Origin: Myxococcota bacterium
GTDB lineage: Bacteria; Myxococcota_A; Polyangia; Polyangiales; Houyiibacteriaceae
Assembly (NCBI GenBank): GCA_048623775.1
Contig: JBMCXW010000005.1
Coordinates: 6,533 to 70,532, forward strand
Reading direction: 5' to 3'
Length of the DNA stretch: 64,000 nt
The notes below the pieces were generated by a model. That model ran no database searches, had not been told where the DNA came from, and was given only the letters and a program-made list of their open reading frames with translations. The first letter of the stretch is position 1. Each line of letters begins with the position of its first letter. Below are positions 1 to 64,000 of this stretch, in pieces. The translations under genes were made by a program, and so were the position numbers.

Positions 1-1485
1 CACGTAGCTGATCTCCTTGAGCTTCAGCGCCCCTTCGAGCGCGATCGGAAAGCTCAGGCCGCGCCCCAGGTACAGCACGTCCCGCGCCTCGCTGTGGCGT
101 CGCGCGAGATTGGCCACGAGCTGTCGCGTGCCGTGCAGCACGTCCGCCATCTGCTGGGGCAGGCGCGCCAGGCCCTCCACGAGCTCGTGGGCCCGGCCCT
201 CGTCCAGGACGCCGCGCCGGCGGCCGAGCCACACGCCGAGCATGATCAGGTTCGCGAGCTGGGTGGTGAAGCACTTGGTGGACGCCACGCCGATCTCGGG
301 ACCGGCGTGCGTGTAGAAGCTGGCGTCGGCCATGCGTGGGATCGCGCTGTCGATGACGTTGGCGATCGCCAGGATCTTCGCCCCCCGCTGCTTCGCTTCG
401 CGCGCCGCGGCCAGCGTGTCGATCGTCTCGCCCGACTGGCTCACCGCCACCACCAGGTCTCCTTCGCCCACCACCGGGCGGCGGCCCCGGAACTCGCTGG
501 CCAGCTCCACCACGGCGGGCACCCGAGCGATCTCCTCGATGAAGTAGCGACCCGCCATGGCCGCGTGGTGACTGGTGCCGCAGGCCAGGAGCACGACCCG
601 CTGCACCGCTCGGGCCGCCTCGTCGTCGAGCCCCACCTCGTGCCCGTGGACGTCCCCTCGCTCGCGGTCGAGCCGCCCGCGGAGCGTGTCTTCCATCGCC
701 CGCGGTTGCTCGAAGATCTCCTTGAGCATGAAGTGCTTGTAGCCGGCCTTCTCGGCCATCATGGGAGACCAGTCGATGTGCTTGGGCGGTCGCTCCACCG
801 CCTCGCCCTCGAGGGTGGTGATCCGTGCTCCGTCCTTCTCCAGGACGGCCATCTCTCCGTCCTCCAGGAACACCATGGCGCGGGTGTACGGAAGCAGCGC
901 CGGAATGTCGCTGGCACAGAACGTTTCCCCCTCGCCCAGCCCGACCACCAACGGCGAGCTGCTCTTCGCGACCACGATGCGGCTCGGCTCGCTTTTCGAG
1001 ACGACGGCGATGGCGTAGGCCCCCTGCACCTCCCGCAGGGCGCCGCGGACCGCCTGCTCGAGGTCGCTGCCGTTGCGTGCGTGGCCCGCGATCAGGTGGC
1101 TCACGATCTCGGTGTCGGTGTCGCTCCCGAACCGGGCGCCGTCCGCCTCCAGCCGCCGGCGGAGCTGCAAGTGGTTCTCGATGATGCCGTTGTGCACCAC
1201 GGCCACCCCGTCCACCACGTGCGGATGGGCATTCTCCTGGCTCGGGCGGCCGTGGGTGGCCCAGCGGGTGTGCCCCACCCCCACCGTGCCCTCGAGGGGC
1301 TGCTCGCGCAGGGCCAACTCCAGGTTCCGCAGCTTCCCCACCGCCCGCAGGACCCGGATTTCGCCTCCGTCGTCGTGGACGGCCAGCCCCGCCGAATCAT
1401 AGCCGCGGTACTCGAGCCGCCGGAGCCCGTCCATCAAGATGGGCGCAGCCGACTCCCCCCCCACGTATCCGACGATTCCGCACAT
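1..1485 (-). CDS. glmS: Glutamine--fructose-6-phosphate aminotransferase (partial; 3' end runs off the window start)
   Basis: Reverse complement from ATG at 1485 reads MCGIVGYVGGESAAPILMDGLRRLEYRGYDSAG...GHTRWATHG...HNGIIEN, the canonical GlmS Ntn-glutaminase N-terminus. Absent from the ORF track because no stop lies in the window. Confidence 0.97.
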   Translation of the reverse strand, partial: MCGIVGYVGGESAAPILMDGLRRLEYRGYDSAGLAVHDDGGEIRVLRAVGKLRNLELALREQPLEGTVGVGHTRWATHGRPSQENAHPHVVDGVAVVHNGIIENHLQLRRRLEADGARFGSDTDTEIVSHLIAGHARNGSDLEQAVRGALREVQGAYAIAVVSKSEPSRIVVAKSSSPLVVGLGEGETFCASDIPALLPYTRAMVFLEDGEMAVLEKDGARITTLEGEAVERPPKHIDWSPMMAEKAGYKHFMLKEIFEQPRAMEDTLRGRLDRERGDVHGHEVGLDDEAARAVQRVVLLACGTSHHAAMAGRYFIEEIARVPAVVELASEFRGRRPVVGEGDLVVAVSQSGETIDTLAAAREAKQRGAKILAIANVIDSAIPRMADASFYTHAGPEIGVASTKCFTTQLANLIMLGVWLGRRRGVLDEGRAHELVEGLARLPQQMADVLHGTRQLVANLARRHSEARDVLYLGRGLSFPIALEGALKLKEISYV

Positions 1486-1575
1486 CCGACCGGCTCCGGG
1501 CTCAAGCTATCACTTCGCCTACCCGACGCCAGTTTGCTGCGACCGCGCCACCAGGGCCCTCGACCGGCGACACCT

Positions 1576-3132
1576 TCACGGGGACGTCGGCGCCGGCTGC
1601 TCCTCGTCGGTCTCCTCCGGCGCATCGTCGGCCCGGGGCTCGAACTCGCTCACCACCTTGCCGCGCGTGTCCACCACCGTGACGGGGCCGAAGCGCCGGA
1701 GTGGCTCGAGCACGTCCGCGGCACGGCCCACGACCACGACCAGCGCTTCGTCCGGTCGGATGTGCGTCTTGGCGGCGGCCAGCGCCTGGTCGGTGGTGAC
1801 CGAGCGGATGCGGTCGCGGTAGGTGTCCCAGTACGTATCCGGCAGACCGTAGATGCGCAGATCGGTGACGAGGTCGGCGATCTTGCCGGGAGTGTCGATC
1901 TGCAGCGGGAACGAGTCGCTGAGATACGTTCTCGCGTTGTTCAGCTCTTGCCGTGGCGGCGGCTCGCTGGTGATCCGGGAGAGGTGCTCGAAAAAGGCGT
2001 CCATGGCCTCGCCCGTCACCTCGTTCCGCACCGCGGCGCTGGCGCGGAACGGCGCCACCTTCACGCGCTCCCCGACCATGCTGTAAGCGCCGTAGGTCAG
2101 GCTGCGCTTCTCGCGAAGATCCATGAACAGGCGGGACGCGGCCGAGCCGCCCAGCACCTGGTTGGCCACCTCGAGCGGCACCCAGTCGTCGTGGTCCCGC
2201 GGGATGGCCAGGTTCCCGATGTAGACGATGGACTGCACCGACTCGGGTCGGTCCACGAGCAGGATCTGCCGGGCATCGCGCTCGGGCGGTTCCGGGTACG
2301 CGGGCTCGGGCACCTCCTTGTCACGCCAGCCGTCGAACGCCCGGCTCGCTGCGTCGCGCACGGCCTCGGCCTCCACGTTGCCCACCACCACCAGGAACGC
2401 ATTGTTCGGCGCGAAATGGGTGCGATGCCACCGCAGCAGATCGGACCGCTCGACGCTCTTCACCACCTCGGGCGTCGTGTCGTATTGCCCGTACGGATGG
2501 TCGCCGTACAACGCCTCGTAGAAGGCGCGCCGGGCGAGCCAGCTCGGCTGCTTGGACTCGAGCGCCAGCCGGTCGATCTCCCGCTTCTTGAGCTTTCGCA
2601 GCTCGTCGTTCCGGAAGGCCGGGTTCATGGCGACGTCGGCCATCAGCGAGAGCGCTTCGTCCAGATGGTCGCTCAGCGCGCGAATGCCCACGTAGACGTT
2701 TTCCTCGTCCGCGGAGGTGGACAGGTCGGCGCCCAGGAACTCCACCTGCTCGGCCAGCTCGGCGCTCGTGTGCTTGCGGGTGCCCTCCTTGAGCATGCCC
2801 GCGACCAGCCGTGACAGGCCGGGCATGTCTTCCGGGTCCGCCTCGCCCCCACTACCGATCACGAGCTGCATATAAACCACGGGCAGCTTGTCCCAGCGCA
2901 CCGTGTCGAGCTCGAGCCCCTGCTCGGTCTTGTTTCGGACGATGGGGGGGAACTGGACCTCCTTGGGCTCGCCGGGCGCGGGCGGCTTCTCGCGCGCCTG
3001 CGCGTCCGTGCCTTCCTTGCCGCCGGCGCCGCCGCCGGCCGGTGTGGTGGGCTCGGCCGTCTTCGGCCCGCAGGCCGCCATCAGCGCGCACAGCGCCACC
3101 GTCGACCAAACACGCTTGCTCGTGCCGCTCAT
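1576..3132 (-). CDS. M16 family (pitrilysin-like) peptidase, non-catalytic subunit, predicted lipoprotein
   Basis: Start MSGTSKRVWSTVALCALMAAC (lipobox). M16 motifs GLSRLVAGMLKEGT (no HxxEH) and SRLFMDLREKRSLTYG. ATGA overlap with the upstream gene. Confidence 0.9.
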   Translation of the reverse strand: MSGTSKRVWSTVALCALMAACGPKTAEPTTPAGGGAGGKEGTDAQAREKPPAPGEPKEVQFPPIVRNKTEQGLELDTVRWDKLPVVYMQLVIGSGGEADPEDMPGLSRLVAGMLKEGTRKHTSAELAEQVEFLGADLSTSADEENVYVGIRALSDHLDEALSLMADVAMNPAFRNDELRKLKKREIDRLALESKQPSWLARRAFYEALYGDHPYGQYDTTPEVVKSVERSDLLRWHRTHFAPNNAFLVVVGNVEAEAVRDAASRAFDGWRDKEVPEPAYPEPPERDARQILLVDRPESVQSIVYIGNLAIPRDHDDWVPLEVANQVLGGSAASRLFMDLREKRSLTYGAYSMVGERVKVAPFRASAAVRNEVTGEAMDAFFEHLSRITSEPPPRQELNNARTYLSDSFPLQIDTPGKIADLVTDLRIYGLPDTYWDTYRDRIRSVTTDQALAAAKTHIRPDEALVVVVGRAADVLEPLRRFGPVTVVDTRGKVVSEFEPRADDAPEETDEEQPAPTSP

Positions 3133-4550
3133 CGCTTCGCTCCTTGCTGCAGCGCCGGCTCCACGTCGAGGACGGTGCGGTTGGTGGGATCGAAGTACTG
3201 CCCTGCCACGCGCTGGATGTCCTCCGCCGTCACGGCCAGGTAGCGATCCAGCTCCTCGCGGAGCAGGGCCGCATCCCCCCAGTAGAGCTCGAACTCCGCC
3301 AGATGCATCGCCCGCGCGAGGTTCGACTGCAACCCGAAGACGAAGTCGGCGCGCACGCGATTCCTGGCCTTCTCCAGCTCGCGCTCGGAAACGCCCTCGC
3401 TGGCGATGCGCTCCAGCTCCTCGTAGATCATCTCCCGAACCGCGTCGCCCTCGTGCCCCCGGGCGACGATCCCCCAGAAGCTGAAGAGGTCGGGTCCGCG
3501 CCGATCGTCGGTGGAAACGTCCAGCTCCTGCAGCATCTCCTCGTCCTTGACCAGCTTCTGGTACAGGCGCGAGCTCTTGCCGTCCCCGAGCACCGCCGCC
3601 AGCAGCTCCAGCGCGTAGTGGTCCGAAGTGCGGCTCGGCGGGATGTGATAGGCGATGTGGAAGGCCGGCAGCTCGGCCTTCTCGTCCACCATCACCTCCT
3701 TGCGCTCGGCGGTCTGCGGCTCGATCTCCGGCGGGTCGTATGCCGGCACCTCGCTCGGCTCGATGTCGCCGAAGAGCTTCTCGACGAGATCCATGGCCCG
3801 TTCCGGCTCGAAATCCCCCGAGATGGCGAGCACGGCGTTGTTGGGCGCGTAATACGTGTCGAAGAATTCCTGCACCGCGCCGAGGGGCGCGTTGTCCAGG
3901 TCCTGCATGTAGCCGATGGTCGGATGGGCATACGGCCAGTAGTCGCCGTAGGCGAGCTCGTTGATGCGGATCATGGACGGGACGTAGGGCTGGTTGTCGA
4001 CCCGCTGCCGGCGCTCCTCCTTCACGGTCTCGCGCTGGTTGTCGAAGTTCTCGCGGGTGACCTTCAGCGACTTCATGCGGTCGGCTTCGAGCCACAGGCC
4101 GAGCGCCAGCTCGTGGGCGGGCAGGGTCTCGAAGTAATTGGTGCGGTCCGAGCTAGTGGTCCCGTTGGCGCTTCCACCGCGGTTCACGATGAGCTCGAAG
4201 TGCTCCATCTTCCCCACGTTGGCCGAGCCCTGGAACATCATGTGCTCGAAGAGGTGCGCGAAGCCGGAGCGGCCCTGCTCCTCGTTCCGCGCGCCCACGT
4301 CGTAGTACATGGCGACGGCCACCGTCGGGATGGTGTGGTCGGGGTTCATGACCACCCGAAGGCCGTTGTCCAGCTTCTCGCGGACGATGGGAAGCGCCTT
4401 CAAGGGTGAGGGCTCGGCTTCTGCGGTCTCGGCCTCGCGACTCCCCGGCTCTGCCTCCGCCCCGGGCTTCGGCCCCTGGGCCGCCGCGACCGCTCCAGCC
4501 GCCGTCAACGCGGCTAGCGCAATCCATGCCATCGATCGGCGAAATCGCAT
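3129..4550 (-). CDS. M16 family zinc peptidase, catalytic subunit with signal peptide
   Basis: AGGAG RBS before ATG 4550. Motifs LDNGLRVV, YDVGARNE, SGFAHLFEHMMFQGS (HxxEH), NGTTSSDRTNYFE, LWLEADRM. Confidence 0.93.
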   Translation of the reverse strand: MRFRRSMAWIALAALTAAGAVAAAQGPKPGAEAEPGSREAETAEAEPSPLKALPIVREKLDNGLRVVMNPDHTIPTVAVAMYYDVGARNEEQGRSGFAHLFEHMMFQGSANVGKMEHFELIVNRGGSANGTTSSDRTNYFETLPAHELALGLWLEADRMKSLKVTRENFDNQRETVKEERRQRVDNQPYVPSMIRINELAYGDYWPYAHPTIGYMQDLDNAPLGAVQEFFDTYYAPNNAVLAISGDFEPERAMDLVEKLFGDIEPSEVPAYDPPEIEPQTAERKEVMVDEKAELPAFHIAYHIPPSRTSDHYALELLAAVLGDGKSSRLYQKLVKDEEMLQELDVSTDDRRGPDLFSFWGIVARGHEGDAVREMIYEELERIASEGVSERELEKARNRVRADFVFGLQSNLARAMHLAEFELYWGDAALLREELDRYLAVTAEDIQRVAGQYFDPTNRTVLDVEPALQQGAKR

Positions 4551-4671
4551 GCGTGCTCCTGTGTGCAGGGGACGAACAGCCGTCCCGCCCGGGCCATTCC
4601 GTAACATCCTTCCGACGTCCTGGCGAACGGTTGACGGGGGGGGTGCGGGGGTCGCAGACTCTTCCGCTCCC

Positions 4672-5916
4672 ATGAAAGCCGCGGTCCTGTCCATCGGTAC
4701 CGAGCTGACCCGCGGCGAGCTGGTGAACGGCAACGCCGCCTGGCTCGGCGATCGCCTCACGTCCGTAGGCTTCGACGTCATCGAGCACCGGACCGTCGGC
4801 GACGACCTGGAGCGCATCGCGGGGGCGTTGCGGCGGCTCGCCGCCGAGGTGCGGGTGCTGGTGGCCAGCGGCGGGCTCGGCCCCACCACGGACGACCTCA
4901 CCACCCGCGCGGTGGCCTCGTGCCTCGGCGTGGCGCTGCGGCGCGACGAGCCCACCCTTCAGCGGCTCCGGGCCAAGTGGGCCGCCATGGGCCTCGACAT
5001 GCCCGCGTCCAACGAGAAGCAGGCCGACTTCCCCGAGGGGGCGGAGATCCTGCCCAACCCCGTGGGGACCGCGCCGGGGTTCACGGTGGCCATCGGCGGC
5101 GCGAGGATGTTCTTCCTGCCGGGGGTGCCCCGCGAGATGCGGCACCTGTTCGACGAGAGCGTGGTGCCGTCGGTGGCGCCCCTGGTGGAGCGTACCACCC
5201 ACCAGATCCACATCCGCACCTTCGGCATGACGGAGTCGCAGGTGGGCGACCTGCTCGCCGATCTGGACGATCCGGAGGCCGGGATCCTCATCGGCTACCG
5301 GGCCAGCTTCCCCGAGATCGAGGTGAAGGTGCTGGCGCGGGCCGACACCGAAGTCGAGGCGGAGGACAGGGCCCGGCGCGTGGCCGAGGAGGTGCGGCGG
5401 CGCCTCGGCGATACCGCCTACGGCGAGCGAGACGACACGTTTCCCGCGGCCGTGGGCAGGGCGCTCCGCGACCGGGGTTTGACCGTCGCCCTGGCGGAGT
5501 CCTGCACCGGTGGGCTCGTGGGGAGCATGCTCACCAGCGTTGCGGGGAGCAGCGACTACGTGCTCATGGACGCGGTCACCTACGCCAACTCGGCCAAGAG
5601 CAAGATGCTCGGGGTCAGCCAGGACCTGCTCCGGGCCCACGGGGCGGTGAGCGCCGAGGTGGCCGAGGCCATGGCGGAGGGCGCCCTCCGCATGTCGGGG
5701 GCCGATCTGGCGGTGTCGATCACGGGGATCGCCGGTCCCGGCGGTGGCTCCGAGGGCAAGCCGGTGGGGACGGTCTGGTTCGGGCTGGCGCGCAAGGGGG
5801 AGCCCACGGTGACCAAGCTGCGCACCCTGCGCGGGGACCGGGAGCGAATCCGCGTCCTGTCCGCCTACGTGGCGCTGAAGTTGGTCCTGCGCGCCGCCAA
5901 GGGGGACGTGGGGTAG
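4672..5916 (+). CDS. cinA: Competence/damage-inducible protein CinA (MoCF-biosynthesis-like + NMN deamidase PncC domain)
   Basis: [73 protein letters not shown]. Classic cinA-thpR-recA order. Confidence 0.95.
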
Positions 5917-5918
5917 GC

Positions 5919-6506
5919 ATGGGCGAGGCGGGGGGTCGAATCCGGGCCTTCGTGGGGGTGCCGCTCGAGCCGCAGGCCAGGGCCGGGGTGGGGCAGCTGC
6001 TCGAGCGGCTCCGCCGCCGGTGCGAGCGGGCCGGCTGGCGCGCCAACTGGGTCCCGCCGGCCAACCTGCACCTCACCCTCGAGTTCCTCGGTTGGGTGGA
6101 GACGGGTCGCGTCGACGCGATCGCGGCGGCCCTCGCGCCCCTGTCGGCCCACCCGCCGTTCGAGATGCACCTGTCCGGGCTGGGTGCCTTTCCGCCGCGG
6201 GGCCGCCCCCGGGTGCTGTGGCTCGGGGTCCGGGAGGGGGCGGAGGCCCTCGAGGCGATCGCCGCGGAGGTGGAGGATCGGCTCGAGGATCTGGGGTTTC
6301 CGCCCGAGCAGCGCCCCTTTCACCCCCATCTCACCCTCGCGCGCGTGAAAACCGCCCCCCGGGACGCACGGGACGTGGTACATGCCCTGGCAGACGCGGA
6401 GGGGGGCACCTCCACCGTCCGGGAGGTCGTCCTCTACCAGAGCCGGCTCCGCCGCGAGGGGCCCGAGTACACGCCCATGGCGCGAGCTCTCCTGGTTGGC
6501 GAATAG
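5919..6506 (+). CDS. thpR: RNA 2',3'-cyclic phosphodiesterase (2H phosphoesterase)
   Basis: RAFVGVP, two HxT motifs ([21 protein letters not shown]), [12 protein letters not shown]. Confidence 0.93.
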
Positions 6507-6538
6507 GTTGCGCCCGGAGCCCCCCCGAGATAGGGTCT

Positions 6539-6555
6539 CTGCACAGACGTTCAGG
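6539..6555 (+). promoter_or_regulatory. Putative LexA (SOS) box, Myxococcus type
   Basis: CTGCACAGACGTTCAGG matches the M. xanthus LexA consensus CTRHAMRYBYGTTCAGS (recalled from literature) at 15/17 positions. It overlaps the recA RBS (AGGAGG). Confidence 0.75.
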
Positions 6556-6562
6556 AGGGATC

Positions 6563-7675
6563 ATGGCAGATGCGAACCGCGAGAAGGCCCTGAGCCTCGC
6601 CGTCAGCTCCATCGAGAAGACCTACGGCAAGGGCTCCATCATGAAGCTCGGCGACGGCGGGCCCCAGCTCGACGTCCCGGTCATTCCGAGCGGCTCGATC
6701 TCCCTGGACCTCGCCCTGGGGGTCGGGGGGTACCCCCGCGGGCGCATCGTCGAGATCTATGGGCCCGAGTCCGGCGGCAAGACCACCCTCACCCTTCACG
6801 CCATTGCGGAGTGCCAGAAGAAGGGGGGCATCGCGGCCTTCATCGACGCCGAGCACGCCTTGGATCCGACCTACGCCCGCAAGCTGGGCGTCAACGTGGA
6901 CGAGCTCCTGGTCAGCCAGCCCGACCACGGGGAGCAGGCCCTGGAGATCGCGGATACCTTGGTCCGCTCGGGGGCGGTCGACGTCATCGTCATCGACTCG
7001 GTGGCGGCCCTCGTGCCCAAGGCCGAGATCGAGGGCGAGATGGGCGACGTGCAACCCGGTTTGCAGGCGCGTCTCATGAGCCAGGCCCTGCGCAAGCTCA
7101 CCGCCACCGTGCACCGATCGAACACCCTGCTCTTCTTCATCAACCAGCTCCGCATGAAGATCGGGGTGATGTTCGGCAGCCCCGAGACCACCAGCGGGGG
7201 CAATGCCCTCAAGTTCTACGCTTCGCAGCGGCTCGACATCCGGCGCGTGGGCACCCTCAAGCAGGGGGATCAGGCCCACGGCAACCGCGTCCGGGTCAAG
7301 GTGGTCAAGAACAAGATCGCCCCGCCCTTCCAGAAGTGCGAGTTCGACATCCTGTTCGGTCAGGGGATCAGCCGAACCGGGGACGTGCTCGACCTCGGCG
7401 TGGAGGCCGGCTTCGTCGAGAAGTCGGGGGCCTGGTACAGCTACGGCTCGGAGCGCATCGGCCAGGGCCGCGACAACGCGCGGCAGTACCTGGAAGAGCA
7501 TCCGGAGATGCTCGCCGAGATCGAAGGGAAGATCCTCGAGAAGCATGGCCTGCGCCGCACCCCCCCTCCCGGCGCGGAGGAGGCGGACGCCGAGCCGCCC
7601 AAGAACGGCAAAGCCACCGAAGGCAGCGGCAACGGAAGCGGCGGCAAAGGCAAGTCCTCCCGCGCCCGTGCCTAA
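6563..7675 (+). CDS. recA: Recombinase A
   Basis: [56 protein letters not shown]. Strong AGGAGG RBS. Confidence 0.99.
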
Positions 7676-8738
7676 TACCCCCGCCCTGCGTGCGCCGCCG
7701 CCGCTGCCGGTACGGAAAGAGCTTGGGAGCGCACGTGGGAGCCCACGGCGCCCACCGCTTCGCTGGCTCGGCCTCGTGCTGGGGCTGATCGGTTGCGGGG
7801 GGGCGGTGGGCTCGCCGGCTCCCCGGGCCGAGCCGGCCCCCGCGCCCCTCGGGCCACTGGCGCTGCTCGTGCCTTCGCAGGCCCGCTTGGTGGTCGAGGC
7901 CCGGCCGCGTGCGCTTCTGGACGCACCCGCCTTTCGGCGGGCGATCGACGTGGTCGCGCCCCCGGCCCGGCGTGCAGAGGTGGCTCGCCGGACGGGCGTC
8001 GAGGCGACGGGGGTTCGGGAGCTGGTGGTGGCCGAGCTTCCCGGCGGGGGATTCCTCGTGCTCGTGCGGGGGGACCTGGACGCGCCGTCCGTGGTGCGTC
8101 GCATCGCCCGGCGCATGGCGCCGATCGTGGTATCCGCCGACTCCCCCGTCGTGCGCCGGGGCGGCATGGTGGGCCGGGCGCGCCGCGAGGCGATCGCCCT
8201 CCGCGGTGACGTGCTGGCGGTGGCGGGTGGCGAGGGTGCGGAAACGACCGTGGCTGCGCTCGCGCGGCGCGCCCGTGCCCCCGCGGGCGAAGGATTGGAG
8301 CAGGCCGGCGCCCTGGGCGAGGGGCTTCCCCTCGCGCTGCGGGCCGAGTGGGCGGCGGCGCCCCTGCGCCTGCACGCGCCCCGCCCACTCGAGCTCCCGC
8401 CGGGGTCGGGCGCTTCGGTTCTGCTCGCCCGCCAGCGCGCCCTGTGCGTGGCCGTCGCGGCGGAGGACGACGAGCACCTGCGGGTGGCGGTGGACCTCCG
8501 GGGCGAGTTTCCGGAGGGGGCCGAGCAGAACTTCCGCGCGCTCGCCAGCTCATTGGCGGCCTCGGACATGGGGGCGGCGCTGGGGCTCCGCGAGGGCCTC
8601 GCGTCGTTGCGGGTGCAGGCGGAGCAGCGGCGGGTCGTCGTCGGCATGGAGATCCCCGCCCGTACCCTGGCCCGAGGGCTCGTGCTGCTGTTCGGGGCGG
8701 ACGTGCAGGCGGTGCTCGAAGCGGCGGGCCTGGCATAA
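7668..8738 (+). CDS. Hypothetical lipoprotein (start uncertain)
   Basis: Long frame with high-GC coding character. Hydrophobic [11 protein letters not shown] lipobox-like segment. GTG at 7668 overlaps the recA stop. Confidence 0.6.
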
Positions 8739-8775
8739 GCTGCTGAAATCATTCGCTTTGCAAGCCGGGCGTGCG

Positions 8776-8804
8776 TTGACGTGGCGGCCGCCCGGTGGTA
8801 TGGT
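8776..8804 (+). promoter_or_regulatory. Sigma-70-type promoter of carD/cdnL
   Basis: TTGACG-N17-TATGGT, 31 nt upstream of the ATG. Confidence 0.7.
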
Positions 8805-8835
8805 TCGGCCTCCTCCGACCGGAGATCCAGCGCAG

Positions 8836-9318
8836 ATGACCTTCAACGTCGGTGACAAGGCCGTTCACCCCGCGCACGGCGTGGGTGAGATTACGAGCAT
8901 CGAGAACCGTGACATCGCGGGGAACCGCAAGAGCTTCTACATCCTGAAGATCCTCGACAGCGGCATGACCGTCATGGTCCCCACCGACGGTGCCGCGCGG
9001 CTCGGGCTACGCGCCGTGATCTCCAAGAAGGATGCCCAGAAGGTGGTGGCCATCCTCAAGAAGGACGAGGTGGCGGTCACCTCGCAGCCCTGGAACCGTC
9101 GCTACCGCGAGTACACGGAGATGCTCAAGAGCGGCTCGCCCTTCGAGGTCGCCAAGGTCCTGCGCGACCTGTACCGGCTCAAGGGGGACAAGGAGCTCAG
9201 CTTCGGCGAGCGCCGGTTGCTCGACCAGGCCCGCAGCCTGCTGATCACCGAGCTGGCGCTCGCGCGGCGCTGCAAAGAGCAGCGGGTCCAGCAGGAGATC
9301 GAGTCGATCCTGGAATAG
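8836..9318 (+). CDS. carD: CarD/CdnL family RNA polymerase-binding transcription factor
   Basis: FNVGDKAVHPAHGVGEI, VMVPT...GLR.VI, WNRRYREYTEMLKSGS, KELSFGERRLLDQA. At 160 aa with no HMGA domain it is CdnL-type. Confidence 0.95.
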   Translation: MTFNVGDKAVHPAHGVGEITSIENRDIAGNRKSFYILKILDSGMTVMVPTDGAARLGLRAVISKKDAQKVVAILKKDEVAVTSQPWNRRYREYTEMLKSGSPFEVAKVLRDLYRLKGDKELSFGERRLLDQARSLLITELALARRCKEQRVQQEIESILE

Positions 9319-9334
9319 GGCTCTCCGAATCCGC

Positions 9335-9361
9335 GCAACCGCCTCCCGCCTCGCCCGATAA
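9335..9361 (+). promoter_or_regulatory. Putative sigma-28 (FliA/WhiG)-type promoter upstream of the translocon-like operon
   Basis: GCAA-N15-CCCGATAA versus consensus TAAA-N15-GCCGATAA: 7/8 at -10, correct spacing, weak -35. Confidence 0.45.
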
Positions 9362-9377
9362 GACGGGGCGAAGGGAG

Positions 9378-9653
9378 ATGATTGCCGTGGGAGCCAGCGA
9401 GCGACTTCGAGCGCGCACACTCAGGGCGCGCTTCCAGCGTCTCACCCGCGAGCGCGAGGCCCAGGACGCCGCGCTCGCCGCCCTGCGTAGGGAAGCGGAG
9501 GCGATGGGCGAGGCTGCGGTCGCGGATGCCACCGAGCCCTCGGCTCCGGATGTGGCATGCGAGCTGCGCGCGCGCTTCGACGCCTTGTGCGACGAGCCCC
9601 TCCCGTCATGGGGCACCGGCGGCGGAGCACCCGACGAGGGGCTCCGCGCCTGA
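9378..9653 (+). CDS. Small coiled-coil protein, first gene of the translocon-like operon (LcrG-like by position only)
   Basis: About 90 aa helical ORF (RARFQRLTREREAQDAALAALRREAE). The GGGAG RBS fits an alternative GTG start at 9387. Followed 18 nt later by the next gene. Confidence 0.6.
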   Translation: MIAVGASERLRARTLRARFQRLTREREAQDAALAALRREAEAMGEAAVADATEPSAPDVACELRARFDALCDEPLPSWGTGGGAPDEGLRA

Positions 9654-9671
9654 CGAACGAGGAGACCGAGC

Positions 9672-10283
9672 ATGCCCGAGATCGAAGGTCGAGTCCCCCA
9701 TCCCGCCGCGGTTGCGCCCCGTACGATCGACCCGGCGCCCCCGGCCTCCGAGGAGGAGCTTCCGGCAGTTCGAGGCGTGTCGCCGCAGATGGTGCTGCAG
9801 CTCCTGGAGCTGCGGCTGAACGACATGGATACGCAGATGGAGCGCCTGTCGACGGCCACCCTCGATCACACCAACCGGGCGGATGCGCTGTCGCGCCAGA
9901 TCCAAGGGCTCGAAGCCATCAAGACCAAGGCCGACGACAACGGCGGCAAGATCGCCTGGAAGAACGAGTCCTTCAGCGAGGACGATGTCGTGATGGTCGG
10001 CCACAAGACATACGAGTCGGTGTTCGACGCGGCGAAGGACTTGGGGCTCGTCGACAAGCTCGATCCACTCGTGGGCGACGGCAAGCTGAAGAAGAACGAC
10101 CTTTCCGGTGTCATCGAAGAGCTGCGCCAGGCGCTGCAGCGCGAGAACTCGGGCAACGAGCTGAGGATGATGCAGCTGCAGGAGCTCACCCAGCGCCGTT
10201 CGCAGATGATCTCGCTCGCGAGCAACCTGCTGCGCACCCTCCACCAGGCCAACCAAGCGGTGATCCGAAACCTGACGGTGTGA
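9672..10283 (+). CDS. Putative T3SS tip/filament protein (SctA; Bsp22/EspA-like)
   Basis: AGGAGA RBS. The C-terminal helix NELRMMQLQELTQRRSQMISLASNLLRTLHQANQAVIRNL resembles the C-terminal polymerisation helix of Bsp22/EspA-like tip proteins. N-terminal coiled coil, no Sec signal. Confidence 0.6.
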   Translation: MPEIEGRVPHPAAVAPRTIDPAPPASEEELPAVRGVSPQMVLQLLELRLNDMDTQMERLSTATLDHTNRADALSRQIQGLEAIKTKADDNGGKIAWKNESFSEDDVVMVGHKTYESVFDAAKDLGLVDKLDPLVGDGKLKKNDLSGVIEELRQALQRENSGNELRMMQLQELTQRRSQMISLASNLLRTLHQANQAVIRNLTV

Positions 10284-10285
10284 CG

Positions 10286-10555
10286 ATGGAGAGGGACCTC
10301 GAAGCCACCCCCGAATCGGGCGTCGAGCGGTGCGCGCTTTCCGAGGTGCAGCGCAGCGCGCTCCTGCGGCATGCGACGGCCGAGCTCGACGCCGGCCACC
10401 TGCACGCGGCCCTCGACGCCGCTCGAACGCTGACGGCCCTCGACCCCCTCTTCACACGCGGCTGGCGGCTCCTGGAGAAGGTGCACCGGCGCGCGGGGAA
10501 GGAGGCCGAGGCGCAGATGGCGGCGGAGGTCGCCGAAGCATTGGAGGCGGTATGA
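10286..10555 (+). CDS. Short TPR protein, putative class II translocator chaperone (SycD/LcrH-like)
   Basis: ALLRHATAELDAGHLHAALDAARTLTALDPLFTRGWRLLEKVHRRAG is a TPR pair like SycD TPR1-2. Translationally coupled (ATGA) to the next gene. Confidence 0.6.
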   Translation: MERDLEATPESGVERCALSEVQRSALLRHATAELDAGHLHAALDAARTLTALDPLFTRGWRLLEKVHRRAGKEAEAQMAAEVAEALEAV

Positions 10556-11481
10556 ACGCGACGGAGATTGGAGACACGAGGGTGGCGGCACGGGCCGTCA
10601 CCGAACTGGGGCCGGCCGCCACGGCACGAGATCCGGAGACGCCGCAGCCGGAGCCCCTGCTGGCGTTGGCCATGGACGGGCCGCCGCCCCAGGGTGGCGC
10701 GCCCTCGGCCTCCGGGACGGACGCGGCCGCCGTGGCGGACTTGCTCGGGCGCTTCGGTCCCGAGCTTTTGGTCGCGGCCCTGCAGATGGAGACGCGGGAC
10801 GCCCAGGCCGGCGTGCACGGCAAGAGCGTCGAGGCTGCCGAGGCGCGCGGCGAGCTGGCGGAGAAGGAGCGTCAGGAAGCCATCGAAGCCGCGCGCAAGG
10901 CCGCCAAGAAGGCCAGCGGGATCTTCGGCCTCAAGGGCCCGATCGCCAAGCTCGTCAAGGCGGTGGTGACCGTCGCGGCCACCGCGGCGTCCGCCCTGAG
11001 CGGTGGCACGCTGGCCGGTCTCGCCATCGCCGGTGCGGCGCTCATGCTCGCGGCGGGGCCCGTCTGCAAGGGGCTCGTGAAGTCGGGCATCCTGAACGAG
11101 AAGCAGGCGAAGTGGGTGTCGCTCGGGATCCAGCTCGCGGGCATGCTGCTCAGCGGCGGGGCCGGGCTGGCGCAGCTCGGCAACCCCCAGACCATCGCCA
11201 GCCTCGCCAAGACGGTGGCGCAGGTCGTTCAGGGGGCGGGTCAGGTGGCCCAGGGGGCGCTGCAGGTGCGCGACGGGGTGTTTCAACGCCGCCACGCGGG
11301 CGCCATGGCCGATGCGGAGGCGGCGAAGCTCGATTCGGACGCCTCGGGGGAGGCCATGAACGAGGCCATCGCGCAGCTCGAGGATCTCTTCGAGACCTTC
11401 CAGCGCGTGCAGCAGCGTTTGCGCGTGGGATTGGACGTCCAGCACGAGGCGCGGCTCGCGGCGACTCAAGCACGAGCCTGA
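10552..11481 (+). CDS. Putative T3SS major translocator (SctE; YopB/IpaB/BopB-like)
   Basis: Coiled coil ending ARKAAKKASGIFG, then long hydrophobic segments (IAKLVKAVVTVAATAASALSGGTLAGLAIAGAALMLAAG; WVSLGIQLAGMLLSGGAG), then a C-terminal coiled coil. No Sec signal. Confidence 0.7.
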   Translation: MNATEIGDTRVAARAVTELGPAATARDPETPQPEPLLALAMDGPPPQGGAPSASGTDAAAVADLLGRFGPELLVAALQMETRDAQAGVHGKSVEAAEARGELAEKERQEAIEAARKAAKKASGIFGLKGPIAKLVKAVVTVAATAASALSGGTLAGLAIAGAALMLAAGPVCKGLVKSGILNEKQAKWVSLGIQLAGMLLSGGAGLAQLGNPQTIASLAKTVAQVVQGAGQVAQGALQVRDGVFQRRHAGAMADAEAAKLDSDASGEAMNEAIAQLEDLFETFQRVQQRLRVGLDVQHEARLAATQARA

Positions 11482-11496
11482 GCAGAAGGAGGAGCC

Positions 11497-12150
11497 ATGA
11501 GTGAAGCGATCGCGAGCACGGGAAGCGGCATCCAGACCGAGGGGACGACCGAGGCCTCGCTGGAAGCGCAGGCCCAGTCCCTCGCCCGTTTCGGTAACGC
11601 CGAGGCGGCCATCGCGCGGGCGAGCGTGTCGCTCGACCAGCAGCAGCGGCGGGCGGAGGAGAGCCGTCGAGAGGCGCAGGAGCAGGCCCGCGAGCAGGCC
11701 CTCGAACGCATCGAGGACCTGCGGCGCGCCGCGCGGCGACGCCTGGCGAGCGGCGTGATCCAGGCCGGCGCCAACGTCGTCGCCGGTGCGGTGGCCATCG
11801 GATCGGCGGGGGTGTCGGCCGGCGGTTCCCAGGCGCCTTCCGGCTCCACGGGGGCCCATTCGGGCGCGTCACCCTGCGGTGACCTGGGAGCGGCCCAGGT
11901 GCGTCAGGGCTGGGTCGCCGTGGGGGAGGGGCTGCTCGAGATCGGCACCGCCGCCCTGGATGCGTCGGCCGAGCGGGCGCAGGCCGACGCGGAGCGCCAT
12001 CAGGTGGCGGCGCAGGCCCACGGCGATGAGCAGGAGGCGGCGGCGGACGCCGGAGAGGCGGCCCGCTCGCAGCGGGATCGCGCGTCGGCCAGATTCGACG
12101 CCGTGAGCCGTGCGAGGGCGCAGGCGCGTCTCGCGGCGCTGCGGGGCTGA
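11497..12150 (+). CDS. Putative T3SS minor translocator (SctB; YopD/IpaC/BopD-like)
   Basis: AAGGAGGAG RBS. N-terminal coiled coil (RREAQEQAREQALERIEDLRRAA), one hydrophobic segment (LASGVIQAGANVVAGAVAIGSAGV), Ala/Gln-rich C-terminal helix. Directly follows the SctE-like gene. Confidence 0.6.
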   Translation: MSEAIASTGSGIQTEGTTEASLEAQAQSLARFGNAEAAIARASVSLDQQQRRAEESRREAQEQAREQALERIEDLRRAARRRLASGVIQAGANVVAGAVAIGSAGVSAGGSQAPSGSTGAHSGASPCGDLGAAQVRQGWVAVGEGLLEIGTAALDASAERAQADAERHQVAAQAHGDEQEAAADAGEAARSQRDRASARFDAVSRARAQARLAALRG

Positions 12151-12207
12151 GCACGGGGAGCGCGCGGGCCCTTGCCGGGGTGCTGGCCCGCGCGCTACGC
12201 ACCTTGC

Positions 12208-12876
12208 ATGAACCTCGCCGATCTGAAGTGGGACGCTTCGGGGCTCGTGACGGCCGTCGTGCAGGACCGGCACACCGGAGAAGTACGCATGGTGGGCCAC
12301 GCGAACCTCGAGGCGGTGCGGTCGACCCTGCGCACGGGCCAGGCGCACTTCTTCTCCCGCTCGCGCCGGAGCCTCTGGCGCAAGGGCGAGTCGAGTGGTC
12401 ACACGCTGGACGTGCACGAGGTGTGGGCCGACTGCGATGGCGATGCCGTGATCTATCTCGTCGACCCGGAAGGTCCCACGTGCCACACGGGGCGGCGCAC
12501 CTGCTTCTTCCGCCACGCCGACTCGTCGGGGCGCTTCACCGACGAGGTGGACCGCCGGGCGGATCCGACCCTGGTGCGCCTCTGGGACACGCTGCTTTCC
12601 CGGAGTCGCACCTCCGCGGACTCGAGCTACACCAAGTCCCTGTTGGAGCGCGGCGCACCCGAGATCGGTCGAAAGTTGCGCGAGGAGGCCGACGAGCTCG
12701 CGCGGGCGGTGGCGGACGAGCCGACGGAGCGCGTGGCGAGCGAAGCGGCGGACGTTCTTTACCACCTGTGCGTCGGGCTCCTGTCGCGCGACGTGGAGCT
12801 GCGGGACGTGGAAGCGGAGCTCGCGCGGCGGTTCGGCCGCTCCGGTCACGAGGAGAAGGCGAGCCGCAAGGGGTGA
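12208..12876 (+). CDS. hisIE: Bifunctional phosphoribosyl-AMP cyclohydrolase / phosphoribosyl-ATP pyrophosphatase
   Basis: GLVTAVVQD, FFSRSRRSLWRKGESSGH, DCDGDA, PTCHTGRRTCF, SYTKSLL, EAADVLYHL. Confidence 0.96.
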   Translation: MNLADLKWDASGLVTAVVQDRHTGEVRMVGHANLEAVRSTLRTGQAHFFSRSRRSLWRKGESSGHTLDVHEVWADCDGDAVIYLVDPEGPTCHTGRRTCFFRHADSSGRFTDEVDRRADPTLVRLWDTLLSRSRTSADSSYTKSLLERGAPEIGRKLREEADELARAVADEPTERVASEAADVLYHLCVGLLSRDVELRDVEAELARRFGRSGHEEKASRKG

Positions 12877-12905
12877 GCAGTGGCGGAGGCCGGTCCGGTG
12901 TCCGT

Positions 12906-13835
12906 TCAGGGCGGAGGCGGACGTCCCGACGGGCCCTCGAGCGGAGGGTGGTCGTCGCCGATCGTGACGTGGAAGTGAAAACGGTGCAGCGCGTTGTGTG
13001 CCTGCATCGGCGTGCCGAACGACGAGCGGAAACCCCGCCGCTCGAACCAGCGGCCGAACCGGTCCGCCAGCGGCGGGTCGTTGTAGTAGATGCGCAGGTT
13101 GCCTCCCGTGCACGCGGCGAGGATGCGGGCCAGCGCCTCCACGCGGGCGCGTCGCATCCGAACCAACAGGTGGGGCCGGTCGCGGTAGTTGCTCGGGTAG
13201 GTGCGCGCCCCCACGTTGCTCGCTTCCATCACGCCCGGCAGGTAGAGATCCACGTCGACCCCCCGATCGTGCGTTTCGTGGCGGGGGCCGGGGGCGTCCA
13301 GGTCTCCCACGACGATGCGCTCCCCCGGAAAGCGCCGCGCATACGCCTCGGCGGCGCCCAGCACGACCGTGACCAGGGCAGGGCTACCCCACCAGTGCTT
13401 TCGCCGGGTGTTGCGCCATCGGTCGAAGGCGTGGCCCGCCCGTGCCGGCTCCGGCATCCGCCATCGGCATTCGGGATAGGACGCGCCGGTGGCACACCCT
13501 TCGGTGGCCGGTACTTGCACCACCGGTGCGCGGCAGGAGGGAACCGGGAGGCGTGGGCCCTCGTCGCGCCCGACCATGCCGGCGGCGAGGTGCCGCGTGG
13601 CGAGGGCAGGGGACGTGCCGGCCGATCGGCGCTCCCAGGTTCGGGGTGCTTCCTCGGCCACCCCGGCGTCCATGCCGCCGGTCGAGACCTCCGACGGCTC
13701 CTCGGGTCGGTCGGCCGACAGCCGGTTTCCCTGCCAGCCGGCGCACAGCACCACGCTGACCAACGCACCGGTGGCCATCGCCATGGACGGCGACGGACGC
13801 ACGGGGGTGCGATGGCTGGCGGGTCGCAGGCGCAT
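12906..13835 (-). CDS. MepA-like (penicillin-insensitive murein endopeptidase-type, LAS fold) metallopeptidase
   Basis: WGSPALV...IVVGDL...HETHDRGVDVD...HRFHFHV zinc-ligand pattern. N-terminal hydrophobic stretch. Start uncertain. Confidence 0.7.
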   Translation of the reverse strand: MRLRPASHRTPVRPSPSMAMATGALVSVVLCAGWQGNRLSADRPEEPSEVSTGGMDAGVAEEAPRTWERRSAGTSPALATRHLAAGMVGRDEGPRLPVPSCRAPVVQVPATEGCATGASYPECRWRMPEPARAGHAFDRWRNTRRKHWWGSPALVTVVLGAAEAYARRFPGERIVVGDLDAPGPRHETHDRGVDVDLYLPGVMEASNVGARTYPSNYRDRPHLLVRMRRARVEALARILAACTGGNLRIYYNDPPLADRFGRWFERRGFRSSFGTPMQAHNALHRFHFHVTIGDDHPPLEGPSGRPPPP

Positions 13836-13945
13836 CCGAAAAGAGAACTGTAGACAATGTCGTCAATGAAGACGAAAAAAGCGATCGGGTGGCTGCCCCA
13901 CCGCGCCTTGACCGGGACGCGGAGGCGAGAGTAGGTTGCCGCGCC

Positions 13946-14767
13946 ATGACGACCCACGACGACCTTCCGCGGCTCGACGGGTGGGCGCTGATCCTCGGCG
14001 CGTCGAGCGGCTTCGGTGCCGCAGCGAGCGTCGCCCTCGCCCGTGCCGGCATGAGCATCCTCGGAGTCCATCTCGACCGGCGCGCGGGAATGGCGGAGGT
14101 CGAACGCATCAAGGGCGAGATCGGCGAAATGGGCCGAAAGGCGTGGTTCTTCAACGTCAATGCGGCCGACGAGAGGAAGCGCGCCGCCACGTTGGACGAA
14201 ATTCGCCGGCGCTTCGACGAGGAGGGCGAGCGCGGGCGGGTGCGGGTGTTGATGCACTCGCTGGCCTTCGGCACGCTCCGTCCCTACTGGACCGACGACC
14301 CCGAGGCGCAGGTCATCACCAAGGCGAACATGGACATGACGCTCGACGTGATGGCCCACTCCCTGGTGTACTGGGTGCAGGACGCGTTGCGTCGGGGTCT
14401 GTTCGGCGATCACGGACGGATCTTCGCAATGACCTCCGCCGGAAGCCACACGGTGTGGCCCGGCTATGGCGCCGTCGGTGCGGCCAAGGCGAGCCTGGAA
14501 GCGCACGTTCGGCAGCTCGCGGTCGAGCTCGCGCCCCGGGGCATCACGGCCAACGCCATCTGTGCAGGTGTGACGGACACGCCGGCCTTGCGGAAGATCC
14601 CGGGTAGCGATCGCATGGTCGAGCAGGCCCGGGCGCGAAACCCCCACGGGCGGCTTACGACCCCCGAGGACGTGGCGCGTGCGATCGTCGCGCTCTCGAC
14701 GCCGGCGGCCCAGTGGATCAGCGGCAACACCATCAACGTGGACGGCGGGGAGGACATCGCCGGCTGA
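13946..14767 (+). CDS. SDR oxidoreductase, FabL-like enoyl-ACP reductase
   Basis: ALILGASSGFG, YGAVGAAKASLE (Yx6K), ANAICAGVTDTPAL, INVDGG. Confidence 0.85.
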   Translation: MTTHDDLPRLDGWALILGASSGFGAAASVALARAGMSILGVHLDRRAGMAEVERIKGEIGEMGRKAWFFNVNAADERKRAATLDEIRRRFDEEGERGRVRVLMHSLAFGTLRPYWTDDPEAQVITKANMDMTLDVMAHSLVYWVQDALRRGLFGDHGRIFAMTSAGSHTVWPGYGAVGAAKASLEAHVRQLAVELAPRGITANAICAGVTDTPALRKIPGSDRMVEQARARNPHGRLTTPEDVARAIVALSTPAAQWISGNTINVDGGEDIAG

Positions 14768-14788
14768 CGGCGGTGAAGGTTTCGCCTC

Positions 14789-15373
14789 TCAGCGCTCGAG
14801 GCCCATGAGCGCTTCCAGGGTCTCGCGGAGCTGCCCCTTGTCGGACCGGGTCACCCGGGCCGAGGCGCCGCTGCCCACGGCCGTCGACCTTCGGCCGAAG
14901 TCGTTGGAGAACAGCACCGTCCTCACGTGCCGAGTCGCATCGACGTCGTTGATGCATTCGATGATGTGCACGCCGTCGAGCCCACCCACCGCCTCGTCGA
15001 CGACCACAACGTCCGGAGCGTCCGCGCCGATCGAAATCAGGGCGCGAACGGGATCGGTGTGTCGCTCCACGTCGAAGCGATCCTCCAACGCACGCGCATT
15101 CTGCTCCGCGTGCACCGGATCGTCCTCGATGAGCACCACCCGGGGCTTGCCCTGCTGCAGCTCTTCGGGAATCGGGTATCCGTACTTGCGCAGGAAGTCG
15201 AGCACGTCCACGCGGCGAAAGCGCAGGTGTCGACCGGGCGTGCGGAAATGCCGAACCTCCCCCCGCTCGGCCCAGTTGTGAATCGTCTTGAGATCCACCT
15301 GACAGAACCGTGCGACCTCGGATGCCGTGAACAGCTCCTTGGCGTTCTCCCCCTTGACCATGCCGGCTCCCAT
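14789..15373 (-). CDS. Excisionase-type HTH (HTH_17) + receiver-domain regulator
   Basis: FTASEVARFCQVDLKTIHNWAERGEVRHFRTPGRHLRF followed by a REC domain (VVLIEDD...PDVVVVD...LDG). Confidence 0.88.
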   Translation of the reverse strand: MGAGMVKGENAKELFTASEVARFCQVDLKTIHNWAERGEVRHFRTPGRHLRFRRVDVLDFLRKYGYPIPEELQQGKPRVVLIEDDPVHAEQNARALEDRFDVERHTDPVRALISIGADAPDVVVVDEAVGGLDGVHIIECINDVDATRHVRTVLFSNDFGRRSTAVGSGASARVTRSDKGQLRETLEALMGLER

Positions 15374-15499
15374 AGTCGTTCGCCGAGGGGATGTAAAGCC
15401 AGGCCAGTGCGGATTTCCTGTGCAACGGTCGGGTGCGCCCTGCGCCCGTTCAGCCGCGTGTCGCGATGGCCTCGTCCCAGGGCCTGGATGGTCGAGCCC

Positions 15500-16348
15500 C
15501 TACGGAGGGGCTTCACGCGACCACCACCGTCCGTCTTCGAGAACCATGCGCGTGGGGCCTGGCAGCGCGCGCTCGGAGACGGGATGTTCCGGATCCCCGG
15601 GGAGGCAGAGCACCAAGCTTCCGTCGTCCATCTCCCGGAACACGGGTTGGACCACCGGGGGCGGGCGCCGGGCGGCGTCGCGCAGCACCGCGTCCACCGA
15701 ATCGTGCGCGGCGAGCGCCTCCAGGGTACGCATCGTCGGAGGCGGTAGCTGGATCGCCCCCGCCCGTTCCTGCTCGAGCGCGATCGAAGGCGCGAGCCAG
15801 ACACCCGCCGTGGTCTCCTTCCGGTCGTGCTCCGCCCACTGGCCCGCGGACACGGAGGCGACGAAGAAGCGCGCGTCGTAGCGCCGCGGCTCCACCTCCG
15901 GCGTGATCCACCGGGAGTGCGGCACGAGCCGGTCGAGGGCCGGGTTGGCGCCCAGCCCTTCCAGCACGCGTTCGAACGCTTCCCCCTCGAGCAGCTGCCG
16001 CCGGGCTTCGGGCATGCGCGCGGCATCGTCGAGCTCGGCCAGCAGCACCCCCGCCTCCTCGAAGGTCTCGCGCACCGCAGCGCAAAAGAGCGCCATCGCG
16101 GTCTCGCCGTCCGACTCACCGAGAACGCGCGCGGCCGATGCGGGCTCGTGACCGCGCGCACGGAACCAAAGAGAGGGTGCGCGGTCCTCCGGGTCCACCG
16201 TGCCCCCGGGGAACACGTGGGCTCCGCCCATGAAGGCGCTCCTGCCGTGGCGTCGCACCATGAAAACCTCGAAGCCCCCTGCGGCCTCGCGCAGCAGCAG
16301 GACGCTGGCGGAGTCACGGGGAGCGGGCGCCTTCGGTGCGGACGCCAC
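15500..16348 (-). CDS. NUDIX hydrolase (Nudt19-like)
   Basis: PRDSASVLLLR, FMGGAHVFPGGTVDPED, AAVRETFEEAG, WITPEVEPRRYDARFF, LPPPT. Confidence 0.9.
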   Translation of the reverse strand: MASAPKAPAPRDSASVLLLREAAGGFEVFMVRRHGRSAFMGGAHVFPGGTVDPEDRAPSLWFRARGHEPASAARVLGESDGETAMALFCAAVRETFEEAGVLLAELDDAARMPEARRQLLEGEAFERVLEGLGANPALDRLVPHSRWITPEVEPRRYDARFFVASVSAGQWAEHDRKETTAGVWLAPSIALEQERAGAIQLPPPTMRTLEALAAHDSVDAVLRDAARRPPPVVQPVFREMDDGSLVLCLPGDPEHPVSERALPGPTRMVLEDGRWWSREAPP

Positions 16349-17179
16349 TCACTCCTCGGTGAGGACGCGTGTGGTGGGAACCCCGATGGCCGATGCGAGC
16401 CTGGCCAGGGTCTCCAGGGAAGGCGTGTGTCGCCCCGCCTCCACCCGCGCGATGTTGGGGCGGTGGATCCCCGTGCGGCGGGCGAGCTCCGCCTGGGTCA
16501 GCCCGGCCGCCAGGCGCAGCTCCCGCAGGCGTGCCCCCAGCCGAGCGCCGTCCACGGCCAGATCCGGCGCGCCGTTGGAGGCGCCGTTGCCGGCGGCGGG
16601 CGACACCTTCGCGGCCGCCAGATCCAACTGCTTGCCGCTCTGGAGCGAAAGCGACGCGCGGCTGGCGTCGTCGGCCAGCTCGATGGACAGCACCTCGGTG
16701 CCGTCGTCCCCGTCGCCGACCGGGCGTGGCACCAGGACGGTCCGCCCGTCGCCCAGAATGGCGAGCAGCTCGTCTCCTCGGGGCGAGACGGTCACGAACT
16801 CGAAGCGGCGTGCCCGCTCGCGGTCGCTTCGCCGGGCGATCGCCGCCGCGAGCCGCACCACGTCGGCGTCGCCGCGCGCGACCATTCCGGTGCAGAGCTC
16901 GTCCAGCACGTCGTCGATGGCCGTCATCCCCCCGCCGGAGGGCAGGTGCACCACCGGCCGGCCACCGAGCGCCCGAAGGAGCCCCACCATCGCCAGCAGC
17001 TCGTCCTCGTCGAACGATGCGCTGCCGCCGTCCAGGACCGGGATGGAGCCGGCGCCGTTGCCGTTGGGAGTGGACGATGGGGCCACGGTGCGGACGACCA
17101 AGCCGTATTGCTCGAGCGCCGGTCGCCACATCGCCTCGAACTCGGGGCGATCGGTATGGAGCGTGACGGTGGCGGGCAT
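16349..17179 (-). CDS. XRE-family HTH protein with extended N-terminal domain
   Basis: C-terminal LGARLRELRLAAGLTQAELARRTGIHRPNIARVEAGRHTPSLETLARLASAIGV. GGAGGA RBS. Confidence 0.85.
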   Translation of the reverse strand: MPATVTLHTDRPEFEAMWRPALEQYGLVVRTVAPSSTPNGNGAGSIPVLDGGSASFDEDELLAMVGLLRALGGRPVVHLPSGGGMTAIDDVLDELCTGMVARGDADVVRLAAAIARRSDRERARRFEFVTVSPRGDELLAILGDGRTVLVPRPVGDGDDGTEVLSIELADDASRASLSLQSGKQLDLAAAKVSPAAGNGASNGAPDLAVDGARLGARLRELRLAAGLTQAELARRTGIHRPNIARVEAGRHTPSLETLARLASAIGVPTTRVLTEE

Positions 17180-17320
17180 GATTCCTCCAGTGGACCGCTG
17201 AGACTTACACCAACGCCCCCGAGGTTCTCAAGGCGCCAGTGCCCGAAGGACGCATTCCGGCGCGCCGGGGGCCCCGATTGCGCCGCTCCTGGCCGGCCGC
17301 TGCGCCCCCGGCTACCATGG

Positions 17321-17349
17321 TTGACACCCGGAGGGGCCTTTGCTAACCA
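17321..17349 (+). promoter_or_regulatory. Sigma-70-type promoter of the prs-rplY-pth operon
   Basis: TTGACA-N17-TAACCA with extended -10 TG. Confidence 0.6.
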
Positions 17350-17417
17350 CCTGCGCCCTTCCGGCGAGGCCGACGCGGCGTCCGCCAGCCGCGGGTGAGC
17401 AGACCAGGAGGCGGGTG

Positions 17418-18359
17418 ATGTTCAAGTCGATCTGCATCTTCTCCGGCAATGCGAACCCCGCCCTCGCCGAGCAAATCGCGTCGTATCTGGAGGTGTCGGT
17501 CGGCCGGGCGCGGGTTTCCCGCTTCTCGGACGGCGAGGTGTTCTCCGAAATCAAGGAGAACGTGCGCGGCGTGGACGTGTACGTCATCCAGCCCACGTGC
17601 TCACCCGTCAACGACAACCTCATGGAGCTCCTGGTCATGGCCGACGCGCTCAAGCGGGCGTCCGCCGGGTCGATCACGGCCGTCATTCCCTACTACGGCT
17701 ACGCGCGCCAGGACCGGAAGGTGGCGCCGCGGACCCCGATTACCGCCAAGCTCGTGGCCGACCTGCTGAGCGCCTCGGGGGTGGACCGCGTGGTGTCCAT
17801 GGACCTGCACGCCGGCCAGATCCAGGGGTTCTTCAACGTGCCCTTCGATCATCTTTTCGCCATGCCGGTCTTCCTGGACTACCTGCGGCCCACCTTTCAG
17901 GAGGCTCCGGTCTTCGTGTCGCCGGACGCAGGGGGCGTGGAGCGGACCCGGGCGTACGCGAAGCGCCTCAACGCCGACCTGGCCATCGTGGACAAGCGGC
18001 GTGAGCGGGCCAACGTGAGCGAGGTGATGCACATCGTGGGCAACGTGGAGGGCCGCGACTGCGTCATCCTCGACGACATGATCGATACGGCGGGCACCAT
18101 GACCAACGCGGCGCGCGCGCTCGCCGATCAAGGGGCGCGTCGCGTGATGGCGGCGGCTACCCATCCGGTGCTCAGCGGACCCGCCATCGACCGCATCGTC
18201 GATTCCCCGCTCGAGGAAGTCATCGTCACCGACACCATCCCACTCACCGAGCGGGCTCGGGAGACCGGGAAGTTCAAGGTCCTGTCGGTGGCCCGCCTCC
18301 TGGGGGAGGCCATCAAGCGCATCCATCACAGCGACTCGGTGAGCTCGCTGTTCGTGTGA
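17418..18359 (+). CDS. prs: Ribose-phosphate pyrophosphokinase
   Basis: [49 protein letters not shown]. Confidence 0.98.
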
Positions 18360-18380
18360 TCGTCAGGAGAAGAAGACACC

Positions 18381-19001
18381 ATGGAAAGACAGACGTTGCA
18401 GGCTGAGGTCCGCGAAGAGCGCGGAAAGGGGCCGGCGCGTCGGCTGCGCAAGCGCGGGCTCGTGCCGGCCGTGTTCTACGGCCCCGAGACCGAGCCCACG
18501 CCGATCGCCGTCTCCCCCAAGGACGTGGTGAAGGTGCTCCAGACCGAGTACGGCCGGAACACGGTGGTGAAGATCGCCCTCGACGGCGGCCGGGAGGAGC
18601 TGGTGATCTGCAAGGATCTCGAAGTGGATCCGGTCACTCGGGACATCCTCCACGTGGACTTCTACCGGGTCGAGCCGGGCCGCGAAGTCGAGGTCGAGGT
18701 GCCGTTCCGAACGAAGGGGCGCGCCGTGGGCGTGCAAAAGGGCGGCACCCTGCACGTGACCCTGCGTGTGCTTCCCGTGAGGTGCACGCCGGACAAGATC
18801 CCCGCTACCATCGAGGTCGACGTGGCCAAGATGGAGATCGGTGACGTCCTTCGGGTTCAGGACATCCCGCTCCCCGAGGGCGTGCAGGTCATGCGTGCAG
18901 GCCACCGGACGCTGGCGACCGTGATGGCGGAGGAGCGTCGTGCCGCCGACGATGCCGCCGAGGAGGCGGCCGGCGAGGGCGAGGCCCCGGCGGCGAGCTG
19001 A
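18381..19001 (+). CDS. rplY: 50S ribosomal protein L25 (CTC/TL5-type, two-domain)
   Basis: GKGPARRLRKRGLVPAVFYG, ILHVDFYRV, GVQKGG. Position between prs and pth. Confidence 0.96.
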   Translation: MERQTLQAEVREERGKGPARRLRKRGLVPAVFYGPETEPTPIAVSPKDVVKVLQTEYGRNTVVKIALDGGREELVICKDLEVDPVTRDILHVDFYRVEPGREVEVEVPFRTKGRAVGVQKGGTLHVTLRVLPVRCTPDKIPATIEVDVAKMEIGDVLRVQDIPLPEGVQVMRAGHRTLATVMAEERRAADDAAEEAAGEGEAPAAS

Positions 19002-19018
19002 CGCGGAAGGGCGCCACG

Positions 19019-19582
19019 GTGCACCTGGTCGCAGGGCTCGGGAACCCGGGGTCCAAGTACGCCATGAACCGCCACAACGTGGGGTTCATGGTGGTGGACC
19101 GTCTGGCGGAGCGAAGCCGGGCGGGTGCCTTTCGCGACAAGTTCAAGGGCAAGCTCGCCAAGGGCCGGCTGGGGGACACCCAGGTCGTCCTGCTCAAGCC
19201 CATGACCTACATGAACCTGAGCGGCGAATCGGTGGCGCCGGCCATGAAGTTCTTCAAGGTCCGGCTCGACCGGCTCGTGGTGGTGCACGACGAGCTGGAC
19301 CTGCCGTTCGGGGTGTTGCGCATCAAGGAGGGCGGCGGGACGGCCGGCCACAACGGCCTGCGGTCCATCGTCAAGCATTGCGGCGGCGGAGGGTTCGCGC
19401 GTCTGCGCATGGGCATCGGCCGGCCGAGCGGGAAGCAGCCCGTGGAGGCCTGGGTGCTCAGCGACTTCGATGTGTCGGAGCGGGCGGAGCTGGACGAGTT
19501 GCTCGACCGGGCGGCCGAGGCCCTGGAGGTGCTCCTCGTGGAGGGGGTCCGGGCCGCCATGAACCGATTCCACGCCCGGTGA
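19019..19582 (+). CDS. pth: Peptidyl-tRNA hydrolase
   Basis: LVAGLGNPG..Y...RHNVGF, KPMTYMNLSG, VHDELDL, GHNGLRS, RLRMGIGRP. Confidence 0.98.
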   Translation: MHLVAGLGNPGSKYAMNRHNVGFMVVDRLAERSRAGAFRDKFKGKLAKGRLGDTQVVLLKPMTYMNLSGESVAPAMKFFKVRLDRLVVVHDELDLPFGVLRIKEGGGTAGHNGLRSIVKHCGGGGFARLRMGIGRPSGKQPVEAWVLSDFDVSERAELDELLDRAAEALEVLLVEGVRAAMNRFHAR

Positions 19583-19675
19583 CGAGCCCCGTTGCGCACC
19601 GGCCGGGCATGGGCTAAATAGCCGGCCTTTCCTCGCTCCGGCGCGCCCGCCGGGGCCTTCGACCGAGAGGAAGCC

Positions 19676-20167
<492 letters not shown>

Positions 20168-20176
20168 AGGCGAGCC

Positions 20177-20572
20177 ATGAAGCTTCTGGACATCCCCGAA
20201 GAACGCATCCTTCTGGCCGAGCACGACGACGGCGGCGGTGGCGCCGACGGCGAGGTGGTGGACAGCAGCACCCCCGTCGAAAGCTCGGGCGCCGAGAAGG
20301 GCACCGTGGTCCGCGAGGGCAGCGCCGATGCCGATCCCCTCGGCATCCGCCGCCGCCGGGGCGGCAAGAAGCGGCCGCCGAACTTCACGACCGAGCCCGG
20401 GTTCGAGTTCGACTACAAGGATCCGCAGCAGCTCAGGTTCTTCATCACCGAGCGTGGCAAGATCGTTCCGCGGCGCATCAGCGGGCTGTCCGCCGCCCAG
20501 CAGCGGCGGCTGACGGTGGCGGTGAAGCGGGCGCGAAACGTGGCGCTTCTGCCCTTCACCGCCAACAAGTGA
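20177..20572 (+). CDS. rpsR: 30S ribosomal protein S18 (Cys-less, long acidic N-terminal extension)
   Basis: [25 protein letters not shown]...[19 protein letters not shown]. Between rpsF and rplI. Confidence 0.95.
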
Positions 20573-20582
20573 GGCACCGGCC

Positions 20583-21050
20583 ATGGCATCGCACGTGCAA
20601 GTCGTTCTCACCGAGGATGTCCACAATTTGGGGCGCACCGGCGACGTGGTGAAGGTTCGTCCCGGGTATGCCCGCAACTTCCTGCTTCCGCGGGGCATGG
20701 CCATCGCGGCGACCCGAGGGAACATCGACCAGATCGAGCACGAAAAGCAGCAGGCGATCGCCCGGGCGGCCAAGCTGCGCGAGGACGCCCAGGGCATGGC
20801 CGAGGCGCTGGCGGAGGTCACCCTCCACATCTCCAAGAACGCTGGCGAAGGGGGCAAGCTCTTCGGCTCGGTGACCGTTCAGGAAGTGGCCGCGGCTCTC
20901 GTCGAGAAGGGTTACCAGGTGGATCGGCGCAAGATCCTCCTGCCGGGTGACCAGCCCATCAAGGAGCTGGGCACCCACGAGGTGCAGGTCAAGCTCGCCC
21001 CCACCGTCACCGCCACCTTCACGGTGGAGGTGACGGCCGCCGAGTCCTAG
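20583..21050 (+). CDS. rplI: 50S ribosomal protein L9
   Basis: LGRTGDVVKVRPGYARNFLLP, GKLFGSVT. Confidence 0.98.
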   Translation: MASHVQVVLTEDVHNLGRTGDVVKVRPGYARNFLLPRGMAIAATRGNIDQIEHEKQQAIARAAKLREDAQGMAEALAEVTLHISKNAGEGGKLFGSVTVQEVAAALVEKGYQVDRRKILLPGDQPIKELGTHEVQVKLAPTVTATFTVEVTAAES

Positions 21051-21190
21051 CATCGCCTCGACGGGTGGCGCTCGTCGTGTCGAGGCGCCCCGATGGGGCG
21101 TCGTCCGGCCCCGGGCGCCCGGGTGCGGACGGGTGGGATGAAACCCACCTTGATGCCGGACATGTGCTCGGGCACTCTCCGGTGGAGGCC

Positions 21191-22618
21191 GTGGCGTTGC
21201 GCGAAGCCAGGACGACGATCGAGAGGATGCGGACGGGGGATCGCGCCGGCGCCGGGGGGCGGGTGCCCCCCAACTCCCTCGAAGCGGAGCGGGCCGTGCT
21301 GGGGGGCATCCTGCTCCAGAACGACGCCATCAACGTCGTCACGGAGACCCTGAGCCCCGAGGACTTCTACAGCGAGGCGAACGCGACCATCTTCGAGTCG
21401 ATGGTCGCGCTCTTCTCGCGGGGGCAGCCCGTGGACGAGGTGACCCTGCGTGCCGAGCTCGCGGCCCGAGAAAAGCTGCAGGCGGTGGGCGGGGACGAAT
21501 ACCTGATCTCGCTGACGGACACGCTCCCGACGGTCAGCAACATCGAGAGCCACGCGCGCATCGTGCGGGAGAAGGCGGTCGTCCGGAAGCTCATCACCGC
21601 TTGCCACGAGATCGCCGCACGCGGGTACGGCGACTACGGCGAGATCGAGCACTTCCTGGACGATGCGGAAGGGGCCGTTTTCCAGGTGGCCAAGGAGCGG
21701 GCCCGCAACCCCTACGAGCACGTCAAGGACGTGGTCTATCGGGCCTTCCAGCAAATTCACGAGGCGGCGCAGCGGGACGAGCGGATCACCGGGCTGACCA
21801 CGGGCTTCGACGGGCTCGATCGCAAGACGGCGGGCCTGCACCCCGGCGAGCTGGTGATCGTCGCCGGGCGACCCGGGATGGGGAAGACGGCATTCGCCCT
21901 GAACCTGGCCGTGAACGCCTGCTCATCGAGGCGGGAGACGGTCGCCATCTTTTCGCTCGAAATGGCCAAGGAGGAGCTGGTTCGGCGCATGCTCGCCAGC
22001 GAGGCGAAGGTGGACGGGTCTCGCCTGCGCACCGGGCAGATCGCGCACGACGATTGGTCGCGTCTCGCGGAGGCGGCGGGTTTCTTGAGCGATCTTCCGG
22101 TCTGGATCGACGACACGCCGAGCATCTCCGTCCTCGAGTTGCGCGCCAAGGCGCGCCGCCTGCGGGCGGAGCAGGGCTTGGCGTGCGTCATCGTGGACTA
22201 CCTCCAGCTCATGCGATCCGGCAGCCGCAACGAGAGCCGGGAGCAGGAGATCAGCGAGATCAGCCGGTCGCTCAAGGCGCTCGCGAAGGAGCTGAGCGTG
22301 CCGGTGTTGGCGCTGTCTCAGCTCAATCGGGGGGTGGAGTCCCGCGGCAACAAGGACAAGCGGCCGCAACTCGCCGATCTCCGGGAGTCCGGCGCCATCG
22401 AGCAGGATGCGGACACCATCCTGTTCATCTACCGTGACGAGGTCTACAACAGGGAAGATCCGACCAACCGCGGTATCGCCGAGGTCATCGTCGGGAAGCA
22501 GCGTGCGGGGCCCACCGGTACGATACGAACGCGATTCTTCTCGGAGTACACCCGCTTCGACGACTTGGCCGAGGAGGAGTTCTACGGCGACCTCCCGCCC
22601 GAGGAGTTCGACGGCTGA
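21191..22618 (+). CDS. dnaB: Replicative DNA helicase (start uncertain: GTG 21191 has a GGAGG RBS)
   Basis: PPNSLEAERAVLG, IVAGRPGMGKTAF, FSLEM, VDYLQLM, LSQLNRGVE, DLRESGAIEQDAD. No intein evident. Confidence 0.97.
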   Translation: MALREARTTIERMRTGDRAGAGGRVPPNSLEAERAVLGGILLQNDAINVVTETLSPEDFYSEANATIFESMVALFSRGQPVDEVTLRAELAAREKLQAVGGDEYLISLTDTLPTVSNIESHARIVREKAVVRKLITACHEIAARGYGDYGEIEHFLDDAEGAVFQVAKERARNPYEHVKDVVYRAFQQIHEAAQRDERITGLTTGFDGLDRKTAGLHPGELVIVAGRPGMGKTAFALNLAVNACSSRRETVAIFSLEMAKEELVRRMLASEAKVDGSRLRTGQIAHDDWSRLAEAAGFLSDLPVWIDDTPSISVLELRAKARRLRAEQGLACVIVDYLQLMRSGSRNESREQEISEISRSLKALAKELSVPVLALSQLNRGVESRGNKDKRPQLADLRESGAIEQDADTILFIYRDEVYNREDPTNRGIAEVIVGKQRAGPTGTIRTRFFSEYTRFDDLAEEEFYGDLPPEEFDG

Positions 22619-22657
22619 GCACCGGGGTGCGGCCGGCGCTCGGAGCGGCGGTCGCGT

Positions 22658-24094
22658 TCAGAGCTGCTTCATCTCGTTGAGCAGGTCCTGTACGACCTTC
22701 TTGGCGTCGCCGAAGATCATCATGGTGTTGTCGAGCTCGAAGAGCGTGTTCTTGATGCCGGCGTAGCCTGCACCCAGGCTCCGCTTGACGACGAACACCG
22801 TGCGGGCGTTGTGCACTTCGAGGATCGGCATGCCGTAGATGGGGCTGGTCTTGTCCGTGGCGGCGGCAGGGTTCACCACGTCGTTGGCACCGATCACGAT
22901 GGCCACGTCCGTGTTCCGGAACTCCGGATTGATCTCGTCCATCTCGATGAGCTGCTCGTAGGGCACGTCGGCTTCGGCGAGCAGCACGTTCATGTGGCCG
23001 GGCATGCGGCCGGCCACCGGGTGAATGGCGTATCGGACCCGGGTGCCACGTTCCTGCAGGGCGTCGGCCAGCTCCTTGACCGCGTGCTGGGCTTGGGCGA
23101 CGGCCAGGCCGTAGCCGGGGACGAACACCACCGACTCGGCCGTCTCGAGGAGCATGGCCGCCTCCTCCGCTCCGCTCGACTTGACGTTCACGTACTCGCC
23201 GCCGCCGTCCGTCGCGCCGTCCTGCTGCCCGAAGCCGCCCACGAGCACGTTTGCGAGGGAGCGGTTCATCGCCACGCACATGATCTGCGTGAGGATGAGG
23301 CCCGCGGCGCCGACCATGGAGCCGGCGATGATCAGCAGGGGATTGCCGATGACGAACCCGGCTGCCGCGGCCGCGATACCCGAGTAGGAGTTGAGCAACG
23401 AGACCACCACCGGCATGTCGGCGCCGCCGATGGGGATGACGAGCAGGACGCCCAGGAGCAGCGCCACGCCCGTGAGCGACAGCACCGCCATCGTGGACGC
23501 TTCCACGTCCGCCGCACCGAATCCGAACCAGACCGCCGTGACGATGGCCGCTACCACGAGCAGCAGGTTGAGGGCATGCCGCCCCGGCAGCAGGATGGGC
23601 TGCCCCTTCTTGAGGCTGCCCTGGAGCTTCATGTAGGCGATGATGCTGCCGGTGAAGGTGACCGCGCCGACGAGCACCGAGAGCGCGATGGTCACCACCT
23701 GCACGTCGCCCATGATGGCGGCGGTGGTGCCTTCGGCGCCGGGCTCCACCACGTCACGCCAGAACACCGCCGTTGCGACCAAGGCGGAGGCGGCCCCGCC
23801 CGATCCGTTGAACAGGGCGACCATTTCCGGCATGGACGTCATCTCGACGCGCAGCGCGGCGATGGCGCCAATGAGGCCGCCCACCACGAAGCCGCCGAGG
23901 ATCCAGCGGTAGTCCACGAGCCCCAGCTCGAGCACCGTGCCGACCACCGCGAGGAGCATGGCGAACGCGGCGATGGCGTTGCCGCGCTGGGCGGTCCGCA
24001 CCTTGCTCAGCCGTTTCAGGCCGAAGATGAAGAGGACCGCCGACAGCAAGTAGATGAGCGGAACGAGGGTCGTCTGGACGATCTCGTTGGTCAT
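22658..24094 (-). CDS. pntB: NAD(P) transhydrogenase beta subunit
   Basis: MTSMPEMVALFN, IGGADMPVVVSLLNSYSG, VPGYGLAVAQAQ, HPVAGRMPGHMNVLLAEA. Confidence 0.98.
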   Translation of the reverse strand: MTNEIVQTTLVPLIYLLSAVLFIFGLKRLSKVRTAQRGNAIAAFAMLLAVVGTVLELGLVDYRWILGGFVVGGLIGAIAALRVEMTSMPEMVALFNGSGGAASALVATAVFWRDVVEPGAEGTTAAIMGDVQVVTIALSVLVGAVTFTGSIIAYMKLQGSLKKGQPILLPGRHALNLLLVVAAIVTAVWFGFGAADVEASTMAVLSLTGVALLLGVLLVIPIGGADMPVVVSLLNSYSGIAAAAAGFVIGNPLLIIAGSMVGAAGLILTQIMCVAMNRSLANVLVGGFGQQDGATDGGGEYVNVKSSGAEEAAMLLETAESVVFVPGYGLAVAQAQHAVKELADALQERGTRVRYAIHPVAGRMPGHMNVLLAEADVPYEQLIEMDEINPEFRNTDVAIVIGANDVVNPAAATDKTSPIYGMPILEVHNARTVFVVKRSLGAGYAGIKNTLFELDNTMMIFGDAKKVVQDLLNEMKQL

Positions 24095-24381
24095 CGCTTC
24101 TTCTTCCCGAACATTCGAAGCATGCGGTCGGTTACCAGGAAGCCGCCGACGACGTTGATCGTCGCGAGCGCGATGGCGGCGGTGCCGACGATGTTGCTGA
24201 TCGTGGGATCGGGGGTGGTGGCCGTCGCCAGCGCGCCGACGATGGTGATCCCACTGATCGCGTTGGCTCCGCTCATGAGGGGGGTGTGCAAGGTCGGTGG
24301 CACTTTCGTGATGACCTCGAAGCCCACGAAAGTGGCCAGGACCAGCACGTACAGTCCGACCAGCAAAGGTCCCAGCGTCAT
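24091..24381 (-). CDS. pntA: NAD(P) transhydrogenase alpha subunit, part 2 (membrane)
   Basis: VPPTLHTPLMSGANAISG, INVVGGFLVTDRMLRMF. Confidence 0.96.
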   Translation of the reverse strand: MTLGPLLVGLYVLVLATFVGFEVITKVPPTLHTPLMSGANAISGITIVGALATATTPDPTISNIVGTAAIALATINVVGGFLVTDRMLRMFGKKKR

Positions 24382-25538
24382 TGTGCGCCTCCCAGTGCGT
24401 TGCGGGTGGGCTCGTGGCGCACGTCCCCCTGGTGGGTGAGGAGCGCGCCGTCGGTGATCTCGTCTTCGAGATCGATGGAGAGCTCTCCCTCCGACAGGAG
24501 GTGCAGCATGACCGCCAGCACGTTGCGCGCGTACAGGGTGCTGGCGTCCCTCGGCATGCTCGCCGGTAGGTTCCTCCGGCCGACGATGAGCACGCCGTGC
24601 TCGACCACGTCCTTCCCCGGCTGAGAGAGCTCGCAGTTGCCGCCCTGCTCGACCGCCAGATCCACGATGACCGCGCCGTCGCGCATCCCCCGCACCATCT
24701 CCTCGGTGACGAGCTTGGGGGCGGGCTTGCCAGGCACCAGGGCGGTGGTGATCACCGCGTCGCAGCCGAGCACCCGCTGCTTCACGATCTCCTGCTGCTT
24801 CTGAAGGAACTCCTTGGAGACCTCCTTGGCATAGCCGCTCTCGTCCTCGCCGCCCTCCTCCAGGGGCACGTCGATGAACTTGCCCCCGAGCGATTCCACC
24901 TGTTCCTTGACCGCCGGGCGGATGTCGGAGACCTCCACGATGGCCCCGAGTCGCTTGGCCGTGGCGAGCGCCTGCAGGCCGGCCACGCCGGCTCCCATGA
25001 TGACCACCCGCGCGGGTTGGATCGTGCCCGCCGCCGTCGTGAGCAGCGGGAAGTACTTGTCCAGGTTCGCCGCCGCGAGAAGGGCCGCCTTGTAGCCGGC
25101 GATGGAGGCCTGCGACGACAGGGAGTCCATGCCCTGCGCCCGCGTGATGCGGGGAATGAGCTCCATCGCGAAGGCGCTCACCTTCCGGTCTCGCAGCTTG
25201 GCCACCACATCGAGATTGGCGTGCGGCGCCAGGTGGCCCACGAGCAGCGCCCCTTCCTTGAGGGCGTCCTGCTCGTGCACGCCCAGGGCATCGTTGGGCG
25301 TGGGGGCGCCGACCTTCAGGACCACGTCCGCCTCGCGGAAGGCGCTGGCCGCCTCGCCGCCCTGGACGACGCGCGCGCCGGCATCCTGGTAGGCCGCGTC
25401 GGCCAGATGGGAGGCGGCGCCCGCGCCGGCCTCCACCGCGACCTCCAGCCCCTCCTTGACCAGCCGCTTGACGGTCTCGGGGACGGCCGCCACGCGCGTC
25501 TCGCCGTCGCCCCGCTCCTTCGGAACGAAGACCTTCAT
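24378..25538 (-). CDS. pntA: NAD(P) transhydrogenase alpha subunit, part 1 (dI)
   Basis: MKVFVPKE...ETRVAAVP, IPRITRAQGMDSLSSQ, GAGVAGLQA, DLAVEQGGNC. Confidence 0.96.
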   Translation of the reverse strand: MKVFVPKERGDGETRVAAVPETVKRLVKEGLEVAVEAGAGAASHLADAAYQDAGARVVQGGEAASAFREADVVLKVGAPTPNDALGVHEQDALKEGALLVGHLAPHANLDVVAKLRDRKVSAFAMELIPRITRAQGMDSLSSQASIAGYKAALLAAANLDKYFPLLTTAAGTIQPARVVIMGAGVAGLQALATAKRLGAIVEVSDIRPAVKEQVESLGGKFIDVPLEEGGEDESGYAKEVSKEFLQKQQEIVKQRVLGCDAVITTALVPGKPAPKLVTEEMVRGMRDGAVIVDLAVEQGGNCELSQPGKDVVEHGVLIVGRRNLPASMPRDASTLYARNVLAVMLHLLSEGELSIDLEDEITDGALLTHQGDVRHEPTRNALGGAQ

Positions 25539-25605
25539 GCTCCCCTCGGATTCGGCATGGGCCCCGTCCCTAGCCGAGATCCGTCCAATCTGCAACGTCG
25601 CGCCC

Positions 25606-28600
25606 TCAGGGCTCCCACATCACGTCGGCGGACCACGCCTGTGGTGGCTCGAAGGTCACGGTTCCCGTGATGTCGCGCGGAAAGCGGAACTCCACCAGGA
25701 ATCCGCCGGAGGTGCCGTCCCCCTGGGCCTGCGTCGAATCGCCGCCGGAGGTGACGAAGCCTTCCACGTACGCTCCTTCGATCACGTCGTCGAGGAAATC
25801 CGGGATGAGCTGGTCCGCGTCGATGCCGGCTCGCACGGTGCCCGTGCCGGTTTGGTCCCCCGCTTCCACCGAGATCACGGGGAAAACGTCCCCGAGCTCC
25901 CGTCGCAGGGTCGTCGTCAGGATGCCCGCCGTGATGCCCGACACGACCGACGCGGCCTGCGACGCCAGCCCCTGCTCCCCCGCGCCGCCTTCGCGGCCGC
26001 CGAGCAGGAGCGCGACGGCCTCCGACATGGTGGTCACGTCGCCGCTGGTGGACGAGAAGCTGAGCTGCGGATCCGACACGTTGCCCGAGATCTGGATCAT
26101 GAGCTCTTCTCCGCCACCCAGGTCGTACGTCGCCGCCAGCTCCACGACGGGGTCCACCTCCGCGCCGCCAGTGAACTCGATGTGGCCTTCCTCGAGGTCG
26201 AACCGCTTGCCGACGAGCTCGAACCACCCGCGGATGAGCTTCACCCGGCCGGAAATGGTCGTTTGCTCGGCGGAGCGCACCTGCAGCCGCGCTTCGAGCT
26301 GCGCCGCCATGTCCGGCCGGCGCACCCACATCGGGTTGGCGGTGCGCACGTCGATCAGGAGCTCGTAGGGATCCTCGACCGCCGCGTCCTCTCCGGTTTC
26401 GGTCGCCTCCATTTCGCGCCCTGCGAGCACCACGTCCGGATGGTCTTCGAGGGATTGCACCTGCGGGACGTCGAGCCCTTCGAGCTCCACACGCATTTCG
26501 TCGATCACCACGCGGGCGCGGCCTGCCTCGTCTCCCAGGCGCAAATCCGCCCGGGTGCGGGTGCCGACGCGGGCGATGACCAGGCCCGCCCTGCGGACCG
26601 GAAACTGGCTTGCTTCGATCTGCACCTCGCCCCGCCGCGGCACGAGGCCCTCCATGGCGAGCCGCCCGTCCAGGACGACCGTGCCGCCCCGGTCGTGCGC
26701 ACGAAGCCCGTCCATCCGGATCGTCTGTCCTTCGAACGCGAGGCGGCCGCGGACCTCCTCGAGGCGGTTGCCCGACTCCAGCAGGGACACCGTCACGTCC
26801 TCGAGGCGGATGCCACCGTCGAACCGCACGTCGCGGCCCGCCCCCCGCACGACGACGCGGCCGTCCACCACGCCCGACGCGTAGCCCACCCCCGGCACCG
26901 GTGCGAGCAACGGTCCGAGGGGTGTGCGGTGGAGATCCACGTCGGCGCGCAGGGGGGCACCGTCGCGAAGCGCGGGGATCGGGTGCTGGTCACCCCAGTG
27001 AATGGGCACGACGGCCTTCACCCGGGCGCCCTCGTCGCCCCGCTGGGCATCGAGCGACAGGTCCGCACGAAGGTGCTCGGTGCCGGCGGTCGCTTGCAGG
27101 TCGAGCCGCATCGGCGGAGCGTCCATGGCGACGACGTCGGCCGAGTGGGCCGCGAGCTCGGCCGCCGGCTCGGCCGTGAACAGCCCCGTCGCATCGAGCT
27201 GGGCGGACAGCTCGCCGGAGGCGTAGCGGCAGACCTCGGGCACCGCCTGCAAGTCCGCTTCCACCAATCGCACGCGCGCATCCACCGGGGGCGGCGCGGC
27301 GGGCAGCCCTTCCTCGATCCAGGCATCCACGGCGACGGGCGCCCGGGCCTCGGCCCGGAGCACTTCCGTGCCGTGCAGGTAGCCCCGAACCCGCGTCTCC
27401 GCCCGTCCGTTTCGGAGCCGTCCCTCGAGGGTCAGCCGGGGTTCGGCGTCGCCGGTGCACCGGTCCGCATCCAGGCCGGCCTGGGCCACCGGCTCGAGCC
27501 AGGTGAGCGCGCCGTCGAGATCCGCCCGGATCGGCCGCCCCGGACGGCCCACGAGATGTGCCGTCACCCATGCGCTGGCGGGCAGGTCCGTGGCCGACGC
27601 GAGGGGAGCAGGAAGCCGGTCCAACCGCTGCGGTGGAATGCGGGCGTGGATCTCCCAGGGGGCCTGCAGCATTCGATCGGCGAGGGCGTCGGGCTCCCGA
27701 AGGAGGGCCATCAGATCCACGTTCGCCTCGGCCGCCACGACCGCCAGGTCGCCCTCCTCCCCCCAGGCGTGCAGGCGGGCCTCCGCCTTCGTGTCTTCGT
27801 AGGTGGCGTCCAGCTCGACGGCCAGCGGGCCGCCGCTGCCCGGGGTTCGGATGCTCGCGTTGACCGCTACGCGCTCCTCGCGCGGGTTCCAAAGCGCGTA
27901 CAGCCCTCCCGTCTCGATGGGCACCCGATCGACTCGACCGTCCGTCCAGCCGCCCTCGACCACGATTTCCGGAAGGTCGGCGTCGCCCTCGGCCGTCGCC
28001 ATGAGATCCACCTGCCCCTCCACCGGGAGATCCGGCACCTCGGGGATGGCATCGAGGAGCGCCAGGTCCATCCGCTGCACCATCACGGAGGCCGCCACCT
28101 GAGGGTCGGGGCCGAGGCCGTAGGAGCCCTCGACCTGCAGGCGCTGTGGGCCGCTGGCGAGCACGAGCCGCGCCACTTCCACCTTCCGGTCGGGCATGAA
28201 AACCAATCGCTCGATGTCTCCCCGCCACGTCTGGTCCGCGACGCCCACTGCGAGCAGGTCCGCATCGAGGACGTACCCGCCCCCGGCGGCGCGGACCCGG
28301 CCGTCGAGCCGGACGTTCCGCTCCCCCGGCGCGTCCACCCCGAGATGGATCCGATACCGCCGCGGTCCCCCGCGCGCGGCCACGGTCACGTCGCCCAGAT
28401 CGAGATCCGGCATCCGCAGCTTCGCCGCGGTGACCTCCGCATCCACCCGCGGCTCTGCCGGATCGCCGCGCACGCGTCCCCTCACGTGCAGCCGCGATGC
28501 CCGGACGTCCGCGATGCGGGCACCGGTCAGCACCACCTCCCCGTGCGCCCGAATTCGTGGATCCGGATCCTGCCGGTAGCGCAGGTTCAGGTCGGTCCGG

Positions 28601-29928
28601 AGCGCTCCGCCCAGGCCAGGTGCGAGCCGGCGCAGGTTGGGTTCCTGGGCGAGATCCGGGATGTGCGCGCGCACCGCGAGGTCGGCGTCGCCATCGAAGC
28701 CGACGCGGCCCTGGACGTCGAGCTGGCCGTCGAGGTAGGGCGCGGCCAGCTCCCGAATCCGCACGTGGTCCTCCGCCACCTGTGCCCCGAGGCGAAGCGA
28801 CGGGATCCGGTAGTCGTCGACCGCGACCGACGTGGCGTCGATGGTCACCTCCCGAGGTGCCTCGTCGAGGGGCACCACCTCCGCCCGAGCTTCGCCGCCG
28901 ACCCGCATGGGTGGCCCATCCGAGACGATGCGGTCGAGCGCCAAGCCGGGGGTTCGTACGGTCGCTTCCAGATGACGCATGCCCGTCACCCGGGCCCGCA
29001 GTCGCACGGGGCCTCCGTCGGTCGCGAGATCCGCCCGGGCGGTCAGGTCCTGCGGGCTGCCGCGGACGGCGATGGATCCACGGACGTCGGTGGCCAGGGA
29101 CGCGGCGGCGTCCCCCAGGCCCGCCCGCCGGAGCGTGGCGGGGGAGAGCGGGTCGAGCCGCAGGAGGGCGTCCACCGAAGGCCCTTCGGGTTCGCCGGAG
29201 GCCGGTTCGAGGACGGTGGTACCCGCCAGCGCCAGACGGTCGCCGCCCGAGAGCAGCTCGAGCTGGAGCTCGGACTCGGCGCCCGGCGGCGTCCGGAGAT
29301 CCCCCCGGAGGCTGGCGAGCCGGGCCACCTCCTTCCCTTCGTGCACCACCGTGGCGCGCCCCTCCGGCACGCGCAGAAACGTATGTCCGTCCTCGACGCG
29401 CACGTCTGCGCGAAGCGCGATCGCCCGGAGGCCCACCGGTGCCATCGAGGTGTGCAGCGCCATCCCCTCCGCGCGAAAGCCGTCCACCACCACCGTGGGG
29501 CCGGGCATCTCCGTGTCCTCGGAGGGCTCGGCGGGGTCGAACGCCCGCACCAGGCTCAGGTCCCCGTCGGGCGTCGAATGCAGCCGGATCGACCCGTCGA
29601 CGATCCGCACGTCCTCGATGCGGATCACGCCCCGGAGGATGGACCACAGGTCGGGCCGGGCAGCGACGGTGGCGGCCTCGATCACGACGCGCCCCTGCGG
29701 GTCGCGCACGCGCACGTCCTCGAGGCGAATGTGCCGGGGGCCGAGGCGCGCCACGCGACCCACCTCGATGCGGCCGACCAGGCCCGCATTGACGAGATCG
29801 AGGGCGTGATCCCGTGCCACCTCGCGCGCGCGATCCGTATGAAGGTGCCCGACGACGCTCGCCACGAGCGCCGCCGCCCCGACCAGGATCCAGGCCAGGG
29901 TCGCGAAAAAGCTGCGGACCACGCGCAC
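25606..29928 (-). CDS. tamB: Translocation and assembly module TamB (AsmA-like) protein
   Basis: 1440 aa with an N-terminal TM anchor and beta-taco-like repeats. C-terminal DUF490-like region ([19 protein letters not shown]...DP.VEL.A; [14 protein letters not shown]). Confidence 0.85.
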
Positions 29929-30061
29929 TTGTCCTGCCGCCGAACCTAACCATGCGCCTCCGCCTCCGCAGAGGGCGGGTGGCGAGGGAAACGTGCTGGC
30001 GGATGGTCATGGCGGAGCGGAGGGGGCCCTGCTAGAAAGGGCGCGCCCAGGAGGTCCCCCC

Positions 30062-32080
30062 ATGTCCGCGCAACGGGAGCTCGACGCGCTGGCCGTCAAC
30101 ACGATCCGTGGCCTGTCGATGGATGCGGTCCAGGCGGCCAAGTCGGGGCATCCGGGCACGCCGATGGCCCTGGCGCCGCTCGGTTGGGTCCTGTTCTCGC
30201 GTGTCCGACGTCACGATCCGGCCCACCCCGAATGGCCGGACCGGGACCGGTTCGTGCTGTCGTGCGGGCATGCGTCCATGCTGCACTACGCGCTGCTGCA
30301 CCTGGCGGGCTACGACCTGTCGCTCGACGACATCAAGGCGTTTCGCCAGTGGGAGAGCCGGACCCCGGGCCATCCGGAGGTGCATCACACGCCGGGCGTG
30401 GAAACCACGACCGGTCCCCTCGGGCAGGGGATCGGCAACGCGGTGGGCATGGCCATGGCCGAGCGCCACCTGGCCGCCCGCTTCAACCGGCCCGACCACA
30501 CCCTCTTCGACCACCACGTGTGGGTCATCGCCTCCGATGGCGACCTGATGGAGGGGGTGTCCTCGGAGGCCGCGTCGCTCGCCGGCCATCTCGAGCTCGG
30601 CAAGCTGGTGGTGTTCTGGGACGACAACAAGATCACCATCGACGGGCGCACCGATCTCGCCTTTTCCGAAGACGTGCTGCGGCGATACGAGGCCTACGGC
30701 TGGCACGTGCAGAGCGTGGAAGATGGCAACGACATGGCCGCCCTCGAGCGGGCGGCCGAGGCCGCACGGTCGGAGCCACGGCCGAGCCTGATCCGCGTGC
30801 GTACCATCATCGGATTCCCCGCCCCCAACAAGCAGGACACGGCGGCCGCGCACGGCGCCCCCCTGGGCGACGAGGAGGTGGCGGCGGCGAAGAAGGCCAT
30901 GGGTTGGCCGGCGGGGCTCTTCCACGTTCCGGCCGAGCTCGAGAAGGCGGCCGAGCAGATGCGCAGCCGCGGCGCGGGCTGGTTCGAAGAATGGGCCGCC
31001 AAGGTGGATGCGTACCGCCGCGCCCATCCGGAGGAAGCCCGGGAGCTCGACCGCGTGCTCGCAGGCGAGCTTCCGGAGGGGTGGGACCGCGACCTGCCCG
31101 AGTTCGAGGCCGATCCGAAGGGCATGCCGACCCGCAAGGCGAGCGGGAAGGTGCTCGCGGCGCTCGCGCCGCGCCTGCCCGAGCTGTGCGGCGGGTCCGC
31201 CGATCTGACGGGCTCCAACAACGTGGAGCTGCCCGGGGCCGCCACCTTCGTCGGGGCCGGAGAGGGCGAGGTGCCGCGGGCGGTGCACTGGGGGGTGCGC
31301 GAGCACGCCATGGGGGCCGCGGTGAACGGCATGGCGCTCCACGGGGGTGTGATCCCCTTCGGCGCCACCTTCCTCATCTTCAGCGATTACATGCGGCCGA
31401 GCCTGCGCCTGGCCGCCCTCATGGGGGTGCCCACGCGCTACGTGTTCACCCACGACTCCATCGGCCTGGGCGAGGACGGGCCGACGCACCAGCCCATCGA
31501 GCAACTCGCGAGCCTGCGCGCGATCCCCGGGCTCACGGTGCTGCGCCCTACCGATGCCAACGAGGTGCGCGAGTGCTGGAAGCTCGCGCTCGAGCGACGC
31601 GGGCCGGCGGCGCTCGTGCTCTCGCGCCAGAACGTGCCCGTCATCGACCGGGCGCGGTACGCCTCCGCGTCCTATGCCCGGCGCGGTGCCTACATCCTGG
31701 CGGACGCCGAGAACGAGGTGGAGGTCATTCTCCTCGCCACGGGCAGCGAGGTGGCCGTCGCTCTCGAGGCGAGGGACCTGCTCGAGGCCGAAGAGATCGG
31801 CACCCGCGTCGTCAGCATGCCCTCGTGGGAGCTCTTCGAGGAGCAGGACGAGGGCTACCGCAAGCGGGTGCTGCCTCCGTCGGTGTCGGCGCGGGTCGCG
31901 GTGGAGGCGGGCGTCCGGATGGGATGGGACCGCTGGGTGGGGCCGCGCGGCAGCTTCGTCACCCTCGAGCGCTTCGGTGCCTCGGCACCCGCGCCCGTGA
32001 TGTACGAGAAGCTCGGAGTCACCCCGGCCCGCGTGGCCGAGGTTGCCCGCGACACCATCGCGCGTGCTCGCGGTCGCTGA
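30062..32080 (+). CDS. tkt: Transketolase
   Basis: [62 protein letters not shown]. Confidence 0.98.
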
Positions 32081-32089
32081 CCCTCTGGA

Positions 32090-33781
32090 TCAATCCGCGC
32101 GGTGGGCGATCTCCGGCGGGCGCTTGAAGAACGCGTTGCGATCGGGATCGTTGAAGCGCTCGTATTCGATGCGCCACGGCCGGATGGTCGTCTCGGTCCC
32201 GTCGTGCTCGAGGGTCATGGCCATCGGGGTGACCGACCGGTAGCTCGAGTCCACCGGCAGGTCCTCGTTGTGCAGGCCGCCCGCCGAGAACAGCGTGATG
32301 AGCAGGATGTTGCCGTCGTCGTAGGTGCGGCGGAACCCCTCGTTCACCTTCTCGTGGCCGCGGACCAGGGTGTGGCACCCGAGGCGCTGCAGGAAGGCCG
32401 TGGCCTGCAGCCGCCCGAAGGGGAAACGGGCGGACTGCTCCTGCAGCTCGGCCGGGATGACGTCGACCGTGCTCGGGTCGCTCCACATCATCTGGAAGCG
32501 GATGTCGGGGTCGTTGAGGGTGGACAGGTCCTGCCATCGCTCCCTGAGGAGCCGGTCGCGGGGGATTCCGCCGTGCACGAACAGGTGCTTCCCGAACAGG
32601 AGCATGTTCGGCATGGTCTCGAACAGCGCGATGTAGTGCCGGAAGGTCTCGATGGGCAGGTGGGGCTTGAGCGTGTTGATGGCCTCGGCCGGCTTGACGC
32701 CCCCGAACACCTGTCCCTTGTACTCGAGATAGTATTCGTGGTTGCCGCGCAGCACGTACACGTGCTCGGGGGCCGTCACGAGCATCTGCAGCACGGTGCG
32801 GAGCACCCCGTTGAGGCTGAAGAGCCCGCGGTCGATGTAGTCCCCCAGCAGCACCAGGAGGGGCTTGGGATGCTTGGCCGGCTCGTTCCGGTAGGCCGCC
32901 ACCTTGTCGAAGAAGTTGGTCTGCAGGGTTGCGGCCTTCAGGTTCGAGTAGCAGCCGTGCAGATCACCGAGCACCGTCAGCTCGTACCGCTGCCCCGGCT
33001 CCACGGGGTGCCAGTGCACGTGCCCGTCCAGGAAGGGCCCTTCGCCGGCCAGCTCCGCCGTGGTGGTCTTGCCGGTGAGCTTGCCTGCCCCGGCGCGGGC
33101 CTGCTCCTCGAAGAGCCGGATGGCCCGGCTGATGAGCTCCTGGTCTGCCGCGATCTGCTTCAGGAGCTTGTCGCGGTCGGCGGAGTAGTGGAACTCGAAC
33201 TGATCGAAAAAGGGGTGCCGGTCCCGCACGGGGGGAAGCGCGGCCGTCTCCGCCACGTGCACGCGCTTCTGCCCCTCCGGGTCGTCCACCAGCTCGACCT
33301 CGAGATCGGCCTCGAGCAGCTCGGCCAGCTCGCCCCGGAACTTCACCTCGGCGGGGTGGACCTCTCCGTCGGCCTCGATGAGGTCGTCGATCGTCTCCAT
33401 GAGCGTCTCCTGGCTCTGCCGGTCGAAGCTCTGGAAGATCTCGAAGCACCGCTGCTTGAGCTTGGCGTGCACGAACGCGTCCTGGTCCTCGTCCCGTGCC
33501 ACGGCCTCCGTGAACAGGTCGCGCACGTGCGCGTCCACCCCCTCGAACACTTCGTGGAAGTGCGTGGTGAAGCGCTGGACGAGGTCGCGGCGCATGGACT
33601 CGTCGGCGTGGGGCATGCCGGTGCGCACCCGGTGCTCCACGAGCTTGCGGATGTACTCTCGGACGAACTCCTTCTCCGAGGCGTCGAAGTCCCCGTCGAT
33701 GTACCCGAACGTGGTGAGGTAGAAGATGATGGCGTGCATCTGCCGCTCTGCCACGTTCGGATCGCCGCTGAAGGTGAGCAT
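32090..33781 (-). CDS. TerB-like domain fused to a PPP-family Ser/Thr protein phosphatase
   Basis: N-terminal IDGDFDASE and ADGEVHPAE (TerB-like). PPP motifs GDLHG, GDYIDRG, LRGNHE, HGGI, WSDP, RGHE, TLFSA. Confidence 0.88.
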   Translation of the reverse strand: MLTFSGDPNVAERQMHAIIFYLTTFGYIDGDFDASEKEFVREYIRKLVEHRVRTGMPHADESMRRDLVQRFTTHFHEVFEGVDAHVRDLFTEAVARDEDQDAFVHAKLKQRCFEIFQSFDRQSQETLMETIDDLIEADGEVHPAEVKFRGELAELLEADLEVELVDDPEGQKRVHVAETAALPPVRDRHPFFDQFEFHYSADRDKLLKQIAADQELISRAIRLFEEQARAGAGKLTGKTTTAELAGEGPFLDGHVHWHPVEPGQRYELTVLGDLHGCYSNLKAATLQTNFFDKVAAYRNEPAKHPKPLLVLLGDYIDRGLFSLNGVLRTVLQMLVTAPEHVYVLRGNHEYYLEYKGQVFGGVKPAEAINTLKPHLPIETFRHYIALFETMPNMLLFGKHLFVHGGIPRDRLLRERWQDLSTLNDPDIRFQMMWSDPSTVDVIPAELQEQSARFPFGRLQATAFLQRLGCHTLVRGHEKVNEGFRRTYDDGNILLITLFSAGGLHNEDLPVDSSYRSVTPMAMTLEHDGTETTIRPWRIEYERFNDPDRNAFFKRPPEIAHRAD

Positions 33782-33869
33782 GGGGCGATGGTATCAGACC
33801 CCTTGCCCTTGAAGCGGTGGGGCGGGGCGCCTAGATCGCGAGCCGCCGGCCCCGCATGGGCTTGCGTCC

Positions 33870-33888
33870 GCAAATGAAATTCATTATC
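33870..33888 (+). promoter_or_regulatory. Fur box overlapping the feoA promoter
   Basis: GCAAATGAAATTCATTATC matches GATAATGATAATCATTATC at 15/19. AT-rich island in high-GC DNA, inside TTGCGT-N17-TATCAA, directly upstream of feoA. Confidence 0.85.
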
Positions 33889-33896
33889 AATCACGG

Positions 33897-34181
33897 GTGA
33901 GCCGGATGGAGCAAACCCTGGGGCAGCTCCCCGTGGGTGCGCGCGGTGTGGTCGCGCGGGTGGACTGCGAGCGTCCAGTGGCTCGCCGGCTCATGGAGAT
34001 GGGCCTGCTTCCCGGCACCCCGGTCGAGGTGGTCCGGGTGGCGCCCCTGGGCGATCCCATCGAGATCCGAGTCCGCGGCTACGCCCTTTCCCTGCGCCGT
34101 CGCGACGCGGTGCAGGTGGTGGTGGGCGGCGTGGAGGCCGCCCGCGAGGCTCCCACCGCCGTCCGGGAGGAGGTCGCATGA
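33897..34181 (+). CDS. feoA: Ferrous iron transport protein A
   Basis: RRLMEMGLLPGTPVEVVRVAPLGDPIEIRVRGYALSLRR. Confidence 0.95.
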   Translation: MSRMEQTLGQLPVGARGVVARVDCERPVARRLMEMGLLPGTPVEVVRVAPLGDPIEIRVRGYALSLRRRDAVQVVVGGVEAAREAPTAVREEVA

Positions 34182-36430
34182 CCACGGCGCCGGCGCCCGC
34201 CGCCGAGCGCGCCCAGAGCCCCGAGCCCACCCGCCGCCGGCGTCCGGACCGGCCGGTGGTGCTCGTCGCGGGGAACCCGAACGCCGGCAAGACGACCCTC
34301 TTCAACGCCCTGTCGGGGGCCCGGTCGCGCGTGGGCAACTACCCCGGCACGACCGTCGATCGCCGAACCGCGAAGCTGGCCTTGCCCGCCGGTGAGACGG
34401 TCGAGCTGGTGGACATCCCTGGCACCTACAGCCTGAGCGCCCGGTCTCCCGAGGAGCAGGTGGCGGTGGACGCGGTGTTGGGCCGCAAGGGGCCGTGGCC
34501 GGACGCCGTCGTGGTGGTGGCCGACGCCACGGCCCTGGCCCGCAACCTGTACCTCTCCCTGCAGATCGCCGAGACGGGGGTCCCCCTCGTCGTTGCTCTC
34601 AACATGATGGACGAGGCGCGGGCGGCGGGGCTCGAGATCGACGCGGCCGAGATCGGCCGCCGGCTGGGTGCGGAGGTGGTGCCGGTGGTCGCATCGCGGG
34701 GCCACGGCCGGCAGGCGCTGCTGCAGGCCGTGGAGCGCGCCGTGCACCGTTCGGCCCCCACCGGCGAGGCGCCGGACGTCCCTTACGATCCGCCCGTCCT
34801 CGAGGCCGCGCTGCGGACGGAGCCCGAGGTGGCGCGGTGGCTCGGCGAGCTGCCCGCCGGCCCCCGCCGGGCCTGGGCGCTGTGGTGCCTGTTGTCGCTG
34901 GGCGACGACGAGCTGGAGGACGTGCCCCAGGCGGTGCGGCGGCGGGTGGAGGAGGCCCGCCGCGAAGCTGCGGCCGAGGGCGTCGACCTGGATGTGGCCA
35001 TCATCGCCAGCCGCTACCGCTGGGTGGACGAGGCGGTGGCGGCGGCGGTGAAGCGTCCCGAAGAGCCCCGCCGCACGGTGACCGACCGGCTCGACGCGGT
35101 GCTCACCCATCCCGTGCTCGGCTTCGCGGCGTTCGTCGCGGTCATGCTCCTGGTGTTCGAGGCCCTCTTCTCGTGGTCCGAGCCGGCCATCGGGTTCATC
35201 GAGGACCAGGTGGCGGCCCTGCAGGGGCTGGTGTCCGGAGTCATGGCGGCGGGCCCGCTGCGCGATCTGCTGGTGGACGGGGTCATCGCCGGGGTGGGCA
35301 ACGTCATCGTGTTCGTCCCGCAGATCGCGCTCCTGTTCCTGTTCATCGGCTTCCTCGAGGATTCGGGGTACCTGGCCCGGGTCGCCTTCGTCATCGATCG
35401 GATCATGTCCAGCGTGGGGCTCCACGGCCGAGCCTTCGTGCCGTTGCTCTCGGGCTTCGCCTGCGCCGTGCCGGCCGTCATGGCCACCCGCACCATCGAA
35501 AGCCGGCGCGATCGCCTGGTGACCATGCTCGCGCTGCCGCTCATGTCCTGCAGCGCGCGCCTTCCCGTCTATGTGCTCGTGATCGCCACCGTGTTCGCCG
35601 GCGCGGCCCGGGTCGGTGGCGTGCTCAGCGCGGGTGCCGTGGCCCTGCTCGGCATGTACCTCCTGTCGGTGGCGGCCACCCTCGGGGCCGCGGCGGTCCT
35701 GCGACGCACCGTGCTGCGGGGCCCCCGCCCCACGCTCGTGCTGGAGCTGCCCCCCTACCGGCTGCCGCTGGTGTCCAACCTCGTGCGCACGACCTGGCAG
35801 CGGGTGCGGACTTTCCTGGTGGATGCCGGCACCATCATTCTGGCCCTCACGATCGTCATGTGGGCCCTTTTGTCGTTCCCCAAGAGCCCGGAGGTGGCGG
35901 CCCGGTACGATGCCCGCCGGGCCGAGATCGTCCAGACGGTCCCCGCTTCCGAGCGCGACGATGCGCTCGTTCGCCTCGAGGGGGAGCGGCAGGCGGCGCA
36001 GCTCGAGCGCAGCGTGGCGGGGCGCGTGGGGCGTTTCATCGAGCCGGCCCTCGAGCCGCTGGGCTTCGACTGGCGGATCGGCGTGGGCATCCTCGGTGCG
36101 TTCGCCGCCCGGGAGGTCTTCGTGTCCACGTTGGGCATGGTCTTCGGCATCGGAGAGGCGGACGAGGCGAGCGAGCCCCTGCGCACCGAGCTGCGTCAGG
36201 CCACCCGTGCCGACGGATCGCCCCTGATGACGCCGCTCGTGGGGGTGTCGCTGATGGTGTTCTTCGTGCTCGCCTGCCAGTGCATGAGCACCATCGCCGT
36301 GGTCCGGCGGGAGTCGGGCTCCTGGAAGTGGCCCCTGCTCATGTTCGCTTACATGACGGTGCTGGCGTACCTGGGCTCGCTCCTGGTGTTCCAGGTGGGC
36401 ACGGCCCTCGGGCTCGGGGGTGGGGCGTGA
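34178..36430 (+). CDS. feoB: Ferrous iron transport protein B
   Basis: GNPNAGKTTLFNAL, VGNYPGTTV, DIPGTYSL, LNMMD, LEDSGYLARVAF, GFACAVPA, MSCSARLPVY. Confidence 0.98.
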   Translation: MTTAPAPAAERAQSPEPTRRRRPDRPVVLVAGNPNAGKTTLFNALSGARSRVGNYPGTTVDRRTAKLALPAGETVELVDIPGTYSLSARSPEEQVAVDAVLGRKGPWPDAVVVVADATALARNLYLSLQIAETGVPLVVALNMMDEARAAGLEIDAAEIGRRLGAEVVPVVASRGHGRQALLQAVERAVHRSAPTGEAPDVPYDPPVLEAALRTEPEVARWLGELPAGPRRAWALWCLLSLGDDELEDVPQAVRRRVEEARREAAAEGVDLDVAIIASRYRWVDEAVAAAVKRPEEPRRTVTDRLDAVLTHPVLGFAAFVAVMLLVFEALFSWSEPAIGFIEDQVAALQGLVSGVMAAGPLRDLLVDGVIAGVGNVIVFVPQIALLFLFIGFLEDSGYLARVAFVIDRIMSSVGLHGRAFVPLLSGFACAVPAVMATRTIESRRDRLVTMLALPLMSCSARLPVYVLVIATVFAGAARVGGVLSAGAVALLGMYLLSVAATLGAAAVLRRTVLRGPRPTLVLELPPYRLPLVSNLVRTTWQRVRTFLVDAGTIILALTIVMWALLSFPKSPEVAARYDARRAEIVQTVPASERDDALVRLEGERQAAQLERSVAGRVGRFIEPALEPLGFDWRIGVGILGAFAAREVFVSTLGMVFGIGEADEASEPLRTELRQATRADGSPLMTPLVGVSLMVFFVLACQCMSTIAVVRRESGSWKWPLLMFAYMTVLAYLGSLLVFQVGTALGLGGGA

Positions 36431-36603
36431 TCTGGCAGCAGGTGGGAGTTCTGGTCATCGTGGGCGCCGCGGTGGCGTATTTGGTATGGAAGATGACGGC
36501 GGGCAGCCGCCCGGGCCGCCGCCCCCGGAAGCCGGACGTGCCCGCCTCTCGCCTCCGCAGGGGCCGGGAGGGCCGGCGGCGAGGGGCTTCATCCGATCGC
36601 TGA
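36427..36603 (+). CDS. Small FeoB-associated membrane protein
   Basis: GTGA overlap with the feoB stop. IWQQVGVLVIVGAAVAYLVWK TM helix plus a basic tail. Confidence 0.65.
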   Translation: MIWQQVGVLVIVGAAVAYLVWKMTAGSRPGRRPRKPDVPASRLRRGREGRRRGASSDR

Positions 36604-36667
36604 GGCACCGTAGGGCGAAGTGAGGGCTGTGCGAAAGGGACCTGGGGTACTACAATTGGGCGCAACG

Positions 36668-37660
36668 GTGTCTCATGCTCCTCCCACCGTCGACGAGGCC
36701 GTCGAGCTCGCGGAGCAGATCGAGCCGACGCCGCTCCCCCGTGGCTGGCGTCGCGATCCGGCGCGCCAGTTTCGCGTGCGGCATTTCGCCGGACCGCAAG
36801 ATCACGCCGAGCGGCTGACCCACGTGCGGGTGGCGCACCTGACCGACTTGCACGTCGGGCGGGTGACGCCGATGCGGGTGCAGGAGACGGCGGTGCAGCT
36901 CACCAACGTGGAGCGCCCCGACCTGGTGGTCATCACGGGGGACTTCGTGTGCCACAGCCAGCTCTACCTGGACGAGCTGAGCGCCGTGGTTGCCGCCTTC
37001 GACGCGCCGGTCATCGCCGTGCTCGGCAACCACGACCACTGGTCGGGGGCCAACGAGGTGCGGTGGGCCCTGCGGCGCGGCGGTGCCGAGGTTCTCGACA
37101 ACCGCCACACCGTGATCAGCATCCGGCACCAGCGCCTGCAGGTGCTCGGGCTGGACGACGCGTACACGGGCCACGCCGCGTGGCGGGAGGCGGTGAAGGG
37201 GCTGCGGAAGGACCTTCCCACCCTCGGTCTGTCGCACATCGCCGAGGAGGCGGACGCGTTGTGGGAGCACCGGGTGCCGCTGGTGCTCTCCGGGCACACC
37301 CATGCCGGCCAGGTCACCCTGGCGCGCTTGCACGAGCTGGCCGTGGGGCGGCTGGCGGGCCACAAGTACGTTCACGGCCTCTACGGCGCCCGCCGGCCGG
37401 ACAACGGCGGCCCCCCCCGCGAGGGGGCGGTGTACGTCGGTGCGGGGGTCGGAGCGGCGGTCGTGCCGCTCCGCATCGGCGAGCGGGCGCGGCGGGAGAT
37501 CACCATCTTCGAGCTCGGGCACGAGCCGGGGGCCTTCGAGGAGCACCACGACGAGCAGCCCGCGCTCAAGGGCCGCAAGCCGTCGCCGCGCAAGCGGTAC
37601 CTGCGGCACACGGCCGTGGTGAAGAAGGCCCGCCGCCGGGGCGAACGCTCCCAGGGGTGA
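36668..37660 (+). CDS. Calcineurin-like metallophosphoesterase (YkuE-like); start approximate
   Basis: HLTDLH, ITGDFV, VLGNHD, LSH, LSGHTHAGQ. Confidence 0.9.
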   Translation: MSHAPPTVDEAVELAEQIEPTPLPRGWRRDPARQFRVRHFAGPQDHAERLTHVRVAHLTDLHVGRVTPMRVQETAVQLTNVERPDLVVITGDFVCHSQLYLDELSAVVAAFDAPVIAVLGNHDHWSGANEVRWALRRGGAEVLDNRHTVISIRHQRLQVLGLDDAYTGHAAWREAVKGLRKDLPTLGLSHIAEEADALWEHRVPLVLSGHTHAGQVTLARLHELAVGRLAGHKYVHGLYGARRPDNGGPPREGAVYVGAGVGAAVVPLRIGERARREITIFELGHEPGAFEEHHDEQPALKGRKPSPRKRYLRHTAVVKKARRRGERSQG

Positions 37661-37670
37661 GGGGCAAGGC

Positions 37671-38840
37671 TCAGCCCGTCTGCTCGGCCACGCGGTCGGC
37701 CACCCGCTCGCCCAGCGCGAGCGCCGCGGTGAGCCCCGGCGACTCGATGCCCAGGAGGTGCACGACGCGGCCCGGCTCCTCGGCCAGGACGAAGTCGCGG
37801 AAGCCTTCGCCGGGGCCCTGCAGCTTGGGCCGCACACCCGCGTAGTCGGGGGTGAGGTGCTCCGGGCGCACCCCGGGCAGGTACCGCGCCACCGCTTCCG
37901 CGAAGGGCGTGGCCGCAGCCGGATCCACCGCGTAGTCCACCTCTTGCACGTAGCGGGCGTCGGGTCCGGCGATGCACCGGCCCCCGAGGTCGGTCGTCAG
38001 GTGGACGCCCAGGCCGGCGGTCGCCGGCACCGGGTACACCAGGGCGGTGCGGGGTCGCGGCGCGTCGGGCGCCAGGGCGAAGTACCGACCCTGGCACGGG
38101 TGCTGGCGCCAGCCGCGGGCGGCCACGTTCACCCCGGCCAGGGCGGCGATCCGGTCCGCCGAGAGGCCTGCCGCGTTGACGACGGTGCCCGCACGCACGG
38201 AGTAGGCTTCTCCGTCGGCGGTGGCCGCCGTCACCCGGACGTGACCCGGGCGGGAGGAGATCTCCCGCACCGCGCTGCCCCAGGCGACCTCCGCGCCGTG
38301 CGCACGGGCATCTGCGAGGAGGCTGGCCACCAGCGCGTGGGCATCCACCAGGCCCGACTCGGGCGACCACAGGGCGGCCACCGCCTCGAGGGCGGGATCC
38401 CGGCGCCGCACCTCACGGGCCTCGAGCAGCGCCAGCTCGCCCGCGCCGTTCGCGCGCCCCTGCTCCGCCAGCTCCTGCAGGCGTGGCGTTTCCGCGGGGG
38501 TCGTGGCCACCACCAGCTTGCCCGTACGGCGATGGGGGACCTTCCGCGCCTCGCACCAGCGGTACAGGCGCTCCCGCCCCTCCACGCAGAGGACGGCCTT
38601 GAGCGAGCCCGGCGGGTAGTACAGGCCGGCGTGCACGACACCGCTGTTGCGGCTCGAGGTCTCGCGGCCCGGCCCGCCGTGTCGCTCCACCAGCACCACC
38701 GAACGCCCTCGCCGGGCCGCGGCGGCGGCGCAGGCGAGGCCCACGGCGCCGGCCCCCACCACCAACACGTCCACGTCCGGGGTCGATGCGCGGTAGAACC
38801 CACCCTTTCGGCGCGGCTCGGGGCGGCCATGCTGGCCCAT
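37671..38840 (-). CDS. FAD-dependent oxidoreductase, L-2-hydroxyglutarate oxidase-like (start uncertain)
   Basis: VLVVGAGAVG, TSSRNSGVVHAGLYY, VNAAGL.AD, YAGVRPK, GIESPGLTAAL. Confidence 0.88.
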   Translation of the reverse strand: MGQHGRPEPRRKGGFYRASTPDVDVLVVGAGAVGLACAAAAARRGRSVVLVERHGGPGRETSSRNSGVVHAGLYYPPGSLKAVLCVEGRERLYRWCEARKVPHRRTGKLVVATTPAETPRLQELAEQGRANGAGELALLEAREVRRRDPALEAVAALWSPESGLVDAHALVASLLADARAHGAEVAWGSAVREISSRPGHVRVTAATADGEAYSVRAGTVVNAAGLSADRIAALAGVNVAARGWRQHPCQGRYFALAPDAPRPRTALVYPVPATAGLGVHLTTDLGGRCIAGPDARYVQEVDYAVDPAAATPFAEAVARYLPGVRPEHLTPDYAGVRPKLQGPGEGFRDFVLAEEPGRVVHLLGIESPGLTAALALGERVADRVAEQTG

Positions 38841-38868
38841 GGGCCCGCGGGAGGGCACCATGGGTGCC

Positions 38869-39666
38869 ATGACCGACGGAGTGTTTCGGAGCGATCTTCT
38901 CGAGGGCAAGGTGGCGCTGGTGACCGGTGGCGGCTCCGGGATCTGCAAGGGCATCGCCCGCGCCTTCATGGCCCACGGCGCGGACACCGCGATCGTGGGT
39001 CGCAAGCAAGACCGCCTGGAGGCATCGGCGGAGGAGCTCTCCTCCACCACGGGCCGGCGGTGCTTGGCCGCGGCGGGCGACGTGCGGGACCCGGAGTCGG
39101 TGCGGTCGGTGGTCGAGCGAACCCTGGAGCGGTTCGGACGCATCGACGTCCTGGTCAACGGGGCGGCGGGCAACTTCCTGGCACCGGCGGCCCAGCTCTC
39201 CTCCAACGGGTTCAAGACCGTCCTGGATATCGACACGGCAGGAACCTACAACGTGTCCCGGGCCGCCTTCGACGGCTACCTCCGCGAGCACGGGGGGCAC
39301 ATCCTCAACATCTCCGCCACGCTGCACTACGCGGCGACCCCGCTCCAGGTGCACGCATCGGCCGCCAAGGCGGGCGTGGACGCCATCACCCGCACGCTGG
39401 CGGTGGAATGGGGGCAGCTCGGGATCCGGGTCAACGGCATCGCCCCCGGCCCCATCGCCGATACCGAGGGCATCTCGCGGCTGGCGCCCGGGGACGTCAA
39501 GGAGCGGATGGAGCAGGCCATCCCCATCGGGCGCATGGGGCGGATCGACGAAATCGCCGCGCTGGCCCTGTTCCTCGTGTCGCCCGCCGCATCCCTCATC
39601 CACGGAGAGACGGTGGTCGCCGACGGTGGCGCCTGGCTCGTCGGGACGGCCTTCGCGCGAATGTGA
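38869..39666 (+). CDS. SDR, 2,4-dienoyl-CoA reductase-like
   Basis: VTGGGSGI, VNGAAGNF, LSSNGFKTVLDID, HASAAKAGVD, IAPGPI. Confidence 0.88.
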   Translation: MTDGVFRSDLLEGKVALVTGGGSGICKGIARAFMAHGADTAIVGRKQDRLEASAEELSSTTGRRCLAAAGDVRDPESVRSVVERTLERFGRIDVLVNGAAGNFLAPAAQLSSNGFKTVLDIDTAGTYNVSRAAFDGYLREHGGHILNISATLHYAATPLQVHASAAKAGVDAITRTLAVEWGQLGIRVNGIAPGPIADTEGISRLAPGDVKERMEQAIPIGRMGRIDEIAALALFLVSPAASLIHGETVVADGGAWLVGTAFARM

Positions 39667-39675
39667 GCCCGCGGC

Positions 39676-42198
39676 TCAGAACCCGACCGGATCGGGGCCG
39701 AGCCGGGGCAGCACGGTGGAGAGCTGCTGCATCGGCAGCTTCTCCTGGGCCCGGTACGCGGCGTAGTGGGTCAGCACCCGCCGCACGTACCGGTGGGTCT
39801 GGCTGAAGGGGATCCGTTCGAGGAAGGCGTCGAGCGGCATGTCCGGCGAGTAGCTCCGCATCCAACGGCGCACGTTGTGCGGACCCCCGTTGTACGACGC
39901 GATGGCGAGGGGGAGTCGCCCGTCGAAACGCCGGATGAGCGAGCCCAGGTACCAGGCGGCGAGCTCCACGTTGGTGGCCGGATCGAGCAGGTCGGCGGTG
40001 TTGAAGTCGTGGCGCTCGAGCTGGGCGGCGATGCGCTTGCCCGTGCGAGGCATGATCTGCATGAGCCCCACGGCCCCCGCGTAGGAAATGATGCGCCGTT
40101 GATAGACGCTTTCCACGCGCATGACCGCGAAGAGCAGGTTCGGATCGATCCCGTGGCGGCGGGCCGCCTCCTCGACCACCCGGCGGTGCGCCCGGGGACG
40201 CGCATCCGCCCAGCTCCAGCCGCCGAAGCCCACCGCCACGCCCGTGTCACCGAGCGCTCCCGCCACCCGTGCGATCCGGTCCCGCGATTCCAGGTCCAGC
40301 GCCCGGCGGTCGCGCAGCGTCCGCCAGGTGGTCCGCTCGCGGGGGAGGTCGCTCCCGCGGAAGACGGCGGCGAGGCCGGCGCGCCGCACGGGCCTGCCGA
40401 TGGCGCGCCGCCACGCCATGTACGCGTCGTGGAGCTCGTCGGAGGCGGCCTGGCGGTCGCCCAGGCGCAGCAGCGCCTCCGCCCGCGGGAGCCATGGGTA
40501 GGCCTCGCCCCACTGCTCGGCAACGGGGGCCAGCCGATCGGCGAGCGCATCGGTGTCGGGCGAGGAATCGGCCGACGTGGCGCGCTCCCACTCCTCGGGG
40601 TCGCGCAGGCCCTCCATTCGGGCCGACGTTTGCTCCTCCCCCGCCTCGTCGTCGGGCAAGGGCGCCGTGCAGGAGGCGCCGAGCTCCTCCAGCCCCGGAT
40701 CGAAGGATGCGGCGGAGAGGTCGAGATGCATCTCGTCGGGGCTGCAGTGCCCCACGAGCGCCTCGCGCACCTCCCGCAGGCGCAGCTCGGCCCACATGCG
40801 GTAGTAGCCGAGCCCGGAGCCGTCCGCTTCGCGCACCCGGATCAGCTCGCGCTCCGCCTCGGTCCACCGGCCCAGGCGCTCGAAAGTGCGCGCCAGGTGG
40901 TAGCGCGCCTGGAGGCCCACGCGGGGGTCGTCCACCAGGCCCGACAGCACCTTCGCCACCACGGCATCGCTTGCCGTCCCCATCGACACGATGGCGGCGT
41001 CGAAGCGATGGCGGGCCCGGCTCCGCCTGGGATCCAGCCCTTCGAGCACCGCGTCGGCGGTTTCGGTCAGACCGGCGGGCGCGGCGAGCTCGAGCACCTT
41101 GAGGGCGCGGGCGATCGGCAGCCGCTCGAGGGGCTTGCGGCCCACGAGCCGGCGAATTCGCTTTTCCGCCCGCTCGCGGTCGCGTCCGCGGCTTGCGTCG
41201 GCCATGTCCCGCGCCCGGGAGACCACCACGCGGGTGCTCACGTCCTCTGGCAGCGACCCGGTCCAGCGAGCGCGCTCCAGGTGCCGGTGCGCCTCGTCCC
41301 ACCGACCCTCCTCGTGCGCGATCCGCGCCGCGACCAACGCCACTCGGCTGCGCAGCTCCGGGGCCAGCCCCGCTTCATGCAGCTGGGAGAGGTCGCCCTT
41401 GGCCATGCCCGGCGGGGCCGCCCACGCCAGACGCTCGAGCCGCTCCACGCGCACCTCGGCGGGGAGCGGCGGGAGCTTCACCCCTTCGCGTTCGAGCGCC
41501 TCGAGCCGCGCCTTGGCGCGCATGGCCACCCCGCTTGCGGGGTCGCTCAGGTCGATGCTGCGGTACATGCGCGCGGCGGTGAGGGATTCCCCCGCCCGCT
41601 CCTTCGCCCGCGCGAGCTCGAACCGCATCTCGAGCGCGAGCGGCAGCTCCGGATAGCTTCGCAGCAGCGAGCGGAGCTCCGCCTCCGCGTCCGGGTTGCC
41701 GGAGGCGATGCGGCAGCGCACCCGTCCCACCCGGGCCCGGGCGCGGATGGTGCTGTCGGGGCTCGCCACGGCCCGAGCGAAGGCTTCGCTGGCGGCTTGC
41801 GGCTTCCCCGCCTCGAGCCAGAGCTCGGCCTGGCGCAGGGCGACACGGTCGGCGAGGTGGGGGTAGGTCAGCTCGATCACCTGGAGCTGGAGCAACGCCC
41901 GGGCCGCCTCGCCCCGCTCGGCGAGCCTCAGAGCTTTTCGGTACGCCTCTCGGGCGTCTTCGGGCTCGAGCCGCGGATTGCTCGCCCGTTCCGGGGAGGG
42001 GGGGCACACCGAATCCGGCTCGAGCAGGGCCTCGACGTCCAGATCCCGGCTGCTGGGAGCGGCGATGCTGGCGGGGGCTTCGAACGCGCACATGGGCGCG
42101 GCGGCGTAGTAGAGCGGGCCTCCGGACCATGCACCAGCCACACTCGCGAAGGCCACGGTGCAGAGGAGGAACGCCAACGCTCCAACCGCACGATCCAT
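39676..42198 (-). CDS. Soluble lytic murein transglycosylase (Slt70-like, TPR + SLT domain); start approximate
   Basis: Signal peptide and TPR-like helices. C-terminal AVMRVES, SYAGAVGLMQIMP, ASYNGGP, ERIPFSQT..YVRRV. Confidence 0.9.
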   Translation of the reverse strand: MDRAVGALAFLLCTVAFASVAGAWSGGPLYYAAAPMCAFEAPASIAAPSSRDLDVEALLEPDSVCPPSPERASNPRLEPEDAREAYRKALRLAERGEAARALLQLQVIELTYPHLADRVALRQAELWLEAGKPQAASEAFARAVASPDSTIRARARVGRVRCRIASGNPDAEAELRSLLRSYPELPLALEMRFELARAKERAGESLTAARMYRSIDLSDPASGVAMRAKARLEALEREGVKLPPLPAEVRVERLERLAWAAPPGMAKGDLSQLHEAGLAPELRSRVALVAARIAHEEGRWDEAHRHLERARWTGSLPEDVSTRVVVSRARDMADASRGRDRERAEKRIRRLVGRKPLERLPIARALKVLELAAPAGLTETADAVLEGLDPRRSRARHRFDAAIVSMGTASDAVVAKVLSGLVDDPRVGLQARYHLARTFERLGRWTEAERELIRVREADGSGLGYYRMWAELRLREVREALVGHCSPDEMHLDLSAASFDPGLEELGASCTAPLPDDEAGEEQTSARMEGLRDPEEWERATSADSSPDTDALADRLAPVAEQWGEAYPWLPRAEALLRLGDRQAASDELHDAYMAWRRAIGRPVRRAGLAAVFRGSDLPRERTTWRTLRDRRALDLESRDRIARVAGALGDTGVAVGFGGWSWADARPRAHRRVVEEAARRHGIDPNLLFAVMRVESVYQRRIISYAGAVGLMQIMPRTGKRIAAQLERHDFNTADLLDPATNVELAAWYLGSLIRRFDGRLPLAIASYNGGPHNVRRWMRSYSPDMPLDAFLERIPFSQTHRYVRRVLTHYAAYRAQEKLPMQQLSTVLPRLGPDPVGF

Positions 42199-42276
42199 AC
42201 CGTTCACAGGGTACATACTGCGCGGTTCGGTTTGGAACCGCAAAATGTAGACCGTGCGAACTTCCTGGAGCTTCAA

Positions 42277-42471
42277 TCAGTCCGAAGAAACGGACCGGGC
42301 GGCTTCCCTGCTTCGCTCCTGCGAATCCTCCGTAGGCTCGGGCGGCTCTTCTCGCAGCTCCGGCAAGAGAACGGTGACGACTCCGACCGCGGCCAGCAGC
42401 AGGAAGGCGATCAGCAAGACCACCTGTGCGACGAGGGGCGACGGGCGGCTTTCGGTGGAGCGCGGCTTCAT
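42277..42471 (-). CDS. Small single-pass membrane protein
   Basis: ATGA overlap with the proS stop. LVAQVVLLIAFLLLAAVGVVTVLLP. Confidence 0.6.
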   Translation of the reverse strand: MKPRSTESRPSPLVAQVVLLIAFLLLAAVGVVTVLLPELREEPPEPTEDSQERSREAARSVSSD

Positions 42472-44204
42472 CGGGCCGATTCGTCGGGTGCGGCGCGCAT
42501 CTCCGCCATCGTGTCGCGCACGGTGACGGCCGCTCGGTCGAGGTCCACGCGCGATGCTTCGGATTCGGTCCGCCGCTTGATCTCCACCTGTCCCTCCTTC
42601 AGCCCGCGCGCGCCCACCGTGACGCGGAGCGGGATTCCGATGAGGTCGGCGTCCTTGAACTTGACGCCGGGCCGCTCGTCTCGGTCGTCGAGCAGCGCGT
42701 CGACCCCCAGCTCGCGCAGCTCGCGGTACAATCGCTCGCCCGCCTCGGCCACCGCCCCGTCCTTGCCCAGCGTGGTCACGAGGACCTCGAAGGGCGCGAT
42801 GGACGCGGGCCACCGGATGCCGTCTTCGTCGTGGTGCTGCTCGATCGCCGCGGCAACCAGCCGAGAGACGCCGATGCCGTAGCAACCCATGACGAGCGGA
42901 CGCTCCTCGCCGTGCTCGTCGAGGTAGGTCGCGCCCATGGTCTGGCTGTAGTGCGTGCCGAGCACGAAGATGTGGCCGCCTTCGATGCCCCGATACAGGG
43001 TGAGCTCGTCCTGGCACTGGGGGCACGCGTCCCCTTCGGCGACCATGCGGATGTCGGCCAGCTCGGCCTCGAAGTCGCGGCCGAGGTTGACGTTGCGCAA
43101 GTGGTGATCGGCCTCGTTCGCGCCGGTCACGGCGTTCAGCACGTGCGACACCTCGCGGTCGGCGACGATGCGGCCTTGAAACCCCACCGGCCCGGCGAAC
43201 CCGGGCGGAGCCGAGGTGGCGCCCCGCACCTCGGCGTCGGAGGCCAAATGCACTTCCGCCACGCCCAGGTGGCGGGCGAGCTTCACCTCGTTCACTTCGT
43301 GGTCGCCGCGCACCACGGCCATCAACGGCGCATCGCCGGTGGTGTACAGCAAAGACTTGAGGGTCGTCTCCGGGCGCGTGTGATCCTTCAGGAAACCGAC
43401 GAGCTCCTGGATCGTGTGCACGCCGGGTGTGTGAACCCGTTCGACGGGCTCCATCGCGTGCCTTGCGGGCCGGTCCCGCCGGGTGAAGTGCGCTTCGGCG
43501 ATTTCCACGTTGGCGGCATAGTCGCAGCTCCGGCAAGCGACGATGGCGTCTTCGCCGTTCTGTGCCAGCACCTGAAACTCGGCGCTGCTCTTGCCGCCCA
43601 TCGCGCCCGTGTCCGCTTCCACCACCCGGTAGTCCAGGCCGAGGCGCTGGAAGATGCGATGGTAGGCATCGCGCATCACCCGGTAGCTCTCGAGGGCGTG
43701 CGGCTCGTCCACGTCGAAGGAGTATGCGTCCTTCATGGTGAACTCCCGGCACCGGAGCAGCCCGGCCCGCGGCCGCGGCTCGTCCCGAAACTTCATCTGG
43801 ATCTGGTAGAGGTTCAGCGGGAGCTGCCGGTACGATCGGATCTCGCGCCGGGCGAGGTCCGTCACGATCTCCTCGTGCGTGGGCCCGAGATGGTACTCCG
43901 CCTCCTTGCGGTCCTTCAGGCGCAGCAGGGTGGCACCAAAGGCCTCCCACCTCCCGGTCTCCTTGAAGTACTCCGCCGGCAGGAGCGCCGGCATGAGGAT
44001 CTCCTGTGCGCCGGCCCGATCCATCTCCTCGCGAATGATGCGCTCGATCTTCCGGAGGACGCGCAGCCCGAGGGGCAGCATCTCGTAGATGCCGGCGCCG
44101 ACCATGCGGGCGCACCCCGCCCGAAGGAGCAGCACGTGGGAGGGGGTCGTGGCGTCCTTGGGGACTTCCTTGACGGTCGGGACGAACGCCCTGGAATAGC
44201 GCAT
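42468..44204 (-). CDS. proS: Proline--tRNA ligase (bacterial type with INS editing domain)
   Basis: LGPTHEE, YQIQMKFRDEPRPRAGLLRCREFTMKDAYSF, GIEGGHIF.LG, MGCYGIGVSR. Confidence 0.98.
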   Translation of the reverse strand: MRYSRAFVPTVKEVPKDATTPSHVLLLRAGCARMVGAGIYEMLPLGLRVLRKIERIIREEMDRAGAQEILMPALLPAEYFKETGRWEAFGATLLRLKDRKEAEYHLGPTHEEIVTDLARREIRSYRQLPLNLYQIQMKFRDEPRPRAGLLRCREFTMKDAYSFDVDEPHALESYRVMRDAYHRIFQRLGLDYRVVEADTGAMGGKSSAEFQVLAQNGEDAIVACRSCDYAANVEIAEAHFTRRDRPARHAMEPVERVHTPGVHTIQELVGFLKDHTRPETTLKSLLYTTGDAPLMAVVRGDHEVNEVKLARHLGVAEVHLASDAEVRGATSAPPGFAGPVGFQGRIVADREVSHVLNAVTGANEADHHLRNVNLGRDFEAELADIRMVAEGDACPQCQDELTLYRGIEGGHIFVLGTHYSQTMGATYLDEHGEERPLVMGCYGIGVSRLVAAAIEQHHDEDGIRWPASIAPFEVLVTTLGKDGAVAEAGERLYRELRELGVDALLDDRDERPGVKFKDADLIGIPLRVTVGARGLKEGQVEIKRRTESEASRVDLDRAAVTVRDTMAEMRAAPDESAR

Positions 44205-44281
44205 GGGCCGCTTTTAGCAGGGGGCCGTTCGGGCGTCGATGGGTCTGGGCGGCGGCCACCCGTCCGCGGTACACCGTGGCC

Positions 44282-44584
44282 ATGATCGAACGCATCGTGC
44301 TTTTCAAGCTCAAGGACGAGCACGCGACGGAGGCCGGCCGTCGCGAGGTGGCGGAGCATTCGAGGCGGGTGCTCGCGCGGCTCGACCGCGTGGTGGGGCT
44401 CTCGGTGGGTGTCCCGGCGGACGACGCGTCGGAGAAATCCTGGGACGTCTCCATCGTCGTCCGCTTCCGGTCCATGGACGACGTCCGCGCCTACCTCGTC
44501 GATCCGGCGCACCGGCGCTACGTGGACGAGTACATGAAACCCCGCATGGAGGTCGTGAAGGCCTGGAACTTCGAGGTGGGATGA
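44282..44584 (+). CDS. Dabb (stress-responsive A/B barrel) family protein
   Basis: MIERIVLFKLK ... FRSMDDVRAYLVDPAH. Confidence 0.85.
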   Translation: MIERIVLFKLKDEHATEAGRREVAEHSRRVLARLDRVVGLSVGVPADDASEKSWDVSIVVRFRSMDDVRAYLVDPAHRRYVDEYMKPRMEVVKAWNFEVG

Positions 44585-44602
44585 GCGGGCCGCCGGTGGC
44601 GC

Positions 44603-46273
44603 TCAGCGGCGACTGCCGTGGATCGTCACCGAGAGCGGGACATCCGTCGATTCGCCTTCGATGCTTCCGAAGGTGCCGCGGAGGCCCCCCACCTCGAACG
44701 CGTCGACCCGCAGGTCCCCGTCGTCGTCGTCGACGGGGATCCTGGTGATCGTGCCCGTGTCCACGCGGACCCGCTGGAGGCGCCCGTCGAGGGCGCGGGT
44801 CTCGGCCAACACGTCCCGCGCGATCCCGTCGGCCACCCGACGGCAGGCGGCGAGGGCGCACTCCTCGGGGCACGCGTCGAACAGCAGCGGCTCCCCCGCC
44901 AGCAGCTCGGCGGCGATGGGGCACCCCAGCGGCTCCGCCAGCCGCGCCGCCAGCTCCGCCGTCCCGCCTGTCACGGTGCCGAGCTCGAGAAGGTCGGCCG
45001 CCACCGTTCCGGCGGGCACGTCCACCTCGAGCCGCGTGAGCTGGAGCTCGTCTCGGCTCGGAAGCGGAGTTCCCTCGAAGAAGGTTTCGGAGCCTGCGCC
45101 GAACGCGCTTGCGGGCGTTGACGACACGACGTCTCCCGTCCTCGGGTCGATCGCGTCCACCCGATCCACGGCGAGGTCGAAGGGGTCGTCGGCCCCGGGC
45201 CGCACCGTCAGCGGCCCGCGCACCTCCAGGAGCCCAAGGGTGCTGCGGATGCGTTCGGTCACCGATCCGACCACCGCGTCGATTCCGCGCTCCTCGCGGT
45301 CCAGCGAGGTTTGCAGCTCGCGGTCCAGATCGAAGGTTTCCCGCCGTTGCGCGAAGATGGCGCCGAGGTCCGGGTCGCGCGCCCGAACCTCTCGCTCGAT
45401 GGCGTCGAGGAGGTTGCCGCTTTCGGCCCCGGGGCCGCCCGCGAAGCCCGTTGCCGCCTCCCGGAGCTCGTTGGCGAGCGCGTCCGCCACCCCTTCGGCA
45501 TCGAGCCGCAGGGTCAGGTCGAAGGTCCCGGACAGCTCCAGCGGGAGGGCGAAGGCGCTGACCATCAGGTTGATGGGGCCCTCCGCCGGGATGGTTACCT
45601 GACCGCACCCCACGCCCACGGGCTCGGCGTTGGTGCCTTCGGCCAGCACGGCCACGGCCGCGGGCAACCCGACGGGCAGTGCGGGGAACGGGACGGGGCC
45701 GTTCGGCTCGATGGCGACCGAGCGGCCGGGCTCGGCCTCCCGCCACGGCTCCTCCTCGCAGCGGCGCCCGACGAAGAGCTGTGCCATCCAACCGTCGACC
45801 TCCCGCCCCACGACCCGGTCGTCGCCCACCACCTCCAGGTCGACGAATCCCCGGTCGCCGACCGATACGGGGACGCGCACGGTCGCCGCCGCGGGTGCGC
45901 TCACCTGGACCAGGAAGGCCTCCAGGCCTTCGCCGGCGACCAGCCCCACGCGGGCCACTCCGTCCGATCCCGTGACGGCCTCGTCCGCGGCCAGGGTCGC
46001 TCCCGACTCCCCTTGCACGCTCAGCTCCATCGCTTCGTCCGCAACCGGCGTTCCGTCCGGCCCCGTCAGCAGGAGCTCGATCTCGGTCGAGGCCTCCGGT
46101 GCCAGGGTGACGGGTTGGTCGGACCGCACCTGCAGGGTGTTTCCCTCCGGTGCCGCGCCATCGGGCAAGGTGGCGTCCACGCGCGGTGGTGGCGCCAGGT
46201 CGGCGTCGGCGCAGCCCCCGGCGAAGGCGAGCAGTAGTACCCCCGCCACGGCGGATGCGGCTGCAGGATGCAC
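44603..46273 (-). CDS. Hypothetical lipoprotein with Ig-like (invasin/Big-1-like) N-terminal domain
   Basis: LLLAFAGGC lipobox. DGTPVAD...VTGSDGVARV Ig-like signature. Acidic, with Cys pairs. Confidence 0.7.
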   Translation of the reverse strand: MHPAAASAVAGVLLLAFAGGCADADLAPPPRVDATLPDGAAPEGNTLQVRSDQPVTLAPEASTEIELLLTGPDGTPVADEAMELSVQGESGATLAADEAVTGSDGVARVGLVAGEGLEAFLVQVSAPAAATVRVPVSVGDRGFVDLEVVGDDRVVGREVDGWMAQLFVGRRCEEEPWREAEPGRSVAIEPNGPVPFPALPVGLPAAVAVLAEGTNAEPVGVGCGQVTIPAEGPINLMVSAFALPLELSGTFDLTLRLDAEGVADALANELREAATGFAGGPGAESGNLLDAIEREVRARDPDLGAIFAQRRETFDLDRELQTSLDREERGIDAVVGSVTERIRSTLGLLEVRGPLTVRPGADDPFDLAVDRVDAIDPRTGDVVSSTPASAFGAGSETFFEGTPLPSRDELQLTRLEVDVPAGTVAADLLELGTVTGGTAELAARLAEPLGCPIAAELLAGEPLLFDACPEECALAACRRVADGIARDVLAETRALDGRLQRVRVDTGTITRIPVDDDDGDLRVDAFEVGGLRGTFGSIEGESTDVPLSVTIHGSRR

Positions 46274-46303
46274 CTCCCCAAGCTAAGCAGCCCGCTGCGG
46301 GTG

Positions 46304-46738
46304 TCAGGTGTCGTCGGGGGACACCCGGCCCCGGCGGCGCTTCTTCGCCGCGTGCTTGCGCTTTTCCTCGAGCCGCCGCCGCTTGGCAGAACGGCTCGGC
46401 TTGGTGGGGCGGCGCTTGGGCGGCCGGGACCACGCCGCCAGGATCAGCTCCCGGAGCTTGTGGCGCGCATCCTCCCGGTTTCGGAGCTGGCTGCGGGTGC
46501 TCTGGCTCTCGATGCGGATCCGTCCTTCTGCGTCCAGCCGGTTGCCCGCCAGCCGCCGCAGCCGCGCCTTCACGTCCGTGGGCAGCGCGCGGGTTCCGGC
46601 CAGGTCGAACCGCAGCTCCACCTTGGTGGCCGTCCGGTTCACGTGCTGCCCGCCGGGCCCCGACGCACCGGTGGCGCTCCACTCCAGGTCGGTCGCCGGA
46701 ACGACGACCCCCGGCCGCACTTCGAGATCACCGTCCAC
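46304..46738 (-). CDS. arfB: Alternative ribosome-rescue peptidyl-tRNA hydrolase ArfB (YaeJ)
   Basis: ASGPGGQHVNRTATKVELRFD, RSQLRNREDA, basic tail RRPTKPSRSAKRRRLEEK. Confidence 0.95.
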   Translation of the reverse strand: MDGDLEVRPGVVVPATDLEWSATGASGPGGQHVNRTATKVELRFDLAGTRALPTDVKARLRRLAGNRLDAEGRIRIESQSTRSQLRNREDARHKLRELILAAWSRPPKRRPTKPSRSAKRRRLEEKRKHAAKKRRRGRVSPDDT

Positions 46739-46779
46739 GCTGCTGTTCTTGGCGACGACGGAGCCTCCCGCAACCGGGC

Positions 46780-47229
46780 TCACTCCGGAGGGCGCAGCGC
46801 CTGGTCGGTCTGGTCCCGGAGGTCGCTCTCCGCGCGCTCGGCGCGTTCCTGGAGGTCCGGGTAGCGCTCCTCCAACTCGCCCATGGCCTCGCCATCGAGC
46901 CGCACTCCCACGTCCACGGGCCCGCCGCCGGCGGCGCAGAACACCCGTACCGTCGTGGGCGTGTAGATGCCGGCGGTGATGAAGGACAGCAGGGCCTGCA
47001 CCGGGCCCATCCAGTTCTCGATGCGCGCGACGCCCCGGGGGCAAATGCGGTCCAGGGGCACCTCCGGCGCGACGTTCACCAGCCCCCAGAGCAGATGATG
47101 GTGCCACTGGTAGGACTGCGCCTGGGAGGACGAGCGCACCGAGGTGTTCACGTACTGGTGTCGATAGCAGCCGGTGGCCAGGAGCGCGGTTGCGAGCGCC
47201 AGCGCGAGGGTGAGCACCGTCGGGCGCAT
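46780..47229 (-). CDS. Bor/Iss-like lipoprotein
   Basis: LLATGC lipobox. HHLLWGLV...ICP.GVARIE...LLSFITAGIYTPTTVRVFC matches the Bor pattern. Confidence 0.75.
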   Translation of the reverse strand: MRPTVLTLALALATALLATGCYRHQYVNTSVRSSSQAQSYQWHHHLLWGLVNVAPEVPLDRICPRGVARIENWMGPVQALLSFITAGIYTPTTVRVFCAAGGGPVDVGVRLDGEAMGELEERYPDLQERAERAESDLRDQTDQALRPPE

Positions 47230-47284
47230 GGCCTCACCGCTATGCACGCCGCGCGTACCTCGCAACCCTCCGGGGCAGGGGTCG

Positions 47285-47527
47285 TCAGTCCACGATCTCG
47301 AACCGGAAGTCCTCGATCACGGGGTTGGCGAGGAGCTTCTCGCTCATGGCGCGCAGATCCCCTTCGGCCGACTCTCGAGACACGGATCCGAGCTCGATCT
47401 CGATGAGCTTGCCCACGCGCACCGACTTCAGCCCCTCGAAGCCCAGCGCTTCCAGGGCGCGCCGCACCGCGTCCCCCTGCGGGTCGAGCACCTCCCGCTT
47501 GAGGGTGACGTACACGTTGGCCTTCAT
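47285..47527 (-). CDS. purS: Phosphoribosylformylglycinamidine synthase subunit PurS
   Basis: VTLKREVLDPQGDAV, VRVGK, KLLANPVIEDF. Confidence 0.97.
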   Translation of the reverse strand: MKANVYVTLKREVLDPQGDAVRRALEALGFEGLKSVRVGKLIEIELGSVSRESAEGDLRAMSEKLLANPVIEDFRFEIVD

Positions 47528-48513
47528 CGCGTCGCCCCGGTCCCGGCGCCCAGGCCCAGGTTCCGGCGGATGCGCGGAAGGGGGTCCTCGAGGTTCGGAT
47601 CGAAGGGGGTTCCCCGAATCTGGTCGCACGCCTCGATGTAGCGGCGCGCCGCCTCGACGCGGACCTCGTCGGGAATGGTGGGCACGGGGCCGTCTCCCTT
47701 GTACCCCTGCTGCGACAGCCACCGCCGCACGTACTCCTTGTCGAAGGACTCCGGGTCCTGTCCCGACTCGAATCGATCCTCGTAGGTGCTCGCGTACCAG
47801 TATCGGGACGAGTCGGGCGTGTGGATCTCGTCGATGAGCACGATGCGCCCGTCCGGCGTCTTGCCGAACTCGTACTTGGTATCGACCAGGATCAGGCCGC
47901 GCTCCTCGCAGACGCGCTGCCCGCGGGCGAAGAGCGCCATGGCGTGCTCGGCCGCCTCGTCGAAATCACGCTCCGAGATCCGACCCATGGCCAGGATCTC
48001 CTCCCGCGAGGCGCTCACGTCGTGGTCCCCCTTCTCGGCTTTCGTGCTGGGGGTCAGGATGGGCTCGGGCAGCCGCTCGTGCTTGCGCAACCCGTCCGGA
48101 AGCCGGTGGCCGCAGAACACGCGCTCGCCCCGCTCGTAATGCGTCCAGATGCTGGTGCTGGTCACGCCCGTCACGTAGGCGCGTACCACGTACTCAACCG
48201 GGAGGGGCTCGCACTCGACCCCCACCGTGACGTTCGGATCGGGCACGTCGAGCACCCAGTTCGGGGCCACGTCGCGCGTCTTCTCGAACCACCACGCCGC
48301 GAGCTGGTTGAGCACCTGCCCCTTGAGCGGCAGCGTGCCCAGCACGCGGTCGAAGGCACTGATACGGTCGGTGACCACCACGACCCGCTTCCCATCGGGA
48401 GTCGAGTAGTTGTCGCGGACCTTGCCTTCGTACTTGGTGCCGAGCTCGTCCAGGTCGGTGCGGTCGAGGGCGCGCCCGAGCGCCTGCTTGAGAACATCCT
48501 CGGAAACGGTCAC
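47524..48513 (-). CDS. purC: SAICAR synthase
   Basis: [55 protein letters not shown]. Confidence 0.96.
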
Positions 48514-49820
48514 GGCTTCTTTCCCTCCTCCAGCGCCCGGTCGACGAGAGCGTCCACGTGGGCGAGCGCGTGATCGAGATCGAACTGGCGGTCGATCGTC
48601 TCCTCGTCGAGCCGTTCGCGGATCTCGGCGTCGCCCTTGAGCAGCGCGCGGAAATCGCCCTCTCCGTGGAACGCCCTCATCGCGTTGCGCTGCACGAGCA
48701 CGTAGGCTTCCTGACGCGGCAGGCCCTGATGCACGAGCGCGAGGAGCACCCCTTCGCTCGCCCACAGGCCGCCGGTGTGCTCCAGGTTGGCGCGCAGAGC
48801 CTCGGGGTAGACCACCAGGTTCGCCACCACGGTGCGCGCGCGGTCCAGCATGAACGCGAGCGTGGCGGTGGCGTCCGGCACCACCATCCGCTCGACCGAG
48901 GAGTGGCTGATGTCCCGCTCGTGCCAGAGCGCCACGTTCTCGAGACCCGGCACCACGGCCGCGCGCACCACGCGCGCCAGCCCGGTGAGGTTCTCGGTCA
49001 GGACCGGGTTGCGCTTGTGCGGCATGGCGCTCGAGCCCTTTTGGCCCTTCTGGAACGCCTCTTCGGCCTCCCCCACCTCCGTCCGCTGCCAGTGCCGCAC
49101 GTTCACCGCGAACCGCTCCACGGCCGCCGCCACCACTCCCAGCGTGGCCAGGTACTGCGCGTGCCGGTCGCGCGCGACCACCTGGGTTGCGACCGTTTCG
49201 GGCGCGAGGCCCAGCGATCGCAGCGCCTCCCGTTCCACGCTCGGGTGGAGATGGGCGTAGGTGCCGACGGCCCCCGCGATCTTGCCCACGGCGATCTCGT
49301 CGCGCGCGTGCCGCAACCGCCGCAGGCCCCGGGCCAGCTCGGCGTAGTGGCCCGCGAGGACGAGACCGAAGCTCACGGGCTCGGCGTGGATGCCGTGCGA
49401 GCGGCCGATGGCGGGGGTGCGCCGGTGCTCCTCGATGCGCCCCCGAAATGCTTCGAGCAGGGCGTGCATCCGCTCGATGAGCCGGTCGGTGGCCTCCACG
49501 AGCAGGAGTGCCAGGGAGGTGTCGAGCACGTCCGACGACGTCATGCCGAGGTGCAACCACCGCGCCGGCGGCCCGGCGAGCTCCTCCACGTGCGTCAGGA
49601 AGGCGATCACGTCGTGCCGGGTGGTCCGCTCGATGGCGTCCACCCGGTCGGGGTCGAGCCGCTCGCGGACCGGGGCCAGCGCATCCGCCGTGCCCGTAGG
49701 GACCACGTCGGCCTTCTCCATGGCGCGGCAGGCCGCCAGCTCCACGTCGAACCAGGCCTGATACCTGCGCAGGGGCGCCCAGAGCGCGGCGAAGTCCTCG
49801 GGCGTATAACGAGGGATCAT
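48510..49820 (-). CDS. purB: Adenylosuccinate lyase
   Basis: [59 protein letters not shown]. Confidence 0.98.
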
Positions 49821-49924
49821 GGGGGCGCCGAAGTTAGCAGAACCCCCCCCGCACGGCCACGGGCCCGCGCCCCTGCCATTGACGTCCCGTGCGGGGGACA
49901 CTAGCGGGAACGAGCGGGCTCGGC

Positions 49925-50521
49925 ATGGCTGCTCCCATCGACATCCAAAAGGTGCGCCGCCGGCTTGCGGGCCTGGAGCCGAACGTGCTGGAGGACGCGC
50001 CGCGGCGGGCGGCGGTGGCGGCCATCCTGCGGGCGCCCGGTGCCGGTGAAGACACGGAGCTCTTGCTCATCCGGCGTGCCGAGCATCCCCACGACCCGTG
50101 GTCCGGCCACATGGCCCTGCCGGGCGGGCGTCACGAGCCGCACGATCCCTCGCTGCTCGCCACGGCCCAACGGGAGACCCTGGAGGAGGTGGGCGTCGAT
50201 CTCGAACGGGCGGCCACTCTCCTGGGGCGCCTGGACGACGTGCCCGCGGTGGCGCGCGGACGGCCCGTGGGCATGGTCATCCGTCCCTATGTGTTCGAGC
50301 TGACGGGCGAGGTGCGGATCCACCCGAACTACGAGGTGGCCGAGACGCTGTGGGCCCCCCTCGGCCCGCTGATCCACGGCGAGGCGGACACCACGCGTCC
50401 CTACCCCTACGAGGGGCGGGAGCACCACCTTCCGGCCTTCGACGTGCAGGGCCGCGTCGTCTGGGGCCTCACCTACCAGATGTTGCAGTCGTTCTTCCGC
50501 GTGCTGCGCACCCCCGGCTGA
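49925..50521 (+). CDS. CoA pyrophosphatase (NUDIX, NudL/PCD1-like)
   Basis: [33 protein letters not shown]. Confidence 0.9.
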
Positions 50522-50623
50522 TGCGTGCGTTCCGAGCCTCTGGGCGGGGGTAGCAGGGTCCGACCCTTTCCATGCGGGTGCCCAGGCGTCATGCTAAGCC
50601 CGCGGACCGCGGGAGGATCTGAA

Positions 50624-50914
50624 ATGCCCGAAGCCGACCCCGATCGCCTCGTTCACTGCAAGAAGCTCGACAAGGAGCTCCCGGGGCTCAAGAACCCGCC
50701 GTTTCCGACCGAGCTGGGCCAGTGGATCTACGAGAACGTCTCGAAGGAGGCGTGGGACATGTGGCTGCAGGAGAGCGTCCGCTTCATCAACACGTACCGG
50801 GTGGACCTGTCGAGCCGCGAAGGCACCGAGTTCATGATCAAGCAGCTTCGGATCTGGTTGGGCATCGAAGAAGGGGAGCTCGCCCAGACCGCGTGGACGC
50901 CGCCCGAGGAGTGA
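50624..50914 (+). CDS. yggX: Fe(II) trafficking / oxidative damage protection protein YggX
   Basis: VHCKKLDKELPGL..PPFP.ELG..IYENVSKEAW..W.....FIN.YR. Confidence 0.92.
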   Translation: MPEADPDRLVHCKKLDKELPGLKNPPFPTELGQWIYENVSKEAWDMWLQESVRFINTYRVDLSSREGTEFMIKQLRIWLGIEEGELAQTAWTPPEE

Positions 50915-51128
50915 CGGCGACCCGCCCGCGTACGGTCGGCCGTGGGCCCGCGCTGGCGACCGCCGCCGTCCTTGGGTTGGAGCGGTGAGCATGGAGCGCC
51001 GCCGGCTCGTCCTGAGGTCTTCTTCGGAGCGGCGGCGATGGGGGTGGGCTCGTTCGCAACCTTTGGCGCGAACCCGTGCGAGCGGTGCGGGGCCGTCGCC
51101 GCGCACCGCCACCACGGGACGGAGCGCC

Positions 51129-51854
51129 TCATTTCACCTTGAAGATCTCTTCCTCACCGCCCGGCTCGGTCACGAACAGTTGCAGCGCGATGTGGTGCCG
51201 GGGGCCCTGGAAGTACTCGAGCACGATGTCGTGCTCTCCGCGGTCGAGCTCGACGGTGCCGGATTTGGATTGGGGCGGGTGCTGACCGTCGTTGTCGACG
51301 ACCAGCTCGCCGTCGATCCACAGCTTGGCCCCGTCGTCGGAGACGATGCGGAACTGGTAGCTGCCCGCCTTCCGCACGCGGAAGGACCCACTGTAGACGA
51401 TACCGAACCATTCGAAGCGTTCGCTGATGCCGGGAAAGCCTTCTTCGAAGCGCCGCTCCGGCACGTCGATCTTCTTCGCGTACACCGTGCCCTCCGGCTC
51501 GAGCTCGTCGAAGTCGGGCAGACGAGGGGTGTTCTCGGGCAGGAAGTAGATGTTCCCCTGGAGCGCCCGCTTGTTCGGCTTGGTCGAGCCGAACACGGTG
51601 TCGCGCGGGGGCCCCTTGGGCGGCGGGACCGCCCGGTGGCGCGGGCGACGCCGCACTCGCCGGCCGGGCCGCTCCCGCTCGTGCCGGACGCGACGTTGCC
51701 GTTCGGCCCGTGGCTCGGCCTCCGCCACCTCGCCGCCCGAGCCGGTCGACGCCTGGCCGCTGGTGCGGGCTTCCCCGCTCGCTTCGAACGTGCAGCCGAC
51801 GGTGAGGGCCACCGCGGCCGTCAGGACATGAATCGCAGGGTTCCTGGAGCTCAT
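51129..51854 (-). CDS. PA14-domain lipoprotein
   Basis: LTVGC lipobox, Arg-rich linker. PA14 signature F.IVYSG...YQFRIVSDDGAKLWIDG.LVVDNDGQH...LEYFQGP. Confidence 0.85.
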   Translation of the reverse strand: MSSRNPAIHVLTAAVALTVGCTFEASGEARTSGQASTGSGGEVAEAEPRAERQRRVRHERERPGRRVRRRPRHRAVPPPKGPPRDTVFGSTKPNKRALQGNIYFLPENTPRLPDFDELEPEGTVYAKKIDVPERRFEEGFPGISERFEWFGIVYSGSFRVRKAGSYQFRIVSDDGAKLWIDGELVVDNDGQHPPQSKSGTVELDRGEHDIVLEYFQGPRHHIALQLFVTEPGGEEEIFKVK

Positions 51855-52039
51855 CGAAGCCTCCTCGTGTGGGGCGCGAGTGTAACCGCAGGGGGGACGG
51901 GCCGGTCCAGCCCTTCATTCACCGCACGTTTCCGGGTGGTTTCTGAAGCGTAAAAAGCGGCGCACGCCCCGCACGAGGGGCGGGACACGGGGTAGGCTGC
52001 CCGGGGCGCCGCCGGGACGCCGAAGGGAAGGGAAACGCC

Positions 52040-53092
52040 GTGTTCGTGCGCGAGGTGGTCACGGGGCAGAGGGAAGGGCGTCCCGTCCGCTATGCGCAGA
52101 TCGTCTCGTCCTACCGAAACGCCCAGGGCAAGCCGAGGCACCGGGTGGTGCTCGCGCTGGGACGGGTGGACCGGCTGGACCGGGCCCTGCTGAGGGACAT
52201 GGTGCGGGCGCTGGCGCGCTACCTCGGCGACGACGAGAACCTGGTCCGCCCGCGCGTCGAGGAGGTTCGGGAGCTGGGCCTTCCCTGGGCGGTGCACTCG
52301 GTGTGGAAGCGGTTGTCGCTGCCCGATCATCTCGCTCTGGAAGCGCGACGGCACGGTCTCGCGCCCGAGACCGAGCACGTGCTCTTCGCGCAGGTGCTCC
52401 GGACCGTCGCCTGCGGGGGTGATGCCGCTCGGGCGGACCGATGGCTGCGGTGCGAGGCCTACGCGAAGACGCCGGATGGATGGACGATCCCGCACGACGG
52501 AGATGCGGACGAGTTGCTGGCGCAGGCCGGTCCGGAGCTCGAGCGGACGCTCTTCCTGAGGCGGTCCATCGCCGACGGCCGCCTGCACGCGGCATCGCTG
52601 GACTTGCCGTCCGAGCTGCCCCGGTGCGCCGTCGCCTGCGATGCCAACGGGGTGCCCCTCGCCACGCAGGTCGCCCGCGGTGCGGACGCCCTGGGACGCC
52701 GGCTCCACCGGCGGCTCCGGGAGATGGGTGCCCGCGAGGTGCTCTGGGGCCGTGACGAAGAGGGCGGGGAGGTGTTCCCGTCGCCGGTGCACCGCACGGT
52801 GGGGCGGGTGCGGCGGGCGGTGGGCGCCTCGGTGGGGACGGGCTCGGTCGACGTGGAGGGCACCCGCGCCAGGCTCACCGCCGCGCTCCTGGCGGCGCTG
52901 GTGGTGCGTCAGCTCGAGCTCGACACCGGTCTGCCCTTCGAAGCGGTTCGCGAGCGGTTGCGGCGCCTGCACGCGGTGGCGTTGCACGACGGGTGCACCA
53001 CCCGCTGGGAGTCCGCCGCCCCGTCACCCGAAGCCAGCGAGGTCTTGCGGGCGGTCGGGCTCGATGCGGTCCCGAGGGTCCTCTGCGGGTAG
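52040..53092 (+). mobile_element. IS1634-family transposase derivative: intact ORF, shortened and apparently inactive
   Basis: N-terminus YAQIVSSYRNAQGKPRHRVVLALGRVDRL and WKRLSL are IS1634-typical. C-terminal RARLTAALLAALVVRQLE...RLRRLHAV...EVLRAVGL also fits. Only 350 aa, DDE motifs degenerate, no terminal repeats seen. Confidence 0.7.
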
Positions 53093-53115
53093 CGGGTCGG
53101 CGGCCGCGCTTGTCA

Positions 53116-53664
53116 CTACCGGCCTCGGCCGCCGCCCCGGCCTCGGCTCGGCGCCTGGCGGCCGGGGCTGCCGCCCCGGCCTCCGCGGCTCGGGGGCGCG
53201 ACCCGGCGCTCGGAAGGGGCGTCCCGGCGCGGAGGGCTCACGCGCCGGCCGGGCGCCTGCCGCCGGGGAGCCGCCTTGTGTCGCGGGGCGCCTCGTCGGT
53301 CCACCCGCTGCCGCGGAGGCGGCCCCTGGCGCACGCGCGCACCCCGGGGTGCGCGGTAGCGCACGTATCGGCGCGGATTGTCGATCCGGCGCACGCGGGG
53401 GGGGACGTATCGCGGGCCCACCCGCACCCAGCTGCGGCCGAAGGTGGCCGCGCGGTACCAGACCCCCCCGTACCACCGCCAGTAGTAGCCGTCGGCGTAG
53501 AACACGGGATAGCGGTAGTCCTCCACCACCCAGATGCCCGGGCCCAGCCACACCAGGCTCGGCGGCGAGTAGTACGCGCCGGTGCTCACGGTGGCGGCGC
53601 ATCCGCCGACGCCGAGACCCAGGGCGGCGCTCAGCAACCCCACGAGAACGGCTCTCCTGCGCAT
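53116..53664 (-). CDS. Aromatic-rich (YXWGXW-like) lipoprotein with Arg/Pro-rich tail
   Basis: MRRRAVLVGLLSAALGLGVGGC, then VFYADGYYWRWYGGVWYR. GAAAGG RBS. Confidence 0.75.
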   Translation of the reverse strand: MRRRAVLVGLLSAALGLGVGGCAATVSTGAYYSPPSLVWLGPGIWVVEDYRYPVFYADGYYWRWYGGVWYRAATFGRSWVRVGPRYVPPRVRRIDNPRRYVRYRAPRGARVRQGPPPRQRVDRRGAPRHKAAPRRQAPGRRVSPPRRDAPSERRVAPPSRGGRGGSPGRQAPSRGRGGGRGR

Positions 53665-53740
53665 CTCGACTGCCTTTCTTTCCGGGCCCCCGCCTGCGGG
53701 TGGTCCCGAGCCCCAATGATAAGCACACCGCGCCCGTCCG

Positions 53741-55690
53741 TCAGTCGGGGGCATCCGTGGAGGGGGCACCCTGCGCGTGGCGGCGGATGACGGCCAGCAG
53801 GGCATCCCCCCACCGCTCGAGCCGGGCCGGCCCCATCCCGTGCACGGTGGCCAGGCCTGCCCGCGTCGTCGGCCGGTCCGAGGCCATGTGGGCCAGAGTG
53901 CGGTCGTGGCACACCATGTAGGCCGGCAGACCCCGTTCCTGCGCCAGGCGCCGTCGCTCGGCGCGGAGCGCCTCGAAGAGGGCCGCGTCGGCGGCGTCCA
54001 GGCGCGCCAGCGCGCCGGGTGCCGAGGCAGGCCGGCGCGATGTCGGGGGGGCCTGGCGGCGATCCGCATCGGCGTCCGCGTCGTCATCCTCGGGCAGCAG
54101 TAGGCGCACCGGCGCTTCGCCCTTCATCGCCAGAACGCCCCGCGGTGTGAGCCGCACCACCGGGGAGCGCTCGCCCTCCAAGTCGACCAGCCCCGCCGTG
54201 AGCAGCCGCCGGAGAAGGGCCAGGATCCACGTGTCGGATCGCTCCGCCAGCACGCCGTGCGTGCTCAGCGCTTCGAGTCCCAGCTTGCGCTGTCGAGCGG
54301 AGCGCACGCCCCTCAGCATGTCCGCCACGGCGCGCAGGCCCGCCCGCCCCTGCGCGCGGGCCACCCCCGACAGGGCCTTGCGCACCACCAGGGCGTCCTC
54401 TTCGGTGACGGCGCGCTCGTCCGCGCCCTCGCCCCGTCGTTCGAGCCGCTCGCACACGTCGCAGTGGCCGCAGCCGCCGAGCGTCTCCTGCTCGTCGCCG
54501 AAATACCGGAGGATGAAGTCGTGCCGGCAGCTTCCCGCCTCCACGTACCGCATGAGGTCGAGGAATAGGGCCCACTGGCGGGCGGCCCGCTCGCGGTTTG
54601 CGGCACCGTCGCCGCCGTTGCCTTCGATGAGACGGCGCCGCAGCCCGAAGTCGGTGGAGGAGGTGAGCAGCAGCCCGGTCGCCTCTTGACCGTCACGGCC
54701 GGCGCGCCCCACCTCCTGGTACAGCTCCTCGATGGAGCCCGGCGCCTGGGTGTGCACCACGAGCCGGATGTCGGGCCGGTCGATGCCCATGCCGAAGGCG
54801 GTCGTCGCCGCCACCACGTGGAGCTCCCGCGCCGCGAAGCGTCGGCTCACGTCCGCGCGCTCCTCCGGTGGCAGGCCCGCGTGGTACGCCGCCGCGCGCC
54901 AACCGGCCCGCTCCGCTTCCTGCGCCATGCGTTCGCTCCCCTTGCGGGTGCCGGCGTAGACGATGGCGCCGCCCCGCGGCCACTGCGGCTCCCCGAGCGC
55001 CCGTGCCAGGGCAGCCAGCGCTTCGTTGCGCCGGTCGCGAGGGCGCTCCACGTGGCGCGCCGAAAGGTGCAGGTTGGGCCGCGCGAAGCCGCGGAGCACC
55101 AGGCGGGTGCCGCGCGGGTCGAGCCCCAGGCGCTGCAGGATCTCGTCGCGCACGACCGGCGTGGCGGTGGCCGTGCATGCCACCGTGCGCGGCGGCGCGA
55201 GCCGCGCGAGGATGCCGCCCAGGCGCAGGTAGTCGGGCCGGAAATCGTGGCCCCATTGGGAGATGCAGTGCGCCTCGTCGATGGCGACCAGGGGGGGCGA
55301 CAAGCTCGCCAGCAGGGCGAGCACCCGATCCGATGCCAGCGCCTCGGGTGCCACGTACACCAGCCGGTAGCGGCCGGCCGCAAGCGCGCGTTCGCGACGC
55401 AGCCGCTCGTCCCGATCGAGCGACGACGCCAGGAACGTCGCGGCGATGCTGCGTTCCTGGAGCGACCGCACCTGGTCCTCCATGAGCGCGATGAGCGGCG
55501 AGATGACCACCGTCGTGCCCGGCAGCTCGCTCGCGGGAAACTGGTAGCAGAGGGACTTGCCGCCCCCGGTGGGCGCGACCACGAGGACCCGCCCCGACCC
55601 TTCGAGCACCTCCCGCACGGCCTCCTCTTGCCACGGCCGGAAGGCCGGCAGCCCGAACCGCTCCTCAAGCCGTCGATCGAGGTCGCCCAT
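53741..55690 (-). CDS. recQ: RecQ family ATP-dependent DNA helicase (with RQC and HRDC domains)
   Basis: FGLPAFRPWQ, PTGGGKSLCYQ, DEAHCISQWGHDFRPDY, YHAGL, AFGMGID, QEVGRAGRDG, CRH...CGHCDVC, HRDC LRAERRRLA. Confidence 0.95.
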   Translation of the reverse strand: MGDLDRRLEERFGLPAFRPWQEEAVREVLEGSGRVLVVAPTGGGKSLCYQFPASELPGTTVVISPLIALMEDQVRSLQERSIAATFLASSLDRDERLRRERALAAGRYRLVYVAPEALASDRVLALLASLSPPLVAIDEAHCISQWGHDFRPDYLRLGGILARLAPPRTVACTATATPVVRDEILQRLGLDPRGTRLVLRGFARPNLHLSARHVERPRDRRNEALAALARALGEPQWPRGGAIVYAGTRKGSERMAQEAERAGWRAAAYHAGLPPEERADVSRRFAARELHVVAATTAFGMGIDRPDIRLVVHTQAPGSIEELYQEVGRAGRDGQEATGLLLTSSTDFGLRRRLIEGNGGDGAANRERAARQWALFLDLMRYVEAGSCRHDFILRYFGDEQETLGGCGHCDVCERLERRGEGADERAVTEEDALVVRKALSGVARAQGRAGLRAVADMLRGVRSARQRKLGLEALSTHGVLAERSDTWILALLRRLLTAGLVDLEGERSPVVRLTPRGVLAMKGEAPVRLLLPEDDDADADADRRQAPPTSRRPASAPGALARLDAADAALFEALRAERRRLAQERGLPAYMVCHDRTLAHMASDRPTTRAGLATVHGMGPARLERWGDALLAVIRRHAQGAPSTDAPD

Positions 55691-55797
55691 GCGCCCGAGC
55701 CACTGTATGCCGCCGCCGCTGCCGTCGCCACCGCGCACACGGGCGACGGTCGCCCCTCCCGCATCGGCCGGTGGCGGCCGTCGGTTGCGTGCGGGTC

Positions 55798-57987
55798 TCA
55801 CGGCGGGTTGCGCCGATCGGGCGGAGGTCCCTCGAGCACCTCGCGCACCTTGGCCGTGAGGGCCTCGGGGGTGAACGGCTTCTGGAGCAGGGGGACGCCC
55901 TCCCGCTCGGTGGCGGCCTTGCCCGTGTAGCCCGATACGATGAGGGCGCGCATGGCGGGGCGTCGCACCAGCAGTCGATCGATGAGGTGGTTGCCCCGGA
56001 TGCCCGGCATGACCGCGTCGGTGACCAGAAGATGGATCTCCCCCGGATGGGCGTTCGCCACCTCCAGGGCGTGGCGCCCGTCCCGCGCTTCGAGCACCTC
56101 GTAGCCGGCATCGCGCAGGATGCGCACGGCGAGCCGCCGCACCAGCTCGTCGTCCTCCGCGAGCAGGATCGTCTCGTGGCGTGTGCCGGTCGTGCGTTCC
56201 CGGGGCCGCGGTGGCTCCGCGGGGCCGACGGCGGCGGGGAAGTACAACCGCACGAGGGTGCCCTTGCCGGGCTCCGTCTCCACGTCGACCGTGCCCCCGC
56301 TCTGCTCGACGATCCCGATGGTGGTCGAAAGCCCCAGCCCCGTTCCCTTGCCCGGCTCCTTCGTCGTGAAGAACGGATCGAACATGCGGGACCGGGTGGC
56401 CTCGTCCATGCCGACGCCGGTGTCGACGACCTCCAGCACTGCATGATGGCCCCCGGCCGGCAGGCCGAGCAGCTCGGCGTCCGAGCTCGAAAGCTCCGCC
56501 GGCCGCGTTCGCAGTGTCAGGCGGCCCCCCTGCGGCATGGCGTCCCTGGCATTGAGCGCCAGATTGATCACCACCTGATCGATCTGCCCCCGATCGGCCT
56601 GGATGTGCGGCACCTCGGGATGCAGATCGAGGGCGATCTCGATGTCCTCGCCGATGACCCGCCGCAACATTTGCACCCCGGATTCCACCATCCGGTTGAG
56701 GTCGAGCCGACGGGGCTGCAGCATTTGCCGTCTTCCGAAGGCCAGGAGCTGCCGGGTCAGGCTGGTCCCGCGCTCGGCGGCCGCCGCCACCTCGTCCAGG
56801 TGGGAGTGCAGGTCCGTCTCCTGCGGAAGCCGCTTTCGGATGAGCGCGATCGTCGCCACCACCACGGTGAGCAGGTTGTTGAAGTCGTGGGCGATCCCCC
56901 CCGCGAGCAGCCCGATGGCCTCGAGTCGTTGCCGGTGCCGGAGCTGCGCCTCGAGCGCCTTCGCGTGCTCGCGGCGCCGCACCTCCTCGGTCACGTCCTG
57001 CAGGGTCAGCTCCACGAGGGATATGCCGTCGCGGCTGAAGGAGCGGGCGGACACTTCCAGGACGCGAGGGTCGCCGTCGACGGTGGGCAACGACCACTCC
57101 TGGGAGACCACGGGCTGTCCCTCCCGCGCCTTTCGCAGGGCCTCCCGCCAACAGTCCGCCACCCCGGCCGGAAGCTCCAGCGCCTCGAAGAGGTTCCGTT
57201 CGAGGACGTCCGAGGCGGGTCGACCGGTGACCCGCTCCGCCTCGGGATTGAACGCCTGCACCGTGTCGTCCTCCGCGAGCAGCACGATGCCGAGCGGGGA
57301 CTCGCGGATCAGCTCCGCCAGCTTCCGTTCGCTCGTCCGGAGCGCCGCTTCCTTCTCCGCCCCCCGGACCAGGGCTTGGCGCAGTTGCATCAGCCCGATC
57401 CCGAGCACCACGGCGATGAACAGGTGGGTCGATGCGACGGTCATCAACGATGGAAGGGGCCCGTAGGTCATGCGTGCGTCCGGCAGCAGCCCATGGACCT
57501 CCAGCAGGTAGGCCATGATCAAGAGGAGGGCGTTCAAGGCCGCGTAGGCGACCGCCGGACCCATGCCGAGCACCAACCCTGCCACCAGGACCACCGATAC
57601 GAGCGCGGCGGAGCTGGGGGAGCGGATTCCTTCCGAGAAGAAGATGGACGTGGCAATGACGGCCCACAGACCCACCGTGAACAGGTGGGCGGCCGCAGCA
57701 GCATGGCCGCGGCGAAGGATCCACTGGCTGAGCCCGATGAACGCGAGCAGCGCCGCGGCGAAGCCCAGCCGATACGTGGGAGCGGGGTCCCCCAGGAGAT
57801 TGACGGCGACGATGAAGACCAGCGCGACGGTCACCCACAGGGAAACGACGTGGAGCACCAGCGTGGGGCGGCCGGGCGCTGCTTCGAGTGCCCAGCCCTG
57901 CCGGAGCCGCTGGCCGGCGGCGGCCAGACGCATCCGAATCGCGCCGACGATGCGCGGGCGTTCCCCCATGGGCACGTGCTTCTCCAT
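55798..57987 (-). CDS. Membrane hybrid sensor histidine kinase (TM-PAS-HisKA-HATPase-REC)
   Basis: LAGGIAHDFNNLL, INLALNARDAM, DTGVGM, FFTTKEPGKGTGLGL, REC ILLAEDD...TDAVMPG...LQKPF. Confidence 0.93.
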   Translation of the reverse strand: MEKHVPMGERPRIVGAIRMRLAAAGQRLRQGWALEAAPGRPTLVLHVVSLWVTVALVFIVAVNLLGDPAPTYRLGFAAALLAFIGLSQWILRRGHAAAAAHLFTVGLWAVIATSIFFSEGIRSPSSAALVSVVLVAGLVLGMGPAVAYAALNALLLIMAYLLEVHGLLPDARMTYGPLPSLMTVASTHLFIAVVLGIGLMQLRQALVRGAEKEAALRTSERKLAELIRESPLGIVLLAEDDTVQAFNPEAERVTGRPASDVLERNLFEALELPAGVADCWREALRKAREGQPVVSQEWSLPTVDGDPRVLEVSARSFSRDGISLVELTLQDVTEEVRRREHAKALEAQLRHRQRLEAIGLLAGGIAHDFNNLLTVVVATIALIRKRLPQETDLHSHLDEVAAAAERGTSLTRQLLAFGRRQMLQPRRLDLNRMVESGVQMLRRVIGEDIEIALDLHPEVPHIQADRGQIDQVVINLALNARDAMPQGGRLTLRTRPAELSSSDAELLGLPAGGHHAVLEVVDTGVGMDEATRSRMFDPFFTTKEPGKGTGLGLSTTIGIVEQSGGTVDVETEPGKGTLVRLYFPAAVGPAEPPRPRERTTGTRHETILLAEDDELVRRLAVRILRDAGYEVLEARDGRHALEVANAHPGEIHLLVTDAVMPGIRGNHLIDRLLVRRPAMRALIVSGYTGKAATEREGVPLLQKPFTPEALTAKVREVLEGPPPDRRNPP

Positions 57988-58085
57988 GAACGCCGGTGCC
58001 GCAACCGGTCGGCCTGCCTTTTGACTGGCCTGCAAAGTTCGGACGTGGAGATCCGGGGCCGGGCTGCCGTACCATCGCGGTCCAC

Positions 58086-60257
58086 ATGCGTCGGAAGGGA
58101 AGCATGCTGGCCCCGCTCCTGGGGCTCGTTCTCGCGGGCTGCGGGGGGAGCGCCGTGTCCATGCCCTCCTCCCGTTCGGTGGCCCCCGTGGCGGGACCCA
58201 TGCGCGGGGGCGCGGCGGCGGCGGACATCACCCCGCCCGCCGGGCTCGCCCTTTTCGGTCACGGACCGGAGGCGCGCATGGCGGCGGGCCATCGCGGCCG
58301 GCTGCGGTGCCGGGCCCTCGTGCTGGAGCAGGGCGATGCGCTGGCGCTGGTGACCTGCGATCTGGCGGCGGTGTCCATGCTGCTGCACCGGGAGGTGGGC
58401 GTTCGCACGGCCGCGGCGGTAGGCATCGGTGCCGATCGGCTGGTGTTGTCGGCGACCCACACGCACGCCGGGTTCGCCCACTACTTCGGCGCCTCCGCTT
58501 ACAACGGGAGCGCGAGCACCCAGCGGGCGGGCTTCGATCCGGACGTGCTGCGATGGCTCGCCGACCGCATCGCCGATGCGGTGGTCCGGGCCGCGGAGCG
58601 GGCGCGGCGCGGCGCGCCGGTGGTGGCACGGTGGACCCACGCGCCGGTGGAGGGGGCCCTGTCCAGGAATCGCAGCACCTGTGCCCATTGCCGCAACGCC
58701 GACCCGATGGTGGGCGGCGCCAGCACCTGCCCGTCCCCGCCGCGGCCACTGCCCGCCGGGGACGATGCGCCGCGGCGTTGCCTGGATCGCGGCGCCGATC
58801 CTGCACGCGAGGTGGATCGGACCCTCTCCGTGCTTCGGGTCGATCGCACGACGCCGAACGGGCCGCGGCCGATCGCGCTGTACGCCGTGTTCCCCGTCCA
58901 CCCCACGGTGGTTCCCAACGGCAACGACCTGTATCACGCGGACTTGTTCGGGTTCGCCACCCGGCGCGTGGAGGCGGCCCTGCGTCGCCGGGCGCCAGCG
59001 GACGAGCCCTTCGTGGCGCTGCTCGCCAACGGCCACGAGGGCGACGTGTCGCCCGCCTACGAGCGCCAGGGCTGGCCGGAGGCGCGGAGGTTGGGCGACG
59101 CGCTCGGTGGCGCGCTGCTCGACGCGCATGCCGGTCTGGCGCAGGGCCTCGCGCCGCTTCCGGTCACCGTGGCCTACGGGGAAGCGGAGCTGCCCGAAGC
59201 GCGGGTGCCGGGACCCGATGGTGGCCCGGCGGGCCGGCTGTGCGCGCAGGCCGAGCCGGGGACCGCGTCATTCGGCGGCGCCGAGGACGGACCGACCAAC
59301 CTGGCCTGCTGGCCCACCTTCCGCGAGGGCAGCGCCACGCGCCGCTGGACGGACGACTGCCACTCGCCCAAGCGCAGCCTGCTCTTCCGCATTCCGCGGC
59401 GGCTCGCGCTCGACGAGCACAGCTTTCCCACCGTGGCCCCCATGCACGTGGCGCGGGTGGGCCACACCCTGCTCGCCACCGTGCCGGGTGAGGTGACCAC
59501 GACCGCCGGCCTGCGCCTCCGGCGCCACCTCCGGTCGCGGGGCGATGACGTGGAGGACGTGGCCATGGTGGGGCTCGCCGGCGGATACCTGCAGTACATC
59601 ACGACGGCGGCGGAATACTCGGCCCAGCACTACGAGGGGGCGTCCACCCTGTACGGGCCGTGGACGTTCGGATTCTTCGCCGATCGGCTCGGCCAGCTCG
59701 ACCGCGCGCTCCGAGGGGAGCCCCTCGAGGGCGATTGGGCGCTCGACGAGGCGCCGGAGCGATCGCTGCGCCCGGGGGTTGCGCAGGTGCGGTGGCCCCG
59801 CCCCCCGGCACGGGTTCCCGCGCCCCGACTCGCGGCGCGGCACTTCGACCGCACCTCCTGCGGAGCGCGCTTCACCGTTGCCTGGCGTGGGGGCCATCCC
59901 GGCCAGCTCCAGCCGGCGGGAAAGGCGCTCGTGCGGGTGGAGCGGTGGGACGGATCGGGGGCGTGGTCGCCGGTCCGCACCGCCACGGGGACGCCGGCGG
60001 ATGACCGCGACCCGGAGGTGGTGCTCCACGGCGCGCCGCTCCCGGCAGGCTCGCGTGCCGATCCCCTGGTGGCGGAGCCCGAGTCGGCTTGGCTGTGGAC
60101 GGCAGCCTGGACACCGGCCTGCGCCCCCGGTGCCCCGCGTTGTGAGCTGCCGGCCGGGGTCTACCGCTTCCGCATTCGCACCGCCGCTGGAGTCACGCTC
60201 CAGTCGGCCCCGTGGAAGCTGCGCTCGCCGGTGGAGATCCACTGCTGGCAGCCATGA
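58086..60257 (+). CDS. Neutral/alkaline ceramidase-family lipoprotein
   Basis: VLAGC lipobox. GAAAADITP, LSATHTHAG, FPVHPT, NGHEGDVSP, VPGEVTT, YEGASTLYGP. Confidence 0.88.
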   Translation: MRRKGSMLAPLLGLVLAGCGGSAVSMPSSRSVAPVAGPMRGGAAAADITPPAGLALFGHGPEARMAAGHRGRLRCRALVLEQGDALALVTCDLAAVSMLLHREVGVRTAAAVGIGADRLVLSATHTHAGFAHYFGASAYNGSASTQRAGFDPDVLRWLADRIADAVVRAAERARRGAPVVARWTHAPVEGALSRNRSTCAHCRNADPMVGGASTCPSPPRPLPAGDDAPRRCLDRGADPAREVDRTLSVLRVDRTTPNGPRPIALYAVFPVHPTVVPNGNDLYHADLFGFATRRVEAALRRRAPADEPFVALLANGHEGDVSPAYERQGWPEARRLGDALGGALLDAHAGLAQGLAPLPVTVAYGEAELPEARVPGPDGGPAGRLCAQAEPGTASFGGAEDGPTNLACWPTFREGSATRRWTDDCHSPKRSLLFRIPRRLALDEHSFPTVAPMHVARVGHTLLATVPGEVTTTAGLRLRRHLRSRGDDVEDVAMVGLAGGYLQYITTAAEYSAQHYEGASTLYGPWTFGFFADRLGQLDRALRGEPLEGDWALDEAPERSLRPGVAQVRWPRPPARVPAPRLAARHFDRTSCGARFTVAWRGGHPGQLQPAGKALVRVERWDGSGAWSPVRTATGTPADDRDPEVVLHGAPLPAGSRADPLVAEPESAWLWTAAWTPACAPGAPRCELPAGVYRFRIRTAAGVTLQSAPWKLRSPVEIHCWQP

Positions 60258-60312
60258 GGCGGTGCAATGAGCCTGGCCCTTTGCGGGGGGAATGGATTAC
60301 CCTCGGTCGCCG

Positions 60313-60870
60313 ATGACGGGCGCCGGACGGCTGGCGGGGAGCCTCGTGGTGGACCAGCGGGAGACCTTGCGGGTCCTGCTCGGGGACGACGGGTATGGGC
60401 GCGTGCTCGATGCGGTGCCCCGGGAGGCACGCGAGGAGTACGAGCAGGCCCTCGGCGTGTCGTGGGTCCCGACCGAAGTGGTCGACGAGGTGGTGAGGAC
60501 GGCCGCGCGCTACGTGGGCAGGCCCCTGCTCGAGTTCCACAGCGACCTCACCCGCCGCAATCTCGAGCGTACGCTGCGCGGGATCTGGCGGGTGCTCCTG
60601 CGCTTCACGAGCGATCAGGCGCTGATTCAACGCACGCCGGTGTTCTACCGCAAGAGTTACGACACGGGTGCCCTGGAAGGCTCCATACCCGAGCCCGGGC
60701 ACGCCGTCTCGACGCTCCGCGGCTACCCCGGCATCTCCGACGTCCAGCTCACCGGGTTGCGCGTGGGCATCGAGACGGTGCTGTCGATGGCGGGCCGTCT
60801 CGACGTGCGCGGGAGGCACCGGCGCACCGCGGACGGCGCCGTGATCGATTGCTTCTGGGCGGAGCGGTGA
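60313..60870 (+). CDS. Myxobacterial DUF2378/TIGR02265-like protein (H-NOX/V4R-like fold)
   Basis: Pattern LG......VL..VP...R.......SWVP ... IWRVLLR ... YRKSYDTG ... C.W is typical of this expanded myxobacterial family. Confidence 0.55.
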   Translation: MTGAGRLAGSLVVDQRETLRVLLGDDGYGRVLDAVPREAREEYEQALGVSWVPTEVVDEVVRTAARYVGRPLLEFHSDLTRRNLERTLRGIWRVLLRFTSDQALIQRTPVFYRKSYDTGALEGSIPEPGHAVSTLRGYPGISDVQLTGLRVGIETVLSMAGRLDVRGRHRRTADGAVIDCFWAER

Positions 60871-60898
60871 GCGCTGCCGAGAGAGAGGGGACCTGCAC

Positions 60899-62488
60899 AT
60901 GAGGACGATCGAGCGGGGGGGGCGGATCTACCATCTGCCCGCGAGCGAGGAGGAGCTGTGCGAGTTGGTGCGGCGCGCCGACGACGAGCGGCGGCCCATC
61001 CGGGTGCGGGGCTCGGCCCACTCGTTCCCGTACGGGATCTACGAGAACGGGGGCGAGGCCGACGCGGTCCACGTGCTGCTCGACGACTATTGCGCCATCG
61101 AGGGGTACGGTGAGGATCCGGCCACGGGCCGAACGACCGTGACGGTGCAGGCCGGGTGCCGGCTGACCAAGGCGCCGCCGGCCGCCCGAAACGGCGTGGG
61201 CCCGGGCGACCTGAGCCGACCCTGGTGGAGGTGGGCGCGAAAGGGGCTGCTCCCACGGCTGCACGACGCGGGGCTGGCCCTCGACGACCTGGGGGGCATT
61301 AGCCATCAGACGGTGGCCGGCTTCGTCTCCACCGGCTCCGCGGGCGGCTCGCTCCAGTATTCGTTGGACGTCGTGGGGCTGCGGATCATCGACGCGCGGG
61401 GCGAGGTCCGCACGGTCACGGCCGACGGCGACCCCGAGCTCTTTCGGGCGGCGGGGGTGTGCATGGGTCTGCTCGGCATCGTCTCGGCCGTGACGTTTGC
61501 GTGCACCGAGCGGTTCTTCATCCGAGGCAGCGAGCAGATCAACAAGGTGGACGAGGCGCCGGTGGACCTGTTCGGGAAGCGGTCCGACGTGCCTGGCCTC
61601 GCGCAGTTCCTCGAGGAGACCGAGTACACCCGGCTCCTGTGGTGGCCCCAGCCGGGGGTCGAGAAGCTCACCACCTGGCAGGCCCGCCGCCTGACCCAGG
61701 CGGACTTCGAGGCCCACCCCGAGAAGTACGGCCGGCCCACCGCCTTCCGCAGGCGGCCCTACGTCGAGATCGGCGTCCGGTACTTTCACTTCCTGCGACC
61801 CAACATGCCCGTGATCGGTTGGATCCGGCGGAAGCTCCATTGGCTCTTGAGCTGGCCGCAGCAGCTCGTCGCGGGATGGATCTACACCCTCCTCGGCATC
61901 GAGCACCCTCGTTGGTACCAGCGCCCGTGCGTCGCGTTGGTGCGCCGGTTCGAGACGCAGCTCATCAACTTCTTCAACCAGGAAGAAGACCCGCAGGAGT
62001 TCTGGGACACCTGGTGGCAGGGGCTTCCCATGGACAACCAGATCAACGACAAGCTCATGCCGACCTGGTTCACCGAGCTGTGGCTCCCCATCGAGAAGGC
62101 CGAGGAGGCGATGCGGGTCCTTCGCGACATGTACGCGAACCTGAGCCTGCGCGAGATGGGGGCGTTTTGCGTGGAGATCTACGCAGGTGCGAAGGCTCCC
62201 TTCTGGCTCCACCCCTCCGGCAACCGCGACACGGTGCGCATCGACGTGTTCTGGTTCGGCAAGAACCAGGGCGATCCGCGCGCGTTCTACCAGCAGTTCT
62301 GGGACGTCCTGCGTCCCTACGCCTATCGCCCGCACTGGGGCAAGTACGCCCCCGAGCTCGAGCGGGAGGAGCTCGATGCCCTGTACCCCGAGCTGCCGAG
62401 GTTCCGCGAGCTGTGCACGGAACGGGACCCGAACGGCATCTTCCGCTCCCCCTACTGGAACCGCCACCTCCACCTCGACGGGGGCTGA
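60899..62488 (+). CDS. FAD-linked oxidase, aldonolactone oxidase (GULO/ALO)-like
   Basis: IRVRGSAHS (FAD-binding His), LGGISHQTVAGFVSTGS, MGLLGIVSAVT, RPHWGK, DPNGIF. Confidence 0.85.
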   Translation: MRTIERGGRIYHLPASEEELCELVRRADDERRPIRVRGSAHSFPYGIYENGGEADAVHVLLDDYCAIEGYGEDPATGRTTVTVQAGCRLTKAPPAARNGVGPGDLSRPWWRWARKGLLPRLHDAGLALDDLGGISHQTVAGFVSTGSAGGSLQYSLDVVGLRIIDARGEVRTVTADGDPELFRAAGVCMGLLGIVSAVTFACTERFFIRGSEQINKVDEAPVDLFGKRSDVPGLAQFLEETEYTRLLWWPQPGVEKLTTWQARRLTQADFEAHPEKYGRPTAFRRRPYVEIGVRYFHFLRPNMPVIGWIRRKLHWLLSWPQQLVAGWIYTLLGIEHPRWYQRPCVALVRRFETQLINFFNQEEDPQEFWDTWWQGLPMDNQINDKLMPTWFTELWLPIEKAEEAMRVLRDMYANLSLREMGAFCVEIYAGAKAPFWLHPSGNRDTVRIDVFWFGKNQGDPRAFYQQFWDVLRPYAYRPHWGKYAPELEREELDALYPELPRFRELCTERDPNGIFRSPYWNRHLHLDGG

Positions 62489-62528
62489 ACCGGTTGCGGA
62501 AGGTGCGTGGCCGCCCCACCGTGGCCGC

Positions 62529-63521
62529 ATGCACGAAACCCGGCTAGCAGGCCTCGGTGGCCTGGCCGTCGCGTGTTTCTTCGCCGCTTGCGCGGGGGGC
62601 CGCGGGACCGGCGGGGCCGGTGGCGAGGGTCCAGCGACCCCTCCGGCGTCCGCGCGGGGCGCCGAGGCGGCCGGGTGCGAAGAAGACGTGGCCGTGCAGG
62701 TGCTCGGCTCTGGCGGGCCCATCGCCGACGATGGTCGCGCCTCGGCGGGCTACCTGCTGTGGGTCGACGGTCGCGTGCGGCTGCTCGTGGATGCGGGGGG
62801 CGGCACCTTCCTGCGGTTCGCGGAGACGGGCGCCCGTTTCGAGGATCTCGAGGCGATCCTGCTCACGCACCTACACGTGGACCATACGGCGGGGCTGCCG
62901 GCCCTGCTCAAGAGCGCGTCCTTCGGTCAGCGCGACCGGCCCCTCCCGGTCCTGGGCCCGACGGGCGACGATCCGTTTCCGCCGCTCCGCGCCTTCCTCG
63001 ACGCGCTGCTGGGGCGCGAGCAAGGGGCGTGGGGCTACCTCGGGGGTTACCTCGAGCCGGGGGGCAATCCGTTCCGGCTCGAGCCCCGGGAGGTGGACGT
63101 CACCGCACCGAAGGCCGCCGCCCCCGTCTGGGAAGGTGGCGGGATCGAGGTGCATGCGGTCGGCGTGCCGCACGGCCCGGTGCCCGCGCTCGCCTATGCC
63201 GTGCGGGTGCGGGGCCGGCGCATCGTGTTCGCCGGCGACCAACGGATGGACGAGGAGCGCTTCGAGCGGTTGGCGCACGGAGCCGATCTGCTCGTGGCCC
63301 ACCACGCGGTCCCCGAGGGCGCGGGAGAACGGGCGCGCGCGCTGCACGCCACACCGAGTCGGATCGGCGCGGTGGCGTCGCGCGCCGACGCCGGCCGCCT
63401 CGTCCTGTCGCATCACATGGCGCGCAGCCTTTCCCAGATCGATGGGAGCCGCGACCACATCGAGCAACGCTACGAGGGTCCCCTGCACGTCGCCGAGGAC
63501 CTGGACTGCTTCAGCCCGTGA
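62529..63521 (+). CDS. MBL-fold metallo-hydrolase (RNase Z/arylsulfatase-like), predicted lipoprotein
   Basis: FFAAC lipobox. VQVLGSGGP, LVDAGGG, THLHVDH, VPHG, FAGD, LVLSH. Confidence 0.88.
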   Translation: MHETRLAGLGGLAVACFFAACAGGRGTGGAGGEGPATPPASARGAEAAGCEEDVAVQVLGSGGPIADDGRASAGYLLWVDGRVRLLVDAGGGTFLRFAETGARFEDLEAILLTHLHVDHTAGLPALLKSASFGQRDRPLPVLGPTGDDPFPPLRAFLDALLGREQGAWGYLGGYLEPGGNPFRLEPREVDVTAPKAAAPVWEGGGIEVHAVGVPHGPVPALAYAVRVRGRRIVFAGDQRMDEERFERLAHGADLLVAHHAVPEGAGERARALHATPSRIGAVASRADAGRLVLSHHMARSLSQIDGSRDHIEQRYEGPLHVAEDLDCFSP

Positions 63522-63565
63522 CGGGATCCGGGGCCGGCCCGCCCACCGGAGGCGAAGACGGATAC

Positions 63566-64000
63566 ATGAAGGTCGAGGCCGACTGCTGGCCCTGCGGAGA
63601 GGTGTACCTCGCGATGGACGACCTCTACGGCTACGTCCAGCAATTCTCGTGTGCCGTGGCGAGCGAGGGGGACAGCCCGGTGCGATACCTCGGTGTCGCG
63701 ATCCACAACGATTACCAGAGCTCCTACCCGGGCATCGGGGAGTGCCACGTCGATGACGGCCCCTTCGAGAGCAACTGGCTCGAGCTGTGGATGGCCGGTG
63801 CGCGGCCTCCCTACCTGGTGTTCGACCAGCCCATCGTCTCCCTGTCGTTTCAGTATGCGGGGGTGAACGAGCAGGGAGAGGTCGAGATTTGGGCGGACGG
63901 GGAGCCCGTCGCGACGATCGAGCCGCCCCTCGACACGTTCGAAACGATCGAGCTCGAGCTCGATGCGCCCGTCACGACCGTGGTGTTGGACGCGAACCAG
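63566..64000 (+). CDS. Hypothetical acidic beta-rich protein (partial; runs off the window end)
   Basis: Open frame from ATG 63566 (MKVEADCWPCGEVYLAMDDLYGYVQQF...) to the window end with no stop. GGAGG upstream. Confidence 0.55.
   Translation, partial: MKVEADCWPCGEVYLAMDDLYGYVQQFSCAVASEGDSPVRYLGVAIHNDYQSSYPGIGECHVDDGPFESNWLELWMAGARPPYLVFDQPIVSLSFQYAGVNEQGEVEIWADGEPVATIEPPLDTFETIELELDAPVTTVVLDANQ

Follow-up and report, generated by a model that had tools for sequence, protein, structure and literature searches.

Between carD and hisIE, the ORF listing of the analysed DNA (a stretch of 64,000 nucleotides, here called the window) shows five tightly packed ORFs on the + strand (9378-12150), with successive intergenic gaps of 18, 2, -4 and 15 nt, exactly as described in the original prediction. 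The host is a Sandaracinaceae-type myxobacterium, with a microbial mat or a hypersaline lake as its habitat. ORF1 (9378..9653, +) encodes a helical protein of 91 aa, or possibly of 88 aa from GTG 9387, whose spacing to an AGGGAG box is better than that of ATG 9378. ATG 9378 is the earliest start codon of ORF1; the proposed beginning at 9335 falls within the carD-ORF1 spacer. ORF2 (9672..10283, +) encodes a needle/filament-like protein of 203 aa and its ATG is preceded by GAGGAG at 7 nt. ORF3 (10286..10555, +) encodes an 89 aa TPR protein inside a longer open frame, and its 3' end overlaps the start of ORF4 (10552..11481, +; 309 aa) as ATGA. ORF5 (11497..12150, +; 217 aa) completes the operon. 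Third-position GC is 0.80-0.90 in the five ORFs, 0.92 in recA and 0.89 in hisIE, and the GC of the operon region (0.67-0.76) is similar to that of its flanks. The first 40 residues of ORF2, ORF4 and ORF5 contain no hydrophobic stretch. The five ORFs are real genes and not chance frames, and homologues of all five recur in the loci of relatives.

ORF4 scores 34.6 bits against the Pfam SseC family (PF04888), above the curated gathering cut-off of 30.2, and is classed by this score as an SctE-like major translocator. The same family was matched at E<=0.01 in 7 of 20 ORF4 homologues (best 4e-10). Its layout consists of a long helix, a hydrophobic hairpin with a third hydrophobic helix, and another long helix; the model (pLDDT 67.6) places helices at 58-124, 130-148, 155-177, 183-202 and 212-308. 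All 20 homologues have a hydrophobic region of 19-50 residues at a similar place (about residues 100-230), and in 16 of them it is at least 37 residues long. By hhalign against the LEE proteins of E. coli O157:H7 Sakai, the coiled coil and hydrophobic hairpin of ORF4 align to EspD 153-244 (P=2.6e-3). ORF5 has a coiled coil, a moderately hydrophobic Ala/Gly-rich segment (83-101), a second coiled coil and a conserved C-terminal LRG. Its coiled coil and hydrophobic segment align to EspB 76-121 (hhalign, P=4e-4), the ESM Atlas clusters closest to it bear PF05802 SctB2 (on 21% and 16% of their members) as well as YopD and IpaC_SipC, and 3 of its 19 homologues match SctB2 (E=0.022 at best). ORF5 is also matched by the ORF4 profile, and the C-terminal halves of the two proteins are weakly related. 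ORF5 resembles the minor translocators only weakly, and the YopD-like protein first proposed survives as an SctB-like candidate; the hydrophobic segments of ORF4 are conserved, and for ORF5 the segment passes the threshold in 7 of the 19 homologues.

The AlphaFold2 model of ORF2 (pLDDT 85.9) is confidently predicted as a helical hairpin of two antiparallel long helices (38-89 and 141-202) with a small domain inserted. ORF2, ORF5 and ORF1 are below every curated family cut-off, and the Pfam family T3SS_needle_F (PF09392) matches this copy of ORF2 at E=0.27. The needle family was found at E<=1 in 5 of 10 ORF2 homologues and at E<=0.01 in 45 of 150 library representatives (best 4.8e-7), and is the only recurrent family among the relatives of ORF2, the next being found in 2. 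Among PDB sequences the ORF2 profile is best matched by chain F of 7y6c, a needle/co-chaperone entry (43 residues, E=0.024), and the C-terminal helix, which is needle-like and the conserved portion of the protein, aligns to EscF 36-68 (hhalign, P=1.3e-3). No alignment was obtained between ORF2 and EspA of the LEE, but EspA or LcrV families are carried by language-model neighbours of ORF2. A PF09392 scan of 41 related genomes gave matches in 6, every one an ORF2 homologue, and no separate needle gene was seen. ORF2 would seem nearer to an enlarged needle/filament subunit than to a V-type tip. The structural comparison that the original prediction proposed was non-specific: the ORF4 model had no match, and the best Foldseek hit of the ORF2 model has an E-value of 0.08.

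ORF3 is, by its domain matches, a small TPR protein (TPR_16 in 7 of 10 homologues, best 2.1e-9) and a candidate secretion chaperone. It aligns weakly to CesD (hhalign, P=0.038 over 67 columns) and not to CesD2 or EscG. Its length is 81-89 aa, about half that of chaperones of the LcrH class, and 5 of the 14 relatives' loci lack it. The TPR nature of the suggested LcrH-like protein stood. An alignment of 12 ORF1 homologues shows conservation of a helix motif at the N-terminus (R..L....EL.RQD.EL) and of LRA at the C-terminal end; neither ORF1 nor its homologues showed a recurrent Pfam family or a match to a known one, and ORF1 may be a small co-chaperone of ORF2 or a regulator of it. A predicted complex of ORF3, ORF1 and ORF2(135-203) gave a median of 0.35 (runs 0.53, 0.01 and 0.35; best control 0.01), with contact agreement of at least 5% and partner pLDDT of at least 46. 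It was graded 'weak support', a mark that 58 of 80 solved complexes attained, as did 2 of 110 mismatched pairs, and the predictor may here have drawn on needle-chaperone complexes already solved. The SseC score of ORF4, the needle-like helix of ORF2 and the TPR nature of ORF3 support the T3SS translocon-like reading that was originally made, and the gene order agrees with known filament/translocon operons.

The module is conserved among relatives. In 14 relatives' loci, which were selected for carrying an ORF4 match, hmmsearch found homologues of ORF2, ORF4 and ORF5 in all 14, of ORF1 in 11 and of ORF3 in 9; hisIE adjoins the ORF2-ORF4-ORF5 core in every one and recA lies upstream in 10. The core is syntenic across four families at 20-35% identity, with its hydrophobic and C-terminal motifs conserved, and the profile matches are restricted to one Myxococcota order (Sandaracinaceae and kin). 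This synteny and order restriction, together with the flank-like GC, bear out the native composition, long residence and myxobacterial origin proposed at first. By a match to ORF2 or ORF4, 29 of the 41 genomes carry the module. A short SctJ-type gene, separated from FliF by score and ORF length (our own criterion), is present in 26 of these 29 and in 6 of the 12 module-less genomes, counts which overstate the link because related genomes are non-independent. In genus g2, both the module and FHIPEP are absent (0/14 each), and the module was not seen in genomes lacking FHIPEP, except for G022, which has sctR, sctU and sctJ.

As originally noted, there is no sctN, sctR, sctU or sctV inside the window. 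Yet the operon is orphan only locally, and core apparatus genes are found elsewhere in the genome. On other contigs of this genome we found sctV (C68), sctU (C78), sctR (C32) and sctN (C25), all full-length and strongly scoring; searches for sctJ, sctT and sctQ gave no match in this assembly, which is 66% complete. An apparatus encoded elsewhere had been foreseen, but it is split into solitary genes. The same dispersal is seen along the single contig of one relative (G011), where sctU (0.44 Mb), sctT (0.48), sctR (0.92), sctN (2.59), sctQ (4.84), the module (5.06), sctV (5.65) and sctJ (8.33) are spread over the chromosome and the seven core genes checked are each solitary. In another relative (G005), sctV lies 1.9 kb from the module. 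In the SctV tree, the solitary type belongs to neither of two clades, one (100/100) that unites E. coli FlhA with the clustered Myxococcota loci and another (100/99) that consists of six injectisome references. A secretin reaching the SctC cut-off and an SctW/HrpJ gatekeeper at its cut-off were each found in 0 of the 41 genomes, a point against a needle, which would have to cross the outer membrane.

The explanation that we favour, with a probability of about 0.65, is that the operon encodes a needle/filament and pore module that is exported in trans by a scattered T3SS apparatus. ORF2 would be an enlarged needle-family subunit that polymerises via its needle-like C-terminal helix, forming either the needle or filament itself or the sheath at its distal end. 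ORF4 and ORF5 would be exported through this structure and enter a target membrane to form a pore there, and the target may be a prey bacterium or a protist. ORF3, and perhaps ORF1, would keep ORF2, the translocators or both from polymerising in the cytoplasm. Export would be carried out by the products of the solitary genes, sctV, U, R and N in this genome and also T, Q and J in relatives. Against this explanation stand the missing secretin and gatekeeper, the three core genes without a match in this assembly, the scores of ORF1, ORF2 and ORF5 below family cut-offs, the non-specific structure searches, and the SctJ-type gene in 6 of the 12 module-less relatives. In the literature that we searched, neither a module of this kind nor a scattered apparatus is described for myxobacteria.

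A different assignment of the first three genes is unlikely, in which ORF1 is an LcrG-like plug, ORF2 an LcrV/IpaD-type tip on a separate unrecognised needle and ORF3 an LcrH-type translocator chaperone. The gene order is indeed that of lcrG-lcrV-lcrH-yopB-yopD, as the original prediction had it, yet LcrG and LcrV membership of ORF1 and ORF2 is undetectable, and neither they nor their homologues have a Pfam match to LcrV, LcrG or EspA. The tip proteins IpaD, SipD and LcrV are the top Foldseek rows for ORF2, at E 0.08-1.4, but with a TM of ~0.3 and an rmsd of ~17 Å. In the ESM Atlas, LcrV (PF04792) appears in 1 of 30 neighbours of ORF2, on 12% of that cluster's members. Against a tip also stand the conserved needle-like helix, the lack of a separate needle gene in the 41 genomes, and the small size and patchy presence of ORF3.

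We also consider it improbable that the module is independent of T3SS, acting in PspA/ESCRT-III-like remodelling or stress response of the cell's own envelope or leaving by another export route such as a Tad/type IV pilus. VIA-align of the ORF2 model gives Z values of 10-12.7 that are tied among generic coiled-coil hairpins (PspA, Vipp1, ESCRT-III and prefoldin at 10-12, IpaB at 12.7), and the housekeeping surroundings (recA-carD ... hisIE), the missing secretin and gatekeeper, and core genes unlinked to the module except in G005 would all fit. This reading leaves unaccounted the SseC score of ORF4, the needle family as the sole recurrent one in ORF2 relatives, the SctB leads of ORF5, and the joint distribution of module and FHIPEP, including genus g2. 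Least probable of all is a relic of a once complete, now non-working injectisome, or a module that now serves the flagellar-type T3SS cluster of some relatives (for example at 5.593-5.610 Mb in G011). The dispersed apparatus and the lack of secretin and gatekeeper point that way, but the five frames are all intact with native codon bias, the synteny and motifs of the core persist over four families, and the solitary core genes are full-length. Moreover, the module is present in genomes such as G010 and G012, whose single FHIPEP gene is of the solitary type, but no copy was seen in G002, where FHIPEP and FliF give high-scoring matches of the flagellar type.

Among known systems, the layout appears closest to that of Salmonella SPI-2, with the order sseA-sseB-sscA-sseC-sseD: a small helical chaperone, a ~200-aa filament/sheath protein, a TPR chaperone, an SseC-family translocator and a ~200-aa minor translocator. 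ORF4 matches the family named for SseC, and PF05802, carried by the nearest clusters of ORF5, is the SPI-2 SctB family. However, ORF1, ORF2 and ORF3 lack detectable SseA, SseB/EspA and SscA membership, ORF3 is about half the expected size, and ORF4 is shorter than SseC. The SPI-2 genes also form part of an island in which a complete injectisome, secretin included, is clustered, whereas the operon here stands alone between carD and hisIE and its apparatus genes are solitary. The LEE4 order espA-espD-espB likewise places a filament protein before a major and a minor translocator, and the alignments of ORF2 to EscF, ORF4 to EspD and ORF5 to EspB are weak and match in topology. The LEE differs in that ORF2 does not align to EspA, in the poor or missing alignments of ORF3 to its chaperones, and in three genes with no counterpart found in this lineage: escF for a separate needle, sepL for a gatekeeper and escC for a secretin. 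In Yersinia and Pseudomonas, yscE-yscF-yscG encode the needle and two co-chaperones, and the translocon order is lcrGVH-yopBD. ORF1-ORF2-ORF3 resemble the former in that a needle-type subunit stands between a small helical protein and a small TPR-like one, and ORF4 and ORF5 come after them as YopB and YopD do. Yet ORF2 has 203 aa and an inserted domain against ~70-90 aa for a needle subunit, there is no Pfam match to the YscE, YscG, LcrG or LcrV families, and ORF1 and ORF3 are missing from some relatives.

Non-flagellar T3SS genes spread over several loci are also described for Chlamydiae, which, in the part of the source that concerns them, have at least four multi-gene loci, a secretin and a needle (PMC3459982), while the core genes checked here are solitary (four in this genome, seven in G011). 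Within the phylum, the sections of the sources that deal with the 'needleless' T3SS* of Myxococcus xanthus and the 'Myxo' NF-T3SS of Abby and Rocha 2012 describe clustered loci without needle, tip or translocon, report them only in Cystobacterineae, and argue that they are vertically inherited and functional (PMC3459982; PMC12075869). A secretin was found neither in those systems, as there described, nor here, and vertical inheritance and functionality would seem to hold here too. The difference lies in the solitary core genes and in the presence of an operon for a needle-like protein and putative translocators, which places a needle- and pore-like operon in a group whose T3SSs are described, in these sections, as having neither needle nor pore.

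Five genes on the + strand lie between carD and hisIE, and the ORF listing gives them as ORF1 (9378-9653, 91 aa), ORF2 (9672-10283, 203 aa), ORF3 (10286-10555, 89 aa), ORF4 (10552-11481, 309 aa) and ORF5 (11497-12150, 217 aa). The gaps between them are 18, 2, -4 and 15 nt, exactly the tight coupling that the original prediction described, and Shine-Dalgarno boxes are located ahead of ORF1 and ORF2. Upstream, carD/cdnL ends at 9318, with recA farther upstream, while hisIE starts at ~12.2 kb downstream. The flank-like composition that had been noticed earlier was found again: the overall GC of the operon region is that of the flanks and the GC3 of the five ORFs is 0.80-0.90, near that of recA (0.92) and hisIE (0.89). 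Chance ORFs are ruled out by the codon bias together with the conservation in relatives. In a promoter search of the locus a sigma-70-like site was found upstream of carD only and no + strand terminator-like site was found at the locus; therefore the operon may use read-through from carD or another promoter type. The genome (G000) consists of 3.1 Mb in 165 contigs and is 66% complete; the window is C5:6533-70532 in it. In the run look-up the region is listed for three DNA runs of one study, from microbial-mat and hypersaline-lake metagenomes, and for no RNA run. An NCBIfam scan of the five proteins gave nothing useful.

ORF4 resembles SctE, the major translocator of type III secretion systems (T3SS). 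It scores 34.6 bits against Pfam PF04888 SseC, over the gathering cut-off of 30.2 (E=2.1e-8), and SseC is also matched at E<=0.01 by 7 of 20 ORF4 homologues (best 4e-10); by its sequence, ORF4 is a member of the SseC family. A hydrophobic region of 19-50 residues is found at the same place in all 20 homologues, most of which have a second one, and no hydrophobic region lies within the first 40 residues of any of the 20. The AlphaFold2 model of ORF4 (pLDDT 67.6) shows long helices at 58-124 and 212-308 that enclose three hydrophobic helices, so that the protein has the features of SctE, a hydrophobic hairpin between long coiled-coil helices and no Sec signal. Foldseek with this model gave no match at E<=0.001, the top rows being ribosomal protein S20 and similar proteins. 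The PDB sequence search with the ORF4 profile gave no translocator, its best match being a designed TIM barrel (E=0.0016) on a repeat, and a word-indexed homologue search with the ORF4 alignment returned four matches from a candidate list crowded by low-complexity sequences.

ORF2 is the needle/filament-like protein of the operon. Its AlphaFold2 model (pLDDT 85.9) contains two antiparallel long helices (38-89 and 141-202), a small inserted domain and a 37-residue N-terminal tail, and homologue alignments indicate that the conserved part of the family is the C-terminal helix. ORF2 itself reaches 11.9 bits against Pfam PF09392 T3SS_needle_F (gathering cut-off 29.4, E=0.27) and so stays under the cut-off of the family, with residues 149-200 aligned to positions 17-70 of the 71 in the needle model. 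Of ten close homologues, five match the same model at E<=1, and among 150 representatives from the library there are 45 with a match at E<=0.01, the best of them at 4.8e-7; other Pfam families each occur in at most 2 of the 150, among the matches listed. The C-terminal helix also aligned with the 43-residue chain F of PDB 7y6c (E=0.024) and, by hhalign, with EscF 36-68 (P=1.3e-3). It is thus the C-terminal 40-60 residues of ORF2 that can be aligned to needle sequences. SctF needle subunits are ~70-90 aa in size, and ORF2, with its 203 aa (198-321 aa in homologues), is not the small helix-turn-helix protein that defines SctF.

A relation of ORF2 to the tip and filament proteins (SctA) was also considered. 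The model has a long antiparallel coiled coil with an inserted domain, the architecture looked for in SctA proteins, and the structure matches are non-specific. IpaD, SipD and LcrV are the top Foldseek rows, but with E>=0.08, a TM of ~0.3 and poor superposition, and in VIA-align the Z of 12.7 for IpaB is tied with many unrelated coiled-coil hairpins. No specific fold match for ORF2 was obtained by either method, and the proposed Foldseek comparison with T3SS folds therefore returned nothing specific for ORF2 and nothing for ORF4. EspA (PF03433) and LcrV (PF04792) are not among the 25 families, out of 42, that are listed as matched by the 150 representatives (E<=0.01), so ORF2 is not placed in the SctA families by its sequence, and hhalign gave no alignment of ORF2 to EspA. 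Of 30 neighbour clusters in the ESM Atlas, five have EspA annotated on 12% of their members and one has LcrV on 12%, which can serve as leads only. The tip/filament-like C-terminal helix that was originally predicted thus stands as a needle-family-like helix, but not as a match to the EspA or LcrV family.

The ORF2 family is large: its profile, run against 1.84 billion representatives, matched 4132 clusters at E<=1e-3, of which 1252 reach E<=1e-10, and for the 10 clusters that were looked up the name, wherever given, is 'hypothetical protein'. The homologues end in ...RN[IML]x. In three of the fetched loci ORF2 has a longer helical N-terminal extension and no separate ORF1 was detected (L019:6901-7644, L020:9214-9948 and L035:4755-5474); the extension could be a fused or replaced ORF1. 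Weak second matches (E ~2e-3) that cover the ORF2 profile only at its last 40-60 positions were found elsewhere in five relatives (genome:contig:positions G012:C35:639215-639388, G014:C46:31089-31211, G024:C98:2435-2566, G032:C190:35650-35772 and G013:C40:53622-53744), and these could be further needle-like or rod-like proteins, or chance matches.

ORF5 is the second translocator candidate. ORF5 itself matches neither PF05802 SctB2 nor PF05844 YopD and so is not placed among SctB proteins by these families; SctB2 is seen at E<=1 in 3 of 19 ORF5 homologues, with 0.022 as the best value. By hhalign (P=4e-4) the coiled coil of ORF5 and its hydrophobic segment aligned on EspB 76-121, and SctB2 (21% and 16% of members), YopD or IpaC_SipC is found in its nearest ESM Atlas clusters. 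The segment at ~75-125 is over a Kyte-Doolittle value of 1.5 in 7 of 19 homologues, the others being rich in Ala, Gly and Ser and below the threshold. The expectation that the hydrophobic segments are conserved among homologues therefore holds for ORF4 (20/20), and for ORF5 in part (7/19). The ORF4 profile matches the C-terminal half of ORF5 (11779-12153) and the ORF5 profile matches ORF4 homologues (E 1e-3 to 1e-7), and these reciprocal matches indicate that the two translocator candidates may be distant paralogues. ORF5 homologues have a conserved C-terminal ...LRG (12142-12150 in the window).

Class II T3SS chaperones (LcrH/SycD/CesD type) are proteins of ~150-170 aa with three TPR-like repeats, which bind the N-terminus of the translocator. 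ORF3 is a TPR protein, as had been read from the sequence, with TPR_16 in 7 of 10 homologues (best 2.1e-9), and it has the all-TPR fold of this class; at 89 aa (65-89 aa in homologues) it does not have the size. In hhalign ORF3 aligned with CesD at P=0.038, and no alignment to CesD2 or EscG was obtained. ORF1 is a small helical protein; in its homologue alignment an N-terminal motif and the final LRA (9645-9653 in the window) are conserved, and a Pfam scan of ORF1 homologues gave no recurrent family. The order ORF1-ORF2-ORF3 fits the YscE/YscG-type needle co-chaperone pattern, in which genes for a small helical and a small TPR-like protein flank the needle gene and the two proteins bind the C-terminal helix of the needle subunit. 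A predicted complex of ORF3, ORF1 and ORF2(135-203) scored a median of 0.35 (runs 0.53, 0.01 and 0.35), with 0.01 for the best control, which corresponds to a 'weak support' mark that 58 of 80 solved complexes attain, as do 2 of 110 mismatched pairs. The predictor may have gained this mark by remembering needle-chaperone structures that are already solved. For ORF2, ORF3 and ORF5 as work-alikes the evidence is weaker than for ORF4, though concordant, and a role for ORF1 is a guess.

The module is conserved among the relatives. An ORF4 match was found in 23 of 40 relatives and an ORF2-profile match in 27 of 40. Fourteen loci, selected for an ORF4 match, were fetched: hisIE is adjacent in all 14 and recA is upstream in 10. 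By hmmsearch ORF2, ORF4 and ORF5 are present in 14/14, ORF1 in 11/14 and ORF3 in 9/14, so the synteny survey that had been suggested finds ORF2, ORF4 and ORF5 together beside hisIE in every locus of this ORF4-selected set. A related-locus search with a six-sequence ORF4 subset returned six loci, and the related loci with the module belong to MAGs named 'Sandaracinaceae bacterium', 'Myxococcales bacterium' and 'Deltaproteobacteria bacterium'. In 300 genomes sampled across the phylum the ORF4 profile matched 17, all of the same family or order. Within the same family or order the ORF2 profile matched 19 genomes, mostly at near full length; elsewhere in the phylum its matches, in 14 genomes, are only partial and chiefly cover the C-terminal helix. 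Another Myxococcota family provides a complete genome of 5.85 Mb (G206, locus L061, C1:216000-234000) in which two tandem coiled-coil proteins of ~280 aa with the same needle-like C-terminus (7616-8440 and 8458-9330) are followed by a TPR protein of 116 aa (9333-9683); the pair adjoins uvrD-like and DHDPS genes and no SseC-like gene lies beside it.

Another question is where the export apparatus that would serve such a module is encoded. It is absent from the window, and the genome-wide check proposed for export genes found sctV, sctU, sctR and sctN on other contigs of G000. The gene sctV (C68:~170-2131) stands at a contig start and is followed by unrelated genes, sctU (C78:6732-7736) lies between priA-like and aminotransferase-like genes, sctR (C32:6650-7267) is flanked by unrelated genes and sctN (C25:10078-11349) is among housekeeping genes. 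In this 66% complete genome sctJ, sctT and sctQ were not found in a search that covered sctN, R, T, U, V, J and Q. Four relatives (G010, G011, G012 and G029) have all of sctN, Q, R, T, U, V and J. In G011, which is a single 9.07-Mb contig, these are found at 437,907 (sctU), 478,165 (sctT), 915,649 (sctR), 2,586,453 (sctN), 4,841,308 (sctQ), 5,652,361 (sctV) and 8,328,903 (sctJ), with the module at ~5,065,000. The core genes of G011 are 0.04-2.7 Mb apart and those of the other three are likewise dispersed. Both the G000 contigs and G011 show the core genes to be solitary, in housekeeping neighbourhoods and scattered over the whole chromosome; sctV adjoins the module in one genome only, the relative G005.

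Beside the sctV of G000, a protein with a signal peptide and an aromatic last residue is encoded (C68:2298-3176), probably an outer-membrane beta-barrel, and another probable outer-membrane beta-barrel protein is encoded between sctV and the module in G005 (L022:5259-6557). The two neighbours are unrelated by BLASTP, and a conserved outer-membrane partner linked to sctV is therefore no longer considered. Some relatives of the Sandaracinaceae order (G011 and G029) have, besides the solitary sct genes, a clustered flagellar-type locus (G011:C1:5,592,928-5,609,561 and G029:C8:90,824-107,940) with a FliF-sized gene, fliI, fliM/N, fliP, fliR, flhB and flhA, and its FlhA groups with E. coli FlhA.

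A scan of 41 genomes with the needle model PF09392 matched six, each at the ORF2 homologue and none over the cut-off, so that no separate needle gene was seen in these genomes. The SctC secretin (TIGR02516) and the SctW/HrpJ gatekeeper (PF07201) were each found over the cut-off in 0 of 41 genomes, where divergent forms of either could escape, and such secretins as were detected are shared with genomes that have no FHIPEP (the SctV/FlhA family). A secretin or gatekeeper over its cut-off and a clustering of the core genes in one or a few loci, by which an injectisome is recognized, were not seen for the system of this lineage.

The module, counted as an ORF2 or ORF4 match, is present in 29 of the 41 genomes and 26 of these have a short SctJ-type gene, as sorted from FliF by score and ORF length, a criterion of our own; the three others are 66%, 92% and 70% complete. 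Among the 12 genomes without the module, the SctJ-type gene is present in six and absent from six. The 14 genomes of genus g2 have neither module nor FHIPEP. As related genomes are not independent, the co-occurrence of module and SctJ is supportive only.

From the phylum 33 sctV/flhA loci were fetched. In 16 loci with a G000-like sctV there is no other core gene within ~9 kb, and such solitary sctV genes are found in at least eight families (f1, f6, f16, f17, f18, f26, f42 and f58). In 14 other sctV/flhA loci at least one of sctR, S, T and U is found within 9 kb, adjoining sctV in 13. An unrooted SctV/FlhA tree of 42 sequences (IQ-TREE) has one split that holds six injectisome references and one long-branch FlhA (support 100/99) and another, with a support of 100/100 and a branch length of 1.02, that holds E. 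coli FlhA and 17 Myxococcota sequences. The solitary SctVs of the G000-like type, also 17, fall between the two splits and inside neither, and the subclade of the window's order has a support of 99/94.

The best-supported reading of the module is that of a T3SS function, to which we give a probability of about 0.65. The module would then be a needle/translocon operon that stands by itself; if any apparatus serves it, this would be an atomised T3SS, apparently without secretin and gatekeeper. A wider proposal, which we regard as tentative and rather doubtful, is that a widespread, vertically inherited Myxococcota lineage runs a T3SS of new design: its core genes would all be solitary and in housekeeping contexts, secretin and gatekeeper of its own would be missing, and yet it would have a filament protein, enlarged from the needle family, and a translocon of two proteins. 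Such a system would extend, as the full module, over Sandaracinaceae and sister families and, as the solitary sctV, also over at least four further families (f18, f26, f42 and f58); in f26 a needle-like-plus-TPR pair is also seen. If the branch of the solitary SctV truly lies between the FlhA of flagella and the classical injectisomes, needle and translocon would be older than the secretin's recruitment. Needle-like partners may then have been missed in the myxobacterial T3SSs described as 'needleless', and prey bacteria or protists may be the targets into which the new-design system injects. Beside hisIE, one large order of myxobacteria has kept both a needle-like protein and a translocator of the SseC family, with the export genes dispersed singly, and we infer that detection methods which depend on clustering would miss such a dispersed T3SS. 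The module offers testable candidates for how the secretin-less T3SS of a predator reaches its target membrane, and it is relevant to the question of which came first in evolution, needle, translocon or secretin.

Among known layouts, the closest to the module is that of SPI-2, sseA-sseB-sscA-sseC-sseD, and the other analogues are LEE4 (espA-espD-espB) and yscE-F-G with lcrGVH-yopBD. The myxobacterial literature describes T3SSs mainly in Myxococcales genomes, where they are degenerate (PMC10196010), and FliO in both Myxococcus T3SSs (PMC12403147). In Abby and Rocha (PMC3459982), clustered 'Myxo' systems are reported only in Cystobacterineae, without secretin, SctF, tip or translocon, with the authors' own caveat that tip and translocon could have escaped detection; the Myxococcus T3SS is called needleless by Herrou et al. 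(PMC12075869). These two papers present the 'needleless' T3SS as the partner of the Kil pilus in Myxococcus predation and the myxobacterial T3SS as an early stage of injectisome evolution, without secretin, needle and translocon. A search of full-text articles found neither a needle-like/translocon operon nor a scattered T3SS described for Polyangia or Sandaracinaceae, though the supplementary T3SS gene tables of PMC10196010, PMC11509652 and PMC3459982 may contain rows of relevance. The Myxo systems, in their published description, are clustered and without needle or translocon, whereas here the core genes are solitary and are accompanied by an operon with a needle-like protein and an SseC-family translocator.
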